Source of the DNA: an uncultured Gammaproteobacteria bacterium
GTDB taxonomy: Bacteria > Pseudomonadota > Gammaproteobacteria > JAADHQ01
Direction of reading: 5' to 3'
NCBI GenBank assembly: GCA_963807455.1
Contig: CAWECS010000016.1
Location: forward strand, 146,682-210,681
Length of the DNA: 64,000 nt
In this document: in pieces, positions 1-64,000 of the stretch
How the letters are laid out: each line of letters opens with the position of its first letter
How positions within the stretch are numbered: the stretch's first letter is position 1
The notes under the pieces: generated by a model
Databases searched by the model: none
Seen by the model: only the letters and a program-made list of their open reading frames with translations
What the model was told of the DNA's origin: nothing
Position numbers and translations under genes: made by a program

Positions 1-2
1 CA

Positions 3-230
3 ATGAATTTGCTTGGTGACCTGGTTATATGTGCACCGGTAATAGAACGTGAAGCCATTGAACAGGGCAAAACGCTGCAAGCTCACTGGGCACATATGGC
101 GGTACATGGCACTTTGCATTTGCTTGGTTATGACCATCAGACTGATGAGCAAGCAACGGAAATGGAAGCGCTGGAGAAAACAATATTAACAGGCTTGGGA
201 TACGAAGCCCCATACAAAGACGAGCTATAA
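3..230 (+). CDS. ybeY: Endoribonuclease YbeY, C-terminal part (5' end lies outside the window)
   Basis: Translation contains the HxxxH-type metal-binding motif ...[13 protein letters not shown]... typical of the UPF0054/YbeY family. It sits immediately upstream of a corC-like gene, as in E. coli ybeZ-ybeY-ybeX-lnt. Confidence 0.8.
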
Positions 231-259
231 TTTTATTAAATGGAGAAAGAGACAGAACA

Positions 260-1132
260 ATGAGTGAGGACACTTCGAGTACCAACGATTCCGATGGTCG
301 GTCATGGCTGGATAGGCTAACGCAGATTCTGCAAATAGACCCCCGGGATCGTGAAGAATTACTGGAGATCCTGCGGGACTCTGAAAAACGCGCACTACTG
401 GATGCCGATTCACTCGGCATGATCGAAGGTGTATTGCAGGTATCCGAGATGCAGGTGCGTGACATTATGATACCGCGTTCGCAAATGTCGGTATTATCGA
501 GGGAGCAGTCGCGTGATGAGATGTTAGCTGTGATTGTGGAAAGTGGTCATTCCCGCTTTCCGGTCATTGGTGACAGTCGTGATGAAGTGTTAGGTATTTT
601 ACTGGCCAAGGATATGCTGCGTTTCTCCGGCGCTGACGGCCAGGAGAATTTTTCTATTCGTGAAATCCTGCGTTCTCCTGTTTTTGTACCGGAGAGTAAA
701 CGCCTTAATGTACTGTTAAAAGATTTCCGTTCAAGTCAAAATCATCTTGCTGTCGTCGTCGATGAGTATGGAGGTGTCGCTGGTATGGTGACCATTGAAG
801 ATGTGCTGGAACAGATTGTCGGAGAAATAGAGGATGAACATGATATCGATGAAGGCAAGTACATCCTCAAGCATGACGATAACCATTACATTGTCAAGGC
901 GCTGACTGATATTGAAGAATTTAACGAGTTCTTTCATACCGAGTTTGATGATGATGAATACGATACCATCGGCGGTCTGGTGTTAAACGAAATAGGTCAT
1001 ATGCCCAAGCGCGATGAAGTGGTTAGCATTAATGACATGTCTTTTCGTATACTGCGTTCAGATAACCGTAGAATTTATTTACTTGAAGTCATTATTGAAG
1101 ATAAGCTTGAGCCCGACTCAATGGAATTATAG
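260..1132 (+). CDS. corC: CBS-domain Mg2+/Co2+ efflux-family protein (CorC/YbeX; tandem CBS domains plus a CorC_HlyC C-terminal domain)
   Basis: 290 aa with two CBS-like segments (VRDIMIPRSQM..., ...AVVVDEYGGVAGMVTIEDVLEQIVGEIEDE) and an acidic CorC/HlyC transporter-associated tail. Sits in the conserved ybeY-corC-lnt context. Confidence 0.85.
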   Translation: MSEDTSSTNDSDGRSWLDRLTQILQIDPRDREELLEILRDSEKRALLDADSLGMIEGVLQVSEMQVRDIMIPRSQMSVLSREQSRDEMLAVIVESGHSRFPVIGDSRDEVLGILLAKDMLRFSGADGQENFSIREILRSPVFVPESKRLNVLLKDFRSSQNHLAVVVDEYGGVAGMVTIEDVLEQIVGEIEDEHDIDEGKYILKHDDNHYIVKALTDIEEFNEFFHTEFDDDEYDTIGGLVLNEIGHMPKRDEVVSINDMSFRILRSDNRRIYLLEVIIEDKLEPDSMEL

Positions 1133-1153
1133 CCGCCACTGGATACCCTCCTT

Positions 1154-2659
1154 ATGCAATTGAATGCCAAACCCTGGCTGCCTCTGTTTGCCTTGTTTGT
1201 TGCTGGCTTATTGTTGCCGTTGGCCTTTGCCCCTGTTGAATGGTCATTGCTGGCGATTCCTTTACTGAGCATGCTGTTTTATCAATGGCAGCGAGCCAGT
1301 CCCAGGCAGGCCTGGTGGCAAGGATGGGCATTTGGCACCGGCATGTTTCTCTCTGGAGTCTACTGGGTTTATATCAGCATGCATGAATTTGGTGCAGTGC
1401 CTGTGTTCTTCGCCGCGTTGCTGACATTGTTATTCGCTTTATTCCTTGGGCTGTTTTCTGCATTGACTGCCTGGTTATGCGTTCGCTTTTTTGCCAACGT
1501 TAATGCAGTCCGGCTGTTATTGATTTTCCCCTCCATGTGGGTTTTGCTGGAATGGGTCAGAAGCTGGTTTTTTACCGGATTCCCCTGGTTAAACCTTGGC
1601 GTCAGTCAGGTGGCATCGCCATTGGCCGGTTATGCACCTATCATCGGTGAGTTTGGTTTAAGTTGGCTGTTAGCAATGACAGCGGCAAGCGTGGTTTTTT
1701 TAATCACAGCAAGGTTTAAAGCCCGAATGACCATACTATTATTGATGACCCTGGTGTGGTGGGGAGGGCATCTCCTGAAGCAGTATGATTGGACAGAAAA
1801 AACCGGTAAAGCATTTACTGTGGCGCTAGTGCAGGGGAATGTCGATCAAGACATTAAATGGGACCCGGAATATCGCAGCCGGATTATTTCGTCTTATCTG
1901 CAGCTCAGTCGATCTCATTGGGATGCCGATCTAATGATCTGGCCTGAAACGGCAATATCTGCATTTTTTCATCATGTCCCGGAGGTCGTCGACAGCATTG
2001 AGCAACTTGCGCGAGAGCAGAAAACCGATATGCTGGTTGGCATCCCTTATCGTGACCAGCAAACAGGCGAATACTTTAATAGTGTTTTGAGCCTTGGCAG
2101 TCATCGTGCGTTTTATCATAAGCGCCATCTGGTGCCATTTGGTGAGTTTATACCCTTTCAGGATTGGCTCAGTGATCTGCTGGATTTTATGGGGCTACCG
2201 ATGTCTGGATTCAGTCGTGGACTGGCAACACAGCCGCCGCTTCAAGCTGCGGGCTACTTTGCGGGCCTAACAATCTGTTATGAAATTATCTTCAACAATG
2301 AAGTTATTCAGTCTTTACCCAAGGCAAATTATCTGGTCAATGTTAGCAATAATACCTGGTTTGGAGATTCCAGTATGCCTTACCAGCAACTGCAAATGGC
2401 CCAGTTACGCGCCCTGGAAACGGAGCGTTATGTACTGAGTGCCACCAATAATGGAGTCAGTGCTGTGGTCGACCATCAGGGTCGGATTGTCAATCGTTCG
2501 CCACAGTTTCAGACGCATGTACTCAAAGCTGAAGTGCAACCACGCTCCGGCGCAACACCTTATGTCAATTATGGTAATTACCCTATTATCATTGCACTAT
2601 TGTTGGTCTTGTTTGCGCTGCTGATGCGAAATTACCTGCGATCACGGCACTCATCGTAG
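1154..2659 (+). CDS. lnt: Apolipoprotein N-acyltransferase
   Basis: 501 aa. N-terminal polytopic membrane region followed by a carbon-nitrogen hydrolase domain (LVQGNVDQDIKW..., WPETA..., ...ICYEIIF with the catalytic Cys context). Synteny with ybeY and corC. Confidence 0.9.
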   Translation: MQLNAKPWLPLFALFVAGLLLPLAFAPVEWSLLAIPLLSMLFYQWQRASPRQAWWQGWAFGTGMFLSGVYWVYISMHEFGAVPVFFAALLTLLFALFLGLFSALTAWLCVRFFANVNAVRLLLIFPSMWVLLEWVRSWFFTGFPWLNLGVSQVASPLAGYAPIIGEFGLSWLLAMTAASVVFLITARFKARMTILLLMTLVWWGGHLLKQYDWTEKTGKAFTVALVQGNVDQDIKWDPEYRSRIISSYLQLSRSHWDADLMIWPETAISAFFHHVPEVVDSIEQLAREQKTDMLVGIPYRDQQTGEYFNSVLSLGSHRAFYHKRHLVPFGEFIPFQDWLSDLLDFMGLPMSGFSRGLATQPPLQAAGYFAGLTICYEIIFNNEVIQSLPKANYLVNVSNNTWFGDSSMPYQQLQMAQLRALETERYVLSATNNGVSAVVDHQGRIVNRSPQFQTHVLKAEVQPRSGATPYVNYGNYPIIIALLLVLFALLMRNYLRSRHSS

Positions 2660-2757
2660 TCTAGATCACAATTGACCATATTAATTCTAAAGTAAATAGT
2701 GTTCACGCCGTTAAATGTTAAAATTATTTAACATTTAAATAAAACATTAAAAATAAT

Positions 2758-4905
2758 ATGGTTATTAATAACACCAAACCCGTCATTATTACCGGCTTCG
2801 TTGCCATTTTGCTCATCTTTATGGTGTTGGTTGCCGTATGGGCAAACAGCCAGAGCCAGCAACATCAGCGTTTACTCAGGATTGACACCTTTAGACAGGC
2901 AGCCAAGAGTATTGGTGATATGCGCCAGGCCGCCCTCACACGGGCAGTGATCTTACATGAGATGACCTCACTGAATGAATTCTTTGAGCGCGATGAAAAA
3001 TACCAGGAGTTTAGTGAACAGGCAGGTTATTTTATTTTTGCCCGCGAAAAACTGCTGGCACTGGATCTCAGTGAGCAAGATAAATCCTTGTGGGAAAAAA
3101 CCAGGCGCGAGATTAGCGTCAACCAGCAAACCCAGATGATGACAGGGCAGCTACTACTGGATGGTCAGTTTGAAAGGGGACGGGAGTTGTTGAATGAAGT
3201 ACTGATTCCCCGGCAGCAAATAGTCATGCAATCCTTATCTGAAATATTTGAATACCATAACAAGCAGGTGGTTGAGGAATTTGCCCATGCAGCACGCAGT
3301 CAGCAAAATACCTACTCAATTATCATGCTGCTGACGGCGCTGGCTGTAATCATCAGTATCGGCATCATTATATATATTGTGCGTACCACCGCGCGCATTC
3401 AAAGCGACCTGCGCAGGGCCGATGAGGCCAGGATCGCCAACCAGATGAAGAGCGAATTCCTCGCCAATATGAGTCATGAAATCAGGACCCCATTGGGTTC
3501 CATTATCGGTTATTCAGAAGCGGCCCTGAGCCCAGGGCAGAGTCGCAATGAACGCATGGATGGCATTAGGACTATTCATCGCAATGGTATCCATCTGTTA
3601 TCTCTGATCAACGAGATACTGGATCTGTCCAAGGTAGAGGCGGGTAAACTGGACATGGAAATCATGCCGGTTTCACTGTTTGAAATCCTGCAGGATGTAA
3701 AGAATGTTGCCTGTGTAAAGTTACAGGAAAAAAAGTTACGCTGTGGCTTGAATTATAAATACCCGTTACCAGCCATGATCAATACTGACCCGATACGTTT
3801 GAAGCAGATTTTGCTCAACCTGGTCAATAATGCGATCAAATTTACTAGTAAGGGTCACATTTATATCAATGTCTGGTGTGTCCAGCAGGAAGAGAAGATA
3901 TATATTTCAATAGAGGATACTGGTATCGGTATCTCGGCAGAGCAGGCCGATAAGATATTTGATGCTTTCACGCAGGCCGACAAGAGTACAACGCGAAAAT
4001 ATGGCGGTACCGGCCTGGGACTGACCTTGTCACGTCGCCTGTCGAAAATGTTAGGCGGGGATATTACACTCGAGAGTACCCCGGGGCAAGGAAGTACCTT
4101 TACTGTTAGTGTCGAAACAGGTCCATTGAATAAGGAGCATTTCATCCATCAGGATAATCAAGTTGATATGGAATCCTTGCCTCAGGCAGCCAATGAAATG
4201 CCAGTGTTGGAAGGCAGGGTGTTATTGGTTGATGATGTTGAGGATAATCAGAAACTCGTTTCGTTCTTTATTCGTAAGACCGGCGCACAGGTCGATGTCG
4301 CAGCAAATGGTCAACAAGCCTTGGATATGATGCAGTTTGCAAAATATGATCTGGTATTGATGGATATGCAAATGCCGGTGATGGACGGTGTCGATGCTAC
4401 ACGTGAGATACGTTCGCGGAAATTCAAGGTGCCGGTTGTTATGTTGACTGCGAATGCCTATGCAAAAGACCGACTTGAATGCGAACAGGCCGGTGCCAAC
4501 GGTTTCATGACCAAGCCTACTAGTACTAGCCAAATCAATGAAGTGCTTATTAATTACCTTAAGCCGCATGAGAAATCGACTAAGTCCAGTAATCCCATTT
4601 ATTCTTCCCTGCTTGAAGAAGAACCGGGTTTGCAGGATATCGTTAACAAATTTGTCTATTACCTGCCGGAGCAGTTAAACACAATAGCGCATTTAATCGA
4701 TCAACAGGACTGGGATTTACTGGCTCGCCAGCTGCATGACCTGAAAGGAACAGCGGGTAATATGGGTTTTGCTGAAATCTATGATTGTGTTAGCGAGATG
4801 AGTTTATGCCTGCATGAAAAGGATTACAGGGAGCTGGACAACTATATGAGCAGGCTGCAAACACTAACGGCACGTACCAACACCGGAATGAGGGCACTGC
4901 CTTAG
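2758..4905 (+). CDS. Hybrid sensor histidine kinase / response regulator with C-terminal HPt domain
   Basis: 715 aa. N-terminal TM segment and periplasmic sensor region, a second TM segment, an H-box (MSHEIRTPLGSIIGY), an HATPase_c domain (N box LVNNAIKFT, G boxes DTGIGI...GGTGLGL), a receiver domain (LLVDDVEDNQ...LVLMDMQMPVMDG) and a C-terminal HPt motif (HDLKGTAGNMG). Confidence 0.85.
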   Translation: MVINNTKPVIITGFVAILLIFMVLVAVWANSQSQQHQRLLRIDTFRQAAKSIGDMRQAALTRAVILHEMTSLNEFFERDEKYQEFSEQAGYFIFAREKLLALDLSEQDKSLWEKTRREISVNQQTQMMTGQLLLDGQFERGRELLNEVLIPRQQIVMQSLSEIFEYHNKQVVEEFAHAARSQQNTYSIIMLLTALAVIISIGIIIYIVRTTARIQSDLRRADEARIANQMKSEFLANMSHEIRTPLGSIIGYSEAALSPGQSRNERMDGIRTIHRNGIHLLSLINEILDLSKVEAGKLDMEIMPVSLFEILQDVKNVACVKLQEKKLRCGLNYKYPLPAMINTDPIRLKQILLNLVNNAIKFTSKGHIYINVWCVQQEEKIYISIEDTGIGISAEQADKIFDAFTQADKSTTRKYGGTGLGLTLSRRLSKMLGGDITLESTPGQGSTFTVSVETGPLNKEHFIHQDNQVDMESLPQAANEMPVLEGRVLLVDDVEDNQKLVSFFIRKTGAQVDVAANGQQALDMMQFAKYDLVLMDMQMPVMDGVDATREIRSRKFKVPVVMLTANAYAKDRLECEQAGANGFMTKPTSTSQINEVLINYLKPHEKSTKSSNPIYSSLLEEEPGLQDIVNKFVYYLPEQLNTIAHLIDQQDWDLLARQLHDLKGTAGNMGFAEIYDCVSEMSLCLHEKDYRELDNYMSRLQTLTARTNTGMRALP

Positions 4906-4918
4906 ATCGGTGTATATT

Positions 4919-5371
4919 TCAGCGAGATTTTCGATGAAACAGCGTAGCTGCACATTTCGGGCAAGGCGGTACATGCCCGGTATTGAGAAAGTGTAATTCT
5001 TCATCACATTGATCACAGACCAATGTGCCCGGCCCGGTGATTTCACCAGTATGATACTCATTCATATGTTTGGCGTTTTCTTCCAGCAGCAGTAAATCCA
5101 GTTTGGTTTTATCGGCCACTTGCAGGAACATATCTTTTAGTTTCCATTCAATCAGTTCGATATCCATGTGCAGCCAGTCGGCCATATCATTGCTTGAATC
5201 CTGTAGATATTCGCCGGCATTGTGTAGATCGCGTTTCAGATACGTGCTGATTTTTTCCGCTTCCTCAAGCGTGACATTGCCTGTTTCCACTACCTTGTCG
5301 CGTGCTTTTTCCAGCAACTGTTGCAGGTTATGCGCGCCTTTTCCGGTCTCATCCGTGAAGTGCATGCACAT
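4919..5371 (-). CDS. Zinc-ribbon-containing protein (DUF1451-like), hypothetical
   Basis: 150 aa. Helical N-terminal part and a C-terminal CDQCDEE...CPKC zinc-ribbon. Divergent from leuS. Family assignment is from memory of the domain architecture, not a search. Confidence 0.45.
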   Translation of the reverse strand: MCMHFTDETGKGAHNLQQLLEKARDKVVETGNVTLEEAEKISTYLKRDLHNAGEYLQDSSNDMADWLHMDIELIEWKLKDMFLQVADKTKLDLLLLEENAKHMNEYHTGEITGPGTLVCDQCDEELHFLNTGHVPPCPKCAATLFHRKSR

Positions 5372-5622
5372 GCTCCATCATCTGATCGTAGGCATGGATG
5401 AGTTTGTTTTTCAGGCTATCATTCTGATCAGGCATAACTTACATCCTTTGAGTATTTGTGAATCCAGTATATTACATCAGCGTGAGCAGGAAAGGTATAA
5501 GCTACAGCAGGGGATATTGACCCAATATGATATGCTTTACCCTTGTAACTTTACCCTTTAGCCTGTTTTTAATGTATCCTTCCTATCTTATTTGATCGAT
5601 TAAAGCTGAACAGTAAAAAGCA

Positions 5623-8094
5623 ATGGAACAGACCTACGAACACAACGAAATTGAAGTCAGTGCACAGAATTACTGGCTGGAAAATCAAACATTTAAGGTG
5701 ATTGAAGACCCGAATAGGGAAAAATACTATTGCCTGGCCATGTTTCCCTATCCAAGTGGTCGTCTACACATGGGGCACGTGCGCAACTACACCCTGGGTG
5801 ACGTCATTGCTCGTTATCAGCGCATGCTGGGTAAAAATGTATTGCAACCGATGGGATGGGATGCGTTTGGCCTGCCGGCTGAAAACGCCGCGATTAAAAA
5901 CAAGGTGGCGCCGGCCAAATGGACTTATGAAAATATCGATTACATGAAGGCACAGCTGCAACGTCTGGGTTTTGCCTATGACTGGGACAGGGAGGTGGCC
6001 ACCTGTCATCCTCAGTATTATCGTTGGGAGCAGTGGTTATTCACGCGTTTGTTTAAAAAAGGCCTGGTATACAAAAAAACTTCACCGGTTAACTGGTGTC
6101 CGCATGACCTGACGGTACTGGCCAATGAGCAGGTCATTGAGGGCAAGTGCTGGCGTTGTGACACGCAAGTCGAGCGTAAGGAAATCCCGCAATGGTTCAT
6201 GAAGATTACCGACTACGCCGATGAATTACTTCGCGATCTGGAAAAACTGCCTGGTTGGCCGGACCAGGTTCGTACCATGCAAAAAAACTGGATTGGCAAA
6301 TCACGTGGCCTGGAAATACAGTTTGCAGTTGCAGGCAAGCAGGCGCCATTAAAAGTCTTCACGACGCGCCCGGATACACTGATGGGTGTAAGCTATGTAG
6401 CGGTTGCTCCGCAGCATCCGCTGGCGCTAGAGGCGGCAGAAACGTCCACAGAATTGGCCGCATTTATTCAAGAGTGCAGTCACATGGAAACGTCTGAAGC
6501 CGCTATGGAAACCATGGAGAAAAAAGGGGTCAATACCGGCTTGCAGGCCCTTCACCCGGTGACAGGTGAGCCTGTTCCTGTATTCGCTGCTAACTTTGTG
6601 CTGATGGCTTATGGTGAAGGTGCTGTTATGGCAGTGCCGGCACATGATCAACGTGACTGGGAGTTTGCACAGAAATACCAGCTAGCGATCAAGCAGGTAA
6701 TAGAGCCGGCAGATGGCAGTGATATTGATCTTGGTGTCAGTGCTTTTACTGACAAAGGCAAACTGGTCAATTCTGGCGAATTCACGGGTATGAATTTTAA
6801 ACAGTCTTTTGATGCCATTGCCGGGTATTTGCAACAGCAGTCAAAAGGTCAGGTACAGGTCAATTACCGTTTGCGTGACTGGGGTGTTTCGCGCCAGCGC
6901 TATTGGGGTGCTCCTATCCCTATCATTAATTGTGCGAGTTGTGGCGCAGTGCCAGTGGCGGATGAGGATCTCCCTGTAAAATTGCCTGAAGATGTTTCGT
7001 TTGATGGCATCGGCTCACCGATAAAACGCATGCCTGAGTTTTATCAGACGCATTGTCCGCAGTGTGGCAACGAGGCTGAGCGAGAGACGGATACCTTTGA
7101 TACCTTTATGGAATCCTCGTGGTATTTTGCTCGTTTTGCCTGTCGAGATAATAACGAAGCCATGCTGGATGAGCGTGCTGATTACTGGTTGCCGGTGGAT
7201 CAATATGTCGGCGGCATCGAGCATGCTATCCTGCATTTACTATATGCGCGTTTCTATAATAAATTAATGCGTGATGAAGGCCTGATAACAACCGATGAAC
7301 CATTCAAGAAATTGTTGACGCAGGGCATGGTGCTGAAGGATGGGGTGAAGATGTCCAAATCCAAAGGTAACACGGTTGATCCACAACAATTGATAGAACA
7401 ATATGGTGCTGATACGGTGCGCCTGTTTACTATGTTTGCAGCGCCGCCGGAACAATCACTGGAATGGTCTGATAGTGGTGTCGAAGGTGCGTATCGTTTT
7501 CTCAAACGCCTGTGGACCCTTGCCTATGAGCGCCGTGCGAATATCATTGCCTGTAACCAGGGTGATTGTGGTATTACACAATACAGCCTGAATGCAGAAC
7601 AAAAGAATACCCGCAGGGAAATTCATGAATGGTTGCAGCAAGCCCTGAATGATTTTAGTCGTTATCAGTTTAATACCGTGGTGTCTGCCTGCATGAAAAT
7701 ATTGAATAGCCTGGCCAAGTGTTCGGCTGGCGATGCCACCGATGCTGATGCCTGCATTAATCATGAAACCATGAGTATCCTGATCAGACTGTTGTCACCC
7801 GTTGCACCACATATCAGCCTGTCGCTCTGGCGTGAGCTTGGCTACGGCGATGATATTCTGCTGGCAGAGTGGCCGTTTGTCGATGAAAATGCATTGGTTC
7901 GCGACAGCATTGATCTGGCCATACAGGTGAATGGTAAGGTCCGGGCTACAATGAGTGTTGCCGCCAATAGTGACCAGGCAACCATTGAATCATTGGCCTT
8001 GGCGAACGAAAATGTCTTGCGCAATATTGCCGGCATGGAAGTCAAAAAAGTGATTATCGTGCCAGGTAAGCTGGTGAGTATTGTCGCGAAATAG
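5623..8094 (+). CDS. leuS: Leucine--tRNA ligase
   Basis: 823 aa. Class I aaRS HIGH motif ([20 protein letters not shown]), KMSKS motif (VKMSKSKGN), a CP1 editing region and a leucyl-specific C-terminal domain. Followed by lptE and holA as in E. coli. Confidence 0.95.
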
Positions 8095-8106
8095 TAATTA
8101 TTAAAT

Positions 8107-8625
8107 ATGCAAAAATATTTTTCACAATTATGCAAATTACTACTGCTGTCATCCATGCTGATATTGACAGCCTGTGGATTCCAGTTACGCGGACATGCTG
8201 ATTTACCGCAAGGCATGGAAAGGGTCTATTTACAGGCGGATGCTTCGATAATTTTAACACGCCATCTGCAACGCTCCTTGATTCAGGCCGGGGCAGCATT
8301 GGTCACTGATGTCGAGCATGCGACCGCTATTCTTGTTATTGAGAATGAGGACCAACAAAGGAGTGTGTTGTCTGTCAGTGAGAGCGCACGTGTGCGCGAA
8401 TATGAGAGTTTTTATTCAGTCACCTTTGCCCTGAGGAAAAGCGATGGCGTCGTTATTCTGCCAAAACAAACGATCGAATTGAGGCGTGATTACAGCTTCA
8501 ATGAAAATGTTGTACTGGCCAAGGAGCGTGAGCAGGCCAGTCTGGTTCGTGATATGCAGGCCGAGGCCGTGCAAGTGATCATGAGAAAAATTCGTTATAC
8601 ACAAAAAGCAGTCAGCAATCCTTGA
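8107..8625 (+). CDS. lptE: LPS-assembly lipoprotein LptE
   Basis: 172 aa with signal peptide and lipobox (LILTACGFQL). Its size and its conserved position between leuS and holA match lptE/rlpB. Confidence 0.75.
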   Translation: MQKYFSQLCKLLLLSSMLILTACGFQLRGHADLPQGMERVYLQADASIILTRHLQRSLIQAGAALVTDVEHATAILVIENEDQQRSVLSVSESARVREYESFYSVTFALRKSDGVVILPKQTIELRRDYSFNENVVLAKEREQASLVRDMQAEAVQVIMRKIRYTQKAVSNP

Positions 8626-8686
8626 GCAACCTTATACTAAGTATTAGACCACTCTCCAATGCTTTATATTATTCTGCGATAACACC

Positions 8687-9709
8687 ATGAAAATCAGACC
8701 TGATCAATTAAATCATCATCTACAGCAGTCGCTGGCTCCCATCTACCTGGTGGGAGGTGATGAGCCTTTGCAGGTACAGGAATGCTGTGATGCTATTCGT
8801 CAAACTGCACGGCAGCAGGGTTTTACCGAACGCGAAGTCAGGTCTGTGGAGCGTGGTTTCTCCTGGGATGAGCTGCTGCAATTGAGTAGCAGCTTGTCAC
8901 TATTTGGTGATAAAAAAATTATCGAGTTACGCTTACCTACTGGCAAACCAGGTGACGAAGGTGCACGGGTTTTACGTGACTATGCGGCCCGGGCTGATGA
9001 GGATACCCTGTTAATGGTCATCTGCGGCAAGCTGGATAGCGCCAGCTTGAGAACTAAATGGGCCCAGGCGTTGGAGCAAACGGGTGTCGTCGTCCAGGCT
9101 TGGCCGATTGAAGCGCGGCAGCTGCATGACTGGATACAGACGCGTATGAGGCAGCATGGCCTGCAAGCCTCGCGCGACGCCGTTTCATTGCTGGTAGAGC
9201 GTATTGAAGGCAATTTACTCGCCGCAGCCCAGGAAATCGACAAACTGGTATTGCTGCATGGCGCCGGCCGTATTGATGCTGAGGCTGTAGCTGAAGCGGT
9301 TTCAGACAGTGCCAGGTATAGTATCTATACACTCGTCGATACTGCCTTGAGCGGACGAGCAGATAAAACAATCAAGATAATCAATGGCTTGAAGGCCGAA
9401 GGTATTGAGCCGGTGTTGGTGTTATGGGCTCTGAACAGAGAGGTGCGCAGTCTTTCAAGCATGGCAGCCGAATTACGTAAGGGCGCCGCCATCGAAGCTA
9501 TTTTAAATCAGCAGCGCGTCTGGGAACGCCGTAAGCCGCTGATACGTGAAGCGCTGAAACGCCACAGCCTGGGGCGCTGGTACGGTTTTTTGCAACATGG
9601 TGCCCGTATTGATCGCATTATCAAGGGCGCGGAGGTAGGAAAGCCCTGGGATGAGCTGTTACAATTAGGCTTATCGATAGCAGGAAGTACAGTGCTGGAA
9701 TCAACATGA
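8687..9709 (+). CDS. holA: DNA polymerase III delta subunit
   Basis: 340 aa. N-terminus [14 protein letters not shown] is typical of HolA. Conserved leuS-lptE-holA order. Confidence 0.8.
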
Positions 9710-10986
9710 GCGCAAATCCACAATCAGGTTTTCAAATACAATCCTATATGCAGACGCTAGGCAAACAGGCCCGGGCCGCAGCGCGCTTGATGGCTTCTGC
9801 GGATTCTGCCACCAAGAATGCGGCCTTGATAGTGATCGCAGACAAACTGGAGTCTTCCTGCGCGCAACTACAAACAGAAAATCGTAAGGATCTTGAAGCT
9901 GGTCGACTCAATGGACTCAGTGATGCCATGTTGGATCGTCTGGAACTAACGGCTGATCGCATCAAGTCGATGGCCGAGGGATTACGACAAGTGGCAACAC
10001 TGGCTGATCCCGTGGGCGAAATGACGGACATGCAATATCGTCCCAGCGGTATCCAGGTTGGAAAAATGCGCGTGCCATTAGGGGTGATCGGTATTATTTA
10101 TGAATCACGACCCAATGTGACGGCTGACGCAGCCGCGCTTTGCCTGAAATCCGGGAATGCCGCGATTTTGCGTGGTGGCTCCGAGGCTATTCATTCCAAC
10201 CAGGCCATTGCTGCTTGCATACATCATGGATTGCAGCAGGCAGGCTTGCCTGGGCATGCAGTACAAGTCATCGAAACGATTGATCGCGAAGCGGTGGGCG
10301 AATTGATTCGTATGGAAAAATATGTAGATGTTATCGTCCCGCGCGGTGGCAAAGGCTTGATTGAGCGCATTAGTCGTGAGGCCAAAGTGCCAGTGATAAA
10401 ACACCTTGATGGCATTTGTCACGTTTATATCGATGATGATGCTGATCTCGACAAGGCTATTCAGGTATCTTTCAATGCCAAGACTCAGCGTTATGGTACT
10501 TGTAATACCATGGAGACATTACTGATTGCCGAATCCATAGCGCAACAGGTGTTGCCGGAACTGGCAGCCATGTTCCAGGAAAAAGGCGTCGAGCTCAGGG
10601 GTTGTGAAACGACTTGCAATATTGTTGCTGGTACTACCCCGGCAAGCATGGAAGATTGGGACACAGAATATCTGGCGCCGATATTATCGATTCGTGTTGT
10701 TAAAGGACTGGATGAGGCTATTGATCATATAGAGACCCATAGCTCCCGGCATACTGATGCGATTATCACCGAAAATTATACCAGTGCCAGACGCTTTTTG
10801 CGTGAGGTTGATTCCAGCTCGGTCATGGTCAATGCATCGACGCGTTTTGCAGATGGTTTCGAATATGGACTCGGCGCTGAAATCGGCATTAGCACAGATA
10901 AGCTGCATGCACGTGGGCCGGTAGGTCTTGAGGGGCTAACGACACTCAAGTTTATAGTCCTGGGCGATGGGCATGTCAGGACATAG
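9706..10986 (+). CDS. proA: Gamma-glutamyl phosphate reductase
   Basis: 426 aa aldehyde-dehydrogenase-family protein with ProA hallmarks (IYESRPNVT, catalytic Cys region [14 protein letters not shown]). The start overlaps the holA stop. The proA-nadD-rsfS-rlmH order matches Pseudomonas-type synteny. Confidence 0.9.
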
Positions 10987-11159
10987 TTGCTAGAAACGTG
11001 TGGCTAGTAGCTAGAAAAAGACATGAATTTTATAGTGAGTCTGTTGTTTAATATGCCAGCAATAGCAAGATATTTTGTCGGTAAGCAACTAGTGCAAAGT
11101 AAGCGGGCATGCCTGCTTCTAGCGACTAGCCTCTCGACACCAGTCACTGGTTCAACCAC

Positions 11160-11807
11160 ATGCCGAACATGAAAATGATCGGTGTTTTTGGCGGTACATT
11201 TGATCCAATTCATTTTGGCCATTTACGTCCCGTTCTGGAAGTTTATCAGGATCTGCCTGTCGAGGAAATTCGCTGGATACCGAGTGGACAGCCACCTCAC
11301 CGAGCCAGTCCACAGGTGTCAATCGAGCATCGGCTTAAGATGTTACGTCTGGCTCTGCAAGGCACAGAATTTATTGTTGATGAACGTGAATTACAGCGTC
11401 CCGGTCCATCATACATGGTTGATACCCTGGCATCTTTGAAACAGGAATATCCCGAAAAAATATTGGCATTGATATTGGGTATGGATGCATTTTGTGGATT
11501 GCCTGACTGGCATCGTTGGCAAGATTTATTGCAGCTTGCCCATATCATTGTATGTTATCGTCCTGGCGCGGCTTTACCTGATCAAGGTGAGCTGGCCAGT
11601 ATCATCGCCGAAAGCCAAACACACAATAGCCAATTACTGTTGAGTCGTGACAGTGGCTTGATCTATATGCACCCGGTAACACAATTAGCTGTTTCCGCGA
11701 CAATGATTCGTGCTTGTTGCCTGCAAGGAAAAAGTCCGCGTTTTCTTTTACCTGAGAGCGTGTCTGTTTACATAGAAAAAAACCATCTTTACCAAGAAGA
11801 GGCCTGA
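11160..11807 (+). CDS. nadD: Nicotinate-nucleotide adenylyltransferase
   Basis: 215 aa with the nucleotidyltransferase motif [11 protein letters not shown] near the N-terminus. Confidence 0.9.
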
Positions 11808-11817
11808 AAAAAAGATA

Positions 11818-12174
11818 ATGAATATTGAAGATTTACAAAAGCTGGCTATTGATGCCATGGAAGACATGAAGGCGATTGATATACGCATCCTGGATGTCAG
11901 AGAAATGACCTCGGTCACTGATCTGATGATAATTGCCAGCGGTAGTTCGAGCCGACATGTAAAATCGATTGCCGAAAATGTTATCGTCAAGGCGAAGGAA
12001 AATAATGTTCTTCCTCTTGGCAGTGAAGGTGAATCCACTGGCGAGTGGGTGCTTGTCGATTTGGGTGATATTGTTGTGCATGTAATGCGACCTGAAATAC
12101 GTGATTTCTATAATCTGGAAAAGCTCTGGACAGTGAGTGAATCAGATAATGTAGTTGATATAAAAGCCGATTAA
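11818..12174 (+). CDS. rsfS: Ribosomal silencing factor RsfS (Iojap family)
   Basis: 118 aa. Conserved nadD-rsfS-rlmH arrangement. DUF143 (Iojap)-like sequence. Confidence 0.85.
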
Positions 12175-12641
12175 TGCAAATCAACTTGATAGCTGTGGGC
12201 ACACGCATGCCGGCCTGGGTAACTGCGGCCTTTGATGACTATGCATCCCGGTTACAACGGGAATGCACATTAAATTTGATAGAAATAAATTCCGGGAAAC
12301 GTCACAAGGGTGCTGATCTTGATAAAATCATAAATGATGAAGGGGCAAAGATGTTAGCAGCAATTCCAAAATCATGTCAGGTTATCGCCCTGGATGTGAC
12401 TGGCAAATCCTGGAGCACCGAACAGCTCTCAATGCAACTGCAAGGCTGGATGTCATCAGGGCGGGATGTCGCTTTATTAGTGGGTGGGCCAGAGGGTTTG
12501 TCCGAGGCCTGCTATCAACGCGCGGATCAACGTTGGTCGTTATCCGCATTGACTCTTCCTCATCCGATGGTGCGCGTTATTATCGCAGAACAATTATTCA
12601 GAGCCTGGAGCATCCTGAATAACCATCCCTATCACCGTTAG
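12174..12641 (+). CDS. rlmH: 23S rRNA (pseudouridine1915-N3)-methyltransferase RlmH
   Basis: 155 aa SPOUT-family protein. Start overlaps the rsfS stop. Canonical position after rsfS. Confidence 0.85.
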   Translation: MQINLIAVGTRMPAWVTAAFDDYASRLQRECTLNLIEINSGKRHKGADLDKIINDEGAKMLAAIPKSCQVIALDVTGKSWSTEQLSMQLQGWMSSGRDVALLVGGPEGLSEACYQRADQRWSLSALTLPHPMVRVIIAEQLFRAWSILNNHPYHR

Positions 12642-12738
12642 ACAATAAAATAATATTGCATGAAGAAAACGAATTTTTATGCTGTCATTAACACTAATGT
12701 AACTTTAGTGCTTTCCAGTTTTTCATTGCTGAAAATCA

Positions 12739-13371
12739 ATGAGTCATAAACCGCAGTTATATCTGGCATCAACTTCACCGCGCAGGCAGGAATTGCTTCA
12801 GCAGTTGGGTCTGGTCTTTGATATTCTGTCTATTGATGCTGATGAGTCGATGCTCGTCAATGAAACGCCTGAGAATTTTGTACAACGTCTGGCGCTCGAT
12901 AAGGCCAGGGATGGATGGAAGCATTCAGGACGTCAATATGACTTGCCAGTGCTCGGGTCAGATACTGCCGTTGTCTATGACGGAGAAGTGTTTGGCAAAC
13001 CACATGATAAAGAACATGCTATGCACATGTTGACGTGCCTGTCAGGAAACTGTCATCAAGTAATGACGGCGGTGGCATTAAAATATGCAACGCAGGAACT
13101 GGTCAGCATCAATATTAGTCGCGTCTGTTTTCGACCCATGACGACGGCAGAGATAAAGGCATACTGTTTGACATCGGAACCTGAGGGCAAAGCCGGCGCT
13201 TATGCGATTCAGGGGCTGGCGGCACAATACATTCATCATCTTGAGGGCAGTTTTTCAGCAGTGATGGGTTTGCCTTTATTTGAAACAGCGGAATTACTCC
13301 GACAATTCGCTGTCAAAATACCCGGCTCCAGCAGTGTGCAGAAAAAAATTGAAAATAAGCCTGAAAATTAA
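12739..13371 (+). CDS. maf: Maf-like nucleoside triphosphate pyrophosphatase
   Basis: 210 aa. N-terminus LYLASTSPRRQELLQQLGL is the Maf signature. Followed by rng and yhdP as in E. coli yhdE-rng-yhdP. Confidence 0.85.
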   Translation: MSHKPQLYLASTSPRRQELLQQLGLVFDILSIDADESMLVNETPENFVQRLALDKARDGWKHSGRQYDLPVLGSDTAVVYDGEVFGKPHDKEHAMHMLTCLSGNCHQVMTAVALKYATQELVSINISRVCFRPMTTAEIKAYCLTSEPEGKAGAYAIQGLAAQYIHHLEGSFSAVMGLPLFETAELLRQFAVKIPGSSSVQKKIENKPEN

Positions 13372-13427
13372 AACAGAAAAAGGTAAGGTAGTAATTACAG
13401 TACCTTAGAGTAAAACCCAGGTAAAAT

Positions 13428-14904
13428 ATGAGTGAAGAAATACTGATTAATGTGACCCCGAGAGAGACGCGTGTAGCGTTGGTAGAGAATGGTGTGTTAC
13501 AGGAGGTTTATATTGAACGGGAACGTAAACGCGGCATCGTCGGAAATATATATAAAGGCAAGGTTAGTCGAGTATTACCAGGGATGCAGGCCGCCTTTAT
13601 TGACATCGGTCTGGAACGTGCTGCCTTTTTACATGCCTCAGATATCAGCAGTGCAGTACTGATTGAAGCTGAAGAGTTGAATGCTGAAAAGCGTCAGAAT
13701 GAAATCGCAGACCTGGTCAGTGAAGGTCAGGATATACTGGTCCAGGTTATCAAGGATCCACTCGGTAGCAAGGGAGCCAGGCTCACCACACATATCACTG
13801 TGCCATCACGTTACCTGGTGCTATTACCCGGGGAAAATAATATTGGTATTTCCACTAAAATTGAAGACGAAGAAGAACGTAATCGCCTCAAAGATATCGT
13901 CACCTCCAAGAGTGAAAATCGAGAAGGCCATGGTTTTATAATCAGAACTGTTGCTGAAGGAATTGATGAGCAGGCGTTAATATCGGATCAAGAATTTTTA
14001 TCTAAACTATGGATCTCGATTAAGGAACAGATTGAAGTTGGCACAACCAGGATCCGTTGTCTATCAGGATTTGTCGCTGGCTATACGTACATTGCGTGAT
14101 CTTGTCGATGATCAAATAGAGAAAATCAGAGTTGATTCACGTGAAAGCTTTAACAAGCTGCAAGAATTCAGCCAACAGTTTGTTCCCCATATGACAGGGT
14201 GTCTGGAATATTATCCTGGTGAGCGACCCATTTTTGATTTGTATAATGTTGACGACGAATTGCAAAAGGCGCTAGACAGGAAAGTGCAACTTAAATCGGG
14301 AGGTTATCTGATTATTGATCAGACCGAGGCGATGACAACTATCGATGTCAACACCGGTGCCTATGTAGGTCATCGAAATCTGGAAGAAACTATATTTAAA
14401 ACCAACCTGGAAGCGGCGCAGGCTATCACTCGCCAGTTGAGATTACGTAATCTGGGTGGGATTATCATTATCGATTTTATTGATATGTCACTGGATGATC
14501 ACAAACGCCAGGTATTACGAGCATTAGAGAAAACTCTGGTTAAAGACCATGCCAAAAGTAATATTACCGAGGTTTCCAGTCTTGGGCTGGTAGAGATGAC
14601 GCGTAAAAGAACGCGCGAGAGTCTGGAGCATGTTTTGTGTGATGTATGTCCTACCTGCGATGGCAGGGGCTCGATAAAATCAGCAGAAACTGTTTGTTAT
14701 GAGGTTTTCAGGGAGATTATCCGTGAAGTAAGGCAATATGATGCCAAAAAGTTATTGGTACTGGCTTCGCAGGAGGTAGTCGACCTGTTACTGGATGAGG
14801 AAAGTGCAAGTCTCGCTGAGTTGGAGGCTTTTATTGAAGTTCCGATTAAATTTCAGGTGGAAGCCTTGTTTACACCTGAGCAATATGATGTTGTGTTAAT
14901 GTAG
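13428..14904 (+). pseudogene. rng: Ribonuclease G (RNase E/G family), interrupted by an apparent +1 frameshift near 14,035-14,060
   Basis: Two overlapping ORFs in different frames (13428-14099 and 14032-14904) together span a ~490-aa RNase G. The first has the S1 domain, the second the catalytic and Zn-link region (CDVCPTCDGRG). The switch point lies between ...KEQIEVG and VVYQDLSLAIRTL. Confidence 0.75.
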
Positions 14905-14953
14905 GTCATTATGATTATCACCATTGTTTTGAGTTAATCTAGATAAAGAATTC

Positions 14954-17900
14954 ATGCAGAATATTCGACATTTCTTCAGACGTAGTTTTAAATTTTTCTG
15001 GATCAGTCTGGCCATCCTTATTATTCTTTTTGCTGTTATGGTGAGCATCAGTCGAATGTTTATTCCATTGCTTGCAGACTATAAAACAGATCTTGAACAA
15101 ATCGCCAGTCAACAACTCGGGCGCTCGATCAAGGTAGGCAGCATTGATGCAGAATGGATTGGTCTTTGGCCTGATATACATTTATCAGAAGTGAAAATAC
15201 AATCTCGATCTGACAGTGAAGCCTGGCTACAAGTCGATAATGTCTGGCTCACACTGGATTTGCTGTCATTTTTTAATAAAGGTCATCTTGATACTGAGCG
15301 CGTCAAGATCAAAGGACTGCAGCTCAATATCCAGCGCAAGGATGATGTTCTTTATATGATCAATGGCGAACCATTTCGTCTGGATCAGAGTAGCCCCGAG
15401 GATCAGGCTGAGTTACTGAAATGGTTTTTTTCTCGAGACCGGCTGCAGCTGGTTGATTGTGATTTTTCCTACCATGATGACCGAAATGAATCCCGGCAGT
15501 TTGAAATGCAACAAGTCAATTTGAATCTTGAGAATAGAAACAAACACCACCATGCCTATGGGCGATTCAAGGTTCCTGGGCAACAGGAAAGTAGTTTGTC
15601 ATTTGTGCTGGATATGAAAGGTGATATGCACAGGCCACAGAAAGTATTGAATAAATTATATTTACAGGGCGATGTTGTCGTTACGAAAAATATGCAGGAG
15701 TGGTTAAAGCCCTATGTTAACTTGCAAAAAGGCGCCATCAATTTACGCTTATGGGCAGCGGGACGCTTACAAAAAATTAATCGCGTGAAAGCTGAATTGT
15801 CAGCAAGAGATTTGTCCTGGTCGGTTACTAATACAGAGCAAATAGATCGCTTCAGCAATGTTGAAACTCTCAATGCATCCTTGTTTTTAACGCGCAGAAA
15901 AGATGGATGGAGCTTTGATCTGGAAAACTTTTCGTTGAGTAAAAATGGCATTAAATGGCCACAGTCGGAGGCCCATCTGGTTTACCAGCATGCCGTTGCT
16001 GATGAGCCTGCAATGCTTGAAGGCACTATTGGTTACGTAAAGCTACAGGATATTGCAGGTCTTTTGTCAGAAAATTTACCGCCCAGTCTTATTATTAGTA
16101 AAGAAATGAAACAATTGGCGTTACAGGGGGACATGCACGATGTTAAATTTCGTCTCAGCCATACTCCGGAAGAAATACAAAATTTTTACATAAGTACTAA
16201 TTTCACTGATCTGAGTTTTCAACGCTGGAAAAAATTACCCGGTGCCAGAGGGCTGGATGGACGAATAGTATTTTCAGATAAAGAAGGCGCTTTACACTTA
16301 AAGAGTAGGGATGCCACACTCGATTTCGGAGATATGTTCAGTCAACCGCTAGAGCTTGGTGATTTAAATGGTGACATGCATTGGAAAAAATCATCCGATA
16401 GCGTGGAATTGTCATTTGCAGATCTGATTGCCAGCAATAAACATATTGAGACGCGCTCCAGGGCTAACATACTCATACCTTTAGATAAGGGTTCACCTTT
16501 TATTGATATGAATGTGGACTTTAAAAATGGTGAGGCATCTTTTGCAAAATTATATATGCCGCGTGCTATATTGAGTAAAAACATGCTCGCATGGCTCGAT
16601 AAGGCCTTCATAAAAGGAAAAGTCCCTGAAGGCAAGATGATATTTCATGGTTATGCTAATGAATTCCCGTTTACCAATGGCCAGGGCACCTTTCTGGTTG
16701 ATTTTAATGTTGAGCAGATGCAGTTTGAATATGGTACGGCATGGCCGCATTTGCATCAGCTGAATGGCAATGTCGTTTTTAGTGATAACTCGCTGATTGT
16801 CGCTATCCATGATGCAGAACTTATGCAGCTAAAACTCAAGTCGTCGAAAATCAATATTGAGCATTTGGGAAAAAATTCAATTGTAGATATGAATATTGAT
16901 CTGGAAGGTAATACGCAATCTATGCTTGATTATCTGTATAAAATACCGGTAGGTAGTAAGACGCACGGGATGCTGGAGGCTGTTGCAGCAAAAGGCGCAA
17001 TGCAAAGTCATTTGGAAATATCTATACCATTGAAGATTCCTGATCAATTCATTTTGCAGGGTAGTACCCAGCTGCTGAATGGCAGCCTGGAAATTAAAAA
17101 ATGGAAGCATGAATTCAAGCAATTAAAAGGTGCTTTGCATTATTCTTTTCATGATAAAAAAATCAAGTTTACATCAAAGAATCTACAGGCTGAATATTTG
17201 GGAAAACCCAGCCTGATTAGCGTGAAGACAGAGGACAATAAACAACAGCAATCAATCACGACTGTCGCATTTCAATCACATTTTGGTTTGTCTGCATTGT
17301 TGAAAGAGTATCTTCCTCCTTCGCAGTCAATATTTGATGGCAAGTCTGACTGGCAAATTAAATTAGGTGTTTCTGAAAAAGGTGCCACTCTTCAACTTGA
17401 AAGTGAATTACTGGGTGAAACGCTGGCATTACCTGATGGTTTCGCAAAGCAGGCTGAGCACAAACGTAAGCTAAGAATTGACACTGATTTGACTGATGGT
17501 CGGGTTAGTAGCATACGACTTGAGTACGGTAATCTATTAAATGCTATATTGGCATTACCAGATTCATATACAGAACCAAGTATCGAAAGAGGCGAAATTA
17601 ATTTTAGCCAGGTTCAGGCCAAGCTCCCGCAGCAGAAAGGACTGGTTATTAATGGCAAATTGACCAGCTTAACATTGAACCAGTGGATGGATCTGTTGCC
17701 TCCAGGCGGTGACAATTTGTCGCTTATTAATCCTGCCATCATCAACAAGGCAAACCTTGTCATAGATAAAGTCATCGCAGGACAGCAGGAATATAATCAG
17801 CTTTCTTTAATCGCCACCCGCAGAACAACGGATCTTATTGTGACAATGGGAGCTAAAGAACTGGCAGGTGAGATAACCATTCCTTTTGATATAAAGGCAG

Positions 17901-18787
17901 CAATGCCACTTGTCATGAAACTTCAATATTTGTATATCAAGACAGCGAGTAATAAACTTGAATCTTCGGTACTTGACCCAAGAAAAATACCCGCCATTAA
18001 CCTTGAAAGTCAGAAATTATTTTTAAACGGCAATAACCTTGGCAAGTTAATTATGAAAGCGCATAAGGACCAGGGCGGCTTAGTATTTGATCAACTTGAT
18101 ATTCAGAGTGAGCTATTAAACATCACAGCGCAAGGTAGTTGGCTATTTAAAAAATCATGGCATGAATCTGCGTTTAATATAGATTTTTCTGCAGCCAAGA
18201 TCGGCGATGCCATGAAATTATTTAATTTTCAGACCAGTATTGAAAATGGTGCAGCAAAAGCACAACTACAGGCAAGTTGGAGCGGCCCACCGCACTGGTT
18301 TGAAATGAAACGACTTAACGGAAGCATGACTATGTCTATCCAGAATGGCCAGTTGCATGATATTGATCCGGGAGGAGGCAGGATTTTTGGCTTGTTGAGT
18401 GTGCAAAATTTGCCTAGACGATTATCATTGGATTTCAGTGATTTATTTAAAAAAGGTTTTGGTTTTGACAAGATTGAAGGTCAATTTAATATTGCTGATG
18501 GTGATGCCTATACCAATAATCTGTACCTTGATGGTCCTGCCGCCAGAATAGATATTTCCGGTCGCATTGGGTTGGCGAGCGAAGAATACGATGAAGAAAT
18601 TATCGTTACCCCAAAATTGTCTTCCAGTATCCCGGTACTGGGTTTGGCAGCAGGTCCGCAGGTTGCATTGGGCTTGTTTCTGACAGAAAAAATATTGCGT
18701 AAAGGAATCAATAAAATGTCCAGAACGCATTATTCTGTCACAGGGCCATGGAATAATCCTGTTATTAGCAAGATTTCAAAAAAGTAG
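14954..18787 (+). CDS. yhdP: YhdP-family (AsmA-like) inner-membrane protein, putative intermembrane phospholipid transporter
   Basis: 1277 aa. N-terminal TM anchor, a long beta-rich body and a C-terminal DUF3971/AsmA2-like segment. Located immediately after rng, as in E. coli. Confidence 0.8.
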   Translation: MQNIRHFFRRSFKFFWISLAILIILFAVMVSISRMFIPLLADYKTDLEQIASQQLGRSIKVGSIDAEWIGLWPDIHLSEVKIQSRSDSEAWLQVDNVWLTLDLLSFFNKGHLDTERVKIKGLQLNIQRKDDVLYMINGEPFRLDQSSPEDQAELLKWFFSRDRLQLVDCDFSYHDDRNESRQFEMQQVNLNLENRNKHHHAYGRFKVPGQQESSLSFVLDMKGDMHRPQKVLNKLYLQGDVVVTKNMQEWLKPYVNLQKGAINLRLWAAGRLQKINRVKAELSARDLSWSVTNTEQIDRFSNVETLNASLFLTRRKDGWSFDLENFSLSKNGIKWPQSEAHLVYQHAVADEPAMLEGTIGYVKLQDIAGLLSENLPPSLIISKEMKQLALQGDMHDVKFRLSHTPEEIQNFYISTNFTDLSFQRWKKLPGARGLDGRIVFSDKEGALHLKSRDATLDFGDMFSQPLELGDLNGDMHWKKSSDSVELSFADLIASNKHIETRSRANILIPLDKGSPFIDMNVDFKNGEASFAKLYMPRAILSKNMLAWLDKAFIKGKVPEGKMIFHGYANEFPFTNGQGTFLVDFNVEQMQFEYGTAWPHLHQLNGNVVFSDNSLIVAIHDAELMQLKLKSSKINIEHLGKNSIVDMNIDLEGNTQSMLDYLYKIPVGSKTHGMLEAVAAKGAMQSHLEISIPLKIPDQFILQGSTQLLNGSLEIKKWKHEFKQLKGALHYSFHDKKIKFTSKNLQAEYLGKPSLISVKTEDNKQQQSITTVAFQSHFGLSALLKEYLPPSQSIFDGKSDWQIKLGVSEKGATLQLESELLGETLALPDGFAKQAEHKRKLRIDTDLTDGRVSSIRLEYGNLLNAILALPDSYTEPSIERGEINFSQVQAKLPQQKGLVINGKLTSLTLNQWMDLLPPGGDNLSLINPAIINKANLVIDKVIAGQQEYNQLSLIATRRTTDLIVTMGAKELAGEITIPFDIKAAMPLVMKLQYLYIKTASNKLESSVLDPRKIPAINLESQKLFLNGNNLGKLIMKAHKDQGGLVFDQLDIQSELLNITAQGSWLFKKSWHESAFNIDFSAAKIGDAMKLFNFQTSIENGAAKAQLQASWSGPPHWFEMKRLNGSMTMSIQNGQLHDIDPGGGRIFGLLSVQNLPRRLSLDFSDLFKKGFGFDKIEGQFNIADGDAYTNNLYLDGPAARIDISGRIGLASEEYDEEIIVTPKLSSSIPVLGLAAGPQVALGLFLTEKILRKGINKMSRTHYSVTGPWNNPVISKISKK

Positions 18788-18921
18788 TCTTTAGCCGACA
18801 GCTCGGGTACTCTATATGAGCAAGCTAATGTTTATAGATTGCTGATTATTATGGTATTTTTATGGTATGCTATCGTTATATGAACCTGTTTAGACAACAA
18901 CTACAATTAATCCAGGGTAAC

Positions 18922-19266
18922 ATGATACGTTGTCTGGCAATAATAACGTGCTTGCTTGCGTTCAGCCAGGTAATGGCAGACTCATGGAATATCAGTATTG
19001 AGGAATGGTCCCGGCCGCGATCTGGTGATTCACTGGTGCAAATGCAAGGGCTGGCCAATGCGGTCCAAGCACTGAATGCAGAGCCATTATCGAAGTTACT
19101 GGTTCGTTATCCTGGTGGTGAAGAAGGTGCGCTCTGGACCAGCGAGTTGCGTGACTGGTTAGTGTCATTGGGCATTCCATCCAGCAGAATTGAATTACAA
19201 CCGGGGCAATCCAGCCATGAGCAAATTACACTGACACTGAAAACACATAGGGGAAATAAGGAATGA
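18922..19266 (+). CDS. Small periplasmic protein, hypothetical
   Basis: Start chosen at the Met that begins a plausible signal peptide (MIRCLAIITCLLAFSQVMA). The ORF-track version extends 60 nt further upstream. Stop overlaps the start of the next gene. No family assigned. Confidence 0.4.
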   Translation: MIRCLAIITCLLAFSQVMADSWNISIEEWSRPRSGDSLVQMQGLANAVQALNAEPLSKLLVRYPGGEEGALWTSELRDWLVSLGIPSSRIELQPGQSSHEQITLTLKTHRGNKE

Positions 19267-20090
19267 ATGTTGTAGTGGCCATACAAATGGCATCAGGTCC
19301 TAATGTTAGTGCGAATTTGCTGGAAGCTGAAAGGCTAATATCACATGCGGTGGCAGATGGTGCGAAACTGGTCGTATTACCTGAAAACTTTGCATTGATG
19401 GGCCATAATGAAACGGACAAATTAGCCATAAAAGAGTCAGAAAGTGGCGGGGAAATACAGAACTTTCTATCACAACAGGCAAAGAAAAATTCCATCTGGA
19501 TTGTCGGCGGTACCATTCCAATGAGTAGCAAGGATAAAAATCGTATTCGCGCTGCTTGCCTGTTATTTAATGATCAGGGTGATCAAGTGGCCCGCTATGA
19601 CAAGATCCATCTTTTTGATGTCAATCTTCCTGGCAGCGATGAGCAGTATATAGAGTCAGAAACGATCGAGCCCGGCACAGATTCTATTGTTGTCGATACA
19701 CCTTTCGGCAAACTCGGTTTGGCCGTTTGCTATGATTTAAGGTTTCCTGAATTATTCAGAGATCTGGTTGAAAAGGGTATGGAAATTCTGGCGATACCCT
19801 CTGCATTTACGTCTATTACCGGAAAGGCGCACTGGGAAACCTTGCTGCGCGCCAGAGCCATTGAGAATCAATGCTATGTAATAGCGGCAGCTCAGGGTGG
19901 TTATCATGCCAGTGGACGCGAAACTCATGGCGATAGCATGATTGTCGATCCTTGGGGTATTATCCTCAATCGCCTTTCAAAAACTGCAGGCATCGTTAAG
20001 GCAGATATTGATATCGAGAGGGTTAAAAATGTACGTAAGACCTTCCCTGCAGTTGAACATCGACGTATGTATTGCAAGGTGAATGATTAA
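19263..20090 (+). CDS. Carbon-nitrogen hydrolase family protein (nitrilase superfamily)
   Basis: 275 aa with the E-K-C catalytic triad contexts (VVLPENF...; ...DKIHLFD; LGLAVCYDLRFPE). Commonly found between yhdP and tldD. Confidence 0.85.
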   Translation: MNVVVAIQMASGPNVSANLLEAERLISHAVADGAKLVVLPENFALMGHNETDKLAIKESESGGEIQNFLSQQAKKNSIWIVGGTIPMSSKDKNRIRAACLLFNDQGDQVARYDKIHLFDVNLPGSDEQYIESETIEPGTDSIVVDTPFGKLGLAVCYDLRFPELFRDLVEKGMEILAIPSAFTSITGKAHWETLLRARAIENQCYVIAAAQGGYHASGRETHGDSMIVDPWGIILNRLSKTAGIVKADIDIERVKNVRKTFPAVEHRRMYCKVND

Positions 20091-20151
20091 ATCATCATAT
20101 CTATTGCATGATGATGCAGAAGAATTTTAATTTTTATACACAGGTAAACAT

Positions 20152-21594
20152 ATGACTGAATTGCTGGATATAGCAAGACAAAGAATTTTGGTGCCGGCGG
20201 GCATGGTCGATGAAGACCTGAATAAAATTCTTGATAGCGCCCTTGGGAATGCCATCGATATGGCTGATGTCTATTTTCAGGTGCAGCGACATGAATCATG
20301 GGTAATGGAAGACGGCATTGTTAAGGAGGGCAGTTACAACATAGATCAGGGAGTTGGAGTTAGAGCTATTAGTGGAGAAAAGACCGGCTTTGCTTATTCT
20401 GATGAAATAGTCATGCCGGCATTGATGCAGGCATCTAAAGCAGCGCGCGCCATTGCTCGAACGGGCCAACAAGGAAAATTACAGGCGTGGAAGGCAGCAG
20501 GTGGACATGACCTCTATATGCAGACAGATCCATTGGATGCCCTGTCTACTGAAGCCAAGTTACAATTATTGCAGGATGTTGATGCCGAAGCACGACGTCT
20601 CGATGTGCGAGTCAAGCAGGTTGTTGTCAGCCTTTCTGGCGTACATGAAGTGATTCTGGTGGCTAATAGTGATGGCGCCCTGTCAGCTGATGTGCGACCA
20701 CTGGTACGCATGAGTGTCAGTGTCATTGCTGAAGACAAAGGGCGACGGGAGCAAGGTGGTGCAGGTGGTGGTGGGCGCTTTGCCTATGATTATTTTATCA
20801 ATGAACAGCGAGGACTGGAGTTCGCGCGCAAAGCGGTGCGACAGGCATTATTGAATCTTGAAGCCGTCGAGGCACCGGCGGGCACAATGAATGTCGTACT
20901 CGGCCCTGGATGGCCAGGTGTATTATTACATGAAGCTGTCGGCCATGGGTTGGAAGGCGACTTTAATCGCAAGGGTAGTTCGGCATTTTCAGGTCGAGTG
21001 GGTGAAAAAGTCGCATCCGAACAATGTACAGTGGTTGATGACGGCACTCTGAGTGAGCGCAGAGGTTCGTTAAATATTGATGACGAAGGAACGCCAACCG
21101 AACAAACAGTGCTGATTGAAAATGGTATTCTTAAAGGTTATATGCAAGATAAATTGAATGCCAAACTCATGGGTGTAGCCTCTACCGGTAATGGCCGCAG
21201 GGAATCCTTTTCTCATTTACCCATGCCAAGAATGACTAATACTTATATGCTGGCTGGTGCTTATGAAGCGCAAGAGATTATTGAGTCAGTGGAAAATGGT
21301 TTGTATGCAGTTAATTTTTCCGGTGGCCAGGTCGATATTACCTCGGGTAAATTTGTATTTTCTGCCAGTGAGGCCTACCTGATTGAAAACGGCAAAGTAA
21401 CTCGACCAGTGAAAGGCGCGACCTTGATCGGTAATGGGCCGGATGTCATGAACCGTGTGAGTATGGTGGGGAATGACCTACAGCTGGATGATGGGGTCGG
21501 AACCTGTGGTAAGGAAGGTCAAAGTGTCCCCGTCGGTGTTGGTCAGCCGACGATGCGTATTGATGGTCTTACTGTGGGTGGTACAGGTGTTTAG
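20152..21594 (+). CDS. tldD: Metalloprotease TldD
   Basis: 480 aa. [11 protein letters not shown] zinc-binding motif. PmbA_TldD fold. Synteny with the yhdP block. Confidence 0.9.
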
Positions 21595-22106
21595 GTCTCT
21601 GTATTAGTGGCTAGTTCTTGCAGATACTTGAATAATTTACGTGCTGATTTTGGTGGTTTCTGTTGGCGGCTTTCATTTTGTGCATTGCGCACGAGCTGAC
21701 GTAGATATTGTTTGTCCAGCTGCGGAAAGCTAGTTAGGAGTTCGGTCAGCACAGTAGTGGAATCCTGTATTAGCTGGTCGCGCCAGGTTTCAATTTGATG
21801 CAGTTTTGCGCTTTCATGATGTCGCTGCCGTTGCAATTTACTCAATGCTTGTTTGATCGGTTGCGGGTCTATGTCGCGCATTAATTTACCAATGTACTGT
21901 AACTGGCGTTTTAATCCTCCATGCTGATGAATGTTACGTGCTGCGAGAATGGCATCGAGTAGATTTTGCGGTAATGGTATTAATTGTAGTTGTTCTTCAT
22001 TAAGCTTCGTGAGTTGCGCGCCCAATTCCTGCAAGGCCGTGGCATCACGTTTTTTTTGTGATTTACTCTTTTCTAAGGGTATCTCGTTTTCGTTATCTGT
22101 AGACAT
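21591..22106 (-). CDS. yjgA: Ribosome-associated protein YjgA (DUF615)
   Basis: Trimmed to the internal Met (MSTDNENE...) because the long ORF-track version (to 22232) would overlap the pmbA start. The C-terminal [17 protein letters not shown] matches the YjgA tail. Classic divergent yjgA-pmbA pair. Confidence 0.75.
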
Positions 22107-22153
22107 AGGGATAAATGGCAAAGTAATTTGTCTGTAGTGAATGGGAGTATAGC

Positions 22154-23497
22154 ATGTCAAAAAATTTGGGTCCGGATTTCCCGGATCAGAAAGAACTTGA
22201 AGATCTTGTCGCACATGCACTGGATCTGGCAAAGAAATCCGGTGCTACTGCAGCCGAGGCTGGTATGAGTTTTGGCGCGGGTTTGAATGTGACTGTACGT
22301 CTGGCTGAAGTTGAAACGCTTGAATACAATCGTGATCGTAGTTTAGGAATAACGGTGTATCTGGATCATAAGAAAGGCTCAGCTAGCACGTCAGACTGGA
22401 GCCATCAAGCGATACAGGATACGGTCAATGCGGCTTGCGCAATCGCCAAACATGCTGGCGATGACCCCTTTTCCGGTCTGGCTGACGCTGACCTTATGGT
22501 CAAGGATATTCCTGACCTGGATTTATGTTATCCATGGGATTTATCTGCAGAACAGGCAATAGAGATTGCTAAACAATGTGAAGATGCTGCGCGCTCACAT
22601 AAAGGTATTACTAATACTGAAGGAGCATCCGTCTCAACCCGAACCGGCATCAGCGTCTATGGCAATACGCATGGTTTTTTGGGTGGTTATAAGGGTACCC
22701 GACATAGCACAAGCTGTAGTGTCATTGCTGATGATGAGAATGGTATGCAACGAGACTACTGGTATACCGTAGCGCGCGATGCCAATGATATGGAGCAGGC
22801 CGAATCGGTTGGACATACAGCAGCAGAGCGAACACTGTCAAGATTGAACGCAAAAAAACTAAAGACAGCGCAAGTGCCAGTAGTTTTTCAAGCTGAAGTA
22901 GCCACTAGTATTTTTCAGCATTTTATCAGTGCAATTTCCGGGGGGAATCTATACCGACAATCGAGTTTTTTACTGGATCATCTGGACAAACAGATTTTTC
23001 CGGATTTTGTACAAATACAGGAAAGCCCTCATCTGAAAAAAGCACTTGGAAGTGCTGCTTACGATAATGAAGGTGTCGCTACTCAGGAACATGCATTGGT
23101 GAGTGATGGTATCTTGCAATCGTATGTTCTCAGTAGTTACTCAGCACGCAAGCTGGGTATGCAAACAACGGGAAATGCAGGTGGAGTGCATAATTGTCAG
23201 GTTATGGCTGGTGATCTTGATCTGGATGGCTTACTTAGCGAGATGAATACGGGTCTGTTGGTGACAGAGTTAATGGGCCAGGGAATCAATATAGTCACCG
23301 GTGATTATTCCAGAGGTGCGGCGGGCTTCTGGATTGAAAATGGCGAAATACAATTCCCGGTAGAGGAAATCACTATTGCAGGTAACCTTAAAGATATGTT
23401 TAGTCAGCTAGTGCAGGTGGCAAATGATATAAATTTTCGTGGTAATATCCATACGGGCTCGATCTTAATAGAGAATATGACATTAGCAGGCGACTAG
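22154..23497 (+). CDS. pmbA: Metalloprotease PmbA (TldE)
   Basis: 447 aa PmbA_TldD-family protein, divergent from yjgA. Confidence 0.9.
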   Translation: MSKNLGPDFPDQKELEDLVAHALDLAKKSGATAAEAGMSFGAGLNVTVRLAEVETLEYNRDRSLGITVYLDHKKGSASTSDWSHQAIQDTVNAACAIAKHAGDDPFSGLADADLMVKDIPDLDLCYPWDLSAEQAIEIAKQCEDAARSHKGITNTEGASVSTRTGISVYGNTHGFLGGYKGTRHSTSCSVIADDENGMQRDYWYTVARDANDMEQAESVGHTAAERTLSRLNAKKLKTAQVPVVFQAEVATSIFQHFISAISGGNLYRQSSFLLDHLDKQIFPDFVQIQESPHLKKALGSAAYDNEGVATQEHALVSDGILQSYVLSSYSARKLGMQTTGNAGGVHNCQVMAGDLDLDGLLSEMNTGLLVTELMGQGINIVTGDYSRGAAGFWIENGEIQFPVEEITIAGNLKDMFSQLVQVANDINFRGNIHTGSILIENMTLAGD

Positions 23498-23575
23498 CCC
23501 GATCTTTTTTCCTGTTGGCGTGATGTGTTGGGGTTTGCATTTTACACTTTGGGACAAAGTCAAAACGCGACGCAA

Positions 23576-24937
23576 TTAAATGAAGTAGAGCGTTGCCAGC
23601 CCAAGGAAAGCAACATAACCGATGACATCGGTGACAGTCGTCAGAATGACACTACCGGCAAGGGCAGGGTCAATATTTATTTTTTTCAGGATTAAGGGAA
23701 TACTGAACCCCGCTACTGCTGCAAAAACCAGGTTAATCAACATGGCGGCAGCAATGAATACACCTATCATCAGATCATGGAACCATAATATGGCAATGGC
23801 TGCTACCACTAGTGCCCAGACCATACCATTTAATGAGCCTACTGCCGCTTCCTTATATAACAACCACTTCGAATTGGATTTACCAATTTGTCCAAGCGCC
23901 ATACCACGGATAACGAGTGTGAGTGTCTGCGTGCCTGCGATCCCGCCCATACTCGCAGCAATAGGCATCAACACAGCCAGAGCAACTACTTTTTCCAGGG
24001 TGACCTGAAACAGACCAATAACCCAGGCAGCCAGAAAGGCAGTGAGTAAATTGATGCCCAGCCATACGGCACGTCTTTTAGCGCTATGAATAACGGGAGC
24101 AAACATGTCATCTTCTTCATGCATGCCCGCCATACTCATGAGGGAGTGATCGCCTTCATCGCGAATAACATCAACCACGTCATCAATAGTGATGCGGCCA
24201 ATTAGACGGTTATCCTCACTAACGACCGGTGACGAAATCAGGTCACGTTTTTCAAAAAGATGCGCGACTTCATGCGCAGCCATGCTGACGGGTATCGGTT
24301 CTAGCTCGGTATCCATGACTTCTGCAACCGTCAGTCCCGGGTCACTGGTCAGAATTCGTGCTAAATCAAGGGTGCCCAGGTACATATCGAAACGGTTGAC
24401 GACGATCATTTTGTCAGTAAAGGCAGGTAGCTCACCACGTAAACGCAAATAACGTAACACCACATCGAGGGTTACATCGGCACGTACCGTGACCGTATCG
24501 ATGTCCATGAGTCCACCGGCGCTGTCGTCGGGGTAGGAAAGCACAGACTCCAGGCGATGGCGATCCTGCTTGTCCATCGAATATAATACTTCCTTGATGA
24601 CTATATCCGGCAAGTCATTGAGCAAGTCAGCGAGGTCATCGACATCCATGCCGTCAGTAGCCGCAATCAGTTCGGCATTCTCCATGTCCTTGATCAGTCC
24701 GGCACGAACTTCATCATTGACATACAGAAGAATTTCACCCTCATCGTCAGGGTTAACCATTTTCCAGACAAACTGGCGCTCAGTGGAGGGTAGAGATTCG
24801 AGTATGTGACCAATTTCAGCTGGATGCAGTTCAGATAGCATCTTCCAAATATGCTGATTTTTTCCGTTTTTTAACGCTTCACGGAATAAATCCAGACGTT
24901 CTTCGGGTTTTTGATCTGACTGAATGGCTTCGTTCAT
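23576..24937 (-). CDS. mgtE: Magnesium transporter MgtE
   Basis: 453 aa. N domain, tandem CBS domains and five C-terminal TM helices with the conserved MgtE pore sequence. Confidence 0.9.
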   Translation of the reverse strand: MNEAIQSDQKPEERLDLFREALKNGKNQHIWKMLSELHPAEIGHILESLPSTERQFVWKMVNPDDEGEILLYVNDEVRAGLIKDMENAELIAATDGMDVDDLADLLNDLPDIVIKEVLYSMDKQDRHRLESVLSYPDDSAGGLMDIDTVTVRADVTLDVVLRYLRLRGELPAFTDKMIVVNRFDMYLGTLDLARILTSDPGLTVAEVMDTELEPIPVSMAAHEVAHLFEKRDLISSPVVSEDNRLIGRITIDDVVDVIRDEGDHSLMSMAGMHEEDDMFAPVIHSAKRRAVWLGINLLTAFLAAWVIGLFQVTLEKVVALAVLMPIAASMGGIAGTQTLTLVIRGMALGQIGKSNSKWLLYKEAAVGSLNGMVWALVVAAIAILWFHDLMIGVFIAAAMLINLVFAAVAGFSIPLILKKINIDPALAGSVILTTVTDVIGYVAFLGLATLYFI

Positions 24938-25074
24938 GACTAAACATCTTCTGGGTATGGATCAGCTTGCAAGAAGTTTAACCATAATAATCTGGCAGGT
25001 CTATGCTTGTGCAGGGTATTTCTTGTTAAATATTACAAACAGCTATATTAATTATTGCACGCCAGTGATGAGGT

Positions 25075-26853
25075 TTAATGTTTTTGAGCATTAATCATTT
25101 CGATATGTTGAAGTGCTTCTTCAGCATATTCACAATCCAGCACATCCAGACTGGCCTGGCCGAGTTTTTTAATAATGGAGTGATTAATGATATTTTTCAC
25201 TTCCAGTATGGCATTCGGCTGCATGCTGAATTCACGCAGACCCAGGCCCATCAATAAGCGGGTATAGTCCGGATCGCTGGCCATTTCTCCGCACATGGTC
25301 ACAGGTACTTCGGCCTTTTCTCCAGCCTGTATAACCATGTGAATCAACTTCAGAACGGATGGATGACTGGGCTTGTATAAATAATTGACTTCCTCATCAA
25401 TGCGGTCTATTGCTAATGTGTATTGGATGAGATCATTGGTGCCAATAGAGAGAAAGTCCAGATGTTTGGCAAATAAATGCGCCGATATAGCTGCAGCCGG
25501 CACCTCAATCATTCCACCCACCTGCATACTGTTATCAAACGCACGTCCTTCTGCAGCCAGTTCCTTTTTTATATCTTCAAGTATACTGAGCACCTGAAAA
25601 ATTTCCAAAGTGTTTGTCAACATGGGGATCATCATGCGTATGTTACCTGTTGCAGATGCTCTGAGGATGGCACGTAGTTGTGGGCGGAACAAGGAAGGAT
25701 CATTCAGACAAAGGCGAATAGCACGCAATCCTAAAGCAGGATTGGTAGGACATTCCTGGTATTGCATATTTTTCAGATGTTTATCTGCACCCAGATCGAG
25801 CGTGCGAATGGTGACGGGCTTACCCATCATGGACCCCACTATTTCCCGATAGGCATTATATTGTTCTTCCTCGCCAGGCAGATCAATTCTGTTCATGAAC
25901 AGGTATTCAGAGCGAAACAGACCTATGCCATCGACATTAATATCGTGTAACACCTGGATATCTTCGGGTATTTCTGCATTGGCATACAGTTGAATCGGAA
26001 TGCCATCCTGGGTGATGGCTGGTTTGTTGCTGAGGTTAATCAGTGAAGAATAGTATTGGCGATCGGCCTGTTGTTTGTCAGTATAGTAACGCTTGATAAT
26101 GTCAGAGGCTTTAGTTAGCACGACCCCTTGGTCGCCATCAACAATAATATCCTCATCATTGTGGATATAACGTTTAGCCTGATGGATGCCGACGATGGCA
26201 GGTAAATTGAGACTGCGAGCCAGGATAGCGGTGTGTGATAATGGGCCACCGGATTCAGTGACAAATGCGATCATCCCCTGGTGTTGTAGTAGCACAATAT
26301 CGGCAGGTGTTAAATCATCTGCAATGACGATTTTGTCTTGTAATGCCAATTCATTTTCATGTAAGGGCATGTCTTCATCCATGTCTGCGAGGATGCGAAA
26401 GATTCTGTTAACAACATGAATGACATCATCGCGGCGTGTTTTTAGATAGGCATCATCCATTTCATCGAACACCCCGACCAATGAGTCGAGTTGCAGTTTA
26501 AGTGCCCATTCAGCGCTACAGAGCTGGGACCTGATGATTTGTTCAGGCGCTTCGGACAGCGCAGAATCGCTCAGCATCAGTAAATGTGTGTCAATAAAAG
26601 CAGCAATATCTGTGGGAGTAGTGTCGGGTATTTTTTTTCGTATTTGTTTAAGCTGGTTTTTGGCAATATCAACTGCATTTCTTAAACGGGTAATTTCGTT
26701 GTCAAGCTGTGCACGAGGAATGCAGGTTTCAGCGACCTCAGGTTGTCCACGTTCAAGCCGATGGGTTCGTCCCATAGCGATGCCGCGAGAGACAGAGATC
26801 CCTTTTATTTCCATTGTCATGATGTCATCACCATAAAGTGGAGCGTCATGCAT
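25075..26853 (-). CDS. ptsI: Phosphoenolpyruvate-protein phosphotransferase (enzyme I of the nitrogen-type PTS; no N-terminal GAF domain)
   Basis: 592 aa. N-terminal HPr-binding domain, the phosphohistidine region ...GGPLSHTAILARSLNLPAIVG and a PEP-utilising TIM-barrel C-terminal domain. Last gene of the rpoN-hpf-ptsN-hprK-rapZ-EIIA-npr-ptsI string. Confidence 0.9.
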   Translation of the reverse strand: MHDAPLYGDDIMTMEIKGISVSRGIAMGRTHRLERGQPEVAETCIPRAQLDNEITRLRNAVDIAKNQLKQIRKKIPDTTPTDIAAFIDTHLLMLSDSALSEAPEQIIRSQLCSAEWALKLQLDSLVGVFDEMDDAYLKTRRDDVIHVVNRIFRILADMDEDMPLHENELALQDKIVIADDLTPADIVLLQHQGMIAFVTESGGPLSHTAILARSLNLPAIVGIHQAKRYIHNDEDIIVDGDQGVVLTKASDIIKRYYTDKQQADRQYYSSLINLSNKPAITQDGIPIQLYANAEIPEDIQVLHDINVDGIGLFRSEYLFMNRIDLPGEEEQYNAYREIVGSMMGKPVTIRTLDLGADKHLKNMQYQECPTNPALGLRAIRLCLNDPSLFRPQLRAILRASATGNIRMMIPMLTNTLEIFQVLSILEDIKKELAAEGRAFDNSMQVGGMIEVPAAAISAHLFAKHLDFLSIGTNDLIQYTLAIDRIDEEVNYLYKPSHPSVLKLIHMVIQAGEKAEVPVTMCGEMASDPDYTRLLMGLGLREFSMQPNAILEVKNIINHSIIKKLGQASLDVLDCEYAEEALQHIEMINAQKH

Positions 26854-26991
26854 GTTAACAGAGAATAAATGGGTGTATAGATCGGAGAAAAGATCGACGA
26901 GAAACGAAGATTGTTGTTAGCCGATATTTTCATAATGGTCAGTAATTGTACCTGGTTAATTAAAAACAGCTTATAGAATATTGAGTTTGTA

Positions 26992-27261
26992 CTACTCATC
27001 TTCACCAAAGCGGCTTTGGATTAATATATCAAGTTCTTGCGTGGCCTGTTCTTCATCGTTGCCAGATGTGTTTAGTGTCAGGGCAGTTCCCTTGGAAGCT
27101 GCCAGCATCATAACGCCCATAATGCTTTTACCATTGACCTTTTGATTATCCTTAATTAAGAAAACATCACAGGAAAATTTTGACGCAAGTGTGACAAATT
27201 TGGCTGCAGCACGCGCATGCAAACCCAGTTTATTAATTATTGTGACCTGTTTTTCAATCAT
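26992..27261 (-). CDS. Phosphocarrier protein HPr/NPr
   Basis: 89 aa. His15 context GLHARAA and Ser46 context NGKSIMGV are both present. Confidence 0.85.
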   Translation of the reverse strand: MIEKQVTIINKLGLHARAAAKFVTLASKFSCDVFLIKDNQKVNGKSIMGVMMLAASKGTALTLNTSGNDEEQATQELDILIQSRFGEDE

Positions 27262-27264
27262 ATT

Positions 27265-27651
27265 TTATTTACATATCATAATGCCATCATGGCCACCGGA
27301 GCGTGCCTTTTCTGACAGTAGGCTTAAATTCAATCGAGGGTAATTAAGAACACGAATTAACATTGGCAGGTTAACACCTGTTATAACAACTACAGAATTA
27401 TTGTCTGCCAATCGATTAGCGATATTACTAGGTGTCGAGCCGTACATATCCGTTAGTACCAATACACCATCACCCTGATTGACTTCGGCAAGCAATGCTT
27501 TGGCGTGGCTGATCGATTCTTCCAGATCGCAATCAGATCCAATAGCGAGGTTGGCGGTTTTTAATGGACTGGTGCCAAGCATAATGGTGGCAGTCTCCAG
27601 TAACTGCTGGCCAATATTGTTATGGGTAATGACTAATAGTCCTACGCTCAT
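27265..27651 (-). CDS. PTS EIIA component, mannose/fructose family
   Basis: 128 aa EIIA-Man fold (LVITHNNIG...DMYGSTPSN). Confidence 0.8.
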   Translation of the reverse strand: MSVGLLVITHNNIGQQLLETATIMLGTSPLKTANLAIGSDCDLEESISHAKALLAEVNQGDGVLVLTDMYGSTPSNIANRLADNNSVVVITGVNLPMLIRVLNYPRLNLSLLSEKARSGGHDGIMICK

Positions 27652-28505
27652 GATAGTTCCCGATGTCGGATCATGACATTATTACGCTGATCCATGAAAT
27701 AGTTGGCAATAGCCTCTACCATAAAAACTGAGCGATGCTGGCCACCCGTGCAACCAATGGCAATAGTCATATAATTACGGTTTTCCTGCTCGAATCTCGG
27801 AATCCAGATATCGAGAAAATGGATAATCTGTTGTTTCATTTCATTTACCCAGGGCTGATTCTCGAGATAGTGTATGACTTTTTCATCTTGTCCCGTTAAT
27901 GGTCTTAAGCTGGACTCCCAATGTGGATTGGGTAGACAACGTAAATCAAATATATAATCCGCATCACTGGGGATGCCATGCTTGAAGCCAAACGACTGGA
28001 ACAACAGCGACATGGATTCAGTGGGTTCATTGATAATGCGATTACGCACGATTTCGCGCAATTGATAGATATTGGTATGAGTGGTGTCAATATGAAGATC
28101 TGCATGTGAAGCAATAGGATAAAGAAGTTCACGCTCAAGTTTTATGGCATCTGGTAATGATCGGTCTTCATTGGTTAGTGGATGTTTGCGACGAGTTTCA
28201 CTAAAGCGTTTGAGTATGGTGGTATCATCAGCTTCGAGATAGATAATTTCGACTTCCAGACTGGATAAGGCCAGATCTTTTAATAACTCAGGAAAGTTTT
28301 TCAGATCTTTATGACTATTTCTGGCATCAATGCCTACCGCGACGTGGCTATGGTCTTTACCCCAGCCTTCGGTCAATTGCTCAACCAGAGAAGATAGTAA
28401 GCCTATAGGCATGTTATCTATGCAATAATAATCCAGGTCTTCAAGTGTATTCAGGGCAATACTTTTACCAGAACCGGACAATCCACTGACAATGATGAGT
28501 TTCAT
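27648..28505 (-). CDS. rapZ: RNase adapter protein RapZ (YhbJ)
   Basis: 285 aa. P-loop GLSGSGKS at the N-terminus. Canonical position downstream of ptsN and hprK. Confidence 0.9.
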   Translation of the reverse strand: MKLIIVSGLSGSGKSIALNTLEDLDYYCIDNMPIGLLSSLVEQLTEGWGKDHSHVAVGIDARNSHKDLKNFPELLKDLALSSLEVEIIYLEADDTTILKRFSETRRKHPLTNEDRSLPDAIKLERELLYPIASHADLHIDTTHTNIYQLREIVRNRIINEPTESMSLLFQSFGFKHGIPSDADYIFDLRCLPNPHWESSLRPLTGQDEKVIHYLENQPWVNEMKQQIIHFLDIWIPRFEQENRNYMTIAIGCTGGQHRSVFMVEAIANYFMDQRNNVMIRHRELS

Positions 28506-29452
28506 AGCAAACTTTTTTGTACCAGACTATTTTGTCGTTGGATAAAATCTTCTGCAGCATCATATCCTTTCTGAATCAAAGTGTGATTACGCACCGCTGT
28601 TTCAACAGCGACGGCAAGGTTTCGTCCCGGGGCAACAGGCAGGGTGACTTCGGGAACATCGATACCCAGAACCTTTCGATGACGCTTGCTGCCTCGCAAG
28701 CGGTCCATTTTTTGCAATTCTTCATCAGAAACATTTACCAGGGCAATGATAAGGCGTAGATATTTGCTGGTTCTGATGGCACTGTCGCCAAAAATGGAGC
28801 GAATATTCAAAATACCTAATCCACGAACTTCTAGAAATTCCCGTAACAGAGCAGGGCAGGTGCCATTGATAATATCAGGGGCTATTTTGGAAAATTCCGG
28901 TGCGTCGTCCGCTATCAGACGGTGACCTCGACTCACCAGGTCGAGTGCCAGTTCACTTTTGCCGATACCACTATCACCTGTCAACAGAACACCGCTACCC
29001 ATGACTTCCATGAATACTCCGTGGATGACCATGGAATCGGCTAGCACGCTACCCAGCAAATATTGAAAATGACTGATTATTTCATGACTGCTGGCTAAGC
29101 TGGTGAACAAAGGAATGTTGCGTCTGTCTGATAGCAACAGAAAATCATGCGGCACATGGGTGCCTTCTGCGATCAATACCATAACGGTATTGTCTTCTGA
29201 GAAAAGCTGGTTTACCGCATCATAGCGAAAATTCTTTCCCTGCTTATCCAGGTATTCAAGCTCAGTTTTTCCGAGCACCTGAATTTTGTTCGGGTGAATA
29301 ATGTTCAAATGACCAATGAGTGTAATATATTGCTGGCCTTTGGCATTTCTTGATTTAATGACGCGCTGGCTACCCTGTTCACCCGCCTTGCATTCCAGTC
29401 CCAGGGTTTTTTGTAATTTTGATACTAAATCCTGAACGGTAATGTCTTTCAT
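28502..29452 (-). CDS. hprK: HPr kinase/phosphorylase
   Basis: 316 aa. Walker A GDSGIGKSE and the HprK/P C-terminal signature. Confidence 0.9.
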   Translation of the reverse strand: MKDITVQDLVSKLQKTLGLECKAGEQGSQRVIKSRNAKGQQYITLIGHLNIIHPNKIQVLGKTELEYLDKQGKNFRYDAVNQLFSEDNTVMVLIAEGTHVPHDFLLLSDRRNIPLFTSLASSHEIISHFQYLLGSVLADSMVIHGVFMEVMGSGVLLTGDSGIGKSELALDLVSRGHRLIADDAPEFSKIAPDIINGTCPALLREFLEVRGLGILNIRSIFGDSAIRTSKYLRLIIALVNVSDEELQKMDRLRGSKRHRKVLGIDVPEVTLPVAPGRNLAVAVETAVRNHTLIQKGYDAAEDFIQRQNSLVQKSLL

Positions 29453-29916
29453 GCGGCGCTGCTGGCCTTTTTATCGATCAGGAGTTTATATAGCTGCTCC
29501 TCTGTTTCACTCTTGCGAAGTGCATCACAAAATTTTTCATCGCTGAAAACTCTTGCCAGCTCGGCAAGAATATCCAGATGTTCATCTGTAAAGTGATCAG
29601 GTACCAGCAAGCTGAATAAAAGATCGGTGGGTTGGTTATCAATTGCATCAAAGTCGACCGCCTTATCAAGTTTGATAAAGGCGCCGATGGCCTGCTCTCT
29701 TCCTGATAAGCGGGCATGTGGCAAGGCGACTCCATGCCCAAGTCCGGTACTTCCCAGTCGCTCGCGAATGACAAGACTATCAAAAATTTCATCTTGACTG
29801 GTTTCTGAATCTTCAGTTGTCAGCAATTTGCTTAATGCTTCCAGGGCCTTTTTTTTGCTCCCGGAGCTATTATCGCAGCTGATTCTATCAAGTACGATAA
29901 GATCTTCTATTTTCAT
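29449..29916 (-). CDS. ptsN: PTS IIA-like nitrogen regulatory protein PtsN (EIIA-Ntr)
   Basis: 155 aa EIIA-fructose-type fold with the phosphorylatable His in GVALPHARL. Confidence 0.85.
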   Translation of the reverse strand: MKIEDLIVLDRISCDNSSGSKKKALEALSKLLTTEDSETSQDEIFDSLVIRERLGSTGLGHGVALPHARLSGREQAIGAFIKLDKAVDFDAIDNQPTDLLFSLLVPDHFTDEHLDILAELARVFSDEKFCDALRKSETEEQLYKLLIDKKASSAA

Positions 29917-29938
29917 GTGTATAATCTTTCTATTGAAA

Positions 29939-30235
29939 TTATCTGCGATGATGGTTAGTAATTTTTTCTTTGTGTTTGACTACCTGCCGGTCAAGTTTAT
30001 CAATCAGTCCATCGATGGCTGCGTACATATCTTCCTGAGTATCATCGGCATAGACTTTATTACCGCTTAAATGTACTGTGGCTTCGGCTTTCTGGCGTAA
30101 TTTTTCGACACTTAGAATTACCTGCACATCGACAACCTGGTCAAAATGACGTTCGAGTTTTTCCAATTTGGATTCAACGTAGTCACGCAGTGAGTCGGTA
30201 AGATCTACATGATGGCCAGTGAGATTGATTTGCAT
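29939..30235 (-). CDS. hpf: Ribosome hibernation promoting factor
   Basis: 98 aa, starting MQINLTGHHVDLT as in the HPF/YfiA family. Directly downstream of rpoN. Confidence 0.85.
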   Translation of the reverse strand: MQINLTGHHVDLTDSLRDYVESKLEKLERHFDQVVDVQVILSVEKLRQKAEATVHLSGNKVYADDTQEDMYAAIDGLIDKLDRQVVKHKEKITNHHRR

Positions 30236-30257
30236 AGTAAGCTCCTTGGTTGGTTAA

Positions 30258-31742
30258 TTAAGCCAGTCGTTTGCGTTCATTAGATGACGGAAATGACATG
30301 GCCTCTCTGTATTTTGTTACAGTACGGCGTGCTACTTTAATACCCTGTTTCATGAGCAAATCAGCTATTTTGCTATCACTCAAGGGTTTTTCATGGCTTT
30401 CAGACGCAATCAGCTTCTTGATAATAGCTCGAATTGCAGTGGCTGAGCAGACGCCGCCTTCTGTTGTACTGACATGACTGGAAAAGAAATATTTAAATTC
30501 AAAAATCCCGTTCGGTGTATGCATGTATTTCTGTGTAGTAACACGGGATATAGTAGACTCATGCATCTCGACGGCCTCGGCGATATCTCTTAATACCAAC
30601 GGCCGCATAGCTTCCTCTCCATAGTCGAGAAAACCGCGCTGTCTTTCGATAATACAACGAGCGACTTTGAGTAAGGTTTCGTTACGACTCTGCAGACTTT
30701 TAAGGAACCAACGCGCTTCTTGCAAATGATTTCTGAGGGAATTGGTATCATCGCTACTATCAGAGCGACGTATCAAGCCGGCATATTGTTGGTTGATGCG
30801 AATGCGTGGCATGGTATCCGGATTCAATTCTACGGTCCATTTTCCTTTAATTTTTTTAACCAGCACGTCTGGAACTATGTACTCAGGGGTTGCCGGTGTT
30901 ATGCTCGATCCTGGTCTTGGGTCAAGTGTCTGGATGAGCTGAATACTGGCAGTGAGTTCATCCTGGGTAATATGCATTTGACGCAAGATGCGTTTAAAAT
31001 CACGAGAAGCGAGCGCATCCAGATGGGATTGAACCAAGGCAATCGCCATTTTTACTTGAGCATTGTCATTGCCCAGATGATTCAGCTGCACTAGCAGGCA
31101 CTCCTTTAAATCACGCGAACCGACACCCAGAGGATCGAATTGCTGAATACGGTGTAATACTGTCTCTACCTCATCATAGTCAATGGTTTCCTCATCAGCC
31201 AACAAATTTTGAATAATACCCTGATGAATATCCTCCAAAGGTATGTACAGGTAACCATCCTCATTAATAGAATCAATTATCGACATGGCAATGGCACGAT
31301 CAGTGTCCGAGAAAGGTGTTAGTTGCATTTGCCAGGTGAGATGATCACGTAAACTTCCGCCGGATGCATTGACACCCTCCCATTGTTCCTGTTGATCATC
31401 GCCTGAAGCTTGTGAATAGGAGGTGGAGCCGTCGTAGACATCATCCCAGTTACTGTCCGTTGGCAGGTCTTCAGGCATTTCATCCTTACTAGTGAGTTCC
31501 GATGTTTCAGTAGCTGATTGTGTATCCACGGCATCCTGCTCGGATTTTTTTTCTTCAGCCTCTTTAGCATTAACATTTTCTACTTCATCCTCGGCTACTT
31601 CCAGCATGAAATTGGATTCAAGAACATTCTGTATTTCCAATTGCAAATCTAGCGTAGACAGTTGCAGCAGCTTGATCGCTTGCTGTAACTGCGGGGTCAT
31701 ATGCAGACGTTGCTCATGCCCAAGGTAAAGTGATTGTTTCAT
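30258..31742 (-). CDS. rpoN: RNA polymerase sigma-54 factor
   Basis: 494 aa. Gln/Leu-rich N-terminal region I, an acidic region II and the C-terminal RpoN box ([10 protein letters not shown]) with HTH. Confidence 0.95.
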
Positions 31743-31942
31743 ATGCTATATGTGTTTAACCCAATCGCTAAAATTAAGAACTCATTAATAACTATTTTAC
31801 TGCATTTATTATGCCAGTGCAGTGAGATTAGGTAATTATTTGTATATAAATGGCGCATTTTATAGCGTTTTGGTATGGTATCTAAGTGATTGTATTTATT
31901 GAATTAACAAGAGAAAAATAGCATGTGCTTAGTGGGCGGAGA

Positions 31943-32668
31943 CTAAAGTGAAAAATCGTGTCCAAGGTATACCTCTCTAACTTGTTGATTATCGAGTATG
32001 GATTCCGGTTTGCCCTCGGCAATAACCTGTCCCTCACTTAATATATAGGCCGATGTACAGATTCCTAAAGTCTCACGTACATTATGATCAGTAATCAGCA
32101 CTCCTATGTCACGTTCGCACAGGTGCTTGATAATTTGCTGTATATCAACAACAGAAATAGGGTCTACACCGGCGAAGGGCTCATCCAGCAGAATAAATGA
32201 TGGGTTCATGGCCAGTGCACGTGCTATTTCAGCGCGTCTGCGCTCACCGCCCGAGAGGCTAATGCCTTCATTGTCCCTGATATGGCCAATATGCAGGTCA
32301 TGTAACAAATTTTCCAGCTCAACTTCACGTTCCTGGTTGGTGAGTTCCTTGCGAGTTTGCAGGATAGCCATAATATTGTCGTGCACTGTCAGCTTGCGAA
32401 AGATCGAGGCTTCTTGTGGAAGATAACCTACACCGGCTAGTGCACGGGCGTGCATGGGAAGTTTGGTTATGTCTTGCTTATCAATAAAAATGCCACCTTG
32501 ATCGGATGGAATCAGGCCAACTATCATGTAAAAGGTCGTTGTTTTACCGGCACCATTTGGGCCAAGCAGACCGACGACATCGCCGGTATTAATAGCAAGA
32601 CTAACATTGTCGACGATAATGCGGTTTTTGTATCGTTTTACAAGATTGCTGGTGTGTAAAATACTCAT
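31943..32668 (-). CDS. lptB: LPS export ABC transporter ATP-binding protein LptB
   Basis: 241 aa ABC ATPase ([23 protein letters not shown]). Confidence 0.9.
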
Positions 32669-33198
32669 TGAGGGGAATGCTTGTCCGGCGTGCTGTTCTC
32701 AGTGGATGGCTGGATAGTGATGGTCACACGATCACCACCACTCTTTTTGCCAGCATCAACAATGTCCTTGCCAATATTATAGGTGATACGATTGCTTGAA
32801 AATTTATTGGCACCCTGACTAAGAGCAGCATCTTGTTCAAATACAACCACGTTGCTATCTGCGTGGAATGTCATTTTACCTGCCACTGCTGAAATATTTC
32901 TATTTCCCTTTTCAGACTGTTGCTGAAAATTAACCGGTTGGCCTTTAGCGACCATTGTTTTCAATTTGCCATCGTGGGTATTAACAATGAGTGAATCAGC
33001 AGTAATGCGCATACTGCCTTGTTGCACGATGACATTACCCGTGTAGCTGCTGGAGCCTGCTTTTTTATTGATGCTGGCCTTGTCAGCTTCCACATTGATG
33101 GGCTGTTTACGGTCAGACTCCAGGGCAAAAATATTGACTGAATTTAACATCAGCAACAGACTGGAAAAAACAATGATGGTTTTAGAATTGAGGGGCAT
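32665..33198 (-). CDS. lptA: LPS transport periplasmic protein LptA
   Basis: 177 aa with signal peptide and an OstA-like beta-jellyroll. Position between lptC and lptB. Confidence 0.75.
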
Positions 33199-33751
33199 AA
33201 GATCCTCTGACCCTGGCTAATAGTTGAATGGTTTCATCGTTCATATCGACAAACATGCCTTTGGCTTGTACAGAAAGGCCATTACCACTAAGATTAATCT
33301 CGTCATGCGTACTTATCGTGTTATTTTTCGGGCTGATTTGCAAGCTTTCAGTGGTGATAATCACTGGTTCTTTTTGTTCGCTGGAAGATCCTTTTATCAC
33401 GACCTTGCCCTGCAGTAATACCTGATGTCCTCTGGAGCCGACATTACCGCCGTTGGCTTTGAATTGCCAATGTTCATCTGCTGCTCGAAATAGTTCCACA
33501 TTCGGTTTTTTTAGTTGTGTCTGGTCAGTTTCTTCAAAGTGTAGCATGCTATCTGCGCTCAGGTGATATTGCATTTTTCCTGTTTTGTCTATCAGCGTGA
33601 GATTGAAATTCTCAATACTATAGTCAATTTCGCCTTTCAGTTGTGCGCCATCGGGCAGGGCCTGCTCAGAAATTTTTTCAGTCAGTTGTATGCTGAGTGT
33701 CGCCACAAGACTGATGAGAACGAGGAGCAGAAAGGTGCGTAAGCGTGTCAT
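33182..33751 (-). CDS. lptC: LPS export system protein LptC
   Basis: 189 aa with a single N-terminal TM anchor. Position between kdsC and lptA. Confidence 0.7.
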   Translation of the reverse strand: MTRLRTFLLLVLISLVATLSIQLTEKISEQALPDGAQLKGEIDYSIENFNLTLIDKTGKMQYHLSADSMLHFEETDQTQLKKPNVELFRAADEHWQFKANGGNVGSRGHQVLLQGKVVIKGSSSEQKEPVIITTESLQISPKNNTISTHDEINLSGNGLSVQAKGMFVDMNDETIQLLARVRGSYAPQF

Positions 33752-34281
33752 CAGTCTTTATAAAGGTAGCTTTCCAGTTCAGCTTGCAGGCTACCCTGTG
33801 CTTCCATGATCATTTCGCATACATCTCGACCGGCACCGCGGCCTCCAGCACTGGGTGTTTGCCAGTGTGAGTGTTTTATCACCATCGGGTGGGCATCCTG
33901 AACAGCTATGGCCAGGCCTACCTGGCTCATGACGGGTAGGTCAACTACATCATCGCCGACATAGGCACATTCGGCTGGAGTCAGTTGCTTGTTTTTGAGT
34001 AGATCCTGGAAAGCGACTGTTTTGTCATGTTGTCCCTGATAGACAGTTTTGATACCGAGGTCCTTGATGCGATGTTTAACCACTTCTGAAGTACGACCGG
34101 TAATAATGGCAACTTCAACACCGGCCTTTTGTAACATTTTCATGCCGTGACCATCGCGTGAGTTAAAGGCCTTGTATTCCTGCCCATCATCGCCAATGAA
34201 CAATGATCCATCAGTGAGTACGCCATCGACATCAAAAATAACGACCTTGATGGCCCTGGCTTTTTCCAAAATATCTTTCAT
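33751..34281 (-). CDS. kdsC: 3-deoxy-D-manno-octulosonate 8-phosphate phosphatase
   Basis: 176 aa HAD-IIIA protein with the VIFDVDGVLTDG motif. Confidence 0.85.
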   Translation of the reverse strand: MKDILEKARAIKVVIFDVDGVLTDGSLFIGDDGQEYKAFNSRDGHGMKMLQKAGVEVAIITGRTSEVVKHRIKDLGIKTVYQGQHDKTVAFQDLLKNKQLTPAECAYVGDDVVDLPVMSQVGLAIAVQDAHPMVIKHSHWQTPSAGGRGAGRDVCEMIMEAQGSLQAELESYLYKD

Positions 34282-34323
34282 GATAATTGTTTCCAGTTTT
34301 ATATTTTGCTGGTTTGCATCAGA

Positions 34324-35295
34324 TTAAACAACACCTGCTCGTAACAGGTCATGCATATTCAGGGCGCCAACTAGTTGATGCTTCTCATCTGCAACCAATA
34401 GCGCATTGATTTTGTGTTTATCCATCAGTTGCAGGGCCTCGGCGGCGAGCATATCCTTGCGTGCGACTTTACAATGAGAGGTCATAATATCCTTGATGGG
34501 TGTCTTATGTATATCCAGGCCCATATCCAGAGTTCGGCGTAGGTCACCATCAGTAAATATACCGATGATTTTCATTTGCGAGTCAACGATGGCCGTCATG
34601 CCCAGGCTTTTTTGTGTCATTTCCAGTAATGCTTCACCCAGTTGTGCATCGACGCCAATAAACGGTATGGATTCGCCGGTATGCATAATTTGCTCAACAT
34701 GCAGTAACAGTTTGCGGCCCAGGCTGCCACCCGGGTGGGAACGAGCAAAATCTTCAGCAGTAAAACCACGTGCTTCCAGCAGGGCAATGGCCAGTGCATC
34801 CCCCATTGCCAGAGTGGCGGTGGTACTGGATGTTGGCGCAAGATCCAGCGGACAGGCTTCATTCCTGACGCTGACATCAAGGTTCACATCAGCACTGCGC
34901 GCCAGTTCTGATGCCGGATTACCGGTGAGACTCACCAGTGGTACGGCCAGTCTTTTAATCAGTGGCAGGATAGTGAGAATCTCGGCGGTTTCTCCTGAGT
35001 TCGACAACGCTATGACGACGTCTTTGCTGGTAATCATGCCCATATCACCATGGCTGGCTTCACCCGGATGAACAAAAAAAGCAGGGCTGCCAGTGCTGGC
35101 TAACGTGGCGGCGATTTTACCGCCAATATGACCGGATTTCCCCATGCCAATGACAACGATGCGACCTTCGCAGCCGAGCATGATTTCGCAGGCATGATAA
35201 AATTTTTCATCCAGACGATCTATCAAGTCGATAATGGAGTCGGCTTCGGTTTTAAGAACTGCCTTGCCAAGATCAGTGAAATTGAATTTTTTCAT
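34324..35295 (-). CDS. kdsD: Arabinose-5-phosphate isomerase
   Basis: 323 aa. SIS domain (VVIGMGKSGHIG) plus tandem CBS domains. Confidence 0.9.
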   Translation of the reverse strand: MKKFNFTDLGKAVLKTEADSIIDLIDRLDEKFYHACEIMLGCEGRIVVIGMGKSGHIGGKIAATLASTGSPAFFVHPGEASHGDMGMITSKDVVIALSNSGETAEILTILPLIKRLAVPLVSLTGNPASELARSADVNLDVSVRNEACPLDLAPTSSTTATLAMGDALAIALLEARGFTAEDFARSHPGGSLGRKLLLHVEQIMHTGESIPFIGVDAQLGEALLEMTQKSLGMTAIVDSQMKIIGIFTDGDLRRTLDMGLDIHKTPIKDIMTSHCKVARKDMLAAEALQLMDKHKINALLVADEKHQLVGALNMHDLLRAGVV

Positions 35296-35353
35296 GGGCT
35301 TATGGTTTTAATTCAGTAGTGCCAGAGCACATTATACCTGTGCTGATTGATAA

Positions 35354-35554
35354 TTACGCTAGCGGATATCCCAATGCCGTTATTTTATCGATTATTTCTT
35401 CTTTAGAGAGTTCGTGACCGGAAATAGTCACCTGCTTACTGTCAACATCAACATCCACTTTATCAATACCAGATAGTGTCTTAAGACCATCCTGGATAGT
35501 GCTGACGCATCCCATGCATTTAATGTTTTGTGCCTTGAATTCGATAGTTTCCAT
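35354..35554 (-). CDS. Heavy-metal-associated (HMA) domain protein, CopZ-like metallochaperone
   Basis: 66 aa ferredoxin-like fold with a CxxC metal site (KCMGCVSTI) at the expected position. Confidence 0.6.
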   Translation of the reverse strand: METIEFKAQNIKCMGCVSTIQDGLKTLSGIDKVDVDVDSKQVTISGHELSKEEIIDKITALGYPLA

Positions 35555-35568
35555 TTGTATTCTCGCTA

Positions 35569-36537
35569 TTAATGAGTGCTCGAAAAATAAAGCACGATCT
35601 GGTAGGCAATAAAAATGGAGAACAGAATGCCACCCTCAATGCGGTTGATTTTACCAGGTGTCCTGAAGCCATAGGACATGGCAAACAGCAAAATAGTCAG
35701 TGTAATCATTACCGGGAAATCACGTTCCAGAATACCCGCCGGCACTGGTCCTGGTCGGAAAACGCCGGGTATTCCCAATACGGCCAACAGGTTAAACATG
35801 TTGGATCCAATAATATTACCGATGGCAATATCATGCTCTTTTTTGTAGGCACTCATCAACGAGGCCGCTAACTCCGGCAAGCTGGTGCCGATGGCGACAA
35901 TGGTCAAGCCGATGATGACATCGCTGACCCCCAATGCGGTAGCAATAGTAACAGCACCATTCACCAATAGCTTGGAACCCAATAGCAACATCAGCAGTCC
36001 AACCAAAAACCACGCGCTGGCTTTGGCAGTGGTAATGCCGGTCGGGATCTCATCCTCAAATTCCTGCACAATCGGGTCTGTTTTGCGTGAACGCAGTCCC
36101 AGCATAGTGATGGTGTATATAATCAATACCATACCAGCGAGTAAAATGATGCCGTCAATTCTGCTGAAGTGACCATCCATGAACAGCACCAGCGTGCCCA
36201 GAGTGATGGCAAGTAACACCGGATATTCACGTCTCAGTGTTTCAGATTTAACAGTGAGGGGGATAATCAAGCCGGTAAAGCCAAGCACCAGCGCAATGTT
36301 AGCAATGTTTGAGCCTAAGGCATTACCGATAGCCAATCCCGGGTTGCCATCATAGGACGCAACCGCAGAAATCAGTATCTCCGGTGCTGAGGTGCCAAAG
36401 CCAACGATAGTCAATCCAATGATCAGTGGGCTGACGCCGAGGTTACTGGCCAGCGCTGAAGCACCCATGACAAAGCGGTCGGCTCCCCACAACAGGATCA
36501 CTAAACCGGCAATTATTATTAGAATATTCTCAAACAT
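35569..36537 (-). CDS. yrbG: Ca2+/Na+ antiporter family (CaCA) inner-membrane protein YrbG
   Basis: 322 aa with two internally repeated halves, each carrying the alpha-repeat (GTSAPE... / GTSLPE...). Adjacent to kdsD as in E. coli. Confidence 0.85.
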   Translation of the reverse strand: MFENILIIIAGLVILLWGADRFVMGASALASNLGVSPLIIGLTIVGFGTSAPEILISAVASYDGNPGLAIGNALGSNIANIALVLGFTGLIIPLTVKSETLRREYPVLLAITLGTLVLFMDGHFSRIDGIILLAGMVLIIYTITMLGLRSRKTDPIVQEFEDEIPTGITTAKASAWFLVGLLMLLLGSKLLVNGAVTIATALGVSDVIIGLTIVAIGTSLPELAASLMSAYKKEHDIAIGNIIGSNMFNLLAVLGIPGVFRPGPVPAGILERDFPVMITLTILLFAMSYGFRTPGKINRIEGGILFSIFIAYQIVLYFSSTH

Positions 36538-36567
36538 AGGGTGTATTTCTTCTTTTTCGGGTTAGGG

Positions 36568-36753
36568 TTAAGTGCTCTTTACCCGGGTGGCTCCGCATCT
36601 TGTACAGCGAAAGCGGGTGACCAGACGGCCTTTTTTGACATCAAAGCCCATTTTTTTATCCTCGACCCATTTGTGGAAATTATGCTTGCACAGGGTTTTC
36701 CCCTTGTGCTTTTCACCGGGTTTGGGCTTTTTAAATGCTAAGATGTCGGCCAT
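36568..36753 (-). CDS. Small lysine-rich zinc-ribbon protein, hypothetical
   Basis: 61 aa with C...H..H...CxxC spacing. Two overlapping plus-strand ORFs in the same span are rejected as less likely. Not recognised. Confidence 0.35.
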   Translation of the reverse strand: MADILAFKKPKPGEKHKGKTLCKHNFHKWVEDKKMGFDVKKGRLVTRFRCTRCGATRVKST

Positions 36754-36897
36754 GCGCTATTATGGCGTTTCCGTAATCCCGGTACAAGTTTGCCGCTCGG
36801 ATTTGATGATGACACAGCCCCTGATCCAGCCTGCATTCAGGAATGTTTAAACAGTGGTATTAAGCCAATACTGATTTTAATTAAAAACTATAGCCCT

Positions 36898-37527
36898 ATG
36901 ACAAAAGACCGTATTGAAACCGGATCCCTTGGATGGACCCATGCCGCCTGGGACAATGATTATTACCCGGAAGATCTGCCAGAAGACTGGCGTCTTGATT
37001 ATTATAGTCATCATTTTCAGTTTGTATTAATGCAGACAGATGAATGGTTGCATGTCAGTCAGGGTGATATTCAGCAATGGCTTGAAGATGTTAACGAAAC
37101 TTTCACCTTTTTTCTGGCCATACGGCCCGAAGCAATCGACAGCGCAGCCATTGAGCAAATTGGTAATATCAAGGCAGGACTGGGAGATCGCTTGTGTGGC
37201 CTGGTTATCCTGCAAGTGGATGACAGTCTTCCTGAGTCAATCATTAAGTCATTGACGGAGTTGACGACAGTTTATCTGGACACAGATCAGTTCGCAGATT
37301 TACCTGCAGGTACAAAACCTTGTTGGCGCAATGAGCGTGAGGTGTCTGACTGTATTATCGGCTTTATGCGCCCGGAAGTAGCAAAAGATATGCGTGCCAT
37401 GCGTGCACAAATCGAGGTTTTCCTGCAGCAATGCAAGGCGAAACCGCTTTATCTGATCTACGAAGGTCAGGCGCCTGCAACTAAAGCCATGCAGGATGCG
37501 CAGGTAATTATACAAATGTTGGCCTAG
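36898..37527 (+). CDS. DUF72-family protein, hypothetical
   Basis: Start moved to the internal Met (MTKDRIETGSLGWTHAAW...). The N-terminal GxxGWxxxxW....YYP pattern and overall length resemble DUF72 (YecE-like). Assignment is from memory. Confidence 0.5.
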   Translation: MTKDRIETGSLGWTHAAWDNDYYPEDLPEDWRLDYYSHHFQFVLMQTDEWLHVSQGDIQQWLEDVNETFTFFLAIRPEAIDSAAIEQIGNIKAGLGDRLCGLVILQVDDSLPESIIKSLTELTTVYLDTDQFADLPAGTKPCWRNEREVSDCIIGFMRPEVAKDMRAMRAQIEVFLQQCKAKPLYLIYEGQAPATKAMQDAQVIIQMLA

Positions 37528-37623
37528 TAGTATTGTTACTCTGGCGATGCTCACTGCACATATGTTAGTAATCGAAATATCGATGCTGGCAAATTACTAT
37601 TGATCAAAATGACTTTAGTGTCT

Positions 37624-38472
37624 TCAGTATAGCAAAGAAGCCATTTTTTTACGGTATTGTGACACCAGCTCTCCACTGTTGCCAAGCATCTCAAAAATCT
37701 TGATCATGTCCTTGCGGCCGATATCTTCATCATATTGTCGGTCGCGTTTCATAATTTCAAGCAGCTGTTCCAGCGCACCGGCAAAATTACCATTAGCCAG
37801 GTACACGACACTGAGCTGATGACGGGCGTGACAATCATCAGGGTTTTCATTCACGGCTTTAATAAAGTCTTCAGCATCGCCGAGATCATCCGCGACCGCC
37901 ATGACTTCAAGGCGGCTCAATAATCCAGCTACATCCGCTCGCTCTTTAACCTCCGCTGGCAGCGCCTGTAAAATTGCTTTGGCGTCCTCGTATTGTTCCT
38001 CTTGCAGTAACACATCTACATACAACAGGCGGATATTGTTATTATGAGGGTCATTATTAATGATCTCGATCATCTCATCTCGGGCGCTCTGATCACCCGT
38101 ATTGTATTTTTCCAGTGCGGCAGCCATCAATGCATCGGATTTAGAGGCTATGTGTTTTGATAACAAGTCCCTGATGTCTGACTCCGGGATGGCGCCCATG
38201 AATTCATCCACTATCTGACCTTGCTTGATCAGTTTAACCGTCGGTACACTGCGTACTGCAAATTGCTGTGCCAGTTGCTGCTGCTCATCAATATTGACTT
38301 TCGCCAGCTTGAAGCTTCCCTGGTACTCATCAGCGAGCTTTTCCAGTACCGGCATCAAGCTCTTGCAGGGGCCACACCAGGGCGCCCAGAAATCTATCAT
38401 TACAGGCGTTTCATTCGATGCTTCCATAACGTCTTGGCTGAAGGTTTCCAGGGTGGTTTCAAAACTATGCAT
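37624..38472 (-). CDS. ybbN: Thioredoxin-domain co-chaperone with C-terminal TPR region (YbbN/CnoX-like)
   Basis: 282 aa. N-terminal thioredoxin fold with an intact WCGPC site, followed by a TPR-like helical domain. Confidence 0.8.
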   Translation of the reverse strand: MHSFETTLETFSQDVMEASNETPVMIDFWAPWCGPCKSLMPVLEKLADEYQGSFKLAKVNIDEQQQLAQQFAVRSVPTVKLIKQGQIVDEFMGAIPESDIRDLLSKHIASKSDALMAAALEKYNTGDQSARDEMIEIINNDPHNNNIRLLYVDVLLQEEQYEDAKAILQALPAEVKERADVAGLLSRLEVMAVADDLGDAEDFIKAVNENPDDCHARHQLSVVYLANGNFAGALEQLLEIMKRDRQYDEDIGRKDMIKIFEMLGNSGELVSQYRKKMASLLY

Positions 38473-38885
38473 GCTGAATTCTCATCAATTAAAGCGGATT
38501 TATTATATCAAGTCAGGATAACATGATTTCAAGGAAGTCAGGTGATTGGCCCAAAGCCAATGTATACCATGCAGGCTTGTCATTTGCCCCAGTAGTATCA
38601 GAGTTAAACCAGGCGCTGGCTTGTTGTGACGGAAAGGGAAGCAACAGGCGCAGAATAATAAGTCTCGTTGGCAAAAAAGCCATTAAGACGGGTCTCTAAC
38701 AATGAGAGATCATGATGACAAATCATATAAACAACTGAGCTGTTTAATGGCTACCACCCGTGCTCTTCGGAACAATGTTGATGCTGCAGTTTGCCGGGTT
38801 TGTTGCTGACAAGATAACTGATTGTAGTTTATTCAGCCCAGAAGCATGTCACTACCTGATATATTACTAATAAAGATAATAATAA

Positions 38886-39030
38886 TTATCATTATAGGTT
38901 ATATATGCTTATAATGATAAGATTATTTATCATTGTATTTGCAACAACACCTTTTATAGCCTATTATGTATATAAATATAATCATTATAGGTTAATAACC
39001 CTTATTAAGGTAATTATAATTATCATTATG
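38886..39030. promoter_or_regulatory. Array of TTATCATTAT-type operator-like repeats upstream of, and overlapping the start codon of, the hipB-like gene
   Basis: Two half-sites form an inverted repeat: TTATCATTAT (38886-38895) and ATAATGATAA (38911-38920), 15 bp apart. Further copies are at 38927-38934 (TTATCATT), 38980-38989 (AATCATTAT) and 39019-39029 (TTATCATTATG, overlapping the ATG). A 14-of-15 identical extended copy, ATCATTATAGGTTA, occurs twice. The surrounding spacer is highly AT-rich. Confidence 0.45.
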
Positions 39031-39378
39031 AAATTTGAAGCAATGACAAATGAATCGATTGCCGCAGAAATCGGTCAGCGAATCGAGCAAATGCGTTTGG
39101 AGCAGAATCTGACACAACAGCAACTGGCTGATGAGATTGGCCTGTCGCGTGTGAGTTATCGGAAACTGGTCGGTGGTGCGGGTAAATTTGAAAATATTAT
39201 TGCCGTACTGCGTGCTTTAGGTCGACTGGATTTAGTTGAGCAATTCGTACCCGAGACCGTATTCAGCCCGATGGAGCAATTAAAACTCAAGGGTAAACAA
39301 CGCCAGCGTGCAACAGGAGCGCATGCGCAAAAAGGGGGAAGTCATAGCCGTCAACAAAAACCTGGTCTGGACTGGTAA
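39028..39378 (+). CDS. hipB: HTH XRE-family transcriptional regulator, HipB-like antitoxin
   Basis: Helix-turn-helix LTQQQLADEIGLSRVSYRKL. The stop overlaps the hipA start (TAATG). The ORF-track start at 38905 adds a low-complexity 41-aa leader translated from AT-rich DNA that I consider spurious. An alternative start is ATG 39043. Confidence 0.7.
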   Translation: MKFEAMTNESIAAEIGQRIEQMRLEQNLTQQQLADEIGLSRVSYRKLVGGAGKFENIIAVLRALGRLDLVEQFVPETVFSPMEQLKLKGKQRQRATGAHAQKGGSHSRQQKPGLDW

Positions 39379-40688
39379 TGCAAAACCTGGCAGAAGTGCG
39401 ACTATGGGGTGAATTGCTGGGCGCCTTGCTGTATGACCCCGTCACAAAAATCAGCACCTTTGAATATGCGCCAGCCTGGGTGAACCAGGGCGTGGAAATT
39501 GCCCCTCTGTGGATGCCACTGTCGAGCAGAAAATATCAATTCCCCGGTTTAAATCCTGAGACTTATAAGGGTTTGCCAGCCGTGTTCTCGGATGTGTTGC
39601 CCGATGATTTCGGTAATGCGGTTATTAATGCATGGTTGGCCAGGCAGGGAAGAGATGCTGATTCATTTACTTCACTGGAGCGTTTACTTTATATCGGCAA
39701 CCGTGGCATGGGCGCGATTGAGTTTGAACCGGCCATTTCGAATAATATCGCAAGTAGTGAAAAAATTGAGCTGGCCTCATTAGTTGAAATGGCACAGAGG
39801 ATTTTAGACCAGCGCGCCAATCTATCCAAAAAACTATTACCGGAAAAATCCAATAACGATGCGATGTCAGGATTATTCCAGGTCGGGACCTCAGCCGGAG
39901 GAGCACGTGCCAAAGCACTGGTCGCGGTGAACGCGGACAGAACTCAATTACGATCAGGTCAAGTAGATGCGCCAACAGGTTTTGAGCATTACTTGCTGAA
40001 ATTTGACGGTGTAGAAGAGCATAAAGTAAATAGCGAAGTTTTTGGCGACCCCAAGGGCTTTGGACGCATGGAATATGCTTATTATCTGATGGCGGTGGAT
40101 GCAGGGATTAACATGCCACCATCAGAGTTGTTAATAGAAGGTGAGAGAGCCCATTTTATGACAAAACGCTTTGATCGTGATGGCAATAATAAAATCCAAT
40201 ACGTGTCTTTATGCGCCATGGATCATGCTGATTACAAAAAACCAGGTGCTTATAGTTATGAGCAATTATTATCTGTGGCAAGACAATTAAGGCTGCCGAG
40301 GAATGATGCAATAGAGATTTATCGCCGTATGGTTTTTAACGTCGTCGCTAGAAATCATGACGATCATTCCAAGAATATCGGTTTCTTGTTGCCTGCTATG
40401 CAAAGCCAGTGGCGCTTATCTCCGGCGTTTGATCTGGCCTATAGTTATAAAAAAGGTTCCCCCTGGGTCAATTCACATCAAATGAGTTTGAATGGCAAAC
40501 GCGATGACTTTGTTCGTGATGATTTATTAGCCGTTGGTGCGCTCATTGGTAATTTCAGCAAAAAGTCCAGAGAAATTATTGATGAAGTCATCGCGGTAGT
40601 AGATAACTGGAATGGCTATGCGCAACAAGCTGGAGTGTTTGAGAGTCTTGCAGAAGTCATCAGGAAAAATCACAGACGATTGCTTTAA
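39378..40688 (+). CDS. hipA: HipA-family serine/threonine kinase toxin (type II TA)
   Basis: 436 aa. HipA_N coupling domain and a C-terminal kinase core with the catalytic-loop motif VARNHDDHSKNIGFLL (the HipA NxDDHxKN pattern). Translationally coupled to hipB. Confidence 0.85.
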   Translation: MQNLAEVRLWGELLGALLYDPVTKISTFEYAPAWVNQGVEIAPLWMPLSSRKYQFPGLNPETYKGLPAVFSDVLPDDFGNAVINAWLARQGRDADSFTSLERLLYIGNRGMGAIEFEPAISNNIASSEKIELASLVEMAQRILDQRANLSKKLLPEKSNNDAMSGLFQVGTSAGGARAKALVAVNADRTQLRSGQVDAPTGFEHYLLKFDGVEEHKVNSEVFGDPKGFGRMEYAYYLMAVDAGINMPPSELLIEGERAHFMTKRFDRDGNNKIQYVSLCAMDHADYKKPGAYSYEQLLSVARQLRLPRNDAIEIYRRMVFNVVARNHDDHSKNIGFLLPAMQSQWRLSPAFDLAYSYKKGSPWVNSHQMSLNGKRDDFVRDDLLAVGALIGNFSKKSREIIDEVIAVVDNWNGYAQQAGVFESLAEVIRKNHRRLL

Positions 40689-41005
40689 GTGCAATTAATA
40701 ATGATCCTCTAGCGTCAATTTTCTCTGATTAAATTACGTTACGATATATCTAACACTTCATCATCAATAATAAAAAATATTACTATCACACTAATAAAGC
40801 ATACTGGCTGGCAAATCTTTGCTCGTCGATGCTTGGGTTTGTTTTGTTTAAAATAACAAATGATATTTAAACATAAATTATAATTATTATAGTCGATGTC
40901 ATCATAGATAAATTGCGTATTATATTTTATAAAGTGTGAACTAAAGCTTTCCTTTAATTTATTTTTTTTGCTAGACTCTGCGTTGAAATTTATAAAGGAC
41001 TATAT

Positions 41006-42700
41006 ATGAAACTTATTAATAACACTTCATTATTTGCATGGAAGCTAAAACCAGTTTTCCTCGCAATGAGCATCGCCCTGACGGGTTGTTACGAAACAAC
41101 CGAAAAAACAACTTACCTTGATCAAGGTTGGGATGATCAAAATCAGTACAGGGAAATTTCATATAACCTGTCGCAAGGATCCAATTTGATACCTTACGAT
41201 TGGTACCTGGCACTGGAAATACCTTATTTAGCAATACCACTTAACTCAAAAGAAGTGGCAGAAACCCTGCGTTATCTGTCGACCGACATCGCCACAGAGC
41301 GAAACCCTGACAAACTGCCTGTTGGTTTTGTGAAAAATATTGACGCAGATAACAAAGCATGGATCGGCCTCACCTGTGCTGCATGCCATACGAGTCAGAT
41401 CAACTATAAAGGAACAGGTGTCCGTATTGATGGTGGCCCGGCCATGGGGGATTTTATTACCCTGTTGAAGCTGGTGAAGAAAAGTATTGCAGATACTTTG
41501 GATAACGAAAACAAGTTTGAACGTTTCGCATCCAAACTCTATGGCCAGGATTGGTCAGCGCAAACGGAAACACTCAAGCTTGAAATGGAAACCATGAAGC
41601 AAAAGGTGTCGGGTATTATTGAGCGCAATGACAGCATAGTTGAGTCGGGCTATGGCCGCGTGGATGCATTTGGCTCCATTGGCAATGAAATTTTTGTCGA
41701 TGATCTTGGTATACCCAGTAACTTCAGTCAGGCTAATGCGCCCGCTGATTATCCTTTTCTTTGGGATACTCCGAACCTTGAACGGGTGCAATGGGCAGGT
41801 AATGTCGAAAATCCCTTTGGTCGTAATATTGGTGAAGTATATGGAGTCTTTGGTGAGGTTAACCTGACTGACCCCGCGCATCTTTTTACCAGTTCGGTCA
41901 AGTACAGGAATATCTTTCAACTGGAAGAAATGTTGCGTGTACTTAAATCGCCAAAATGGCCTGAATCTATTCTTAAAAAAATTAACAACAAAAAAGCCGG
42001 TCGTGGTGAAGTCATTTATAACACTGCGGATGCCTATGGTTACACCTGTGTCAGCTGCCACACTCTGCCCGATAGCAATGGTCAGTATCCATTGACCCCG
42101 GCCGAGGACAATCTGTTCAATAAACAATTTATTAAAACCTATAATATTCCGTTGGATGAGATTGGCACTGATCCCAATACCGCTGATGAGATATTTCAAT
42201 CACCATTAGTAGATGTTGGTCCAATACTGTCCAATATTTTTGGCCAGCAATTCTTGCCACGTACTTTTGCGCAAAGCGCCGTCGTAGGTCTTACGGTTAG
42301 AAAAGCATTTGAAGAAATACAGCCGCCACTGACTGACATTGAAAAGGCAGCCTATAGTGGATTTCGTATTTATGCGCCGGGCAAGGAACCTGAAGCTGAT
42401 TTTTCCGGTTATAAAGCGCGACCGTTAAATGGTATATGGGCGACTGCTCCTTACTTGCATAATGGTTCAGTAAGAACGCTCTCCATGTTGTTAACAGAAT
42501 CAGCTTTGCGAGAAAAGAGTTTCTGGAAAGGAACCCGCGAATTTGATCCAAAGAATGTTGGATTCAAATCAAAGAAGAGTGCGGCTGCACAATGGTTTGA
42601 TGCGACCCAGCCTGGTAATTTGAACAGTGGACATGACTACGGCACATCATTTAGCCAGCGTGAAAAATCAGACTTGATTGAGTTTCTGAAAACATTATAG
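41006..42700 (+). CDS. Di-heme c-type cytochrome lipoprotein (putative periplasmic peroxidase/oxidoreductase)
   Basis: 564 aa. Signal peptide with lipobox LTGC and two CxxCH heme-binding motifs (GLTCAACHTSQ, YTCVSCHTLPD) about 225 residues apart. This is larger than classical CCP/MauG. Family not assigned. Confidence 0.65.
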   Translation: MKLINNTSLFAWKLKPVFLAMSIALTGCYETTEKTTYLDQGWDDQNQYREISYNLSQGSNLIPYDWYLALEIPYLAIPLNSKEVAETLRYLSTDIATERNPDKLPVGFVKNIDADNKAWIGLTCAACHTSQINYKGTGVRIDGGPAMGDFITLLKLVKKSIADTLDNENKFERFASKLYGQDWSAQTETLKLEMETMKQKVSGIIERNDSIVESGYGRVDAFGSIGNEIFVDDLGIPSNFSQANAPADYPFLWDTPNLERVQWAGNVENPFGRNIGEVYGVFGEVNLTDPAHLFTSSVKYRNIFQLEEMLRVLKSPKWPESILKKINNKKAGRGEVIYNTADAYGYTCVSCHTLPDSNGQYPLTPAEDNLFNKQFIKTYNIPLDEIGTDPNTADEIFQSPLVDVGPILSNIFGQQFLPRTFAQSAVVGLTVRKAFEEIQPPLTDIEKAAYSGFRIYAPGKEPEADFSGYKARPLNGIWATAPYLHNGSVRTLSMLLTESALREKSFWKGTREFDPKNVGFKSKKSAAAQWFDATQPGNLNSGHDYGTSFSQREKSDLIEFLKTL

Positions 42701-42979
42701 TACCTGGAAGTTTGGGTCAGAACACGATTGCTTCTGTCATTAGAAGCAAAGAGTTCTGATCCAAATAGTACTAATAGTTGTTGTGACGGGATGTCAGGCA
42801 ATCATTGAAAGCAGCAGCACTGTAACCAAAGGTTATTCAGCCGTCGACTAGTTATATATTCAAGGACATAGCCTTTTGTCCATGTCGGAGACTATTTTTA
42901 TTTTTTCTATGTTAACTTAATACCATTCCATACTAATTTGATTATTTATAAACAGGTATGGATACAGTCAATAAAAGAA

Positions 42980-45044
42980 TCACATCTTCTTCGGTACAAA
43001 GAAAAATTCTCCTAGTCCGCCACCGTGTTTGACTGGAGCATATCGTGGAATTTGCTCAATATTATATTGGGCTGCAGTATTCTGTACATTGTCCGTGATT
43101 TGTTGATAGAGACGATAACCTTCGATGATTGACTGGTTTTTGTCGAGAGCGTCCAGAAAGGCACGTGCGAATACTGAATGATCTGCCGCCCCCAGCATCC
43201 AGAACAGGCTTGATACCACCGGATGTCATGACGATTCTGGCTCGAGTCTTGGACATGACCTTTATCCATCTGGCACGATGCTGAACATCATTCACACCGA
43301 GGCTCATACGGGTTTGTGCTGTACTGCTCATGGTGCCGGAGTAACAGGAATCAGCTATCACCAGGATATGCTTTGATTTAATGACATTGAGCATGTCAGT
43401 GATATCCAGATTAGATATCCAGTTTGCTGTATTTTCATTTTCAGCATCAACTGGCAACCAGTAACCACGCTGATTTTGTTGGTTGATTTCTCCATGTCCT
43501 GCATAGTAGATCAGTAAATTATCATTACTGGTTAGTTTGGAACTCAATTCATTTAACGCTGTTAATATACTATAGCGATCAGCATTCAGGATTAACTTGG
43601 TTTTGAAACCGTATTTATTACGGAGTATAGATTCAGTTTGTTTGGCATCATTGACGGCTGTTTTCAATGCAGGAAAATGTTGATAACGATTATTGCCAAT
43701 AATCAGTGCATGGTAATTACCAAAGGGTATTGATTGTATATCCTCATGCTCTGAAGGCGTTGACATGATTGTTTTTGTCGCTGGTGTTAGCGTATTAGTG
43801 GCAGCTTCGATGGCAAAGGCCAGACGAGCAACCCGTCCGCCTTTATCCACGGCAACCATCTTTACTTTGGTGGTCTGATTGCTTGCGTTCAGTGCGAGCT
43901 CAAATTTACCAGTGCTATTGATTTTGTGTTTTTGCCCATTGACGGTAAAACCGAGTATGCCGGCGGGCGCAGTGACGCGTCCAACAATATTATAGCGTTG
44001 TTGGTTGACCGGTAATTTGATTGTTGGCAGGCCTCGGGTCAGGATCAAAGGGTGCTGCAGAATGTTAATAGATGGGCCAGCCAGTTTCGTCAGATCATTG
44101 CTGACATTGGCGCTGGCTAAAAGTATTTTTTCGCTCAGTTGACTCTGGTTTTTGTTGAAATCATTTTGTAAGTCAGAAATAACATTTTGTTGTTGTGCAA
44201 TATTAGTCTTCAGATTCTGAATTTCGCGCTCATATGATAGAGTTTTTTCGTCAGTCGTGGTTTCAATAGCGAGGTATTGCTGGTTTTTTACCTGTAATTG
44301 CTTAAGCCGTTTAAGCGTTAAAGCCAATTGTTTTTTTCTATGTTGCAGCTGCCCATCAGTGCGAGAGAGTTTTTTGCGCAGGATATTAGTCTGTTGCTTG
44401 CTTGTCGCCACTTCACGCTGTAGTTTTTTCACTTCCTCCTGAGTAGAAGCGGCAATCGCGATATCGATGGATGATGCAAATTTTAGATCATTGTTGGTCA
44501 GTCCCGAGGCTTTGCGGTACCAGTTGATGGCTTTAACCAGATCTTTTTCTACGCCAAGTCCCTTTTCATAAAGGTAACCGAGATTGATTTCTGCTTTGTC
44601 ATTTCCAGACGCAGCAGCTTTTTCATACCAGAGGCGCGCCAGTTCATAATCGGGCGTAATACCCAGTCCTTTTTCATATATTTCACCGACATTAACCTGG
44701 GCATCGGCATTACCCTGTTTGGCCATTTCGAGCCAGACTTTCAAAGAGGTGCGGTAATCGGCGCGATTATAGGCAGTATATTCACCACCCCGAATCTCGC
44801 AATTGATAGCGCTGGTTCTGAGAGGGCGCCTGGCTGTCAGATAGCTTAACTGACCGCCCAGTTGGCGTACGACACCAGGTAGCAGACAATCGACAATAAA
44901 TAGTTTGTCGATATCTTTACGCGCCACCTGGGCGTGTTGCAAAGATTCATCCTGGATTTTTGGGCTGGTCGTGCCGATCGATTGGCAACCTGACAAAAGA
45001 GTCATCATCAGTGCAGCAAGAAAATACAAATTCCGTTTTATCAT
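42980..45044 (-). pseudogene. Sel1-repeat lipoprotein with coiled-coil region and C-terminal caspase (peptidase C14/CHAT-like) domain, with an apparent frameshift in a G5/C5 homopolymer near 43,189-43,193
   Basis: Lipobox LLSGC. Sel1 repeats (AQVNVGEIYEKGLGITPDY..., AEINLGYLYEKGLGVEKD...), a roughly 150-aa Q/K-rich coiled coil and a caspase His/Cys dyad (YYAGHG ... ADSCYSGT). The conserved HetF-type tail (...SGGIKPVLDAGG | HSVFARAFLDAL...) continues in the overlapping ORF 42980-43219 in another frame. Confidence 0.7.
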
Positions 45045-45271
45045 GTGTTAACCTTATTGAGTGCAAGCACACATCCCTGTTGGTTGTGCTCAACATTGTT
45101 CAGACTGGCCTACAGGATACTTAGTGATGCTGATGTAATCAATAGCACGCTTTATAGCTTGCCCGTGTGCCATGTTAATAGTCGAAATAAATCATTGTTT
45201 ATGAAAAACATTTTATTGTGTAGGAAAATGCTTACATAAAAATCAGCACAATAACAGTCTAGAATCGTTCC

Positions 45272-46090
45272 ATGAAGATGAAAAAAAATCTTTTATCCCA
45301 TTTATTATATTGCCTGCCAGTTTTTTTTCTGGTCGCTTGTTCGCATATTTCACCCGCGCATTACCACAGGGAAGTTGAACGTCAAGGTCTGGAACGGCAT
45401 ATCATCCAGACAGGTATTTTCCCGCTGGTCTATTACCGCAGGCCCAATGAGAAAATGAGTGATACATTGCACGTCTATATCGGTGGCGATGGAGTTCCCT
45501 GGCAAAGCCATATTTTTAAGTCTGAAGATCCCGGGCCCTATCATCCACTGGTCTTGCAACTGATGCAGCAAGATAAACAACCCAGTATTTATTTGGGTCG
45601 TCCCTGTTATCAAGGTTTGGCGAGAGTGCCTCCTTGTCAACCCGAACACTGGACTTCGGCCAGATTTTCCACAGAAGTGGTGAATAGTATGTCCACTGCA
45701 TTGAAGCAACTGCTGCAACAATATCAATATAAAAAACTGGCACTATTCGGTTACAGTGGCGGAGGTGCCCTGGCTGTACTACTGGCGCATGAATTACCTC
45801 AGACTCAGCTGGTGGTAACTATTGCCGGCAATCTGGACACTGACGCATGGACTTCCTATCATTATTATTCTGCAATGACGGCATCGATGAATCCCGCAAA
45901 GCAAGATGCATTGCCCGCCACGGTCAGACAAATTCATCTCCAGGGTGACCGGGATATGAATATTCCTCCACGATTGTCAGCCAATTATATAAAGAAACAG
46001 AATGACGTCACCGTGCTAAGTTTTGCCGACGCCGACCATACCTGTTGTTGGCATTTATATTGGTCTGAGTTGCTATCTGATCTTGAATAA
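45272..46090 (+). CDS. Alpha/beta-hydrolase-fold lipoprotein, hypothetical esterase/lipase
   Basis: 272 aa. Lipobox LVAC. Nucleophile elbow GYSGGG and a C-terminal Asp/His (ADADHTC) consistent with a Ser-Asp-His triad. Confidence 0.55.
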   Translation: MKMKKNLLSHLLYCLPVFFLVACSHISPAHYHREVERQGLERHIIQTGIFPLVYYRRPNEKMSDTLHVYIGGDGVPWQSHIFKSEDPGPYHPLVLQLMQQDKQPSIYLGRPCYQGLARVPPCQPEHWTSARFSTEVVNSMSTALKQLLQQYQYKKLALFGYSGGGALAVLLAHELPQTQLVVTIAGNLDTDAWTSYHYYSAMTASMNPAKQDALPATVRQIHLQGDRDMNIPPRLSANYIKKQNDVTVLSFADADHTCCWHLYWSELLSDLE

Positions 46091-46258
46091 GGCTTATATA
46101 ATGAAAGAATAATGAAACAGGGGTGGTAATTATGATCAAATATCGTTAGAATGTATTTACCACTGGCGCACTAGCCAGACTGCCAAGGAATCTGTGTTGT
46201 ACAGGTATTCGGCAGAGACAATATTAATATACTGACTCGATACATGGAGGTATTCGTT

Positions 46259-47747
46259 ATGAAAAAGCATTATCTTGTACGCTGTAATTTCCCTTTTATT
46301 CAAATCATCTCTTTATCCCGGGCATGTTTGCATGTCAGCCTGGCAAGCATTTTTGTGTTCAGCCTGAGTATGATGGCTTCCACTGCGAGCCACGCGCTAA
46401 CGCCAACACAGCAAGCCGTGATGAATTATTTCACTAATCCCAGTCTCTGTAGGCCAGTCACCCTGGAAGAAGATGCAGAAGAACCCATCGACGAGAAAAA
46501 GAAAGGTGAGTTATCCGGCTTTGGCACATCAAACAAGATATTTAGATCCGAATTTCCTGATCCACTCGCAGTGACTGATGGCGCTTATGAATGCAGTAAT
46601 CTTAGAACGGCTGATGGTGAAATTCATTTTCAGGCAGGCATCGAACGACTGCTGAATAGCCCCGAGTCTCTTAACCTTGAAGAAGTACTGCTAGGATTGG
46701 CATTTGAGGAAGTGATTACCATGGGCACCTTGAATGTGGAAATAAACGGTGCACATATGGCTAATTTGAATGCACATGTCGATGATCTGCATCAAGGTAG
46801 TATTGGTATGAGACATCCATCGGTATCTGCCAAAGATTTATCCCAGAGCAAACAGACCGGTGGTGGTGCATCTTCAAGTGGCAGCGATAACAACAAAATC
46901 GGTTTCTTTTTTAATACCAGGGTTGATACGGGTGATAAGGATGTCTCTCCACAAGAGACGGGTTTTGACTTCGATGCCTACGGCATTACTGGCGGCATGG
47001 ATGTGCGCGTGAATAATAATCTGGTGGTCGGTTTTGCAGCGGGGTATGGTAATACACAGGCCGATTACACTTCATCTATCGGTAGTATGGAAATGGATGG
47101 ATACAGTCTGTCAGCTTTTGGCACGCTCTACAAGAAAGACAAATATTTTCTTGATGCCATCGTTAACTATACACGAAATGAATTTGAATCCAGCAGAACT
47201 TTTGTGACACCTAATAATATAACGCAAACAGCACTGGGTGAAACTGACGGTGACACGTTGACCATCGGCCTGGGTATGGGTTATGAGGAACATATCAAAG
47301 ACGTAACGTTTGGCCCATTTATACGCTTGAATTATACCAAGGTCGATATAGATGCTTTTTCTGAAACAGGTGCGGGCCTTGTCAGTTTACAGATTGATGA
47401 ACAACAATTGAAATCTTTTGAAGGTGTCGTCGGCTTCCAGGCAAGCAAGATTATTAGTCGACCATGGGGTGTATTGATTCCTCAGTTCAGATTGGAGCTT
47501 GTACATGAATTTAAAAATGAAAGTCGCATAATCAATGCTCGTTTCCAGGGCGCTGTCAATAATGGCATCACTACCAATATGTTGATCCCTACGGATATGA
47601 CCTGACCTTAATTACTTCAATCTGGCGCTGGCAACATCAGCACAGTTTAGCCATGGCCGCACTGCCTTTGTTCAGTATACTGGATTGTTGGGCCAACAAG
47701 ATGTGAGTGAGCACGCAATAGAGCTAGGCGTACGCTGGAATTATTAA
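46259..47747 (+). pseudogene. Small autotransporter (short passenger plus beta-barrel translocator domain), with an apparent 1-nt frameshift near 47,600
   Basis: Signal peptide, a roughly 200-aa passenger and a typical autotransporter beta-domain (..YSLSAFGTLY.., ..TIGLGMGYEE..). The ORF stops at 47605, but the canonical C-terminus (...YTGLLGQQDVSEHAIELGVRWNY*) is encoded in the +1 frame from 47601 to 47747. Confidence 0.65.
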
Positions 47748-47752
47748 TCTAC

Positions 47753-49168
47753 CTATTTGAGGTGCTCCAGTAATTTCAGGAGTGCCTCATGTCTAGGGCT
47801 GATACTCAAACCTTCCTCTACCAGGTTCAAGGCAGTCTGGTTGTTACCATTATCGATATATCCATTTGCCAGGCGTACGTAGACATCTGCAATTCTACTC
47901 AGACCAGACAACGCTTGAGGATTAGCAGGGTGGATTTCCAGGATCTGTTGATAGGCAGACAATGCATTGCTACCAGCAGGTTCAGTGTAACGCTGCACCA
48001 TCATGTGCGCATCCGCAATTTCCAGCAACGAAATTATTTTTTCCTGATCTGACGGGCTAAGTGTTTCAAAAGGAGTGGCGACGACGATATCAATACTCTG
48101 TTTATTGACATTCTGCACTAAGTAAAAAGTAAGCATTCCCAGTATGATCAGGGTACTGAAAATAGGCAAGGCCCAAAAACGAAAAGCTTCACCGGTAGAT
48201 CCAGGAATGAAATCATTTATAAATGCCTGGACACTGTCCGGGCGTTCTTCGCGTTTTGTGGACAGGCTTTTCGACAGTATTTTCCATTGTTTTCGTTTCA
48301 GTCCATCAATAGGCGTAGGCTGAATTCCCTGTTCGCTCGCCTGTGTGCAGGTCTTTCTATTAAATGGATGCTTACCCGTTAATAGTTCATAAGCTATGAT
48401 GGCGAGCGCGAAGACATCATCACGCGGTTCAGGTATTTCACCTTCCAGCATCTCACAACTGGCGTAACCAGGTGTTACTGCTCGCCGGGTGCCCTTGTTA
48501 AGAGACTCATGTACTTCGTGCATTTCATTCACCAGAAAAGCCCTGGCGATGCCGAAATCCAATACCTTGACTATGTTCTCATTGGTAATGAAAATATTGG
48601 CCGGTTTTAAGTCGCAATGGATGATATTCTTGCTGTGTGCGTAGATCAGTGCTTTGCCAACACTTTTAATGATGCTAAATGCTTCATTTCGCGGCATGAC
48701 AACGAGCTGGTCCTTCTTATAAATCTTATCGGATAACGCCTGACCCTTGAGATATTCCATGGTCATCATGAAAATATCACCGTCACGATCAAAGTCATGT
48801 ACGTTGACAATGTTTGGGTGGGAAAGCATCTGCGTTTTGCGTGTTTCCCGTTGCAGGTTAATAAAGTCTTTTTTAGGCGTTTTGCTGCCAGGTTTTAGCA
48901 GCTTGATAGCGACATAGGGGTCGGTATCCATGGCCTCAATCTTTCTCAGATCACGTGCCTTATAGACCACGCCCATGCCACCTTTAGCAATGATGGCATC
49001 GAGAATAAAACGGTCTTTCAGGGTCTTTTGTATAGGACGAGCTGAAGCGGGAGAGGACTTGGATGAAGCAGAAGCGTTGGAAGACGTTTGCCGGCGATGA
49101 TCATCTTTATCTTCAAGTAGATGAGTGACATCGTTGGATGCATCGTTTTTGTTATCCCCTGTTGACAT
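47753..49168 (-). CDS. Hanks-type serine/threonine protein kinase with one TM helix and a C-terminal TPR-like extracytoplasmic domain
   Basis: 471 aa. Kinase subdomains I (GKGGMGVVYKARD), VIb (HCDLKPANI) and VII (DFGIA). A hydrophobic segment (ALPIFSTLIILGMLTFYLV) is followed by a helical repeat tail. Convergent with the autotransporter, with 5 bp between the stops. Confidence 0.85.
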   Translation of the reverse strand: MSTGDNKNDASNDVTHLLEDKDDHRRQTSSNASASSKSSPASARPIQKTLKDRFILDAIIAKGGMGVVYKARDLRKIEAMDTDPYVAIKLLKPGSKTPKKDFINLQRETRKTQMLSHPNIVNVHDFDRDGDIFMMTMEYLKGQALSDKIYKKDQLVVMPRNEAFSIIKSVGKALIYAHSKNIIHCDLKPANIFITNENIVKVLDFGIARAFLVNEMHEVHESLNKGTRRAVTPGYASCEMLEGEIPEPRDDVFALAIIAYELLTGKHPFNRKTCTQASEQGIQPTPIDGLKRKQWKILSKSLSTKREERPDSVQAFINDFIPGSTGEAFRFWALPIFSTLIILGMLTFYLVQNVNKQSIDIVVATPFETLSPSDQEKIISLLEIADAHMMVQRYTEPAGSNALSAYQQILEIHPANPQALSGLSRIADVYVRLANGYIDNGNNQTALNLVEEGLSISPRHEALLKLLEHLK

Positions 49169-49434
49169 TGAGCACCTTACTGCTAATTATTTTTTGCGTG
49201 CATATCATTACCTATCGGCTGTGGCTAGTCTAGCAGAACCCGGGTATCTAGTGCTAATGACAGGCAGTCTGTTATCTGCGCTAGCGTACTCATTATTTTT
49301 ATTAGTTCTTTTTGCGTGCAGACATATAAGTTGTTGAAAAATGAATTAATTATAAAAAAGACAGGTACTTAATGGTGTAACTATGCTGAGATGTTATACA
49401 GACCTATGCGTCAAATGTTTTCTGATGCTGCATA

Positions 49435-50139
49435 TTAAATTCTACCGTGTAAATATGCTTGTCTGCGTGTTGGGCTGAATTTTTCGATTGCGTATCTCAA
49501 CATGGTTCTCGGCATTTGTTTGTAATACAGTCTTAAAAAGTATTCTTCAATATCATTATCGCGATTGCCGATTTCCCTGAGCATCCAGCCAGCCGCTTTA
49601 TGGATCAGGTCTTCCTGATCATTTAGTAATAATTTGGATAGTTTCATCGCATCGGTGTACTGCTCATTTTTTATAAAATAAAAGCAGGACATAATAGCAA
49701 TGCGGCGATCCCATAATCGATTTGATTGAACAAGTTCATATAAAATCGTGCGCTCCTTGTCGAATAAATAAGCGCCAATGATATTCGGCGCCGAGCTATC
49801 AACAAGATCCCAGTTGTTTATATATTGGGTATGTTTTAAATAAAGATTAAAGATCTTCTCCTGTTTTTTATTGTCAGCGTTTTTGAATTGCTGTACTAAT
49901 AATAGTAAAGCAAATAATCTGATTTCATGATATTCAGATTTGAGCAGTGTCTTTACTTTTGTCAAAGAAGTATCCTGGTATAAGCCGACTGTTTTTCTTA
50001 ACACTGGAACTCGAATGCCAAGAAACTTGTCGCCGTATCCATATTCCCCTTCGCCTGTTTTAAAAAAGCGTTGAGAATGTGCGGCGACTTTTTTATTTGC
50101 CAACTTAAGTAAATATTTATTGATATCCATTTGGGCCAT
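49435..50139 (-). CDS. DNA alkylation repair protein (AlkD/AlkC-like HEAT-repeat glycosylase family)
   Basis: 234 aa all-helical protein. Length and the motifs (..WDLVDSSAPNIIG.., ..WDRRIAI..) match the DNA_alkylation (PF08713) family. Confidence 0.75.
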   Translation of the reverse strand: MAQMDINKYLLKLANKKVAAHSQRFFKTGEGEYGYGDKFLGIRVPVLRKTVGLYQDTSLTKVKTLLKSEYHEIRLFALLLLVQQFKNADNKKQEKIFNLYLKHTQYINNWDLVDSSAPNIIGAYLFDKERTILYELVQSNRLWDRRIAIMSCFYFIKNEQYTDAMKLSKLLLNDQEDLIHKAAGWMLREIGNRDNDIEEYFLRLYYKQMPRTMLRYAIEKFSPTRRQAYLHGRI

Positions 50140-51071
50140 TTTCTAGTCTGTTATGTCGTTATATGTTTGAAATGGCGAAGGATTAATGATGATTACACGT
50201 TTTTCATCTTATAACAAAGCATGCGACATCAAATCATCATAACTGCTGTTCGCGGATATAACCGACAATGCCTCGTTTGCAGTAGGCTCACTATTTTTTT
50301 GTAACATTTCCCAGGATAATTTGGCATATCAGGTATATAGACGCCATGCTCAAACTCTAAAATCCCGATGATTAATTTATCAGAGAATCAATTTCGCGTC
50401 TCTTTTAGATATCATAGGCCATATACATGGGTAATTTCACCTTTAGCATGGAGCCATTTTGCTGGAGAGGGCAAAGATAGCATTGCGCTATTTTCGATGC
50501 GCGCGCTTAATTTTTTGTTGTATTTTATATACATACCTTACTCAAGCCAGATTTCATACTATATATTTATGATAGAAGTTTTATAATTATCAGTAGCTGA
50601 AAATTTTGCCAATTAGCAGGCAAACCATTAAAGTTAATGTGCTGGCTAGACATAAGTAATAATAAAGCCAATTCTGATGGCATTGCATCTACAGATATAA
50701 TGGAATAATAAACCACGTGTGTTCTTCATGCTGAGAATTACTTTGTCTACCTATGGGGATGGAGTGAATCAAGGTGGTAACCACAACGAGCGCGCGACTT
50801 GTCAATGATTGTTGATGCAATGTGGTTATCCATAATTAGAGTGTTATGTAACTGCTTATTCTCAATAAATTATGATGGACAGAAATACATTGACTGATCC
50901 TCCAGGCAATCACGATACATTGGCTGCTCAAGTTCTTGCTGAGCAAGTTCAGCTAGCTTGCCGCCAGCAGCCTATCAATGTGATGGGCAGTAGAAAAGGG
51001 TCGGTGTCAAACGATAATGCAAAAAATTCTCAATTGTCACCGACCCTTTTCACCGTTTTTTAATACCTTGT

Positions 51072-51563
51072 TTATTTTTTCTCGTGTTTATGTTCTGGAT
51101 AGTAAGGCGACAAAGATTCAATGCTTGCTTTTAGCGTATTCGCAAATTTTCCATCAGCATTTTGTTTAGCCTTCATCGCTGCAACAATGACTGCATGGTG
51201 ATTTTTCAAACGATCCGCATAATCTTTTTGACTTGGTTTGACTCGCTGTGTCAGAAAATAGTCACTAATTGTCGATATGATCTTCTGCGCATGATTTTCT
51301 TTATTCATTACCCAGCGAACTAATTGGTTTTGTGATTGAGCATCGGACTTGCCTGATAATTCTGCAATCAATTTAGTTGACTTTATAACGGTATCAGCAT
51401 CTTCAAGCATTTGTTGAACACGTGCATGGTCATCATAAATGCCGCAGGGAATCTGGCAATGAGCATGCGCTGTTTGCAGTAACAGTAAATTAGATCCAAC
51501 TATAGTTAAACTTATTATCCACAATATTTCTTTCAGTTTTTTCATGACTATCTCCTTCGCCAT
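51072..51563 (-). CDS. sodN: Nickel-containing superoxide dismutase precursor with Sec-type signal peptide
   Basis: 163 aa. A cleavable signal peptide ends ...LQTAHA, immediately followed by the Ni-hook HCQIPCGIYDD (consensus HCDLPCGVYDP). The rest is a roughly 115-aa four-helix bundle typical of NiSOD. Confidence 0.8.
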   Translation of the reverse strand: MAKEIVMKKLKEILWIISLTIVGSNLLLLQTAHAHCQIPCGIYDDHARVQQMLEDADTVIKSTKLIAELSGKSDAQSQNQLVRWVMNKENHAQKIISTISDYFLTQRVKPSQKDYADRLKNHHAVIVAAMKAKQNADGKFANTLKASIESLSPYYPEHKHEKK

Positions 51564-51879
51564 TTTATTTAATATTAACTAGCATCCTGTAATAGATTTG
51601 AATCATAGTACTAAACTAGACAAAATAATAACAAAATTAGCTGTTTAAATGGATAATTATTATTTAATTGAGGCGCTAAAATAAAGCGTATCCTATGGTT
51701 TTATCTAATGGATTATTAGTATAGGTTAATGATGTTAATATAATTTAAACATTGAAATATAAATATCTATAGGCAAATATATTTATTTCATTTTATTGTA
51801 TAAATATACAGTCTTCACTCTCATCGCGCTGTTAATGTTTATCAATAGCTTGTTTAGGTCCTGTTATTTGAGTGTCAAT

Positions 51880-52398
51880 CTATTCCGCTCCAAACTCAAT
51901 AGCTTCGCGTACCGCCTCGATGCCTGCCAAGGCACAAGCATGATCAATATCACCAGGTATTTTTTCACGTGGTGCGCCTGAGACCCCCACTGCACCATAC
52001 ATATAGCCACCCAGTTTAACCGGTACACCACCGCCCACCAGTGATAACTTCGGCGTGCCTTTCAGAAAAGCTAATCGTTGAGTCAAGTCAATAGTCGCAC
52101 CTTGAAAAGTGGCAGCTGTATAGGCCTTGTATTTGGCTATCGTAATCGTATGTGCGCCGGCCAGTGGGTCCCGTGCAAAGGCCTGTAAATTACCATAACG
52201 ATCAACAACGGCGACGGATATCTGGTAGCCTTTTTTCTTGCAGGCGAGCTCCGTTGCTGATGCTATTTTTATCGCAATAGCTGCTGTTAAAAAACGCGCA
52301 CTGACAAACGGAGCTACTTCATCTTTAGCCGAGACTGGCTGCAGGCTACTGACAGAATATAATAATACGCCTAGGGTGGTCGTCAAAGTATTGCGCAT
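51880..52398 (-). CDS. GlcG/HbpS-like (DUF336) heme-binding/degrading family protein, secreted
   Basis: 172 aa with signal peptide and the DUF336 glycine-rich signature (LVGGGVPVKLGGYMYGAVGVSGAP). Confidence 0.7.
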   Translation of the reverse strand: MRNTLTTTLGVLLYSVSSLQPVSAKDEVAPFVSARFLTAAIAIKIASATELACKKKGYQISVAVVDRYGNLQAFARDPLAGAHTITIAKYKAYTAATFQGATIDLTQRLAFLKGTPKLSLVGGGVPVKLGGYMYGAVGVSGAPREKIPGDIDHACALAGIEAVREAIEFGAE

Positions 52399-52818
52399 TT
52401 TTCCTCCACTTAATATAGTTTGAAATTATATAGTAATGTCCAGCTCTGTTAGCTTACTCTTTCATCTGTTACAACTCATATATTATTAACAATAATAATG
52501 AGGCATATCTTATAGAAAAACCTATAATTCAGGTCAAGATAAAAATACTTTCTAATATTATATATAACTCAGTATAGGTTGTAGCAACTTTTTGTTACCT
52601 GGCACATCGCAGAAGTGGTTTATGAAAATAGTGTGCTGCGAAAGTGAAATTAATTAAAGATTGGCAGTTATGAGCAATGCATGCATTTTACCGATGAAAT
52701 CTTTAATATTGTATTAAAGCACCACTGGGTAAGACAGACACGAGCCCTCGTTAGTACGGGCTATGCACTATATTGATTAAACGGCTCGAAACAAAAAACT
52801 GACTTGAATAAAACAAGG

Positions 52819-53433
52819 CTAAATAAATAAGCTCACATCAGCTCCTTGAGCTTTGGTTAAGTAGGTAGCCGCACCCGCCCAATCTGAAATACCCTCCATA
52901 AAATCCTCTTTTTCCCAGCCAAATACGTCTACAGTCATTTGACAAGCAATCATCTCAACACCTGATTCGACACAGGATTCTCGTAAGTCATGAATGCTAG
53001 CCACACCCTTTTGCTTAAGTGTTTGTTTCATAAGCCCGGTGGCAAGCTTCTCGAAACCTGGTATTCCAGCCATGACCAGATTGGGCATATTCCATTCAAT
53101 TCCTCTAAACCAGTGGGGTCCAAATGGCATTTTCATCGGCATGGCCGGATTACCCAGCGCACTGATATCTGGATTGATTTCTTTCTTTAGTAACGTTAAT
53201 CCATAGAAGGTAAAAAATAGCGATACATCCCAATCCAATGCGGCTGCCGTAGATGAAATAATAAATGTTGGATAGGCCCAGTCTAGTGTCCCTTTGGAGA
53301 CTAATATGGATAATTTTGGCTTTTTATTAGCTTGATATTCAGCCATTTTTTTGGCGAATTGTTCATCAAACCATTCTTCTAGCGTAGTACCCTGTGCTAG
53401 AGAAGATTTTGCACTATCTAGATCGATTGCCAT
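52819..53433 (-). CDS. DsrE/DsrF-like (peroxiredoxin-like COG2210) family protein, hypothetical
   Basis: 204 aa. Rossmann-like DsrE fold suggested by KLSILVSKGTLDW and a conserved Cys (MIACQMT). Assignment is tentative. Confidence 0.45.
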   Translation of the reverse strand: MAIDLDSAKSSLAQGTTLEEWFDEQFAKKMAEYQANKKPKLSILVSKGTLDWAYPTFIISSTAAALDWDVSLFFTFYGLTLLKKEINPDISALGNPAMPMKMPFGPHWFRGIEWNMPNLVMAGIPGFEKLATGLMKQTLKQKGVASIHDLRESCVESGVEMIACQMTVDVFGWEKEDFMEGISDWAGAATYLTKAQGADVSLFI

Positions 53434-53570
53434 GTCTTCAACCTCCTGTAAATAGCGTTGCTGGTATTGTAAATATAGTTGAACATAATAAGATTACAAA
53501 GATTGATCTAGCTCAATTGATTTGTTTGAATCACGTGCTATTAATTAGTAACTAAGAGAGAGGATTTACT

Positions 53571-53807
53571 ATGTCTGATATTTCATTAACTGATATTACT
53601 ATACATGTCGATAAAGATATTGATGCCGATGCTCGTAACAAACTTGAAAAGGGTCTGCGGGTAATAGATGGCGTGGTTAGCGTGCATATGTCCGAGGAAA
53701 AGGCGCATTTAGTCATTGTGGAATATAACCCCGACATGACTTCTTCCAGTCATGTTTTAGCTATGGTTAAAGAGCTCGCTGGTCATGCTGAGATGGTAGG
53801 TTTGTAA
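53571..53807 (+). CDS. Hypothetical 78-aa protein
   Basis: ORF with no cysteines and a predicted beta-alpha-beta-beta-alpha-beta pattern. No family recognised. Confidence 0.3.
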   Translation: MSDISLTDITIHVDKDIDADARNKLEKGLRVIDGVVSVHMSEEKAHLVIVEYNPDMTSSSHVLAMVKELAGHAEMVGL

Positions 53808-54095
53808 GGCTTAAGCTACTTGTCCGTGTCAGAATAAAGCGACTCAAGGTACATTAAGAGCAGAAGGTATTGGTGGCAAATGTTAGTCATAATATTTGTC
53901 CATAGATATCAATCACCTTAATTTTACTGCCCCTTAAAATATATCTGTCTACTCTCTGTCACTTATTGGCAAAGCGAATTCAGTCACTTCAATTCTTCGA
54001 GAACCACTTCAGTCAGGGTATCTTCTTTGCGGAACATTCATTTAGAAGTTGTGAATGATTGTATAGGGGGCCATGAAGTATAGGGTTATCGATGT

Positions 54096-55139
54096 TTAGT
54101 TTAATTGCTTGATAAATTCGGTAATATCTTTCATTGTTTGATCCAGGTTGTTATTCCCAAGCATATGGTAACGTATGATCCCTTCCTTATTAATGATTAA
54201 AACAGTCGGTAAGATTGATATTTTGTATTGATTGGCTATTGTTTTATCATTGTCAGTAAGCAGATAATCAAACATATTTTCTGCAAGCTTCATTGTTTGT
54301 TCTGTTTTATCTTTATCCTCATCATAGTTAACTCCGACCCATATGGCATTTGAAGCATTCTTTATTTCAGACAATGATTTTAATAAGGTCAGGCAAGGTT
54401 CACACCATGATGCAAAGCTTACCATAATCCACACTTTACCATTTAGATTCTGCATTATAAGATTGGGCTGCTTTCTATCAAGCATGGTGGTAGCAAAGTT
54501 GGGTGCCTGTTGATTGAGTAAGCTATATTGGAGACCAGAGGCGCGTGGAGGTTCGGGCATTGCTTTTGGTTGGGGTAGTGTAAGTCGCGCCATGATAGCT
54601 GTGTATGGGTCACCAATACTGCTGACATCCTCATAAACCATTGCAAAATAGCCTGCGGAAGAAAACATTACAATTTCTCCGTTAGATAGCGATTGTTTTT
54701 GATCAAATTTACCAGGTTGCTGTTTTTTAAATTCCTCTTCAAGTTTTGATCCAGGTATTATTTGAATAGCACTAAACTTAACATCATTGTCACACCAGAA
54801 AAATATTTCTATGGCATCAAACTTGTCATGCTTAATATTACCGCTGAGAGATTTGTCTTTGCGGTAGGTTTTGATGAATTCTTTTGGATAATAACAGTTG
54901 CTTGCTTTTGTGATTTTAATTTCTGAGGTTTCTTTATCCTTTTCATAGTAAGTTAATGCAATATCCTGAATATCCCGTTCCTCGTTGATTATTGTTTGAG
55001 TAAAAGACACATGTATTGCCTTTTTCACATCATCACTGATGGTAACTGCATTAATTATTTCGCTAGTTACACTATTATCAGCATACAGTATTGTACTTAA
55101 AAGGCTTAATAGAGAAGCTAAAATAATTCTTATGTTCAA
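54096..55139 (-). CDS. Secreted two-domain protein: unknown N-terminal domain plus C-terminal TlpA/ResA-like thioredoxin fold
   Basis: 347 aa with signal peptide. C-terminal WCEPC active site in the motif VSFASWCEPCLTLL. The N-terminal roughly 200 aa are unassigned. Confidence 0.6.
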   Translation of the reverse strand: MNIRIILASLLSLLSTILYADNSVTSEIINAVTISDDVKKAIHVSFTQTIINEERDIQDIALTYYEKDKETSEIKITKASNCYYPKEFIKTYRKDKSLSGNIKHDKFDAIEIFFWCDNDVKFSAIQIIPGSKLEEEFKKQQPGKFDQKQSLSNGEIVMFSSAGYFAMVYEDVSSIGDPYTAIMARLTLPQPKAMPEPPRASGLQYSLLNQQAPNFATTMLDRKQPNLIMQNLNGKVWIMVSFASWCEPCLTLLKSLSEIKNASNAIWVGVNYDEDKDKTEQTMKLAENMFDYLLTDNDKTIANQYKISILPTVLIINKEGIIRYHMLGNNNLDQTMKDITEFIKQLN

Positions 55140-55378
55140 AATGTTTATCCTTGTTTAGCAAATCAATATACTACTACCTGGACCCCCACTTTAAACCTTT
55201 TATTTATTTATGCCTTATGATGGGTGTCAATTTTAGTTGATCTTAGTTGGTGCCATATATTATTGATAATTAAAGATATTATTATGATGAATATCTCGGT
55301 TTTTATATTAACATAGTGTTACTCTGCTAGAAATTATGGTGCTAGTTTAACTGAATGATAGGATTGGAGTTTGGTAAA

Positions 55379-56299
55379 ATGAATAAGATACAGCAGGTTT
55401 CCATCACAATAATTTTTATGATGATTACTTTTGATTGTTTTTCATGGACTATGGAATTCTCGTTTGATAAAGGTATTCCTGGTGAGAGGATATCTGAGTT
55501 TAGTGATTCATCAGGTACTTTGTATGATAATAGCATTAGCTACGAGGGTGAAAACTCCATACAAATGAATGTTAAAGAGGGTACAGCGGGCTTTGGGAAT
55601 TGGGGGGGAGTGAAAGACTTACCATCACCCTTAACAGATGGCGATACTTTATGGACGCGTATTAGCATGTTTGTTCCGACAGATTTTGATTTTACTACGA
55701 ACACAGGGTATTTAAAATTTCTTCGTTACAAAGTTAGTTCTGCTGAAAATACACATAGAGGTTATCAAGAGATCTTGATAGCTCAAAATGGTACTTTTCG
55801 TTTTGTCAGCGAACTAGGTAATACAGTCATTCTTCGAATGGCAAGTTCAAGTAGTAGTTTTCAGAGTGGTGATGGCATTGTTGGGTTAACCAGTGGGGAA
55901 ACCGGAACCCTACATGAGCAATATGCCAGCGATAGGTTATCTGTTAACTATACTAAAGGCGGCCCAAACTATATGGATGGTGAAACTATTAAAAACACTC
56001 GCACTGGCGCTACCGCGGTTGTATCTAGAGTTGCATCAAATAAAGTTACCGACTTTGGTTCAAGCAGTCCAATACAAAAAGGTGTGTGGGAAAATTTGTT
56101 ATTTGGTGTTAAGTTTGGTTCAAGCGACGCAAAGGTAGTTGTTTATAAAGAAGCTGGCGGATCAATGGGGCCTGACGGGAAAAGGCTTGGGGGTACCTAT
56201 GAACTCATTTTCACTAAAACAAGTGAACTGACTTTAACTGAACCAACCGATTTAGTTAAAAGTGTTGATTCATGGGGTCGGATCAAGCTTATGCTTTGA
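55379..56299 (+). CDS. Secreted hypothetical protein (beta-rich, Gly/Ser/Thr-rich)
   Basis: Start taken at MNKIQQ... with a hydrophobic signal region. No recognisable family. Confidence 0.4.
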   Translation: MNKIQQVSITIIFMMITFDCFSWTMEFSFDKGIPGERISEFSDSSGTLYDNSISYEGENSIQMNVKEGTAGFGNWGGVKDLPSPLTDGDTLWTRISMFVPTDFDFTTNTGYLKFLRYKVSSAENTHRGYQEILIAQNGTFRFVSELGNTVILRMASSSSSFQSGDGIVGLTSGETGTLHEQYASDRLSVNYTKGGPNYMDGETIKNTRTGATAVVSRVASNKVTDFGSSSPIQKGVWENLLFGVKFGSSDAKVVVYKEAGGSMGPDGKRLGGTYELIFTKTSELTLTEPTDLVKSVDSWGRIKLML

Positions 56300-56587
56300 A
56301 TTATAAGAAAATAACAAGCCAAATACCCTGTTTTAAACGCTTAAACCGACTATTTTGGTATCAAAATAGAAGCTATAAGATGCTTGTGATTCGTTCAGTA
56401 TATATTTGTCACTATTATTGATGCATTTTCGTCCTTGTGCTCGAATACCTAATTGATCTCGTACTGATTCCACATATTGTTGTCGACCAACTGCGAGAGT
56501 CAAATGGTAATAAGTGATTGATTTGCTCTAATTATATTTTATTAATGTTTGTACACTCAATAAATATGAAGGTATTGTCTGTCAAAA

Positions 56588-57223
56588 TTATAACTTGTTG
56601 GCAATTGATTGACGTAGATTCGTAAAATTCTCTGCCAGTAAATTTACTAATTCTGTAGATGAGTTCACCTGTTGCAGGGGTTCTCCTATCACAACATCGC
56701 AATTGAATGGAACAAGCAGTGCTTCGCCACGAGGTAGCGCTTTACCTAGTCCATACATAAAAACAGGAGTAATACCGATTTCATTACGGTCTTTGAGAAG
56801 ATAATACATACCCTTTTTGGGTCGGGATGTTTGCTCGGGTATGCCACGAGTCCCTTCAGGAAATAAAATCAAGATGTCTCCATTATCCAATGCCTGATGG
56901 CATTCCTGAAATAGGGTTTCTTTATTCAATTTGCCTGAGCGATTTAAGGGAATGATGCCGATAATTCTCAATGAGAACCAAGCGAAAAATGGATTAGATA
57001 AAAAATAATCGGCAGCTGCCACAGGCCGAATTTTATGTATTAGAGATAAGGGGTACAGACTCATAAGAACCAAAGTGTCCAGATGACTATTGTGATTGGC
57101 TGCAATCACAGCGGGTCCTTTTTTAGGTAATAAACTGCGCTGACGTACATTGAGTCCGAGTACGATTAAAACCAATGGTCTGACGATCACAGCAAAAAAT
57201 AAAATTTTCAGAAAACGATCCAT
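56588..57223 (-). CDS. Lysophospholipid acyltransferase family protein (PlsC-like 1-acyl-glycerol-3-phosphate acyltransferase)
   Basis: 211 aa. HX4D motif (NHNSHLDTL) and FPEGTRG motif. Last gene of a seven-gene codirectional lipid operon. Confidence 0.8.
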   Translation of the reverse strand: MDRFLKILFFAVIVRPLVLIVLGLNVRQRSLLPKKGPAVIAANHNSHLDTLVLMSLYPLSLIHKIRPVAAADYFLSNPFFAWFSLRIIGIIPLNRSGKLNKETLFQECHQALDNGDILILFPEGTRGIPEQTSRPKKGMYYLLKDRNEIGITPVFMYGLGKALPRGEALLVPFNCDVVIGEPLQQVNSSTELVNLLAENFTNLRQSIANKL

Positions 57224-57229
57224 GATTTA

Positions 57230-58165
57230 TTAATAATATAAATAGTAGATATAATGAAAGAAAAGTGGTGCCGTGTAAATCAGGCTATCCATGCGATCGA
57301 GTATGCCACCATGCCCCGGTATAAGGTTGCCACTGTCCTTAATTTGCAAATCACGCTTGACAGATGAGATGACGACATCGCCAATGAAGCCTCCCGAGCT
57401 GATGATGGCTCCGGCAAAAAAACCTTCGAAGATAGAGAGTGGAGTAAGTAATGGGGCAGTAAGCCCTGCTACAATGGTAATGCTTAACAGTCCACCTATG
57501 AAGCCCTCCCACGTTTTATTTGGGCTGACTTTGGGTATTATCCTATGCTTTCCAAGCATCTTCCCCCATATATACTGACAAACATCATTAAATTGCGTCA
57601 TAAATAGTAAATACAATACTAATCCGATTGGGCCGGCTAGGGTGTTTTTCTCTGGCAGTACGAGTAAATAAGCGATATGACTAACAGAAAAGACAGTGAG
57701 CATAACAGCCCAATGCAAGATCCCCGCTGATTTGATGAAGCCATCAGTATCACCGGTTAATACCATGCGCATTGGAATGAACAAGAACATATACACGGGT
57801 ATAAAAATTATAAACATGCCATACCAGCCAGATGCAACCCAGTAATATTGAACCGGGATGGATAAGTAAGCCCAGAATAGTACGCGGCGGTCTGTTTCTC
57901 GCGTAGGTATGATTGAAAAAAACTCTTTTAGTGCAAGAAAACTGAGAAAACCGAAAAAAATAATAGCACTGTTCATACTGATAGATAGGAATAAAAATAA
58001 TAACCCGACCATCCACCACCAGGATGTAATGCGGAGTTTGAGTTCAGTGTAGTCTTTTTCTGGATTTCTATATGTTAGTAATCGTTGAATGAAAACAGCA
58101 ATAATGAGTAGGCCCAGGACGCCTGTCATGGCATAAAACGAGTGTGGTGGTACTTGAGCTATCAC
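57230..58165 (-). CDS. cdsA: Phosphatidate cytidylyltransferase (CDP-diacylglycerol synthase)
   Basis: 311 aa polytopic membrane protein with the CdsA signature ...KRDLQIKDSGNLIPGHGGILDRMDS... and a KTWEG motif. Confidence 0.85.
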   Translation of the reverse strand: MIAQVPPHSFYAMTGVLGLLIIAVFIQRLLTYRNPEKDYTELKLRITSWWWMVGLLFLFLSISMNSAIIFFGFLSFLALKEFFSIIPTRETDRRVLFWAYLSIPVQYYWVASGWYGMFIIFIPVYMFLFIPMRMVLTGDTDGFIKSAGILHWAVMLTVFSVSHIAYLLVLPEKNTLAGPIGLVLYLLFMTQFNDVCQYIWGKMLGKHRIIPKVSPNKTWEGFIGGLLSITIVAGLTAPLLTPLSIFEGFFAGAIISSGGFIGDVVISSVKRDLQIKDSGNLIPGHGGILDRMDSLIYTAPLFFHYIYYLYY

Positions 58166-58177
58166 AATGTATTCCTT

Positions 58178-58624
58178 TCAGGTAGCCAAAATTATAATTA
58201 CGGCGACTAATGTAACTTGAGCGCAACAAATGACCACCTGTTTTTTAAATAGGTTTAAACAGCCTTTAAGACGTGTATCAAGACTGCGATCCATTTTATT
58301 AGAATTAATTAATCTGAGTCTGATTAACGATTGATCCAAAGATGAAAGGGCGTCTTCAATGCTATCCTCGCTGTTAGTTATTCGAGTCAGTAGCGCTTGA
58401 TCAAATCCAATACGAATAGCCAGTATGATTTCTGCGAGTCCCAGAACTATTGTAATTGATAAAAGAATCATCAGCGCAGATGAAAGCAAGTTGAACACGA
58501 GTAGTACTGCCATGATAACAAGTGCAGCTACCGTTACTAGGCTGGATAGAAAATTTACTTTCCGATGTTGATCGAGTAAATCAATGCAGGTATGAATGGT
58601 GGCGATATCGCTATTATCTGTCAT
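58178..58624 (-). CDS. Small integral membrane protein, hypothetical (operon member)
   Basis: 148 aa with 3-4 predicted TM helices. Its ATG overlaps the stop of the upstream phosphatase gene. Confidence 0.4.
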   Translation of the reverse strand: MTDNSDIATIHTCIDLLDQHRKVNFLSSLVTVAALVIMAVLLVFNLLSSALMILLSITIVLGLAEIILAIRIGFDQALLTRITNSEDSIEDALSSLDQSLIRLRLINSNKMDRSLDTRLKGCLNLFKKQVVICCAQVTLVAVIIILAT

Positions 58625-59100
58625 TTTTTTACCCGATAATCTTTCTCAATGGATTTTAACAATTGGTAATCGGTATCTTTTATGACCAATCGAGGTCTTG
58701 ATTGTCTGACGATACTAATAGCCTCGGCACTAGTATTAGCTCTTCCGGAGTAAATTAACCAGGAAATAACGGCAAGTGAACTACGTGAATAACCCAGGGC
58801 GCAGCAAACCAGGACGGAACCCGTATTACTTGCTATTTCAATTGTTTTTGCAGCTTCAATCAGCAGTTTTTTATCAGGAGTGAGTAAGTCGAGTGTAGGA
58901 AAAGCATGCCAGTTTATTGTATTGATTGGTGCGGGTAACTCTGCGGACAAATCAATTACTGTGTTGTACTGTCCATCCTTAATGTCATTTCGTGTCGGGA
59001 ATCTTCCTAGATATACATTTTCCAGGATGTTGTCAGCATTGTTATCGTGGCGTGTCCAAAGCCTGGAATTTAACCACGCTCCGATAAGATACGGGAACAA
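58621..59100 (-). CDS. Dual-specificity phosphatase family protein (CX5R catalytic loop, PTPMT1/PGP-phosphatase-like)
   Basis: 159 aa. Active-site loop VLVCCALGYSRSS (C-X5-R followed by S). The size and the neighbouring CdsA and CDP-alcohol transferase suggest a lipid-phosphate substrate. Confidence 0.7.
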   Translation of the reverse strand: MFPYLIGAWLNSRLWTRHDNNADNILENVYLGRFPTRNDIKDGQYNTVIDLSAELPAPINTINWHAFPTLDLLTPDKKLLIEAAKTIEIASNTGSVLVCCALGYSRSSLAVISWLIYSGRANTSAEAISIVRQSRPRLVIKDTDYQLLKSIEKDYRVKK

Positions 59101-59948
59101 GAGCCATTCGATGCAGGACTTATCTTGCCATCAGGCGATTTTTGAAATCCTTTTACACCGATAAAAAGATAAAAGGTGCATACAAAAATCAAAGAAATGG
59201 CAGGCCAGATTAACCATAAAGTGGCTCCACGGAATAAAATTGCTGTTATGGTCAGCAGGCTCGCTGTTAAGGCATAGTAGGCAGCTAGTCGTAGACGGCG
59301 TTGCTGGTAACTCATACATTCTTTAACCAGAGGAGAGTTTCCGTCATCTGGCCAGAGCCAAATACATAGCCACCCTAATAGTGCTCCAGTGGGAACGTCA
59401 ATAAAATGGTGCTGAAAAGTCGTGAGCACAGAAGCCCCGATGAGTATAGTCACGACATGAATCTGCCAAATCAAAAAATTGGGTACATGTCGTCGATATA
59501 AAACCCATAAAATGACAAGCAAGATAATGTGTAACGAAGGTGCTTGATTAAATGGTTTATCAAAACTGGTCAGGGTATCGAACAGAACCCCGGATACACC
59601 ACTGGTATCAGGGCGTTCGAAACTGAATGTCAGCGGAAATAGAAAAAAGCAGATGACAGCAATTATTTGTGCAGTGACCAGTCTTTTAGCATGCGTGTCG
59701 AGTTCAAATTTGTTTTTGCAAACAAACAGAGAAACACCATAAAATGCATCTATCATCCAGTAAGGAATTATACTCCAGGCAATAAAGGGAATGTATTGTT
59801 CCCAGCCAAAGAAAATACTACCTACGTTACTTAATTGTGACGTATAGCCATTTACTGAGCCATAAGATATAAAAAAGAAAGGCCCCAGAAACAATAACCA
59901 CAACAAAGCGCGTTGCCATGGACGCGGTTCAACAAGAAACTCGGTCAT
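59070..59948 (-). CDS. PAP2-superfamily membrane phosphatase/phosphotransferase-like protein
   Basis: 292 aa polytopic. PAP2 motif C2-like APSLH and C3-like QHHFID. Overlaps the downstream phosphatase gene by 31 nt. Confidence 0.5.
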   Translation of the reverse strand: MTEFLVEPRPWQRALLWLLFLGPFFFISYGSVNGYTSQLSNVGSIFFGWEQYIPFIAWSIIPYWMIDAFYGVSLFVCKNKFELDTHAKRLVTAQIIAVICFFLFPLTFSFERPDTSGVSGVLFDTLTSFDKPFNQAPSLHIILLVILWVLYRRHVPNFLIWQIHVVTILIGASVLTTFQHHFIDVPTGALLGWLCIWLWPDDGNSPLVKECMSYQQRRLRLAAYYALTASLLTITAILFRGATLWLIWPAISLIFVCTFYLFIGVKGFQKSPDGKISPASNGSCSRILSERG

Positions 59949-61711
59949 ACAGGGTTTCTTATCGCTAGTGAGACTGTGAATATTCCAAATTCATCAATTC
60001 GTTGTTCAATCTTGGTAAAGCCAGCAGCCTCTACCAACTGATCCATTTCCTCCTGAGTGCGTCGACGCATAATCCAGGATTGCCCCTGACGGTGACTGGT
60101 GAGAGCACGGGCAATCATCTCCAATTGGGGATGCCAGGGCTGATTGGTGTAGATTAAATAACCGCCTTCCATAATAGTGGAGGCAAACCCTTGTAATGAC
60201 GATGTAATTAAACTGTTATCGGAGAATAATTCATATAAGCCAGAGACCACGCCAATGGATGGGTTAGTATCACCTGCTGTATAGTTGCTTGCATCGAAGG
60301 CATCAGACTTAATGAACGATGCTATGGAGTCAAGTCCCATTTGTTTGATAAGTGCACTTCCCAGTGTGACATTAATATCACTATAATCACGTAGCAAAAT
60401 TGATTCAGGTTTAATGTCGCCTTTATTAAGTGCCTCAAGGATGTAACGGCCATGACCGGCTGCCACATCCATCACATGGATTGGCTTGTCCTGTTCATTG
60501 AGATAACGGAAGGCCAGTTGCAGCATCTCTTCTATATTAGTTTTTCGCTGTCGTATTCCACGCCAGCCAATTGCATTGATATATGCATGATCCATCCATT
60601 TCCCCAGAGGTGTCAGGCCATTAACCTCATTTCGGTATACATAATCAAGTGTGCTACCAGAATCAAAGCCAGTTTTGTGGCCTAGCTTGATGCCCTCAGA
60701 CAGCAACCCTCCCAGTTTTAAATTCAAGCGAGTAAATGCCCAATACAGTCCACGGAGAGAGAATGGCGAGAGTGGAGTAGCTAAAGTGTCTGCCTCATAG
60801 CGGGTGAAGCCGGTTTTATCCGCGTCAAGCAAACAGGGTCTGGAATAAGGTTCATTAAATCGTAATGAGATAAAGTCATGTATTTTATTTAACACCAGGG
60901 CACGATCACGTTCTCCCAGGGTATCGTGAAAAAAGCCTTCGAGGATATGCCTTTCCTTTATGGGACTGCCAAGACGTTCGTAAAATTCATGTTGAGGTTT
61001 GTGGTGTACTACCCAGTCAGCACCGGAGATGAGTAATTGAGTCGGAATGTTAATAGCGGCTGCATCGCTCACGATTCGTTCAGCAGTTTCATATAAAGCG
61101 ATCAGAATATTGACTGAAATAGGTCGCGATATCAGTTCATCGGATTCATATGAGCTAACACGCTCCGGATCATGCGTCAGGAACTTGGCTTTCACATAAC
61201 TATTAACAAAAAAGTTACCACGAAGGCGCTGCATTATTTTCAATGCCGGACGTGCGAAAGGGACATAAAGTTTGACCTTGAATGCAGGAGAGGCCAAGAT
61301 CATGCAGCGGATCTTTGGAGCATAATCATGCGCCCATGTTGACACAATAACAGCGCCGACACTTTGTGCAATAACAGCCATGTCCTTTACCGCTATTTCA
61401 TATTGAGTGGATATGTGGTCGATAAAGGTCTGCACATCCCGTACTGAAGTCGCCAGGCTTGGGCTAAAACCGCGTTCTCCCGGAGAACGGCCATGCCCGC
61501 GTGCATCCCAGGCAAAGCAGGCATAATCCGGCATATCGAGTTCATCAACGACGTGCATTAATCGCCCTGAATGCTCATGACCGCGATGAAACAATACAAT
61601 CGCTCCTTTAGGTGTTTCAGATTGAGAGGGCCAATAACGGTAAAACAATTCGACACCATCGTGAGTAGAAAAATTCTTTTCTACGACTTCCCTGTTATTT
61701 TTATGCATCAT
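59945..61711 (-). CDS. Bifunctional alpha/beta-hydrolase / class I SAM-dependent methyltransferase fusion protein
   Basis: 588 aa. The N-terminal roughly 290 aa are a lysophospholipase-like alpha/beta hydrolase (HRGHEHSGR, nucleophile elbow IAQSVGA). The C-terminal roughly 280 aa have the Rossmann MTase motif I (VMDVAAGHGRY). Confidence 0.75.
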   Translation of the reverse strand: MMHKNNREVVEKNFSTHDGVELFYRYWPSQSETPKGAIVLFHRGHEHSGRLMHVVDELDMPDYACFAWDARGHGRSPGERGFSPSLATSVRDVQTFIDHISTQYEIAVKDMAVIAQSVGAVIVSTWAHDYAPKIRCMILASPAFKVKLYVPFARPALKIMQRLRGNFFVNSYVKAKFLTHDPERVSSYESDELISRPISVNILIALYETAERIVSDAAAINIPTQLLISGADWVVHHKPQHEFYERLGSPIKERHILEGFFHDTLGERDRALVLNKIHDFISLRFNEPYSRPCLLDADKTGFTRYEADTLATPLSPFSLRGLYWAFTRLNLKLGGLLSEGIKLGHKTGFDSGSTLDYVYRNEVNGLTPLGKWMDHAYINAIGWRGIRQRKTNIEEMLQLAFRYLNEQDKPIHVMDVAAGHGRYILEALNKGDIKPESILLRDYSDINVTLGSALIKQMGLDSIASFIKSDAFDASNYTAGDTNPSIGVVSGLYELFSDNSLITSSLQGFASTIMEGGYLIYTNQPWHPQLEMIARALTSHRQGQSWIMRRRTQEEMDQLVEAAGFTKIEQRIDEFGIFTVSLAIRNPV

Positions 61712-62319
61712 TAAATCCCCGCCTTTTCCTTTAATCCATTTTTGATTCGATTAGTAATCGTAAGTGTGAGTAATGCAGCCATAATGGGTATAAGCCAGAA
61801 CAACCAGCCAGGTAATTGGCCCACAGTGCCAACCCATAGACCTAACGCGCCAAATATAAAAGCTCGATCACTTTTACCAAGCGGACCATCATATCGACGT
61901 GTAGCCCCAACTGACAGCGCTAACACGCCCGTGTATTCACTTAATACAGACAGAAAAATAACCAATCCTACCGTCAGACTGTCAAAGGGATAAATCAGAA
62001 CAAAGGGAATATATAGAGCAGTGTCAGAAACGACATCACAGAGTTCATTTAAATATGAACCCAATGCTGATTTTTGATCATGTTCACGTGCTAACATGCC
62101 ATCGATGGCATTCAATGCCATACGTAAAAACATCCAGACGGGTAATAATAGAAATAGGCCAGTGTTCTGTGTGTTAAGAAATAAGAAAGCACCAAGGAAA
62201 ACAGAGCCAACCGCCGCAGCAATCGTAACCTGGTTTGCGGTGATGCCCATTGTAGCGAGTTGTTTAACCAATGGGCGTAGTAAAGCCTGGAACCCGGGTT
62301 TTATGTCATAGAGCGTCAT
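61711..62319 (-). CDS. CDP-alcohol phosphatidyltransferase family protein (PgsA/PIP-synthase-like)
   Basis: 202 aa. Signature DGMLAREHDQKSALGSYLNELCDVVSD, matching the D-G-x2-A-R-x8-G-x3-D-x3-D pattern. First gene of the operon. Confidence 0.85.
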   Translation of the reverse strand: MTLYDIKPGFQALLRPLVKQLATMGITANQVTIAAAVGSVFLGAFLFLNTQNTGLFLLLPVWMFLRMALNAIDGMLAREHDQKSALGSYLNELCDVVSDTALYIPFVLIYPFDSLTVGLVIFLSVLSEYTGVLALSVGATRRYDGPLGKSDRAFIFGALGLWVGTVGQLPGWLFWLIPIMAALLTLTITNRIKNGLKEKAGI

Positions 62320-62638
62320 GCTAACTATCCTTGTATTAGCTTGTTGTGATTATTGTATTATTATACGGTAAATTTGACGCCGCTGTCTGCCCATATTTAT
62401 TTTTATAAATCAGTTATTTATGCAATAATTATTGTATGTTATGTCTCAGTGCGGATATTTAATGCTAAGAGAGGCATCAGCAAGTAGAGTTAAAATCATT
62501 CTGATGTGTCCAATTTGGTGTAGATGTAAAATGTAAGACCTAAACCCATTCCTTGATGGTTTGGTGGCTAAGACAATAAGTATTCAAGGATGACACTATC
62601 ACGTATATTAATTAGGTCTAAAGTCAAAGATAGTCGAC

Positions 62639-64000
62639 ATGCAAAAAACGAATTCTGTAAAAAAGATGTTGGAACTAGCTGTCTGGTATCAGAAAAATTC
62701 TCAATTAGAAAAAGCTGAAAATCTTTATAGCAGTGCGCTGAAGTTAGAGCCGAATAATCCAAATGTATATAATTTGTCAGGCATGCTGAATATTCAGCAA
62801 AATAATTACAAAAAGGCTGCGACTTATTTTGAACATGCGATCAATCTTTTACCAGGTCAAGCAGACTTACATGATAACCTGGCGAATGCTTATTACCAGC
62901 AAAAATTACATGCCCAAGCTATTGCTGAACTAGAGTATTGTATTCAATTAGATTCGGGATATTGGTCAGCCTATATATTTATAGCCAATATCTATCTGGA
63001 GACAGGAGATAATGAAAACGCAATAAAACACCTGAATAACTTACTGCTGAAAGACAAATTTAATTCTAATGCACTAGTATTATTAGCTAAGGCACATTTT
63101 GGCTTAAAACAATATGAGGTAGCGCTTGAATACTACGAGCGACTAAACGAAAAACATCCAGACGATGTTGGCATCATGATTGATATGGGGATTATTTATC
63201 AAGCAATGGGGCAATATCAGCAGGCACTCGCAAGTTATAACCTTGCGATTGAAAAAGTGCCGCAAGATGAACTTGCTTATCTCAATCGTAGTCAATTATT
63301 TATGCATAATGACCAATTTAAAGAGGCGTTGGCTGATATAAATGTTTCAATCAATCTAAATAGTAATAATGCAGTAGCTTATAACAATTTAGGCACCATC
63401 TATCAAAAATGTATAAATCTACCGGCTGCTATACAAGCATATAAGCAGGCAATCAGTTTAAAACAAGATTACATCGATGCGCATATTAATCTGGCGACTG
63501 CTTACTTAAAGTCTGGTGATTTTAATGCCGGATGGGAAGAATTTGAATGGAGACTGTATCTTCCCAAATATGGAAGAGCAAAAATGCCCGAGCGCGACAA
63601 ACTAGATACAGTTTTACAAAATAAGACTGTTTTGGTTACTACTGAACAAGGCCATGGTGATACCTTTCAGTTTATTCGTTTCCTTAATTTATTGAAGCAG
63701 ACTGGTTGCAATATTATTCTTGAAACTTCAGCTTCACTGGTTAATATCCTTTGTTGTTATCGTGATTTCTCAGGCATTGTTAACGCCATAACCGAAGATG
63801 CTAGTCAATTGAGTTATGACTACTGCATTCCTACAATGAGTCTTCCCTATCTGTTCACGATCAATCTCGATAACGTTAGACAGGACATGCCCTATTTTTT
63901 ATCAAACCCTGAAAAAAGAGAGCATTGGCAACAGCAACTCAAAACGCATTATTTCAAAGTAGGTATTGCCTGGTCTGGCAACTCTCAACAAATTAATGAT
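62639..64000 (+). CDS. TPR-repeat protein with C-terminal glycosyltransferase-like domain (possibly GT9/heptosyltransferase-like), 3' end outside the window
   Basis: Open frame from ATG 62639 to the window end. At least eight 34-aa TPR units (e.g. ...AYNNLGTIYQKCINLPAAIQAYKQAI...). The C-terminal region has (V)LVTTEQGHGDTFQFIRF, reminiscent of GT9 fusions. Confidence 0.6.
   Translation, partial: MQKTNSVKKMLELAVWYQKNSQLEKAENLYSSALKLEPNNPNVYNLSGMLNIQQNNYKKAATYFEHAINLLPGQADLHDNLANAYYQQKLHAQAIAELEYCIQLDSGYWSAYIFIANIYLETGDNENAIKHLNNLLLKDKFNSNALVLLAKAHFGLKQYEVALEYYERLNEKHPDDVGIMIDMGIIYQAMGQYQQALASYNLAIEKVPQDELAYLNRSQLFMHNDQFKEALADINVSINLNSNNAVAYNNLGTIYQKCINLPAAIQAYKQAISLKQDYIDAHINLATAYLKSGDFNAGWEEFEWRLYLPKYGRAKMPERDKLDTVLQNKTVLVTTEQGHGDTFQFIRFLNLLKQTGCNIILETSASLVNILCCYRDFSGIVNAITEDASQLSYDYCIPTMSLPYLFTINLDNVRQDMPYFLSNPEKREHWQQQLKTHYFKVGIAWSGNSQQIND

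Follow-up and report, generated by a model that had tools for sequence, protein, structure and literature searches.

In the RcsF-OMP-IgaA pathway, an outer-membrane lipoprotein and a beta-barrel signal across the periplasm to an inner-membrane protein, while in the NlpI-Prc pair of E. coli and the LbcA-CtpA pair of P. aeruginosa an outer-membrane TPR-type lipoprotein is physically coupled to a periplasmic protease, leading to regulated proteolysis. The PpkA kinase carries a vWA domain, and in Agrobacterium the ExoR-ChvG-ChvI pathway also switches on type VI secretion (T6SS). In the ExoR-ExoS/ChvG-ChvI pathways, a periplasmic Sel1 protein controls an inner-membrane sensor kinase via binding and proteolysis (PMC4550343). 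A 2026 review of accessory factors (PMC13584744), which covers the TagQRST-PpkA-Fha1 and RtkS-PpkA pathways underlying the analogy drawn below, describes the upstream sensors of T6SS as lineage-specific and mostly uncharacterised, and those of the PpkA pathways as interchangeable between lineages. The Peptidase_C14 plus Sel1 architecture has been catalogued as well, with Sel1 being present in 6% of bacterial metacaspases (Asplund-Samuelsson et al. 2012, PMC3501461).

Analysis of a 64,000-nucleotide stretch of DNA from an uncultured Gammaproteobacteria bacterium (referred to as the window) revealed that the genes for a caspase lipoprotein, a hydrolase lipoprotein, an autotransporter and a kinase constitute a gene module that is conserved across many bacteria, and of which no published description was found in the literature. 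The features of this region are as follows:

41006-42700, + strand: di-heme cytochrome c peroxidase-family lipoprotein (ORF; NF040606), outside the conserved module
42980-43183, - strand: 3′ part of the Sel1-caspase lipoprotein gene, in a different frame (..DHSVFARAFLDAL..EFFFVPKKM*), from three-frame translation, the ORF at 42980-43219 and DNA alignment with the intact L001, L004 and L007 genes
43062-45044, - strand: caspase open reading frame as written
43185-45044, - strand: 5′ part of the Sel1-caspase lipoprotein gene, in frame from the ATG
45045-45271: divergent caspase/hydrolase intergenic region (227 bp)
45272-46090, + strand: alpha/beta-hydrolase lipoprotein
46244-47605, + strand: autotransporter open reading frame as written
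46244-47599, + strand: 5′ part of the small type Va autotransporter gene (signal peptide, short passenger and most of the beta-barrel)
47601-47747, + strand: 3′ part of the autotransporter gene, in the other frame (PDLNYFNLALA..GVRWNY*), with the last barrel strands and the C-terminal aromatic residue
47753-49168, - strand: bitopic Hanks-type Ser/Thr kinase (Pfam, NCBIfam)

The five ORFs listed in the initial annotation all proved real, with domains fitting their description (Pfam, NCBIfam), and so did the envelope-targeting signals it had assigned to them, namely three lipoboxes, an autotransporter beta-domain and one transmembrane segment in the kinase. However, it had read through two frameshifts. 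Comparison with three intact relatives revealed that one-base insertions at approximately 43184 and 47600 break the frames of the caspase and autotransporter genes, respectively. As written, the caspase (660 aa in the public assembly, P0001, compared with 681–690 aa in intact relatives) lacks about 66 conserved C-terminal residues, and the autotransporter lacks its final 48 barrel residues (..GVRWNY). The window caspase therefore has no uninterrupted frame through its C-terminal (p10-like) part, and the window autotransporter has no complete barrel with terminal aromatic residue in a single frame. The reported spacers of 280, 227 and 5 bp were confirmed for the frame-corrected genes, with about 279 bp between the stops of the cytochrome and caspase (42980-42982) genes, 227 bp between the starts of the caspase and hydrolase genes, and 5 bp between the stops of the autotransporter (47745-47747) and kinase genes, whereas the cytochrome/caspase and autotransporter/kinase spacers do not hold for the ORFs as written. 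The 227-bp region between the caspase and hydrolase genes, approximately 80% identical to its counterpart in the related L001 locus, is presumably a shared promoter region; a promoter scan of it gave a result that was not above chance.

The window copy of the module is thus either decaying or affected by assembly errors, and may be inactivated. We consider it a nearly balanced question, leaning slightly towards no, whether this copy is a non-functional remnant comprising two pseudogenes. Both insertions shorten their genes relative to the three intact relatives, the truncated caspase ORF is the form found in the public assembly, and of the three frameshifts observed across the 64 kb, two lie inside the 5.9-kb module (a chance of approximately 0.03). 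On the other hand, apart from the insertions neither the caspase nor the autotransporter gene shows additional stops or signs of decay, and both other module genes (kinase and hydrolase) are intact. Moreover, the housekeeping gene rng is frameshifted too, which makes assembly indel errors a live alternative to pseudogene decay. The caspase and autotransporter genes in the assembly need frameshift flags.

The conservation of the module was examined by anchoring on the Sel1-caspase lipoprotein, which yielded 82 non-redundant loci from other organisms. Within 6 kb of the caspase gene, 54 of these loci have the kinase, 48 the hydrolase and 46 the autotransporter. Of the 46 loci flanked by 6 kb or more on both sides, every one had at least one partner and 36 had at least two, with only 13 having all three, indicating that the module is loose; the cytochrome was present in none. 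ORF clustering of the neighbours placed the kinase, hydrolase and autotransporter families in 57, 50 and 49 loci, respectively, and any other family in at most 18. Gene order and orientation within the module take at least 12 different forms, amid unrelated flanking genes, and relatives with 77% and 66% caspase identity carry the same four-gene block between entirely different flanks. Caspase bit scores co-varied with those of the autotransporter (rho 0.63, p=1e-6) and with those of the kinase (rho 0.48, p=2e-4), and not significantly with those of the hydrolase (rho 0.23, p=0.10). Anchoring in turn on the family of the hydrolase (2437 proteins) recovered the partners again, with the order CASP< AT> HYD> (caspase, autotransporter, hydrolase) in two loci, and a KIN> HYD< CASP> AT> order was observed on a Thiodiazotropha chromosome and a JGI metagenome contig. 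By its conservation across lineages, the clustering of the four genes exceeds chance, whereas that of the cytochrome gene does not.

In total, the module is found in more than 800 protein clusters at 50% identity and ranges over gamma-, beta-, alpha- and delta-proteobacteria and Rokubacteria/Methylomirabilia, with a few loci each from records labelled Nitrospinota, Spirochaetales and Thermodesulfobacteriota. Cultured carriers include Methylomonas, Methylotuvimicrobium, Marinobacter, Hahella, Arenimonas and Desulfopila strains, next to the assembled Thiodiazotropha chromosome.

The cytochrome matches RoxA-like models and the curated NF040606 family (505.6 bits against a cut-off of 150), and contains two CXXCH motifs (CAACH at residue 124 and CVSCH at residue 348) and an LTGC lipobox (Cys28). 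Like the caspase and hydrolase lipoproteins, it therefore displays the bacterial lipoprotein signature [LVI][ASTVI][GAS]C after a signal peptide. The initial annotation had joined all five genes into one signalling or programmed-response unit, resembling those of filamentous sulfur bacteria and cyanobacteria. That every product is envelope-targeted and that the genes are tightly spaced in the window would fit such a unit, yet no cytochrome homologue was found within 10 kb of the caspase gene in any of 86 related loci, and the cytochrome has its own curated family. Where the window has the cytochrome, the closest relatives carry either a PAS histidine kinase or a glycosyltransferase as caspase-distal neighbour. 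Adjacency is thus conserved for the caspase, hydrolase, autotransporter and kinase genes only, and we regard a five-gene unit as extremely improbable. The likeness to programmed-response modules found no support either, the recurring context being type VI secretion. The cytochrome is an unrelated, chance neighbour of the module and should not be grouped with the four module genes in annotation.

The caspase lipoprotein combines Sel1 repeats with a Peptidase_C14 domain (PF00656, E=5e-20) behind an LSGC lipobox, the cysteine of which (Cys20) is invariant in the family. A strongly conserved N-terminal motif (DCLLPG..CEIRGGEY, about residues 47–104) is followed by Sel1 helices (97–180), two long helices (202–310), an Ig-like beta-sandwich (325–414) and the caspase domain. 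The latter has the caspase fold, with Foldseek matches to MALT1, GSU0716, metacaspase 4 and caspase-6, and a His517 and Cys567 catalytic dyad that is invariant in 29 sequences, and the C14 domain of the family is catalytically intact.

The hydrolase lipoprotein yielded only weak alpha/beta-hydrolase matches in Pfam and no specific curated family. Nevertheless, it displays the features of an alpha/beta-hydrolase serine esterase or lipase, including a GYSGG motif that matches the GxSxG nucleophile elbow, an invariant Ser162/Asp228/His256 triad and the corresponding fold (AF2 model with a pLDDT of 91.9), for which Foldseek returned generic lid-less esterases only. Its lipobox cysteine (LVAC, Cys23) and a Cys112/Cys122 pair are invariant as well.

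The autotransporter shows the type Va layout of signal peptide (with a hydrophobic N-terminus), passenger and C-terminal barrel, the latter matching PF03797 (E=4.7e-52) and TIGR01414. According to a passenger alignment its passenger is short (approximately 90–160 aa), and passengers vary across the family, those of some lineages being extended arrays of Ig-like repeats, as is typical for surface proteins. This variability might point to surface-protein maturation, in which the caspase and esterase lipoproteins process, modify or release an adhesin-like passenger and the kinase only regulates expression or reports, with no dedicated role for T6SS. The autotransporter and hydrolase genes are indeed often directly adjacent (3–40 bp between them), and T6SS genes lie nearby in a minority of loci only. 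In the L089 locus this pair adjoins a large S8 protease, with the caspase being absent from that place, and Azospirillum has type Vb-secreted proteins with caspase domains. However, the S8 protein of L089 lacks the caspase N-terminal motif and may be a coincidental neighbour, and the autotransporter is missing from many loci that retain the genes for caspase and kinase, such as those of the Ketobacter type and Oleiphilus. As maturation would also leave the repeated placement of the module between tssJ and fha, or beside TagF, unexplained, we deem it unlikely.

The kinase consists of a Pkinase domain (residues 57–311, predicted to be cytoplasmic), a single transmembrane segment (328–354) and a TPR-like tail (355–471) that is predicted to be periplasmic, and its best PDB match is PknB (1.6e-30). 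Its Hanks-type catalytic residues (K89, D186, N191 and the DFG at 204–206), with H184-C-D186 as an HxD motif in which HCD replaces HRD, are conserved in all 52 aligned family members. The family is mostly non-RD, having S, C or F before the catalytic Asp in 33 of the 52.

Since caspase-like proteases and Ser/Thr kinases are both known in defence systems, the module might alternatively serve in anti-phage defence or abortive infection (programmed death), where the kinase would be the sensor and the caspase would act as executioner. The kinase domain matches the PD-T4-6 and Mad6 models and the caspase matches a PADLOC caspase model, and one locus (L087) adjoins TIR and trypsin-TPR-S genes. Nevertheless, these PADLOC matches are generic and at the domain level, and PADLOC-DB yielded no system-specific components and no model for the hydrolase, autotransporter or cytochrome. 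Moreover, the caspase and hydrolase are exported lipoproteins, away from phage DNA and cytoplasmic targets, and the flanks mostly contain housekeeping or T6SS genes instead of defence islands. A defence role therefore seems very unlikely to us.

Of 87 loci, 29 had T6SS genes in or beside the module, their carriers coming from Methylococcales, Ketobacter/Pseudomonadales, Oleiphilus, Sedimenticola, Arenimonas and Dongiaceae, while the fetched flanks of about two thirds of the loci contained none. By Pfam, the extra neighbour families were TagF, TssJ, the T6SS Fha protein, TssL, TssK and TssA, and a further family of 1181 aa was taken to be TssM from its size and position. The Fha protein (FHA plus PF20232) adjoins the caspase in approximately 10 relatives. 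The tssJ and hydrolase genes of Methylomonas subterranea share a 4-nt overlap and are followed by the caspase gene, fha, tssK, tssL and tssM; divergently upstream of this tssJ-hydrolase-caspase-fha run lie the genes for the kinase and autotransporter. No PP2C phosphatase (PppA/TagG equivalent) was present among ten neighbouring ORFs scanned in the T6SS-linked L045, L009, L012 and L063 loci.

The presence of both enzyme genes inside the Methylomonas tssJ-fha-tssK-tssL-tssM operon might indicate that these periplasmic catalytic lipoproteins serve as accessories to the T6SS membrane complex, clearing or remodelling the envelope for TssJLM insertion in the manner of TagX or MltE. Yet the constant partner is a signalling kinase and not a T6SS structural gene, neither enzyme resembles any known peptidoglycan hydrolase, and the module stands alone in most loci, so that we hold this role to be decidedly unlikely. 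The window, too, carries a stand-alone copy: no T6SS genes were found in it, either by Pfam (35 of 62 ORFs of at least 120 aa) or by tblastn with five T6SS families (33000-55000), an FHA-domain substrate (Fha1/TagH) is absent from it, and no T6SS genes lie within 10 kb in the closest relatives (L001–L008). For this clade, a T6SS output is therefore only conjectural.

Our best explanation, in which we have about even confidence, is that the four genes encode a trans-envelope sensor-transducer module, with the kinase having a PpkA-like role where it is T6SS-linked. The autotransporter would show its variable domain on the cell surface, and both lipoproteins would be sorted to the outer membrane, because neither has an Asp at +2 (by the E. 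coli sorting rule only), and act in the periplasm. Recruitment of a partner or substrate to the caspase domain would fall to its Sel1 repeats and N-terminal motif, and a proteolytic or esterolytic event could then be sensed by the periplasmic tail of the kinase, which would in turn phosphorylate cytoplasmic targets. In the T6SS-linked copies, the kinase would act towards Fha as PpkA/TagE does, with the lipoproteins and autotransporter replacing TagQRST or RtkS as upstream sensor. Both the direction of the signal and the substrates of the protease and hydrolase are inferred.

Extending this sensor-transducer reading, the periplasmic caspase-fold protease, esterase lipoprotein and surface autotransporter might constitute an unrecognised danger- or contact-sensing cascade that activates, across the inner membrane, a Hanks kinase of mostly non-RD type, and that many Proteobacteria and some other bacteria use for T6SS triggering, or for other responses when stand-alone. 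We advance this tentatively, as a doubtful proposition; if true, caspase-based danger signalling would have a counterpart in the bacterial envelope. As the firing cues of T6SS bacteria outside Pseudomonas and Serratia are largely unknown, the module offers a concrete and testable candidate sensor, as well as a first plausible cellular context for the large family of exported bacterial caspase homologues catalogued in 2012.

Among known systems, the TagQRST-PpkA(TagE)-Fha1-PppA pathway of the Pseudomonas aeruginosa H1-T6SS and the RtkS-PpkA pathway of Serratia resemble the module in having an inner-membrane Hanks kinase with a periplasmic domain, encoded beside an FHA protein and TagF in T6SS clusters, and in placing an outer-membrane lipoprotein and periplasmic partners upstream, as proposed for the module. 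The latter holds this PpkA-type genomic position in its 29 T6SS-linked loci (of 87). However, it has no TagQ, TagR, TagS, TagT or RtkS homologues, but a caspase lipoprotein, an esterase-like lipoprotein and an autotransporter instead, and its kinases have a TPR-like tail in place of the vWA domain of PpkA and are mostly non-RD (33/52).

The NlpI-Prc and LbcA-CtpA pairs are comparable by analogy, in that a helical-repeat (TPR/Sel1-type) lipoprotein would work together with a periplasmic protease. In the caspase lipoprotein, however, repeats and protease are fused in one polypeptide, and the protease is a C14 caspase-fold Cys protease rather than an S41 Ser protease. In contrast to the module caspase, ExoR has neither a protease domain nor a lipid anchor, and its partner is a histidine kinase instead of a Hanks kinase. 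With the metacaspases and orthocaspases that contain Sel1, the module caspase shares the conserved His-Cys dyad, although the 2012 survey (PMC3501461) describes neither the N-terminal motif and lipoprotein nature nor the linkage to kinase, hydrolase, autotransporter or T6SS genes. Finally, signalling across the periplasm would be analogous to that of RcsF-OMP-IgaA, but the components are unrelated, a phosphorelay is lacking, and the lipoproteins of the module are themselves enzymes.

In the initial annotation, five open reading frames (ORFs) were proposed to form one functional unit of envelope-targeted products. These ORFs, together with the N-terminal motif of the caspase that is discussed below, are as follows:

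41006-42700, + strand: di-heme cytochrome (NCBIfam NF040606 at 505 bits against a cut-off of 150; CXXCH at residues 124 and 348)
43062-45044, - strand: caspase ORF (Sel1 repeats and Peptidase_C14; Pfam, NCBIfam)
44733-44906, - strand: caspase N-terminal motif (residues ~47-104), also present in all 90 caspase-bearing loci
45272-46090, + strand: hydrolase (weak, generic alpha/beta-hydrolase matches; Pfam, NCBIfam)
46244-47605, + strand: autotransporter ORF (beta-domain match, E=4.7e-52)
47753-49168, - strand: kinase (Pkinase and TPR-like repeats; Pfam, NCBIfam)

Lipoboxes were found in the cytochrome (LTGC, Cys28), the caspase (LSGC, Cys20) and the hydrolase (LVAC, Cys23), and a single transmembrane segment in the kinase (residues 328-354). 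Because the ORF coordinates, the Pfam/NCBIfam domains, the three lipoboxes and the transmembrane segment all proved to be real, the earlier observation was largely correct. Promoter and terminator scans of 40600-49500 yielded counts equal to those of shuffled controls, an Rfam search gave no match, and a repeat search returned only short chance matches and no IS or cassette boundaries. The cytochrome gene is immediately preceded, at 38905-40688 (+), by genes for a hipB-like HTH protein and a hipA toxin (HipA_C plus Couple_hipA); the hipB-like ORF begins with an unusual hydrophobic extension, which makes a start further downstream the probable one. Downstream of the five genes, 51072-53433 (-) encodes a nickel superoxide dismutase (HCxxPCGxY motif), an HbpS-like haem-binding protein and a DsrE-family protein, a hint that the host is a gammaproteobacterium that oxidises sulfur or is marine.

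The frames of the caspase and autotransporter genes had been read as intact, but each turned out to be broken by a single extra base that had gone unnoticed. The 3′ end of the caspase ORF encodes nonsense (..GGGRSFSIRTCLSG..), and the canonical C-terminus (DHSVFARAFLDAL..GEFFFVPKKM*) resumes in another frame with its stop at 42980-42982. Likewise, the autotransporter ORF stops at 47605, and its last barrel strands (PDLNYFNLALA..GVRWNY*) lie in another frame, extending to 47747. DNA alignments with three intact relatives placed the extra base at ~43184 in the caspase and at ~47600 in the autotransporter gene, neither of them within a homopolymer. Given these two frameshifts, the spacers of 280, 227 and 5 bp reported earlier hold for the frame-corrected genes and not for the ORFs as deposited. 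Programmed frameshifting was rejected, since the insertions are absent from the three relatives and have no slippery or homopolymer context. The truncated 660-aa caspase product corresponds exactly to an entry in the public protein collection (P0001), and the shifts are therefore present in the deposited assembly. A third frameshift splits RNase G into ORFs 13428-14099 and 14032-14904 (+), carrying RNase_E_G profile positions 1-78 and 81-270, respectively, which bears on the question of whether the assembly has indel errors. Two of the three frameshifts in the window fall inside the 5.9-kb four-gene module described below (chance probability ~0.03), and the frameshifts may be either assembly errors or real decay. 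Whatever the mechanism of the encoded proteins, we put the chance that this particular copy is non-functional at slightly below even.

Using the frame-corrected caspase protein, 2528 homologous proteins were retrieved at E<=1e-10. In 77%- and 66%-identical relatives, the block KIN> AT< HYD< CASP> (kinase, autotransporter, hydrolase and caspase, with orientation) was kept within entirely different flanks, a PAS histidine kinase or KdtA-type glycosyltransferase occupying the place of the cytochrome. A caspase-alignment scan of one genome per GTDB species added 80 further loci from gamma-, beta-, alpha- and delta-proteobacteria and Rokubacteria/Methylomirabilia, with a few from records labelled Nitrospinota, Spirochaetales or Thermodesulfobacteriota. 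When the five window proteins were compared with all loci by tblastn, a cytochrome homologue appeared in none of 86 loci. Of 82 non-redundant loci, 54 had the kinase within 6 kb of the caspase, 48 the hydrolase and 46 the autotransporter. Each of the 46 loci flanked by 6 kb or more on each side contained at least one partner, 36 of them at least two and 13 all three. Moreover, unsupervised clustering of all neighbour ORFs ranked the three partner families at the top (57, 50 and 49 loci, the next family reaching 18), and autotransporter and kinase similarity scores co-varied with those of the caspase. Gene order and orientation varied by clade, with at least 12 arrangements. A Thiodiazotropha chromosome and a JGI contig have KIN> HYD< CASP> AT>; a hydrolase-anchored search revealed CASP< AT> HYD> in two loci and AT> HYD> without a caspase in one. 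Judged by conservation of adjacency, which the initial annotation had named as decisive, the cytochrome drops out and a four-gene unit is supported. The caspase, hydrolase, autotransporter and kinase genes thus almost certainly form a conserved functional module, and a five-gene unit including the cytochrome is highly improbable.

Some loci had peculiarities of their own. At L089 (8729-15337), a 1492-aa Peptidase_S8 protein takes the caspase's place after an autotransporter-hydrolase pair of the module families. This protease was considered as a swapped-in effector with the caspase N-terminal motif, but the motif is absent from it, and it may or may not substitute for the caspase. The Thiodiazotropha locus L090 (OY734020.1, 7571-23093) reads KIN> HYD< CASP> AT> AT>, with a caspase of 1030 aa and ASH/HYDIN-type Ig repeats in both autotransporter passengers. 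In contrast to most other loci, L087 (1-17496) has the look of a conflict-system neighbourhood: around its CASP< AT> HYD> block are several TIR_2 genes, one encoding Trypsin_2+TPR-S and one encoding an endonuclease. The Ketobacter/Pseudomonadales loci (L009, L024, L028, L035, L039, L041, L043, L047, L050-L052) are without an autotransporter and share a proline-rich, single-transmembrane family (F6) between the caspase and kinase genes, as well as F9 (154 aa), DUF6279 and DUF2489, with TagF adjoining the hydrolase gene. That F6 is a split-off periplasmic tail of the kinase in such loci was dropped, because BLASTP similarity was not significant.

In the caspase alignment, the lipobox Cys, His517 and Cys567 are invariant. 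The AlphaFold model comprises Sel1 helices (97-180), two long helices (202-310), a beta-sandwich (325-414) and a caspase fold (443-671), and Foldseek matched the protein to MALT1, GSU0716, metacaspase 4 and caspases. Conservation is highest in a 60-residue N-terminal motif (DCLLPGxVRxLG..CEIRGGEY..DRADYRT; mean column identity 76%), which is 70-85% identical even across distant lineages. This motif was carried by 882 representative clusters, N-terminal in every case; all 48 sampled motif-bearing proteins contained Sel1, and no catalytic domain besides the caspase was detected in them. The motif had no PDB relative in a profile search and no Pfam relative, and its AlphaFold confidence is low (pLDDT <50); we infer it to be a binding element. 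Proteins combining Sel1 repeats with a caspase domain were already listed in a survey of 2012 (PMC3501461). In literature covering a part of all journals, we found no description of this lipoprotein family, its N-terminal motif, or a linkage with the kinase, hydrolase, autotransporter or type VI secretion (T6SS), and the module was undescribed in work on caspase, metacaspase, Peptidase C14 or COG4249 with T6SS.

The hydrolase model is confident (pLDDT 91.9) and resembles generic lid-less esterases only; the lipobox Cys, the triad Ser162/Asp228/His256 and the pair Cys112/Cys122 are invariant. All catalytic residues of the kinase are conserved, and its periplasmic tail is conserved within the family. 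In 33 of 52 members, the catalytic Asp is preceded by S, C or F, so that most of these kinases are non-RD. The module is catalytically competent. Its enzymes are exported and its PADLOC matches are to generic domains only, which makes a defence or programmed-death system improbable. The divergent caspase/hydrolase intergenic region (45045-45271) is ~80% identical to that of the intact relative L001 (9775-10000), the proteins being only 62-77% identical, which suggests a conserved regulatory sequence.

The autotransporter combines a conserved barrel with a variable passenger that is short in the window clade and a long Ig-like repeat array elsewhere. Searching the caspase against plasmids by tblastn gave only partial caspase-domain matches in Azospirillum, located on megaplasmids (H1-H4, e.g. 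NC_013858.1 586192-587031) within genes annotated 'filamentous hemagglutinin N-terminal domain-containing protein'. This suggests that these caspase domains are exported through the two-partner (type Vb) route, which would tie caspase homologues to type V secretion a second time. Such type Vb-secreted proteins, the variable passengers and the tight autotransporter-hydrolase pairing would also suit a surface-protein maturation module, a reading that we consider rather unlikely.

The recurring context of the module is type VI secretion. After the three partner families, the commonest neighbours by Pfam were TagF, TssJ, the T6SS Fha protein, TssL, TssK and TssA, and a family of 1181 aa is taken to be a putative TssM by size and position. 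In 29 of 87 loci, at least one T6SS gene was located no more than 10 kb from the caspase; these loci come from the unrelated lineages Methylococcales, Ketobacter/Pseudomonadales, Oleiphilus, Sedimenticola, Arenimonas and Dongiaceae. Methylomonas subterranea has AT< KIN< tssJ> HYD> CASP> fha> tssK> tssL> tssM>, in which tssJ and the hydrolase gene overlap by 4 nt, and Oleiphilus has tssA< CASP> KIN> fha> tssJ> tssK> tssL> tssM>. L090 carries DUF2169 and PAAR genes, which are associated with T6SS effectors, at a distance of 7-10 kb. By Pfam on 35 of the 62 ORFs of at least 120 aa and tblastn with five T6SS families over 33000-55000, no T6SS gene was found in the window, and none was found in the flanks of its closest relatives. 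The T6SS embedding seen elsewhere might also reflect an accessory of the T6SS membrane complex with a structural or remodelling role, which seems unlikely, somewhat more so than surface-protein maturation. Neither caspase, Sel1 nor autotransporter appears in a 2026 review of T6SS accessory factors (PMC13584744).

The Hanks kinase PpkA of P. aeruginosa, once activated by TagQ (an outer-membrane lipoprotein), periplasmic TagR and TagST, phosphorylates Fha1 and thereby triggers T6SS assembly; Serratia has RtkS in place of TagQRST, and such upstream sensors are interchangeable between lineages (PMC13584744). The module shares the logic of this pathway and, in a third of loci, its genomic position, and we therefore propose a trans-envelope sensor-transducer. 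The autotransporter would put a variable domain on the cell surface, and both catalytic lipoproteins would work in the periplasm, their outer-membrane site being predicted from the +2 rule only. Through the Sel1 repeats and the N-terminal motif, the caspase domain would receive a partner or substrate, and the periplasmic tail of the kinase would read the outcome. In T6SS-linked copies, the cytoplasmic output would be Fha phosphorylation. We give this signalling and T6SS-sensor mechanism an even chance; its direction, substrates, localisation and output are inferred. As no T6SS, Fha or PppA (the phosphatase antagonistic to PpkA) gene is nearby, the window copy was not placed within the PpkA pathway. 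The module itself would belong to the kinase-based trans-envelope type, like the PpkA modules.

Follow-up and report, generated by a model that had tools for sequence, protein, structure and literature searches.

The caspase-like gene on the minus strand of the window, by which we mean the whole 64,000-nucleotide stretch of DNA from an uncultured Gammaproteobacterium that was analyzed, is by homology the local ortholog of a widespread, uncharacterized family of Gammaproteobacterial envelope lipoproteins. Its reading frame is broken by a single extra base. In the joint explanation that fits best, to which we assign a probability of about 65%, the gene is such an ortholog and the break is unprogrammed, most likely an error of the consensus or the assembly and, failing that, a very recent inactivating mutation.

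The family and its local member

As assembled, the ORF (45044..43062, minus strand) encodes a protein of 660 aa. Its relatives number 2,544 at E ≤ 0.001, and proteins of the family go by the NCBI name "caspase family protein". Intact orthologs of 681–690 aa share 60–77% identity with it; nine of them are P0002–P0010 (61–77%), and two of these, P0002 and P0003, reach 77% over 100% of the frame-corrected protein. The relatives found in a scan of genome contigs were distant (33–42% identity). Judged by its sequence, the gene is real, and there is nothing out of the ordinary in its membership of this very large bacterial family, whose caspase-like proteases are exported and anchored to a membrane. 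The features of the gene and of its neighbors are collected in Table 1.

Table 1. Features of the caspase lipoprotein gene and of its conserved neighbors, with positions in the window
Feature	Position	Strand	Description
Whole gene, corrected reading	42980..45044	minus	687 codons, stop and one extra base; ortholog of intact 681–690 aa "caspase family protein" lipoproteins
Predicted type II (lipoprotein) signal peptide	44985..45044	minus	residues 1–20; K3/R4 n-region, hydrophobic core, lipobox LSGC with Cys20; +2 = Gln
Conserved N-terminal module	44745..44927	minus	residues about 40–100; Cys53/Cys82 pair invariant; motifs CLLP...R-P...C-IRGG-Y
Two Sel1 repeats	44493..44708	minus	residues 113–184; Pfam Sel1 (PF08238) 1.1e-22, 80 bits vs cutoff 30.7
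Long helical (coiled-coil) region	44109..44453	minus	residues ~198–312; AF2 helices 202–259 and 265–310
Ig-like beta-sandwich	43800..44078	minus	residues ~323–415; all-beta 325–414 in AF2 model
Peptidase_C14 domain, upstream-frame part	43185..43718	minus	residues 443–620
Catalytic His517	43496..43494	minus	YYAGHG motif
Catalytic Cys567	43346..43344	minus	DSCYSG motif
Predicted S1-pocket Asp466	43649..43647	minus	invariant in alignments
Predicted S1-pocket Asp565	43352..43350	minus	invariant in alignments
Interval holding the single extra base	43181..43196	minus	16 nt vs 15 in orthologs; likeliest site CAGAT 43185..43181
Out-of-frame (+1) C-terminal tail of caspase domain	42980..43180	minus	66 codons and stop (42982..42980)
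GYSGG hydrolase lipoprotein	45272..46090	plus	272 aa, lipobox LVAC, alpha/beta-hydrolase nucleophile elbow; intact; divergent from caspase gene
Autotransporter, short passenger and beta-barrel	46244..47747	plus	Pfam Autotransporter 4.7e-52, profile positions 3–223 of 255
Receptor-type Ser/Thr kinase	47753..49168	minus	kinase domain 57–311 (HCDLKPAN, DFG), one TM helix ~331–352, extracytoplasmic TPR tail; intact

Domain architecture

In the alignments, the N-terminal module (residues ~40–100) is the best-conserved part of the whole family, and it matched no family in a Pfam scan. Modeled as a fragment with 79 sequences, it gives a small, beta-rich domain with a block-mean pLDDT of 72–90; in the full-length AF2 model, which is of moderate confidence (mean pLDDT 72), the N-terminal domain has a pLDDT below 50. 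Sel1-repeat proteins of solved structure match the next part of the protein, the best of them at 3.9e-60. Matches of the helical region (~198–312) to coiled-coil-type HMMs were weak, and within the Ig-like part residues 340–407 gave a sub-threshold Pfam match to Glucodextran_B (22.3 bits vs cutoff 27). An earlier note on this DNA had read the architecture as Sel1 (TPR-like) repeats, a coiled coil and a C14 caspase domain in a CHAT arrangement. The order of the parts holds; the CHAT assignment does not, as set out below. Scans of the window for Rfam families and tRNAs returned zero matches.

The protease domain and its predicted specificity

In the frame-corrected protein, the Pfam family Peptidase_C14 (PF00656) matches residues 445–668 at E 6.3e-23 (82.1 bits, cutoff 21.4), covering profile positions 3–223 of 233 and including the C-terminal "tail" motif. 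This HMM result places the C-terminal domain in C14. The His517/Cys567 dyad, which the earlier note had called intact from the YYAGHG and DSCYSG motifs, is indeed so, and like both Asp466 and Asp565 it is invariant in alignments of 15 and of 52 sequences. The AF2 model of residues 443–671 has block-mean pLDDT values mostly of 73–95, with dips to 54–64 around residues 571–590 and 611–620, and together with Foldseek it gives the domain a caspase/hemoglobinase fold: the top structural matches are MALT1, AtMC9, Yca1, AtMC4, GSU0716 and caspase-6. The NCBIfam model "caspase_w_EACC1" scored below threshold (69.7 bits vs cutoff 140) and was left out of the classification.

Among proteins of solved structure, the best match is MALT1 (PDB 3V4O, 3UO8, 7PAW and others), at 3e-8 by sequence and 1.6e-10 by Foldseek. 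The alignment spans ALIIGNNRY...AVND and YYAGHG, the two proteins having the motifs ALxIGNxxY...LK..xxD and YYAGHG in common at an identity of only 17–19%. MALT1 has an acidic S1 pocket for Arg. Both proteins also carry an Ig-like domain beside the protease domain, but Ig3 of MALT1 follows the caspase domain whereas the Ig-like domain here precedes it, and MALT1 is a cytosolic eukaryotic signaling scaffold with a death domain, in contrast to a predicted exported bacterial lipoprotein. With the prokaryotic metacaspases and orthocaspases (MEROPS C14, PF00656) the protein shares the C14 domain and the YxGHG and DSCxSG contexts of the dyad. In metacaspases two conserved Asp residues give specificity for Arg/Lys (PMC6426788), and the conserved Asp pair occupies these positions here as well. 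The product is predicted to act in the periplasm as a cysteine protease that cleaves specifically after Arg or Lys (P1), a specificity suggested by Asp466 and Asp565, which fall where paracaspases and metacaspases have their acidic S1 pocket. The loop at Arg579 is conserved and is a candidate site of autoprocessing.

The earlier note had placed the domain, with a supposed HetF-type tail, in the CHAT family. CHAT proteins (PF12770; HetF-type) do share the clan-CD caspase-like fold and often carry TPR-type repeats, so that a clan-CD protease preceded by TPR-like repeats recalls their layout. This is a resemblance only: scanned against Pfam, the corrected protein gave no CHAT match at E ≤ 0.1, the C14 profile covers the whole domain including the putative HetF tail, and the best matches in sequence and fold are MALT1 and the metacaspases. 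That the domain is CHAT rather than C14 proper is therefore very improbable, and we rejected this membership.

Lipoprotein signal and predicted location

We defined a lipobox signal by a positive n-region, a hydrophobic h-region and the pattern [LVI][ASTVI][GAS]C, all of which are present at the N-terminus (MIKRNLYFLAALMMTLLSGC; lipobox L17-S18-G19-C20). Cys20 does not vary in either alignment (15 and 52 sequences), and 97 of the 120 top homologs have a lipobox-like motif by the strict pattern; 15 other N-termini that we inspected show either a hydrophobic stretch followed by a Cys or a long N-terminal extension. The caspase protein thus carries a predicted Sec/SPII signal whose lipobox Cys is conserved, in agreement with the earlier note. 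Lipidation would tether it to a membrane, and Gln at position +2 suggests the outer membrane if the E. coli sorting rule applies.

Export had also been considered unusual for a caspase-like effector. In prokaryotic metacaspases, however, a signal or transmembrane segment is often found at the N-terminus and Sel1 is one of the four commonest partner domains; the surveys list layouts of the types "Sel1 x n / metacaspase" and "signal/TM helix / metacaspase" (PMC3501461; PMC4933709). Since exported and Sel1-fused bacterial metacaspases have been catalogued since 2012, and relatives exceed 2,500, the architecture is not unusual in this respect. What differs from the metacaspases is the combination of N-terminal beta-domain, Sel1 repeats, stalk, Ig-like domain and C14 domain in a lipoprotein, a layout that is uncharacterized, and the broken frame of the present copy.

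Conserved genomic neighborhood

The caspase gene co-occurs with the hydrolase lipoprotein, autotransporter and receptor kinase genes listed in Table 1. Of the metagenome loci, 32 extend 3 kb or more beyond the caspase gene on each side; one or more partner genes lie within 4 kb of it in 30 of these and two or more in 25, and the partners drop steeply with distance from it. Taken singly, the autotransporter is present in 55 of 87 loci, the receptor Ser/Thr kinase in 36 and the hydrolase lipoprotein in 30, the last adjoining the caspase gene in L008, L011, L013, L015, L016 and L017. A PP2C phosphatase is sometimes found in the neighborhood.

Unbiased clustering of ORFs gave the same picture. A fifth cluster from this clustering, of 33 loci, was discarded; it consists of shadow ORFs that run antisense within the caspase gene. 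A comparison with PADLOC-DB v2 returned generic matches only: PD-T4-6 and mad6 matched the kinase domain, and "caspase" was matched in part; the hydrolase and the autotransporter had no match, and no specific defense-system model matched the cluster proteins. A limited literature search found no specific description of the four-gene cluster.

Position of the extra base

The +1 break falls in the 16 nt between the codons of Asp616 and His622 (43196..43181), a spacer that comprises five codons in 114 of 115 homologs. This interval includes five consecutive G of the coding strand (the G5 run, 43193..43189), at which the earlier note had placed the break exactly; the sequence itself fixes only the 16 nt. 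To map the break, each base was deleted in turn and the result scored against a profile of 51 homologs. The best scores (1034.3–1035.6 bits) came from deletions at 43185..43181, which give AGGG[D/N/S/R]H, and deleting one G of G5 scored 1031.3 bits and gave AGAADH, a spacer found in none of the 115 homologs with the motif. The profile's preference for CAGAT over the G-run, 4 bits, is modest. Indels are intrinsically commoner in homopolymers.

At this site the nearest orthologs read GGA GGC GGT and GGA GGT AAT, without a G-run. Across 60 homologous sites, runs of 2–6 G occur as a by-product of Gly codons, none of them longer and all in frame, and GGGGGCGGC is in frame in the intact homolog L045. 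A comparison of G-tract length among orthologs, which the earlier note had proposed, thus speaks against a variable tract. Profile and ortholog DNA together favor CAGAT (43185..43181), which most likely holds the extra base.

Downstream of the break, the C-terminus does continue in another frame, as had been claimed: the tail (HSVFARAFLDAL...GEFFFVPKKM*) is 88–91% identical to P0002 and P0003, compared with 85–86% for the in-frame part of the caspase domain, and shows no decay. The assembled sequence accordingly has no complete C14 domain in one reading frame, the last 66 residues lying in the +1 frame. In the AF2 model these contain the helices H624–635 and H642–658 and the strand E667–671, the final one of the caspase fold. 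Since it lacks both helices and this strand, the assembled product should be inactive, and it may be insoluble.

Cause of the frame break

The window contains three isolated one-base insertions, in the caspase gene, the gene for RNase G and the autotransporter, all +1 and at non-homopolymer sites. The gene rng is split at ~14034, and a relative has an intact gene of 491 aa; in the autotransporter the extra base lies in ATGA (47597..47600), which stands in place of a single Arg codon in relatives, and the last 48 residues are in the +1 frame. Each of the three genes has one lesion, with an open and conserved frame downstream. Among the ~45 other ORFs, no split or truncated matches to Pfam domains were seen, and a scan of codon scores revealed no more out-of-frame tails. 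One ORF (36790-37527) has weak, partial Pfam coverage by DUF72. The three insertions are isolated, sit at non-repeat sites and leave undecayed frames, which points to consensus errors or very recent mutations.

Between these two, the balance lies with error. The earlier note had offered a homopolymer sequencing error or phase variation; a sequencing error leads, but neither its assignment to a homopolymer nor the phase variation is supported. A true and very recent pseudogenization, in which the extra base is genuine and the caspase and the neighboring autotransporter were inactivated as an envelope module is being lost, we consider unlikely, with perhaps a minor share of the probability. Two of the three frameshifts strike genes of one conserved four-gene cluster, which would also fit a real co-inactivation of the module, and the public assembly itself encodes the truncated protein of 660 aa (P0001). 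With one break placed in the cluster by ascertainment, we calculate a probability of ~0.18 that one or both of the others fall there too, which is not significant and not negligible. RNase G, however, is an unrelated housekeeping gene with the same type of lesion, and a single lesion per gene with downstream frames as conserved as the rest is the pattern of random consensus error. A decaying genome would normally show lesions of mixed age. All three lesions here are insertions. The orthologs that we examined are intact and in a single frame, in contrast to the truncated orthologs that the earlier note had named as the sign of a true pseudogene.

Slipped-strand phase variation, with the G5 run gaining or losing a G so that a surface protease is turned ON or OFF, is highly improbable, even though the run falls within the 16-nt interval. 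The situation resembles the poly-G/C loci of Neisseria, Campylobacter and Haemophilus in having a G-run in envelope-protein coding sequence near a frame break, and a C5/C6 strain polymorphism has been seen once in Neisseria (PMC5084427). G/C tracts are, however, usually treated as phase-variable at lengths of at least 7, the usual size in contingency loci (PMC4965091; PMC5084427), and the run here has five bases, is neither conserved nor extended in orthologs (the nearest lack it, and the G-runs at the 60 homologous sites are all in frame) and is the poorer place for the break. Shortening it to G4 yields the unmatched AGAADH spacer, 4 bits below the CAGAT repair, and the other two frameshifts of the window lie away from repeats. 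The intact, conserved downstream frame would also suit programmed +1 ribosomal frameshifting or transcriptional slippage that yields the full-length protein, but this is scarcely credible: the gene is in a single frame in the nine orthologs P0002–P0010 and in the 114 homologs with the five-residue spacer, and ortholog DNA has no conserved slippery or stimulatory element at the site. We therefore retain an unprogrammed break, most likely an error, as the preferred reading.

Implications for the family

With its frame restored, the protein would probably work with the autotransporter, the single-pass receptor Ser/Thr kinase and the GxSGG hydrolase lipoprotein. NlpI-Prc of E. coli, in which an outer-membrane TPR lipoprotein acts as adaptor and positions a periplasmic protease on its substrates, offers a working analogy, as here too a lipid-anchored TPR-like module would be paired with a periplasmic protease. 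By this analogy the Sel1, stalk (~110-residue helical) and Ig parts probably recruit substrates or partners. Unlike NlpI-Prc, a single polypeptide here combines adaptor and protease, the latter a clan-CD cysteine peptidase rather than a serine protease; homology goes no further than the repeat class. We tentatively propose, at somewhat less than even odds, that the Sel1-stalk-Ig-caspase lipoprotein is the signature of an undescribed, widespread envelope module, together with the autotransporter, the receptor kinase, the hydrolase and sometimes PP2C, in which periplasmic Arg/Lys proteolysis would be coupled to transmembrane phospho-signaling or to autotransporter processing. The co-occurrence of the genes is observed; the functional coupling is inferred.

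The phase-variable, unusually exported CHAT protease that the earlier note had flagged is not upheld, and this matters little. Of more practical weight, single-base insertions seem to occur in this assembly about once every 20 kb, a rate that will create false pseudogenes elsewhere. Bacterial caspase homologs are functionally obscure, and the lipoprotein subfamily is very large, with an invariant dyad and an unannotated N-terminal domain whose conservation is above that of the catalytic part. Its reproducible neighborhood provides a concrete, testable setting in which a bacterial caspase may have a role located in the envelope and other than cell death.

Domain architecture and relatives of the caspase lipoprotein

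The minus strand from 45044 to 42980 contains a 660-codon open reading frame and, in the +1 frame relative to it, another open stretch that terminates at 42982..42980. The upstream frame ends ...TSGGIKPVLDAGGG, with unconserved sequence after that, and the +1 frame reads HSVFARAFLDALDKNQ...GEFFFVPKKM*. The earlier note had placed the gene and a coding-strand G5 run correctly, and its motifs were also confirmed. Besides this run, an A7 is the only notable homopolymer in the gene.

The frame was restored by removal of one base, and the resulting 687-aa product was used for profile scans. Pfam revealed a Peptidase_C14 domain (PF00656) at residues 445-668 (82.1 bits; cutoff, 21.4), confirming a C14-like C-terminal domain, together with two Sel1 repeats at 113-184 (80 bits) and a sub-threshold Ig-like match at 340-407. 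The CHAT assignment proposed previously was not borne out, as the same scan gave no CHAT match at E≤0.1. NCBIfam returned a single sub-threshold caspase model and nothing else. The gene product is a further bacterial C14 "caspase family" lipoprotein, a known kind of protein.

A search of 5.8 billion proteins identified 2,544 relatives with E-values of 0.001 or lower. The truncated 660-aa product is itself among the entries as an exact match, on one NCBI/ENA contig. Orthologues with an intact frame (681-690 aa) show up to 77% identity over the full length, derive mostly from uncultured Gammaproteobacteria, e.g. Candidatus Thiodiazotropha, and are called "caspase family protein" where a name is given. 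The lipobox residue Cys20, the dyad His517 (YYAGHG) and Cys567 (DSCYSG), Asp466 and Asp565 are invariant in alignments. The same holds for an N-terminal stretch of residues ~40-100 with Cys53 and Cys82, the best-conserved part of the protein, which has no Pfam family. This module (CLLP...RxP...CxIRGGxY) surpasses the catalytic domain in conservation. It contains a conserved basic stretch, RRPxR, which an Arg-specific protease could, speculatively, cleave or bind as a pseudo-substrate. A lipobox-like motif was found in 97 of the 120 best matches using a strict pattern; 15 other N-termini inspected carry either a Cys behind a hydrophobic stretch or a long N-terminal extension.

The earlier note regarded an exported caspase as unusual, but export and Sel1 fusion are both already catalogued. 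In a 2012 survey of 671 prokaryotic metacaspases, Sel1 is one of the four most frequent partner domains (6% of sequences); 46 of the proteins have one N-terminal helix, presumably a signal peptide, and other extracellular architectures are also listed (PMC3501461). A "Sel1 x 3 | metacaspase" architecture was found in a Baltic Sea survey (PMC4933709).

The AlphaFold2 model of the lipoprotein (mean pLDDT 72) starts with a signal helix and ends with an alpha/beta caspase domain. When residues 21-195 were modelled separately, the N-terminal module formed a small beta-rich domain (block-mean pLDDT 72-90). In sequence and in Foldseek comparisons, the MALT1 paracaspase is the nearest match to the protease domain; metacaspases of yeast and plants, GSU0716 of Geobacter and caspase-6 rank next. 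ALIIGNNRY...AVND466 corresponds to ALLIGNMNY...PLVD in MALT1, and YYAGHG is identical in both. Metacaspases accommodate basic P1 residues by two Asp residues (PMC6426788). Asp466 and Asp565 (D-x-C) occupy these S1-pocket positions, and we therefore infer a probable specificity for Arg/Lys.

Features of the window and of the caspase lipoprotein (residue numbers refer to the corrected protein)
Feature	Position	Strand	Description
RNase G gene (rng)	13428-14904	+	break ~14034; split by one extra base, no homopolymer at site
DUF72-like ORF	36790-37527	+	weak partial match
HipB-like HTH gene and HipA toxin kinase gene	38905-40688	+	
RoxA-like cytochrome c lipoprotein gene	41006-42700	+	564 aa, lipobox LTGC, two CxxCH haem motifs
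Caspase gene, upstream frame	45044..43062	-	660 codons
G5 run	43193..43189	-	
A7 run	44337..44331	-	
N-terminal module	44745-44927	-	
Hydrolase lipoprotein gene	45272..46090	+	272 aa, GYSGG hydrolase elbow, upstream of caspase gene
Autotransporter beta-barrel gene	46244-47747	+	upstream of caspase gene; break 47597-47600, ATGA in place of a single Arg codon in relatives
Ser/Thr kinase gene	47753..49168	-	upstream of caspase gene; kinase domain, one transmembrane helix, extracytoplasmic TPR tail
Signal helix			first element, AlphaFold2 model
Sel1 helices	residues 94-180		AlphaFold2 model
Two long helices	residues 202-259 and 265-310		AlphaFold2 model
All-beta sandwich	residues 325-414		AlphaFold2 model
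Alpha/beta caspase domain	residues 443-671		AlphaFold2 model

Position of the frame break

Between the codons for Asp616 (GAT) and His622 (CAT), the window contains 16 nt, GCTGGGGGCGGCAGAT, compared with 15 nt in the two nearest orthologues (GCC GGA GGC GGT GGT and GCC GGA GGT AAT AAT). This spacer comprises five residues in 114 of 115 homologues, with Gly at position 2 in 113, Gly/Ser at position 3 in 103 and Gly/Asn at position 4 in 110. AGGGD occurs in three homologues; AGAAD, the product of a G5-to-G4 repair, is absent from the 115 compared. Each possible single-base deletion was scored against an HMM built from 51 homologues, and scores were highest at 43185..43181 (1034.3-1035.6 bits, versus 1031.3 for a deletion in the G-run). 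Among 60 distinct homologous sites of other loci, in-frame G-runs are two to six long and never longer, and they arise incidentally from Gly codons; one locus (L045) carries the identical GGGGGCGGC string in frame. Because of the spacer residues, the deletion scores and these in-frame runs, the extra base is more likely located in CAGAT than in the homopolymer, where the break had been placed exactly, albeit by a margin of ~4 bits that is not decisive.

Origin of the break

Two further genes of the window are interrupted in the same way. The RNase G gene is split into 13428..14099 (S1 and RNase_E_G profile positions 1-78) and 14032..14904 (positions 81-270), and pairwise alignment with a relative identified the extra base as ATT[G]AAG. 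The relative's gene is intact (491 aa, 84% nucleotide identity; locus L098, 2539-4014). In the autotransporter gene, two genes from the caspase gene, the upstream frame stops at ...LIPTDMT*, and the conserved final 48 residues are encoded in the +1 frame, which ends at 47747 (...GVRWNY*). At the break, GAT ATGA CCT stands in place of the GAT CGG CCG of relatives, and removal of the T restores PTDRPDLNYF. All three lesions consist of one inserted base at a non-repeat site, followed by an open and conserved downstream frame; the caspase tail is 88-91% identical to the nearest orthologues, and the in-frame part of the domain 85-86%. Pfam domain matches of ~45 other ORFs in the window are neither split nor truncated, and a codon-usage scan of the window found no further out-of-frame tails. 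The DUF72-like ORF matches only profile positions 1-93 of 217 (E 4e-4), is overlapped on its upstream side by an open frame (36572-36850) and could represent one more degraded or mis-framed gene.

Consensus errors fit best, because the three lesions are fresh and single and show no older decay; the insertion in the caspase gene is unprogrammed and probably artefactual. A sequencing error, as suggested previously, remains the favoured origin, though the homopolymer is a less likely site for it. Very recent real mutations are a less likely alternative; two of the three lesions do fall within one conserved cluster. Slipped-strand phase variation at G5, the other proposal of the earlier note, is not supported: by a working definition in the literature, G/C contingency tracts have seven or more repeats (PMC4965091; PMC5084427), and although a rare C5/C6 polymorphism is on record (PMC5084427), the run here has only five, the nearest orthologues do not conserve it, and it is probably not the lesion site. 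The comparison of orthologues for tract length points the same way, with the nearest lacking the run and the 60 sites all in frame. Programmed frameshifting is likewise unsupported, because no orthologue shares the shift.

Conserved neighborhood of the caspase gene

The caspase gene has plus-strand genes on either side. Its promoter end is divergent to the hydrolase lipoprotein gene, and its 3′ end is convergent with the RoxA-like cytochrome gene, whose presence at this position is not conserved in relatives. Hydrolase, autotransporter and kinase also flank orthologues at 77%, 66%, 48%, 46% and 44% identity, with a rearranged gene order in the last two; the orthologue of one other locus (L014) lacks these flanking partners. 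From metagenomes, we collected 80 loci (33-66% identity), 32 of them flanked by 3 kb or more on each side. Within 4 kb, 30 of these 32 contain one or more of the three partners and 25 contain two or more. The autotransporter occurs within 2 kb on 34% of flanks, the kinase on 23% and the hydrolase on 17%, and these values drop to 0-2% at 6-10 kb. Unbiased ORF clustering recovered the autotransporter in 55 of 87 loci, the single-pass kinase in 36 and the GxSGG alpha/beta-hydrolase lipoprotein in 30; a PP2C phosphatase was recovered in 11, and an additional apparent cluster consisted of antisense shadow ORFs. The kinase topology is constant across lineages. PADLOC returned generic kinase and caspase matches for the cluster and nothing more specific, and a published description of this neighborhood was not found in the literature searched.

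The window carries a HipBA pair at 38905-40688, and a pair of this kind adjoins the caspase orthologue of another locus (L011, 8113-9770). The window otherwise carries ordinary chromosomal housekeeping genes (leuS-lptE-holA, yhdP, tldD/pmbA, the rpoN-lptCAB-kdsCD cluster, PTS-Ntr genes, Ni-SOD and a DsrE-like gene); tRNA genes and Rfam families at gathering score were absent from positions 1-64000.

Proposed function

We propose that the caspase lipoprotein would act as a lipid-anchored periplasmic cysteine protease specific for Arg/Lys. Its Sel1, stalk and Ig parts may bring in partners or substrates, by analogy to NlpI-Prc, an adaptor-protease pair, and its function may be tied to that of the autotransporter and the receptor kinase. 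The product as assembled is missing two helices (624-635, 642-658) and a strand (667-671) of the AlphaFold2 model and should be inactive. The frame-broken gene as flagged is of low interest, the observation being largely right and its interpretation overreaching; more attention may be warranted only for the conserved envelope neighborhood in which the family is found.

Follow-up and report, generated by a model that had tools for sequence, protein, structure and literature searches.

The open reading frame (ORF) at 58621-59100 on the minus strand of the analyzed DNA (hereafter the window, a 64,000-nucleotide stretch of a contig from an uncultured gammaproteobacterium) is almost certainly no separate gene, but the C-terminal dual-specificity phosphatase (DSP) domain of an Arc1C-type (PA2539-type) fusion whose N-terminal part is a PAP2 membrane domain. 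On balance, it is probable that the window carries a frameshifted copy of this fusion gene within an arc1-type pathway, in which the DSP would perform the dephosphorylation proposed below. The relevant features are the following.

56588-57223, minus strand: PlsC-like lysophospholipid acyltransferase in the Arc1E/PA2537 role (Pfam Acyltransferase, 74.8 bits; 74 of 81 loci)
57230-58165, minus strand: CdsA-like phosphatidate cytidylyltransferase of the second-copy type in the Arc1F/PA2536 role (Pfam CTP_transf_1, 231 bits; 73 of 81 loci)
58178-58624, minus strand: small 148-aa membrane protein in the Arc1D/PA2538 position (no Pfam match; kept in 38 of 40 diverse loci)
58621-59106, minus strand: half of the Arc1C-type gene predicted to be cytoplasmic, with the Cys-based DSP domain behind an interfacial helix, WLLFPYLIGAWLNSRLWTR (frame -2; Pfam DSPc, AF2, Foldseek, tblastn)
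58783-58803, minus strand: CX5R P-loop, C100-A-L-G-Y-S-R106, then S107 (catalytic Cys and Arg family-invariant)
58888-58890, minus strand: Asp71 in PTLDLL, putative general-acid Asp of the DSP (invariant column D71/D354)
59107-59108, minus strand: frameshift site, where the codon that joins ...PAS in frame -3 to WLLFPYL in frame -2 is reduced to two bases (AA)
59109-59948, minus strand: N-terminal 8-TM PAP2 domain, same gene as the DSP (frame -3; Pfam PAP2 30.3 bits, PAP2_3 23.4 bits)
59397-59423, minus strand: PAP2 C3-type motif TTFQHHFID (His, His and Asp invariant; C3 Arg replaced by Val)
59529-59549, minus strand: PAP2 C2-type motif NQAPSLH (Ser and His invariant)
59945-61711, minus strand: Arc1B/PA2540 orthologue in which a monoacylglycerol-lipase-like alpha/beta hydrolase is joined to a SAM methyltransferase (Methyltransf_20)
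61711-62319, minus strand: CDP-alcohol phosphatidyltransferase, Arc1A/PA2541 orthologue, PIP/AIP-synthase-like (Pfam family match significant)

Gene structure and operon context

The ORF comprises 159 codons from a TTG start that has no Shine-Dalgarno (SD) sequence upstream; in the source record the 159-aa product is uncalled and a truncated 292-aa PAP2 product is called. In tblastn alignments, homologue residues 1-118 matched frame -3 (59462-59109) and residues 120 onward matched frame -2 (from 59106), and because the alignment switches frame there, one base of one codon is missing at 59107/59108. The switch falls exactly at a point where the homologues run continuous, and at this codon (alignment column 281; three-frame translation) they carry one residue, usually R, K or Q. 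As assembled, the PAP2 ORF (59070-59948, minus strand) reaches a stop at 59070 after a 12-residue out-of-frame tail, and the repaired reading frame encodes a 442-aa protein with the 8-TM PAP2 domain followed by the DSP domain.

Relatives of the repaired protein are encoded by at least 588 species genomes. A total of 4579 database proteins matched at E<=1e-10, nearly all of the top 120 of which are 430-490 aa long with both PAP2 and DSPc, and an exhaustive search placed the DSP at residues ~280-440 in every full-length match. Residues ~5-437 were matched as a single stretch in the 80 best loci kept, which have the same architecture and invariant motifs as the window gene, and PAP2-DSP is a single uninterrupted ORF in 79 of the 81 fetched loci. 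The model of a full-length homologue (pLDDT 91) reached a pTM of 0.89, implying a fixed arrangement of the two domains. The window copy keeps all 70 family-invariant and 60 of the 63 near-invariant residues, and it carries the linker and loop signature GFQK...PYxxGAxxNSRxWT (in the form PYLxGAxxNSRLWT) followed by the invariant CALGYSRS; the one-base gap at 59107/59108 is what departs from the single reading frame of an Arc1C-type PAP2/DSP. A sequence-only reading of the ORF had described a protein of roughly 160 aa with the architecture of PTPMT1, the mitochondrial phosphatidylglycerophosphate (PGP) phosphatase. Given the frame switch and the fusion in 79 of 81 loci, the ORF instead forms the 3' portion of a longer gene, and this gene structure by itself largely refutes a stand-alone PTPMT1 enzyme.

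The PAP2-DSP gene is the third of six translationally coupled genes, and the window shows the operon context of Arc1C-type proteins, namely an arc1-type operon of CDP-alcohol transferase, hydrolase-methyltransferase, PAP2-DSP, small TM protein, CdsA and PlsC that is kept across Proteobacteria and Acidobacteriota. The partner genes other than that of the small membrane protein were each found in 71-80 of the 81 loci. The gene of the small membrane protein, present in 38 of 40 diverse loci, starts 4 nt inside the end of the DSP reading frame. The adjacency to CdsA and a CDP-alcohol transferase claimed earlier thus holds, as both genes (57230-58165 and 61711-62319) lie in the same tightly packed minus-strand string. 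On the other hand, the 'PgsA-like' label given to the transferase was not supported, since this protein scores best against archaetidylinositol-phosphate (AIP; 75 bits) and PIP synthase (49 bits) models and reaches only 20 bits with pgsA. Its signature is the variant NxxDGxxARx8Gx3Nx3D, in contrast to the canonical D1xxD2GxxARx8Gx3D3x3D4; the metal-binding Asp residues D1 and D3 are replaced by Asn in the window protein and in 68 of 69 orthologues, and the chemistry of such an Asn-substituted transferase may be non-standard. Among 40 diverse loci, neither a further gene family nor a head-group synthesis gene (e.g., inositol-phosphate synthase) was found to be conserved beside the cluster, and a scan for promoters and terminators gave a result no better than chance. 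A Ser/Thr kinase gene is located at 47753-49168, outside the conserved neighborhood.

It has been reported that arc1A-F, which corresponds to PA2541-PA2536 of Pseudomonas aeruginosa, is induced by Gac/Rsm and protects the cells against attacks by type VI secretion (PMC8926400, PMC12663445), and the PA2536-41 operon has been read as a specialized PG-synthesis-like pathway (Ting et al. 2022, PMC8926400). Published deltaPA2541 primers match three of our loci (L086, L087 and L089), and the primer placed at the beginning of PA2541 falls on the start of a transferase homologue that is 56% identical to the window protein. Downstream in these primer-anchored loci are a hydrolase-methyltransferase homologue (64-65%) and then a PAP2 domain with 58% identity to that of the window (the PA2539 N-terminus in L089); the fetched P. 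aeruginosa loci end before the DSP part of PA2539, and the PA2539 comparison covers the N-terminal part. The anchoring matches were obtained with the 20-mer F1 primer, and a metagenome scan with a 24-mer from the deletion primer, which probably spans the deletion junction, gave no matches. By sequence comparison, the window genes are orthologous to arc1A-C and lie in the same order as PA2541-PA2539. Moreover, Arc1C/PA2539 is named 'phosphatase PAP2/dual specificity phosphatase family protein' by NCBI, and the gene set and order A-B-C-D are common to the window. The two systems differ in that PlsC precedes CdsA in Pseudomonas arc1 whereas CdsA precedes PlsC in the window, and in that the window PAP2-DSP copy is frameshifted, unlike Arc1C/PA2539; Gac/Rsm regulation and the anti-T6SS phenotype have been described for P. 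aeruginosa only. The host has a GC content of ~43%, and its cluster proteins have their closest counterparts in MAGs of Mariprofundaceae and Sedimenticolaceae.

Origin of the frameshift

The loss of one base is most likely a consensus error in a metagenome-assembled contig, an explanation that we hold with moderate confidence, and otherwise a very recent mutation. An assembly error is favored because the RNase G gene of the same window (13428-14904), 45 kb from PAP2-DSP, is likewise split by a frameshift and because all of the invariant residues are kept. The other possibility, which appears rather doubtful, is that the deletion is genuine, so that the gene is a pseudogene and no DSP is made, or PAP2 and DSP are made separately by reinitiation, leaving the operon crippled or rewired. 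The frameshift is present in the deposited contig, whose record calls the truncated PAP2 product, and the site is no homopolymer; the RNase G frameshift also lies outside homopolymers. In the Logan assembly of ERR12040029, contigs stop at window position 59807 and restart at 58537, with 58538-59806, including the frameshift site, uncovered, and the unitigs differ from the window at 6 positions; this combination of breaks on both flanks and sequence differences suggests population variation and would be compatible with a real deletion. However, the invariant residues are intact on either side of the shift, all other operon genes are intact in the window, a conserved housekeeping-type gene such as RNase G is broken in the same manner, and reinitiation at the DSP would have to proceed from a start that lacks an SD sequence. 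Exact-sequence look-ups of the truncated products led back to the same NCBI/ENA record only.

Two further explanations were considered and rejected. Programmed frameshifting is contradicted by the absence of a slippery heptamer at GCATCGAATGG and by the 79 of 81 orthologues that need no shift. Natural stand-alone forms of the DSP were rejected as well, as the short relatives in the database are assembly fragments in frameshift-riddled arc1 clusters: the three whose genomic context was placed on long contigs (P0016, P0028 and P0049; P0035, from Gilliamella, was left out) all lie within arc1 clusters full of other broken genes.

Phosphatase domains and the PTPMT1 question

The CX5R loop noted in the sequence-only reading was confirmed, with CALGYSR encoded at 58783-58803 (the segment VLVCCALGYSRSS at 58777-58815, minus strand, spans it) in an ORF that scores against Pfam DSPc (37.8 bits versus a gathering score of 33.5, E 2e-9) and whose AlphaFold model (pLDDT 93.8) has the DSP fold. 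The Cys, Arg, Ser and Asp of the DSP are invariant across the family; Asp71 is situated in a WPD-type loop, (P)xLDL, ~29 residues ahead of the Cys, and the residue preceding the catalytic Cys varies (C, T, A or S) and is never His. Pfam score, fold and the Cys/Arg/Asp residues together place the domain in the Cys-based DSP superfamily, and the ORF, its CX5R/DSP fold and its CdsA and transferase neighbors are far beyond chance. Both the fold and the P-loop are generic, and they do not discriminate among lipid, protein and nucleotide substrates. No biochemical characterization of any PAP2-DSP family member or its substrate was found in the searchable literature.

The best sequence and fold matches to the window DSP are small archaeal PTPs, namely Tk-PTP (PDB 5Z59/5Z5A/5Z5B) and the engineered ShufPTP (9E9L), which reached 45-48 bits with the family profile (E 7e-12 to 6e-11) and were also the best Foldseek matches (E 6e-11, TM 0.76-0.81). 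These archaeal enzymes are soluble, stand alone and carry an HC(X5)R loop, whereas the window DSP appears to be tethered to the membrane, lacks a His ahead of the Cys and is only ~25% identical to them. PTPMT1 obtained 33.2 bits with the same profile (E 2e-7), VHR and MKP5 obtained 32.8 bits, the phmmer hit to PTPMT1 had an E-value of 0.55 (around rank 36), and in Foldseek PTPMT1 ranked 17th and 33rd with the same TM-score as any DSP. The window domain does not resemble PTPMT1 more closely than it does other DSP subfamilies and is not specifically PTPMT1-like. The loop sequence of PTPMT1 is CKAGRSR. A CX5R loop containing basic residues has been described as a hallmark of that enzyme (Teh et al. 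2013, PMC3576122), and the family-invariant CALGYSR is without them.

A stand-alone PTPMT1-type enzyme of ~160 aa, with its own gene in the operon and orthologous to the mitochondrial and Rhodopirellula PGP phosphatases, is therefore very improbable. The window DSP does share with PTPMT1 and its Rhodopirellula baltica orthologue the Cys-based DSP superfamily, the CX5R motif, the general-acid Asp and membrane association via a preceding helix; the family profile aligns PTPMT1 over its whole length, and a PTPMT1-type PGP phosphatase in a bacterium has precedent (PMC3576122). However, the ORF extends a PAP2 ORF in 79 of 81 loci, begins at an uncalled TTG without an SD sequence and has a P-loop lacking the basic residues named for PTPMT1; the archaeal PTPs score 12-15 bits higher, VHR and MKP5 equal PTPMT1, and the short stand-alone relatives are assembly fragments. 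Unlike the small stand-alone PTPMT1 (~200 aa), the domain is the C-terminal part of a 442-aa 8-TM PAP2 fusion.

The earlier remark that bacteria normally use PgpA/B/C instead overlooks the PAP2 domain, of the PgpB superfamily, on the same polypeptide. Its catalytic His/His/Asp residues are invariant in the family, and it has the fold assignment, the C2 PSLH and the C3 HxxxD in common with PgpB/PAP2 lipid phosphate phosphatases and with PAP2-type phosphotransferases (LpxT; sphingomyelin and IPC synthases). In contrast to PgpB-type PAP2 enzymes, the domain has an invariant Pro instead of the C1 Lys (the C1 Arg being only 80% conserved) and Val at the C3 Arg position, and it comes with two additional TM helices and with the C-terminal DSP. 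Transferase-type PAP2 enzymes typically keep the catalytic triad alone. Judged by its motifs, the window domain, which is without the phosphate-binding C1 Lys and C3 Arg of PgpB-type hydrolases, looks more like this type. With regard to topology, ~15 K+R residues were counted in the predicted cytoplasmic segments versus ~3 in the predicted periplasmic segments that hold the PAP2 motifs, and the linker into the DSP is positively charged; this charge distribution predicts a periplasmic PAP2 site and a cytoplasmic DSP, on opposite membrane faces.

Proposed pathway and implications

In the pathway that we propose, PlsC and CdsA would supply a private pool of CDP-diacylglycerol, which the transferase would join to a phosphorylated alcohol. 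Glycerol-3-phosphate would be the simplest choice, as the cluster has no conserved gene for head-group synthesis. A phosphatase would be needed because AIP and PIP synthases, to which the transferase is closest, yield products with a terminal phosphate. The DSP, held at the cytoplasmic membrane face where the CDP-alcohol transferase acts, would remove this phosphate, which is PTPMT1's job in mitochondria and by analogy may be common to both; it could do so because the charge distribution places it in the cytoplasm. The PAP2 domain, with its catalytic motifs in the periplasm, would carry out a second, separate lipid-phosphate hydrolysis or transfer. The analysis itself shows the fold, the gene structure, the conservation, the orthology to arc1 and the membership in the operon; the topology, the substrate and the sequence of reactions are inferences. 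The sequence-only reading had predicted a eukaryote-style dephosphorylation step encoded inside the operon. The dedicated step is reasonable for a Cys-based phosphatase beside CdsA and a PIP/AIP-like transferase, as the nearest relatives of the latter make phosphorylated lipid intermediates, and what falls away is the eukaryote-style PTPMT1 identity. Tentatively, with a chance somewhat short of even, we assign the transferase product as the substrate of the DSP.

Other roles for the DSP may also be envisaged. E. coli PgpB, a PAP2 enzyme, is a PGP phosphatase, and by analogy the PAP2 domain could itself dephosphorylate the intermediate, leaving the DSP another role. The DSP might then be a phosphatase for other lipids of the cytoplasmic leaflet (PA, LPA or diacylglycerol pyrophosphate) while the periplasmic PAP2 processes the intermediate in the manner of PgpB. 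Such an arrangement, which we regard as unlikely, is consistent with the proven PGP phosphatase activity of PgpB-type PAP2 enzymes (PMC3576122), with the monoacylglycerol-lipase-like hydrolase of the operon, which would fit a breakdown from PA via DAG to MAG, and with the protection that arc1A provides against lipase effectors (PMC12663445). However, the PAP2 domain is without the two phosphate-binding residues of PgpB-type hydrolases (C1 Lys and C3 Arg), and production of the intermediate would take place on the cytoplasmic side, which is also the predicted location of the DSP. Considerably less probable is a membrane-tethered regulatory protein phosphatase that acts on pSer, pThr or pTyr and controls the pathway enzymes or signaling. 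The closest solved relatives (Tk-PTP, MKPs and VHR) are indeed protein phosphatases and the window contains the Ser/Thr kinase gene mentioned above, but the kinase lies outside the conserved neighborhood, and the DSP is rigidly fused to a lipid enzyme and always found within a lipid-synthesis operon.

These findings correct the gene model and remove the claim of a eukaryote-style stand-alone enzyme, and what remains in the window is an orthologue of an already described operon, probably in a mis-assembled copy. They also sharpen the question of which lipid arc1 makes and why its central enzyme has two unrelated phosphatase domains, which is of interest as arc1 is a major, widespread determinant of survival under T6SS attack. 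One speculative answer is that Arc1C proteins are 'two-faced' lipid phosphatases, in which the cytoplasmic DSP would be a dedicated phosphatidyl-alcohol-phosphate phosphatase for the Asn-variant transferase and the periplasmic, triad-only PAP2 would hydrolyze or transfer the head group, which together with the lipase-methyltransferase might generate an undescribed envelope lipid that shields Gram-negative bacteria from T6SS lipase effectors. If this is true, the family would represent a class of CX5R phosphatases for lipid intermediates that arose in bacteria, independently of PTPMT1. The domains predicted on opposite membrane faces, the triad-only PAP2 and the conserved Asn/Asn transferase signature provide hypotheses for mutagenesis and lipidomics in P. 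aeruginosa.

Gene model of the phosphatase

The sequence-only reading had placed a stand-alone PTPMT1-like phosphatase of about 160 aa at 58621-59100, beside CdsA and a CDP-alcohol transferase. The following features were found at this site.

58777-58815, minus strand: VLVCCALGYSRSS, the CX5R-bearing stretch, within the 159-codon ORF
58621-59100, minus strand: dual-specificity phosphatase (DSP) ORF, 159 codons by ORF call, from TTG at 59100 to the stop at 58621
59070-59948, minus strand: PAP2 ORF, 292 codons (Pfam PAP2), directly upstream of the DSP ORF

The 159-codon ORF matched Pfam DSPc with 37.8 bits (gathering score 33.5; E 2e-9), its AlphaFold2 model (56 sequences; mean pLDDT 93.8) had the alpha/beta topology of dual-specificity phosphatases, and all Foldseek matches of this model were Cys-based phosphatases; therefore, the CX5R motif and the DSP fold are real, and a chance match is ruled out. 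While motif, fold and neighbours were borne out, the gene model was wrong: the "160-aa protein" is a frameshift artefact, which in homologues is continuous with the upstream PAP2 ORF. No Shine-Dalgarno sequence was found at the TTG, and the 159-aa product is absent from the gene calls of the source record.

The PAP2 and DSP ORFs overlap by 31 nt in different frames, and their junction (...GFQKxxDGRxSxAARWLLAPYLxGAWINSRLWTR...) is unbroken in partial and full-length homologues. By tblastn, residues 1-118 of the database homologue P0012 aligned in frame -3 (59462-59109) and residues 120 onward in frame -2 from 59106. The same frame switch was seen with four further homologues. Exactly one residue is missing between the two frames, its place being occupied by two bases (59107-59108), and restoring one base yields a 442-aa protein. 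When one genome per species was scanned, at least 588 genomes were found to encode a relative, and the best 80 loci kept matched residues ~5-437 of the repaired protein as a single stretch. A single unbroken PAP2-DSP ORF was present in 79 of 81 fetched loci. Among 4579 database proteins at E<=1e-10, the best 120 were nearly all 430-490 aa long with PAP2 and DSPc, and when 1.84 billion representatives were searched exhaustively with HMMER, the DSP lay at residues ~280-440 in every full-length match. Judged from these homologues, the PAP2-DSP fusion is the normal state of the family. A natural short stand-alone form was rejected: the short DSP relatives (190-250 aa) on long contigs (fetched loci L001, L090 and L091) lie in arc1 clusters (described below) whose other genes are also fragmented, including several Hydrolase_4 pieces and a truncated CdsA, and these proteins are assembly or pseudogene fragments.

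The frameshift at 59107-59108 is rather probably an assembly artefact. A genuine recent lesion would agree with the lack of a homopolymer at either this site or a second frameshift site in RNase G (13428-14904), and with an independent Logan assembly of run ERR12040029 around the PAP2-DSP gene, which matches the window at 99.9% yet is broken on either flank of that gene. Such a lesion nevertheless appears less likely, since the repaired protein retains every one of the 70 invariant residues of the family and 60 of the 63 near-invariant ones, the remaining operon genes are all intact, and RNase G is split in the same manner. The Logan unitigs (L083 and L084) show 6 mismatches in 8.2 kb against the window and leave 58538-59806 uncovered, and the break could reflect strain-level variation in just that gene. 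Programmed frameshifting is unlikely, because a slippery site is absent and the orthologues require no shift. With an assembly error as the preferred origin, the locus is a new, probably mis-assembled member of the arc1 family.

RNase G, the second broken gene in the 64 kb, consists of two overlapping ORFs in consequence of a frameshift, which suggests either that the assembly contains indel errors or that the genome is eroding.

13428-14099, plus strand: RNase G ORF1, S1 domain and RNase_E_G positions 1-78
14032-14904, plus strand: RNase G ORF2, RNase_E_G positions 81-270 and a thioredoxin-like domain

The operon and its relation to arc1

Seven minus-strand ORFs lie head to tail, with stops and starts overlapping or nearly abutting, and correspond to six genes once the split gene is repaired.

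61711-62319, minus strand: CDP-alcohol phosphatidyltransferase
59945-61711, minus strand: 588 aa, Hydrolase_4 alpha/beta hydrolase fused to Methyltransf_20
58621-59948, minus strand: PAP2-DSP, repaired
58178-58624, minus strand: 148-aa membrane protein, no Pfam family, in the position of Arc1D/PA2538
57230-58165, minus strand: CdsA-like cytidylyltransferase
56588-57223, minus strand: PlsC-like acyltransferase

The hydrolase half of the 588-aa fusion matched monoacylglycerol lipases (E 1e-20 to 1e-17). The operon partners were present in 71-80 of the 81 loci, which were drawn from Pseudomonas, Xanthomonadales, Acidobacteriota, Alphaproteobacteria, Rhodocyclales, Mariprofundaceae and Sedimenticolaceae. 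By blastp clustering of 40 taxonomically diverse loci, the gene of the small membrane protein immediately followed that of PAP2-DSP in 38, and no further gene family, notably no head-group synthesis enzyme, was conserved beside the cluster.

In P. aeruginosa, PA2541-PA2536 were named arc1A-F ("antagonism resistance cluster 1"), a Gac/Rsm-induced cluster required for survival of Burkholderia thailandensis T6SS attack (Ting et al. 2022, eLife, PMC8926400). Five of its six genes are related to phospholipid metabolism, four resembling phosphatidylglycerol-synthesis enzymes, and the genes of the core pathway lie at other places in the genome (PMC8926400). A 2025 study recovered arc1 in a CRISPRi screen and showed that arc1A contributes to lipase-effector resistance (PMC12663445), and a 2026 comparative-genomics paper listed these genes for P. 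protegens as a "membrane phospholipid remodelling module". Three metagenome loci (L086, L087 and L089) contain the published primer sequences for deltaPA2541, and in them the primer with the PA2541 start codon falls where a homologue of the window transferase begins (56% identity); homologues of the hydrolase-methyltransferase (64-65%) and the PAP2 domain (58%) follow, and the loci stop short of the DSP part of PA2539. By sequence, the window operon is tied directly to arc1 through these primer-anchored loci. The operon family is already known genetically, and the window holds a new member. A literature search found no paper identifying the arc1 lipid product or assaying any Arc1 protein.

With the genes lettered as in arc1A-D, the order is A-B-C-D-CdsA-PlsC in the window, A-B-C-D-PlsC-CdsA in Pseudomonas and Xanthomonadales, and A-CdsA-PlsC-B-C-D in metagenome-assembled genomes of Mariprofundaceae and Sedimenticolaceae (L002, L006 and L028).

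Several other genes of the window were also noted. A hybrid sensor histidine kinase (2758-4905, plus strand) has its best NCBIfam match, well below cut-off, to the BarA/GacS type and is of interest only because P. aeruginosa arc1 is Gac/Rsm-controlled. A 660-aa protein (43062-45044, minus strand) has an EACC1-associated-type caspase-like domain and lies near a 471-aa Ser/Thr protein kinase (47753-49168, minus strand). Antiphage kinases (MADS6, BREX PglW) are among the weaker NCBIfam matches of this kinase; it and the caspase-like protein could form a defence-related island. A 314-aa ORF (55355-56299, plus strand) separates the operon from a thioredoxin-fold protein (54096-55139); this ORF has a hydrophobic stretch at its N-terminus and matches no Pfam family.

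Catalytic domains and proposed pathway

A Rhodopirellula PTPMT1 orthologue was shown to be a PGP phosphatase (Teh et al. 2013, PMC3576122), and therefore a CX5R enzyme with this activity has a precedent in bacteria. The same study names basic residues within the CX5R motif as a feature of PTPMT1. In the family alignment, the P-loop C-A-L-G-Y-S-R-S is invariant and lacks basic residues, its Cys is preceded by a variable position and not by a fixed His, and an invariant Asp lies ~29 residues upstream of the Cys. The nearest solved structures by sequence were the archaeal Tk-PTP and the engineered ShufPTP (single-sequence E 3e-7 to 1e-5, family-profile E 7e-12 to 6e-11), whereas PTPMT1 reached E 0.55 in the single-sequence search and 33.2 bits in the profile search, level with VHR and MKP5 (32.8). 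TM-scores were 0.73-0.85 for every DSP, PTPMT1 ranking 17th and 33rd (Foldseek). P-loop, profile scores and fold ranks mark the domain as a distinct bacterial DSP clade and not a PTPMT1 orthologue, leaving the proposed PTPMT1 architecture and affinity unsupported; these comparisons say nothing on the substrate.

The transferase scored 75 bits against the archaetidylinositol-phosphate synthase model, 49 against PIP synthase and only 20 against pgsA, and its best solved relatives were mycobacterial and Renibacterium PIP synthases. The lipids made by enzymes of this PIP/AIP-synthase type carry a terminal phosphate and are formed at the cytoplasmic face. In its signature, NxxDGxxARx8Gx3Nx3D, Asn replaces the first and third metal-binding Asp of D1xxD2GxxARx8Gx3D3x3D4, as in 68 of 69 orthologues (loci L002-L081). 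This conserved variant is not known from a described family, and the chemistry may be non-standard.

Helix boundaries were taken from a full-length model of the database homologue P0067 (pLDDT 91.2, pTM 0.89), and charges were counted over 49 family members. About 15 Lys+Arg fall on one side (N-terminus, short loops after TM2 and TM4, loop after TM6, linker after TM8) and about 3 in the loops bearing the PAP2 C1/C2 and C3 motifs. The positive-inside rule would put the active site of PAP2 in the periplasm, as in PgpB, and the DSP at the cytoplasmic face, tethered by the invariant GFQK...PYxxGAxxNSRxWT linker, in which case the two catalytic centres could not share one leaflet. The PAP2 domain (59109-59948, minus strand; family alignment A3) retains no more than the His/His/Asp triad: an invariant Pro stands in place of the C1 Lys, Val replaces the C3 Arg, and the C1 Arg occurs in 39 of 49 sequences (80%). 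Such a triad-only pattern is typical of transferase-type PAP2 enzymes, and the domain may be of phosphotransferase rather than hydrolase type.

In the simplest order proposed, PlsC would be followed by CdsA, the transferase and a DSP-catalysed dephosphorylation, with the PAP2 domain performing a second job outside. The DSP may, tentatively, be a functional analogue of PTPMT1 acting on the transferase product; of the sequence-only reading, the dephosphorylation step within the operon is plausible, while the PTPMT1 identity is unsupported and the PAP2 half had been overlooked. By analogy with PgpB for PGP, it might instead be the PAP2 domain that dephosphorylates the intermediate. At the level of the family, testable questions are posed by the pair of phosphatase domains predicted to face opposite sides of the membrane, by the variant signature of the transferase and by the putative protective lipid.
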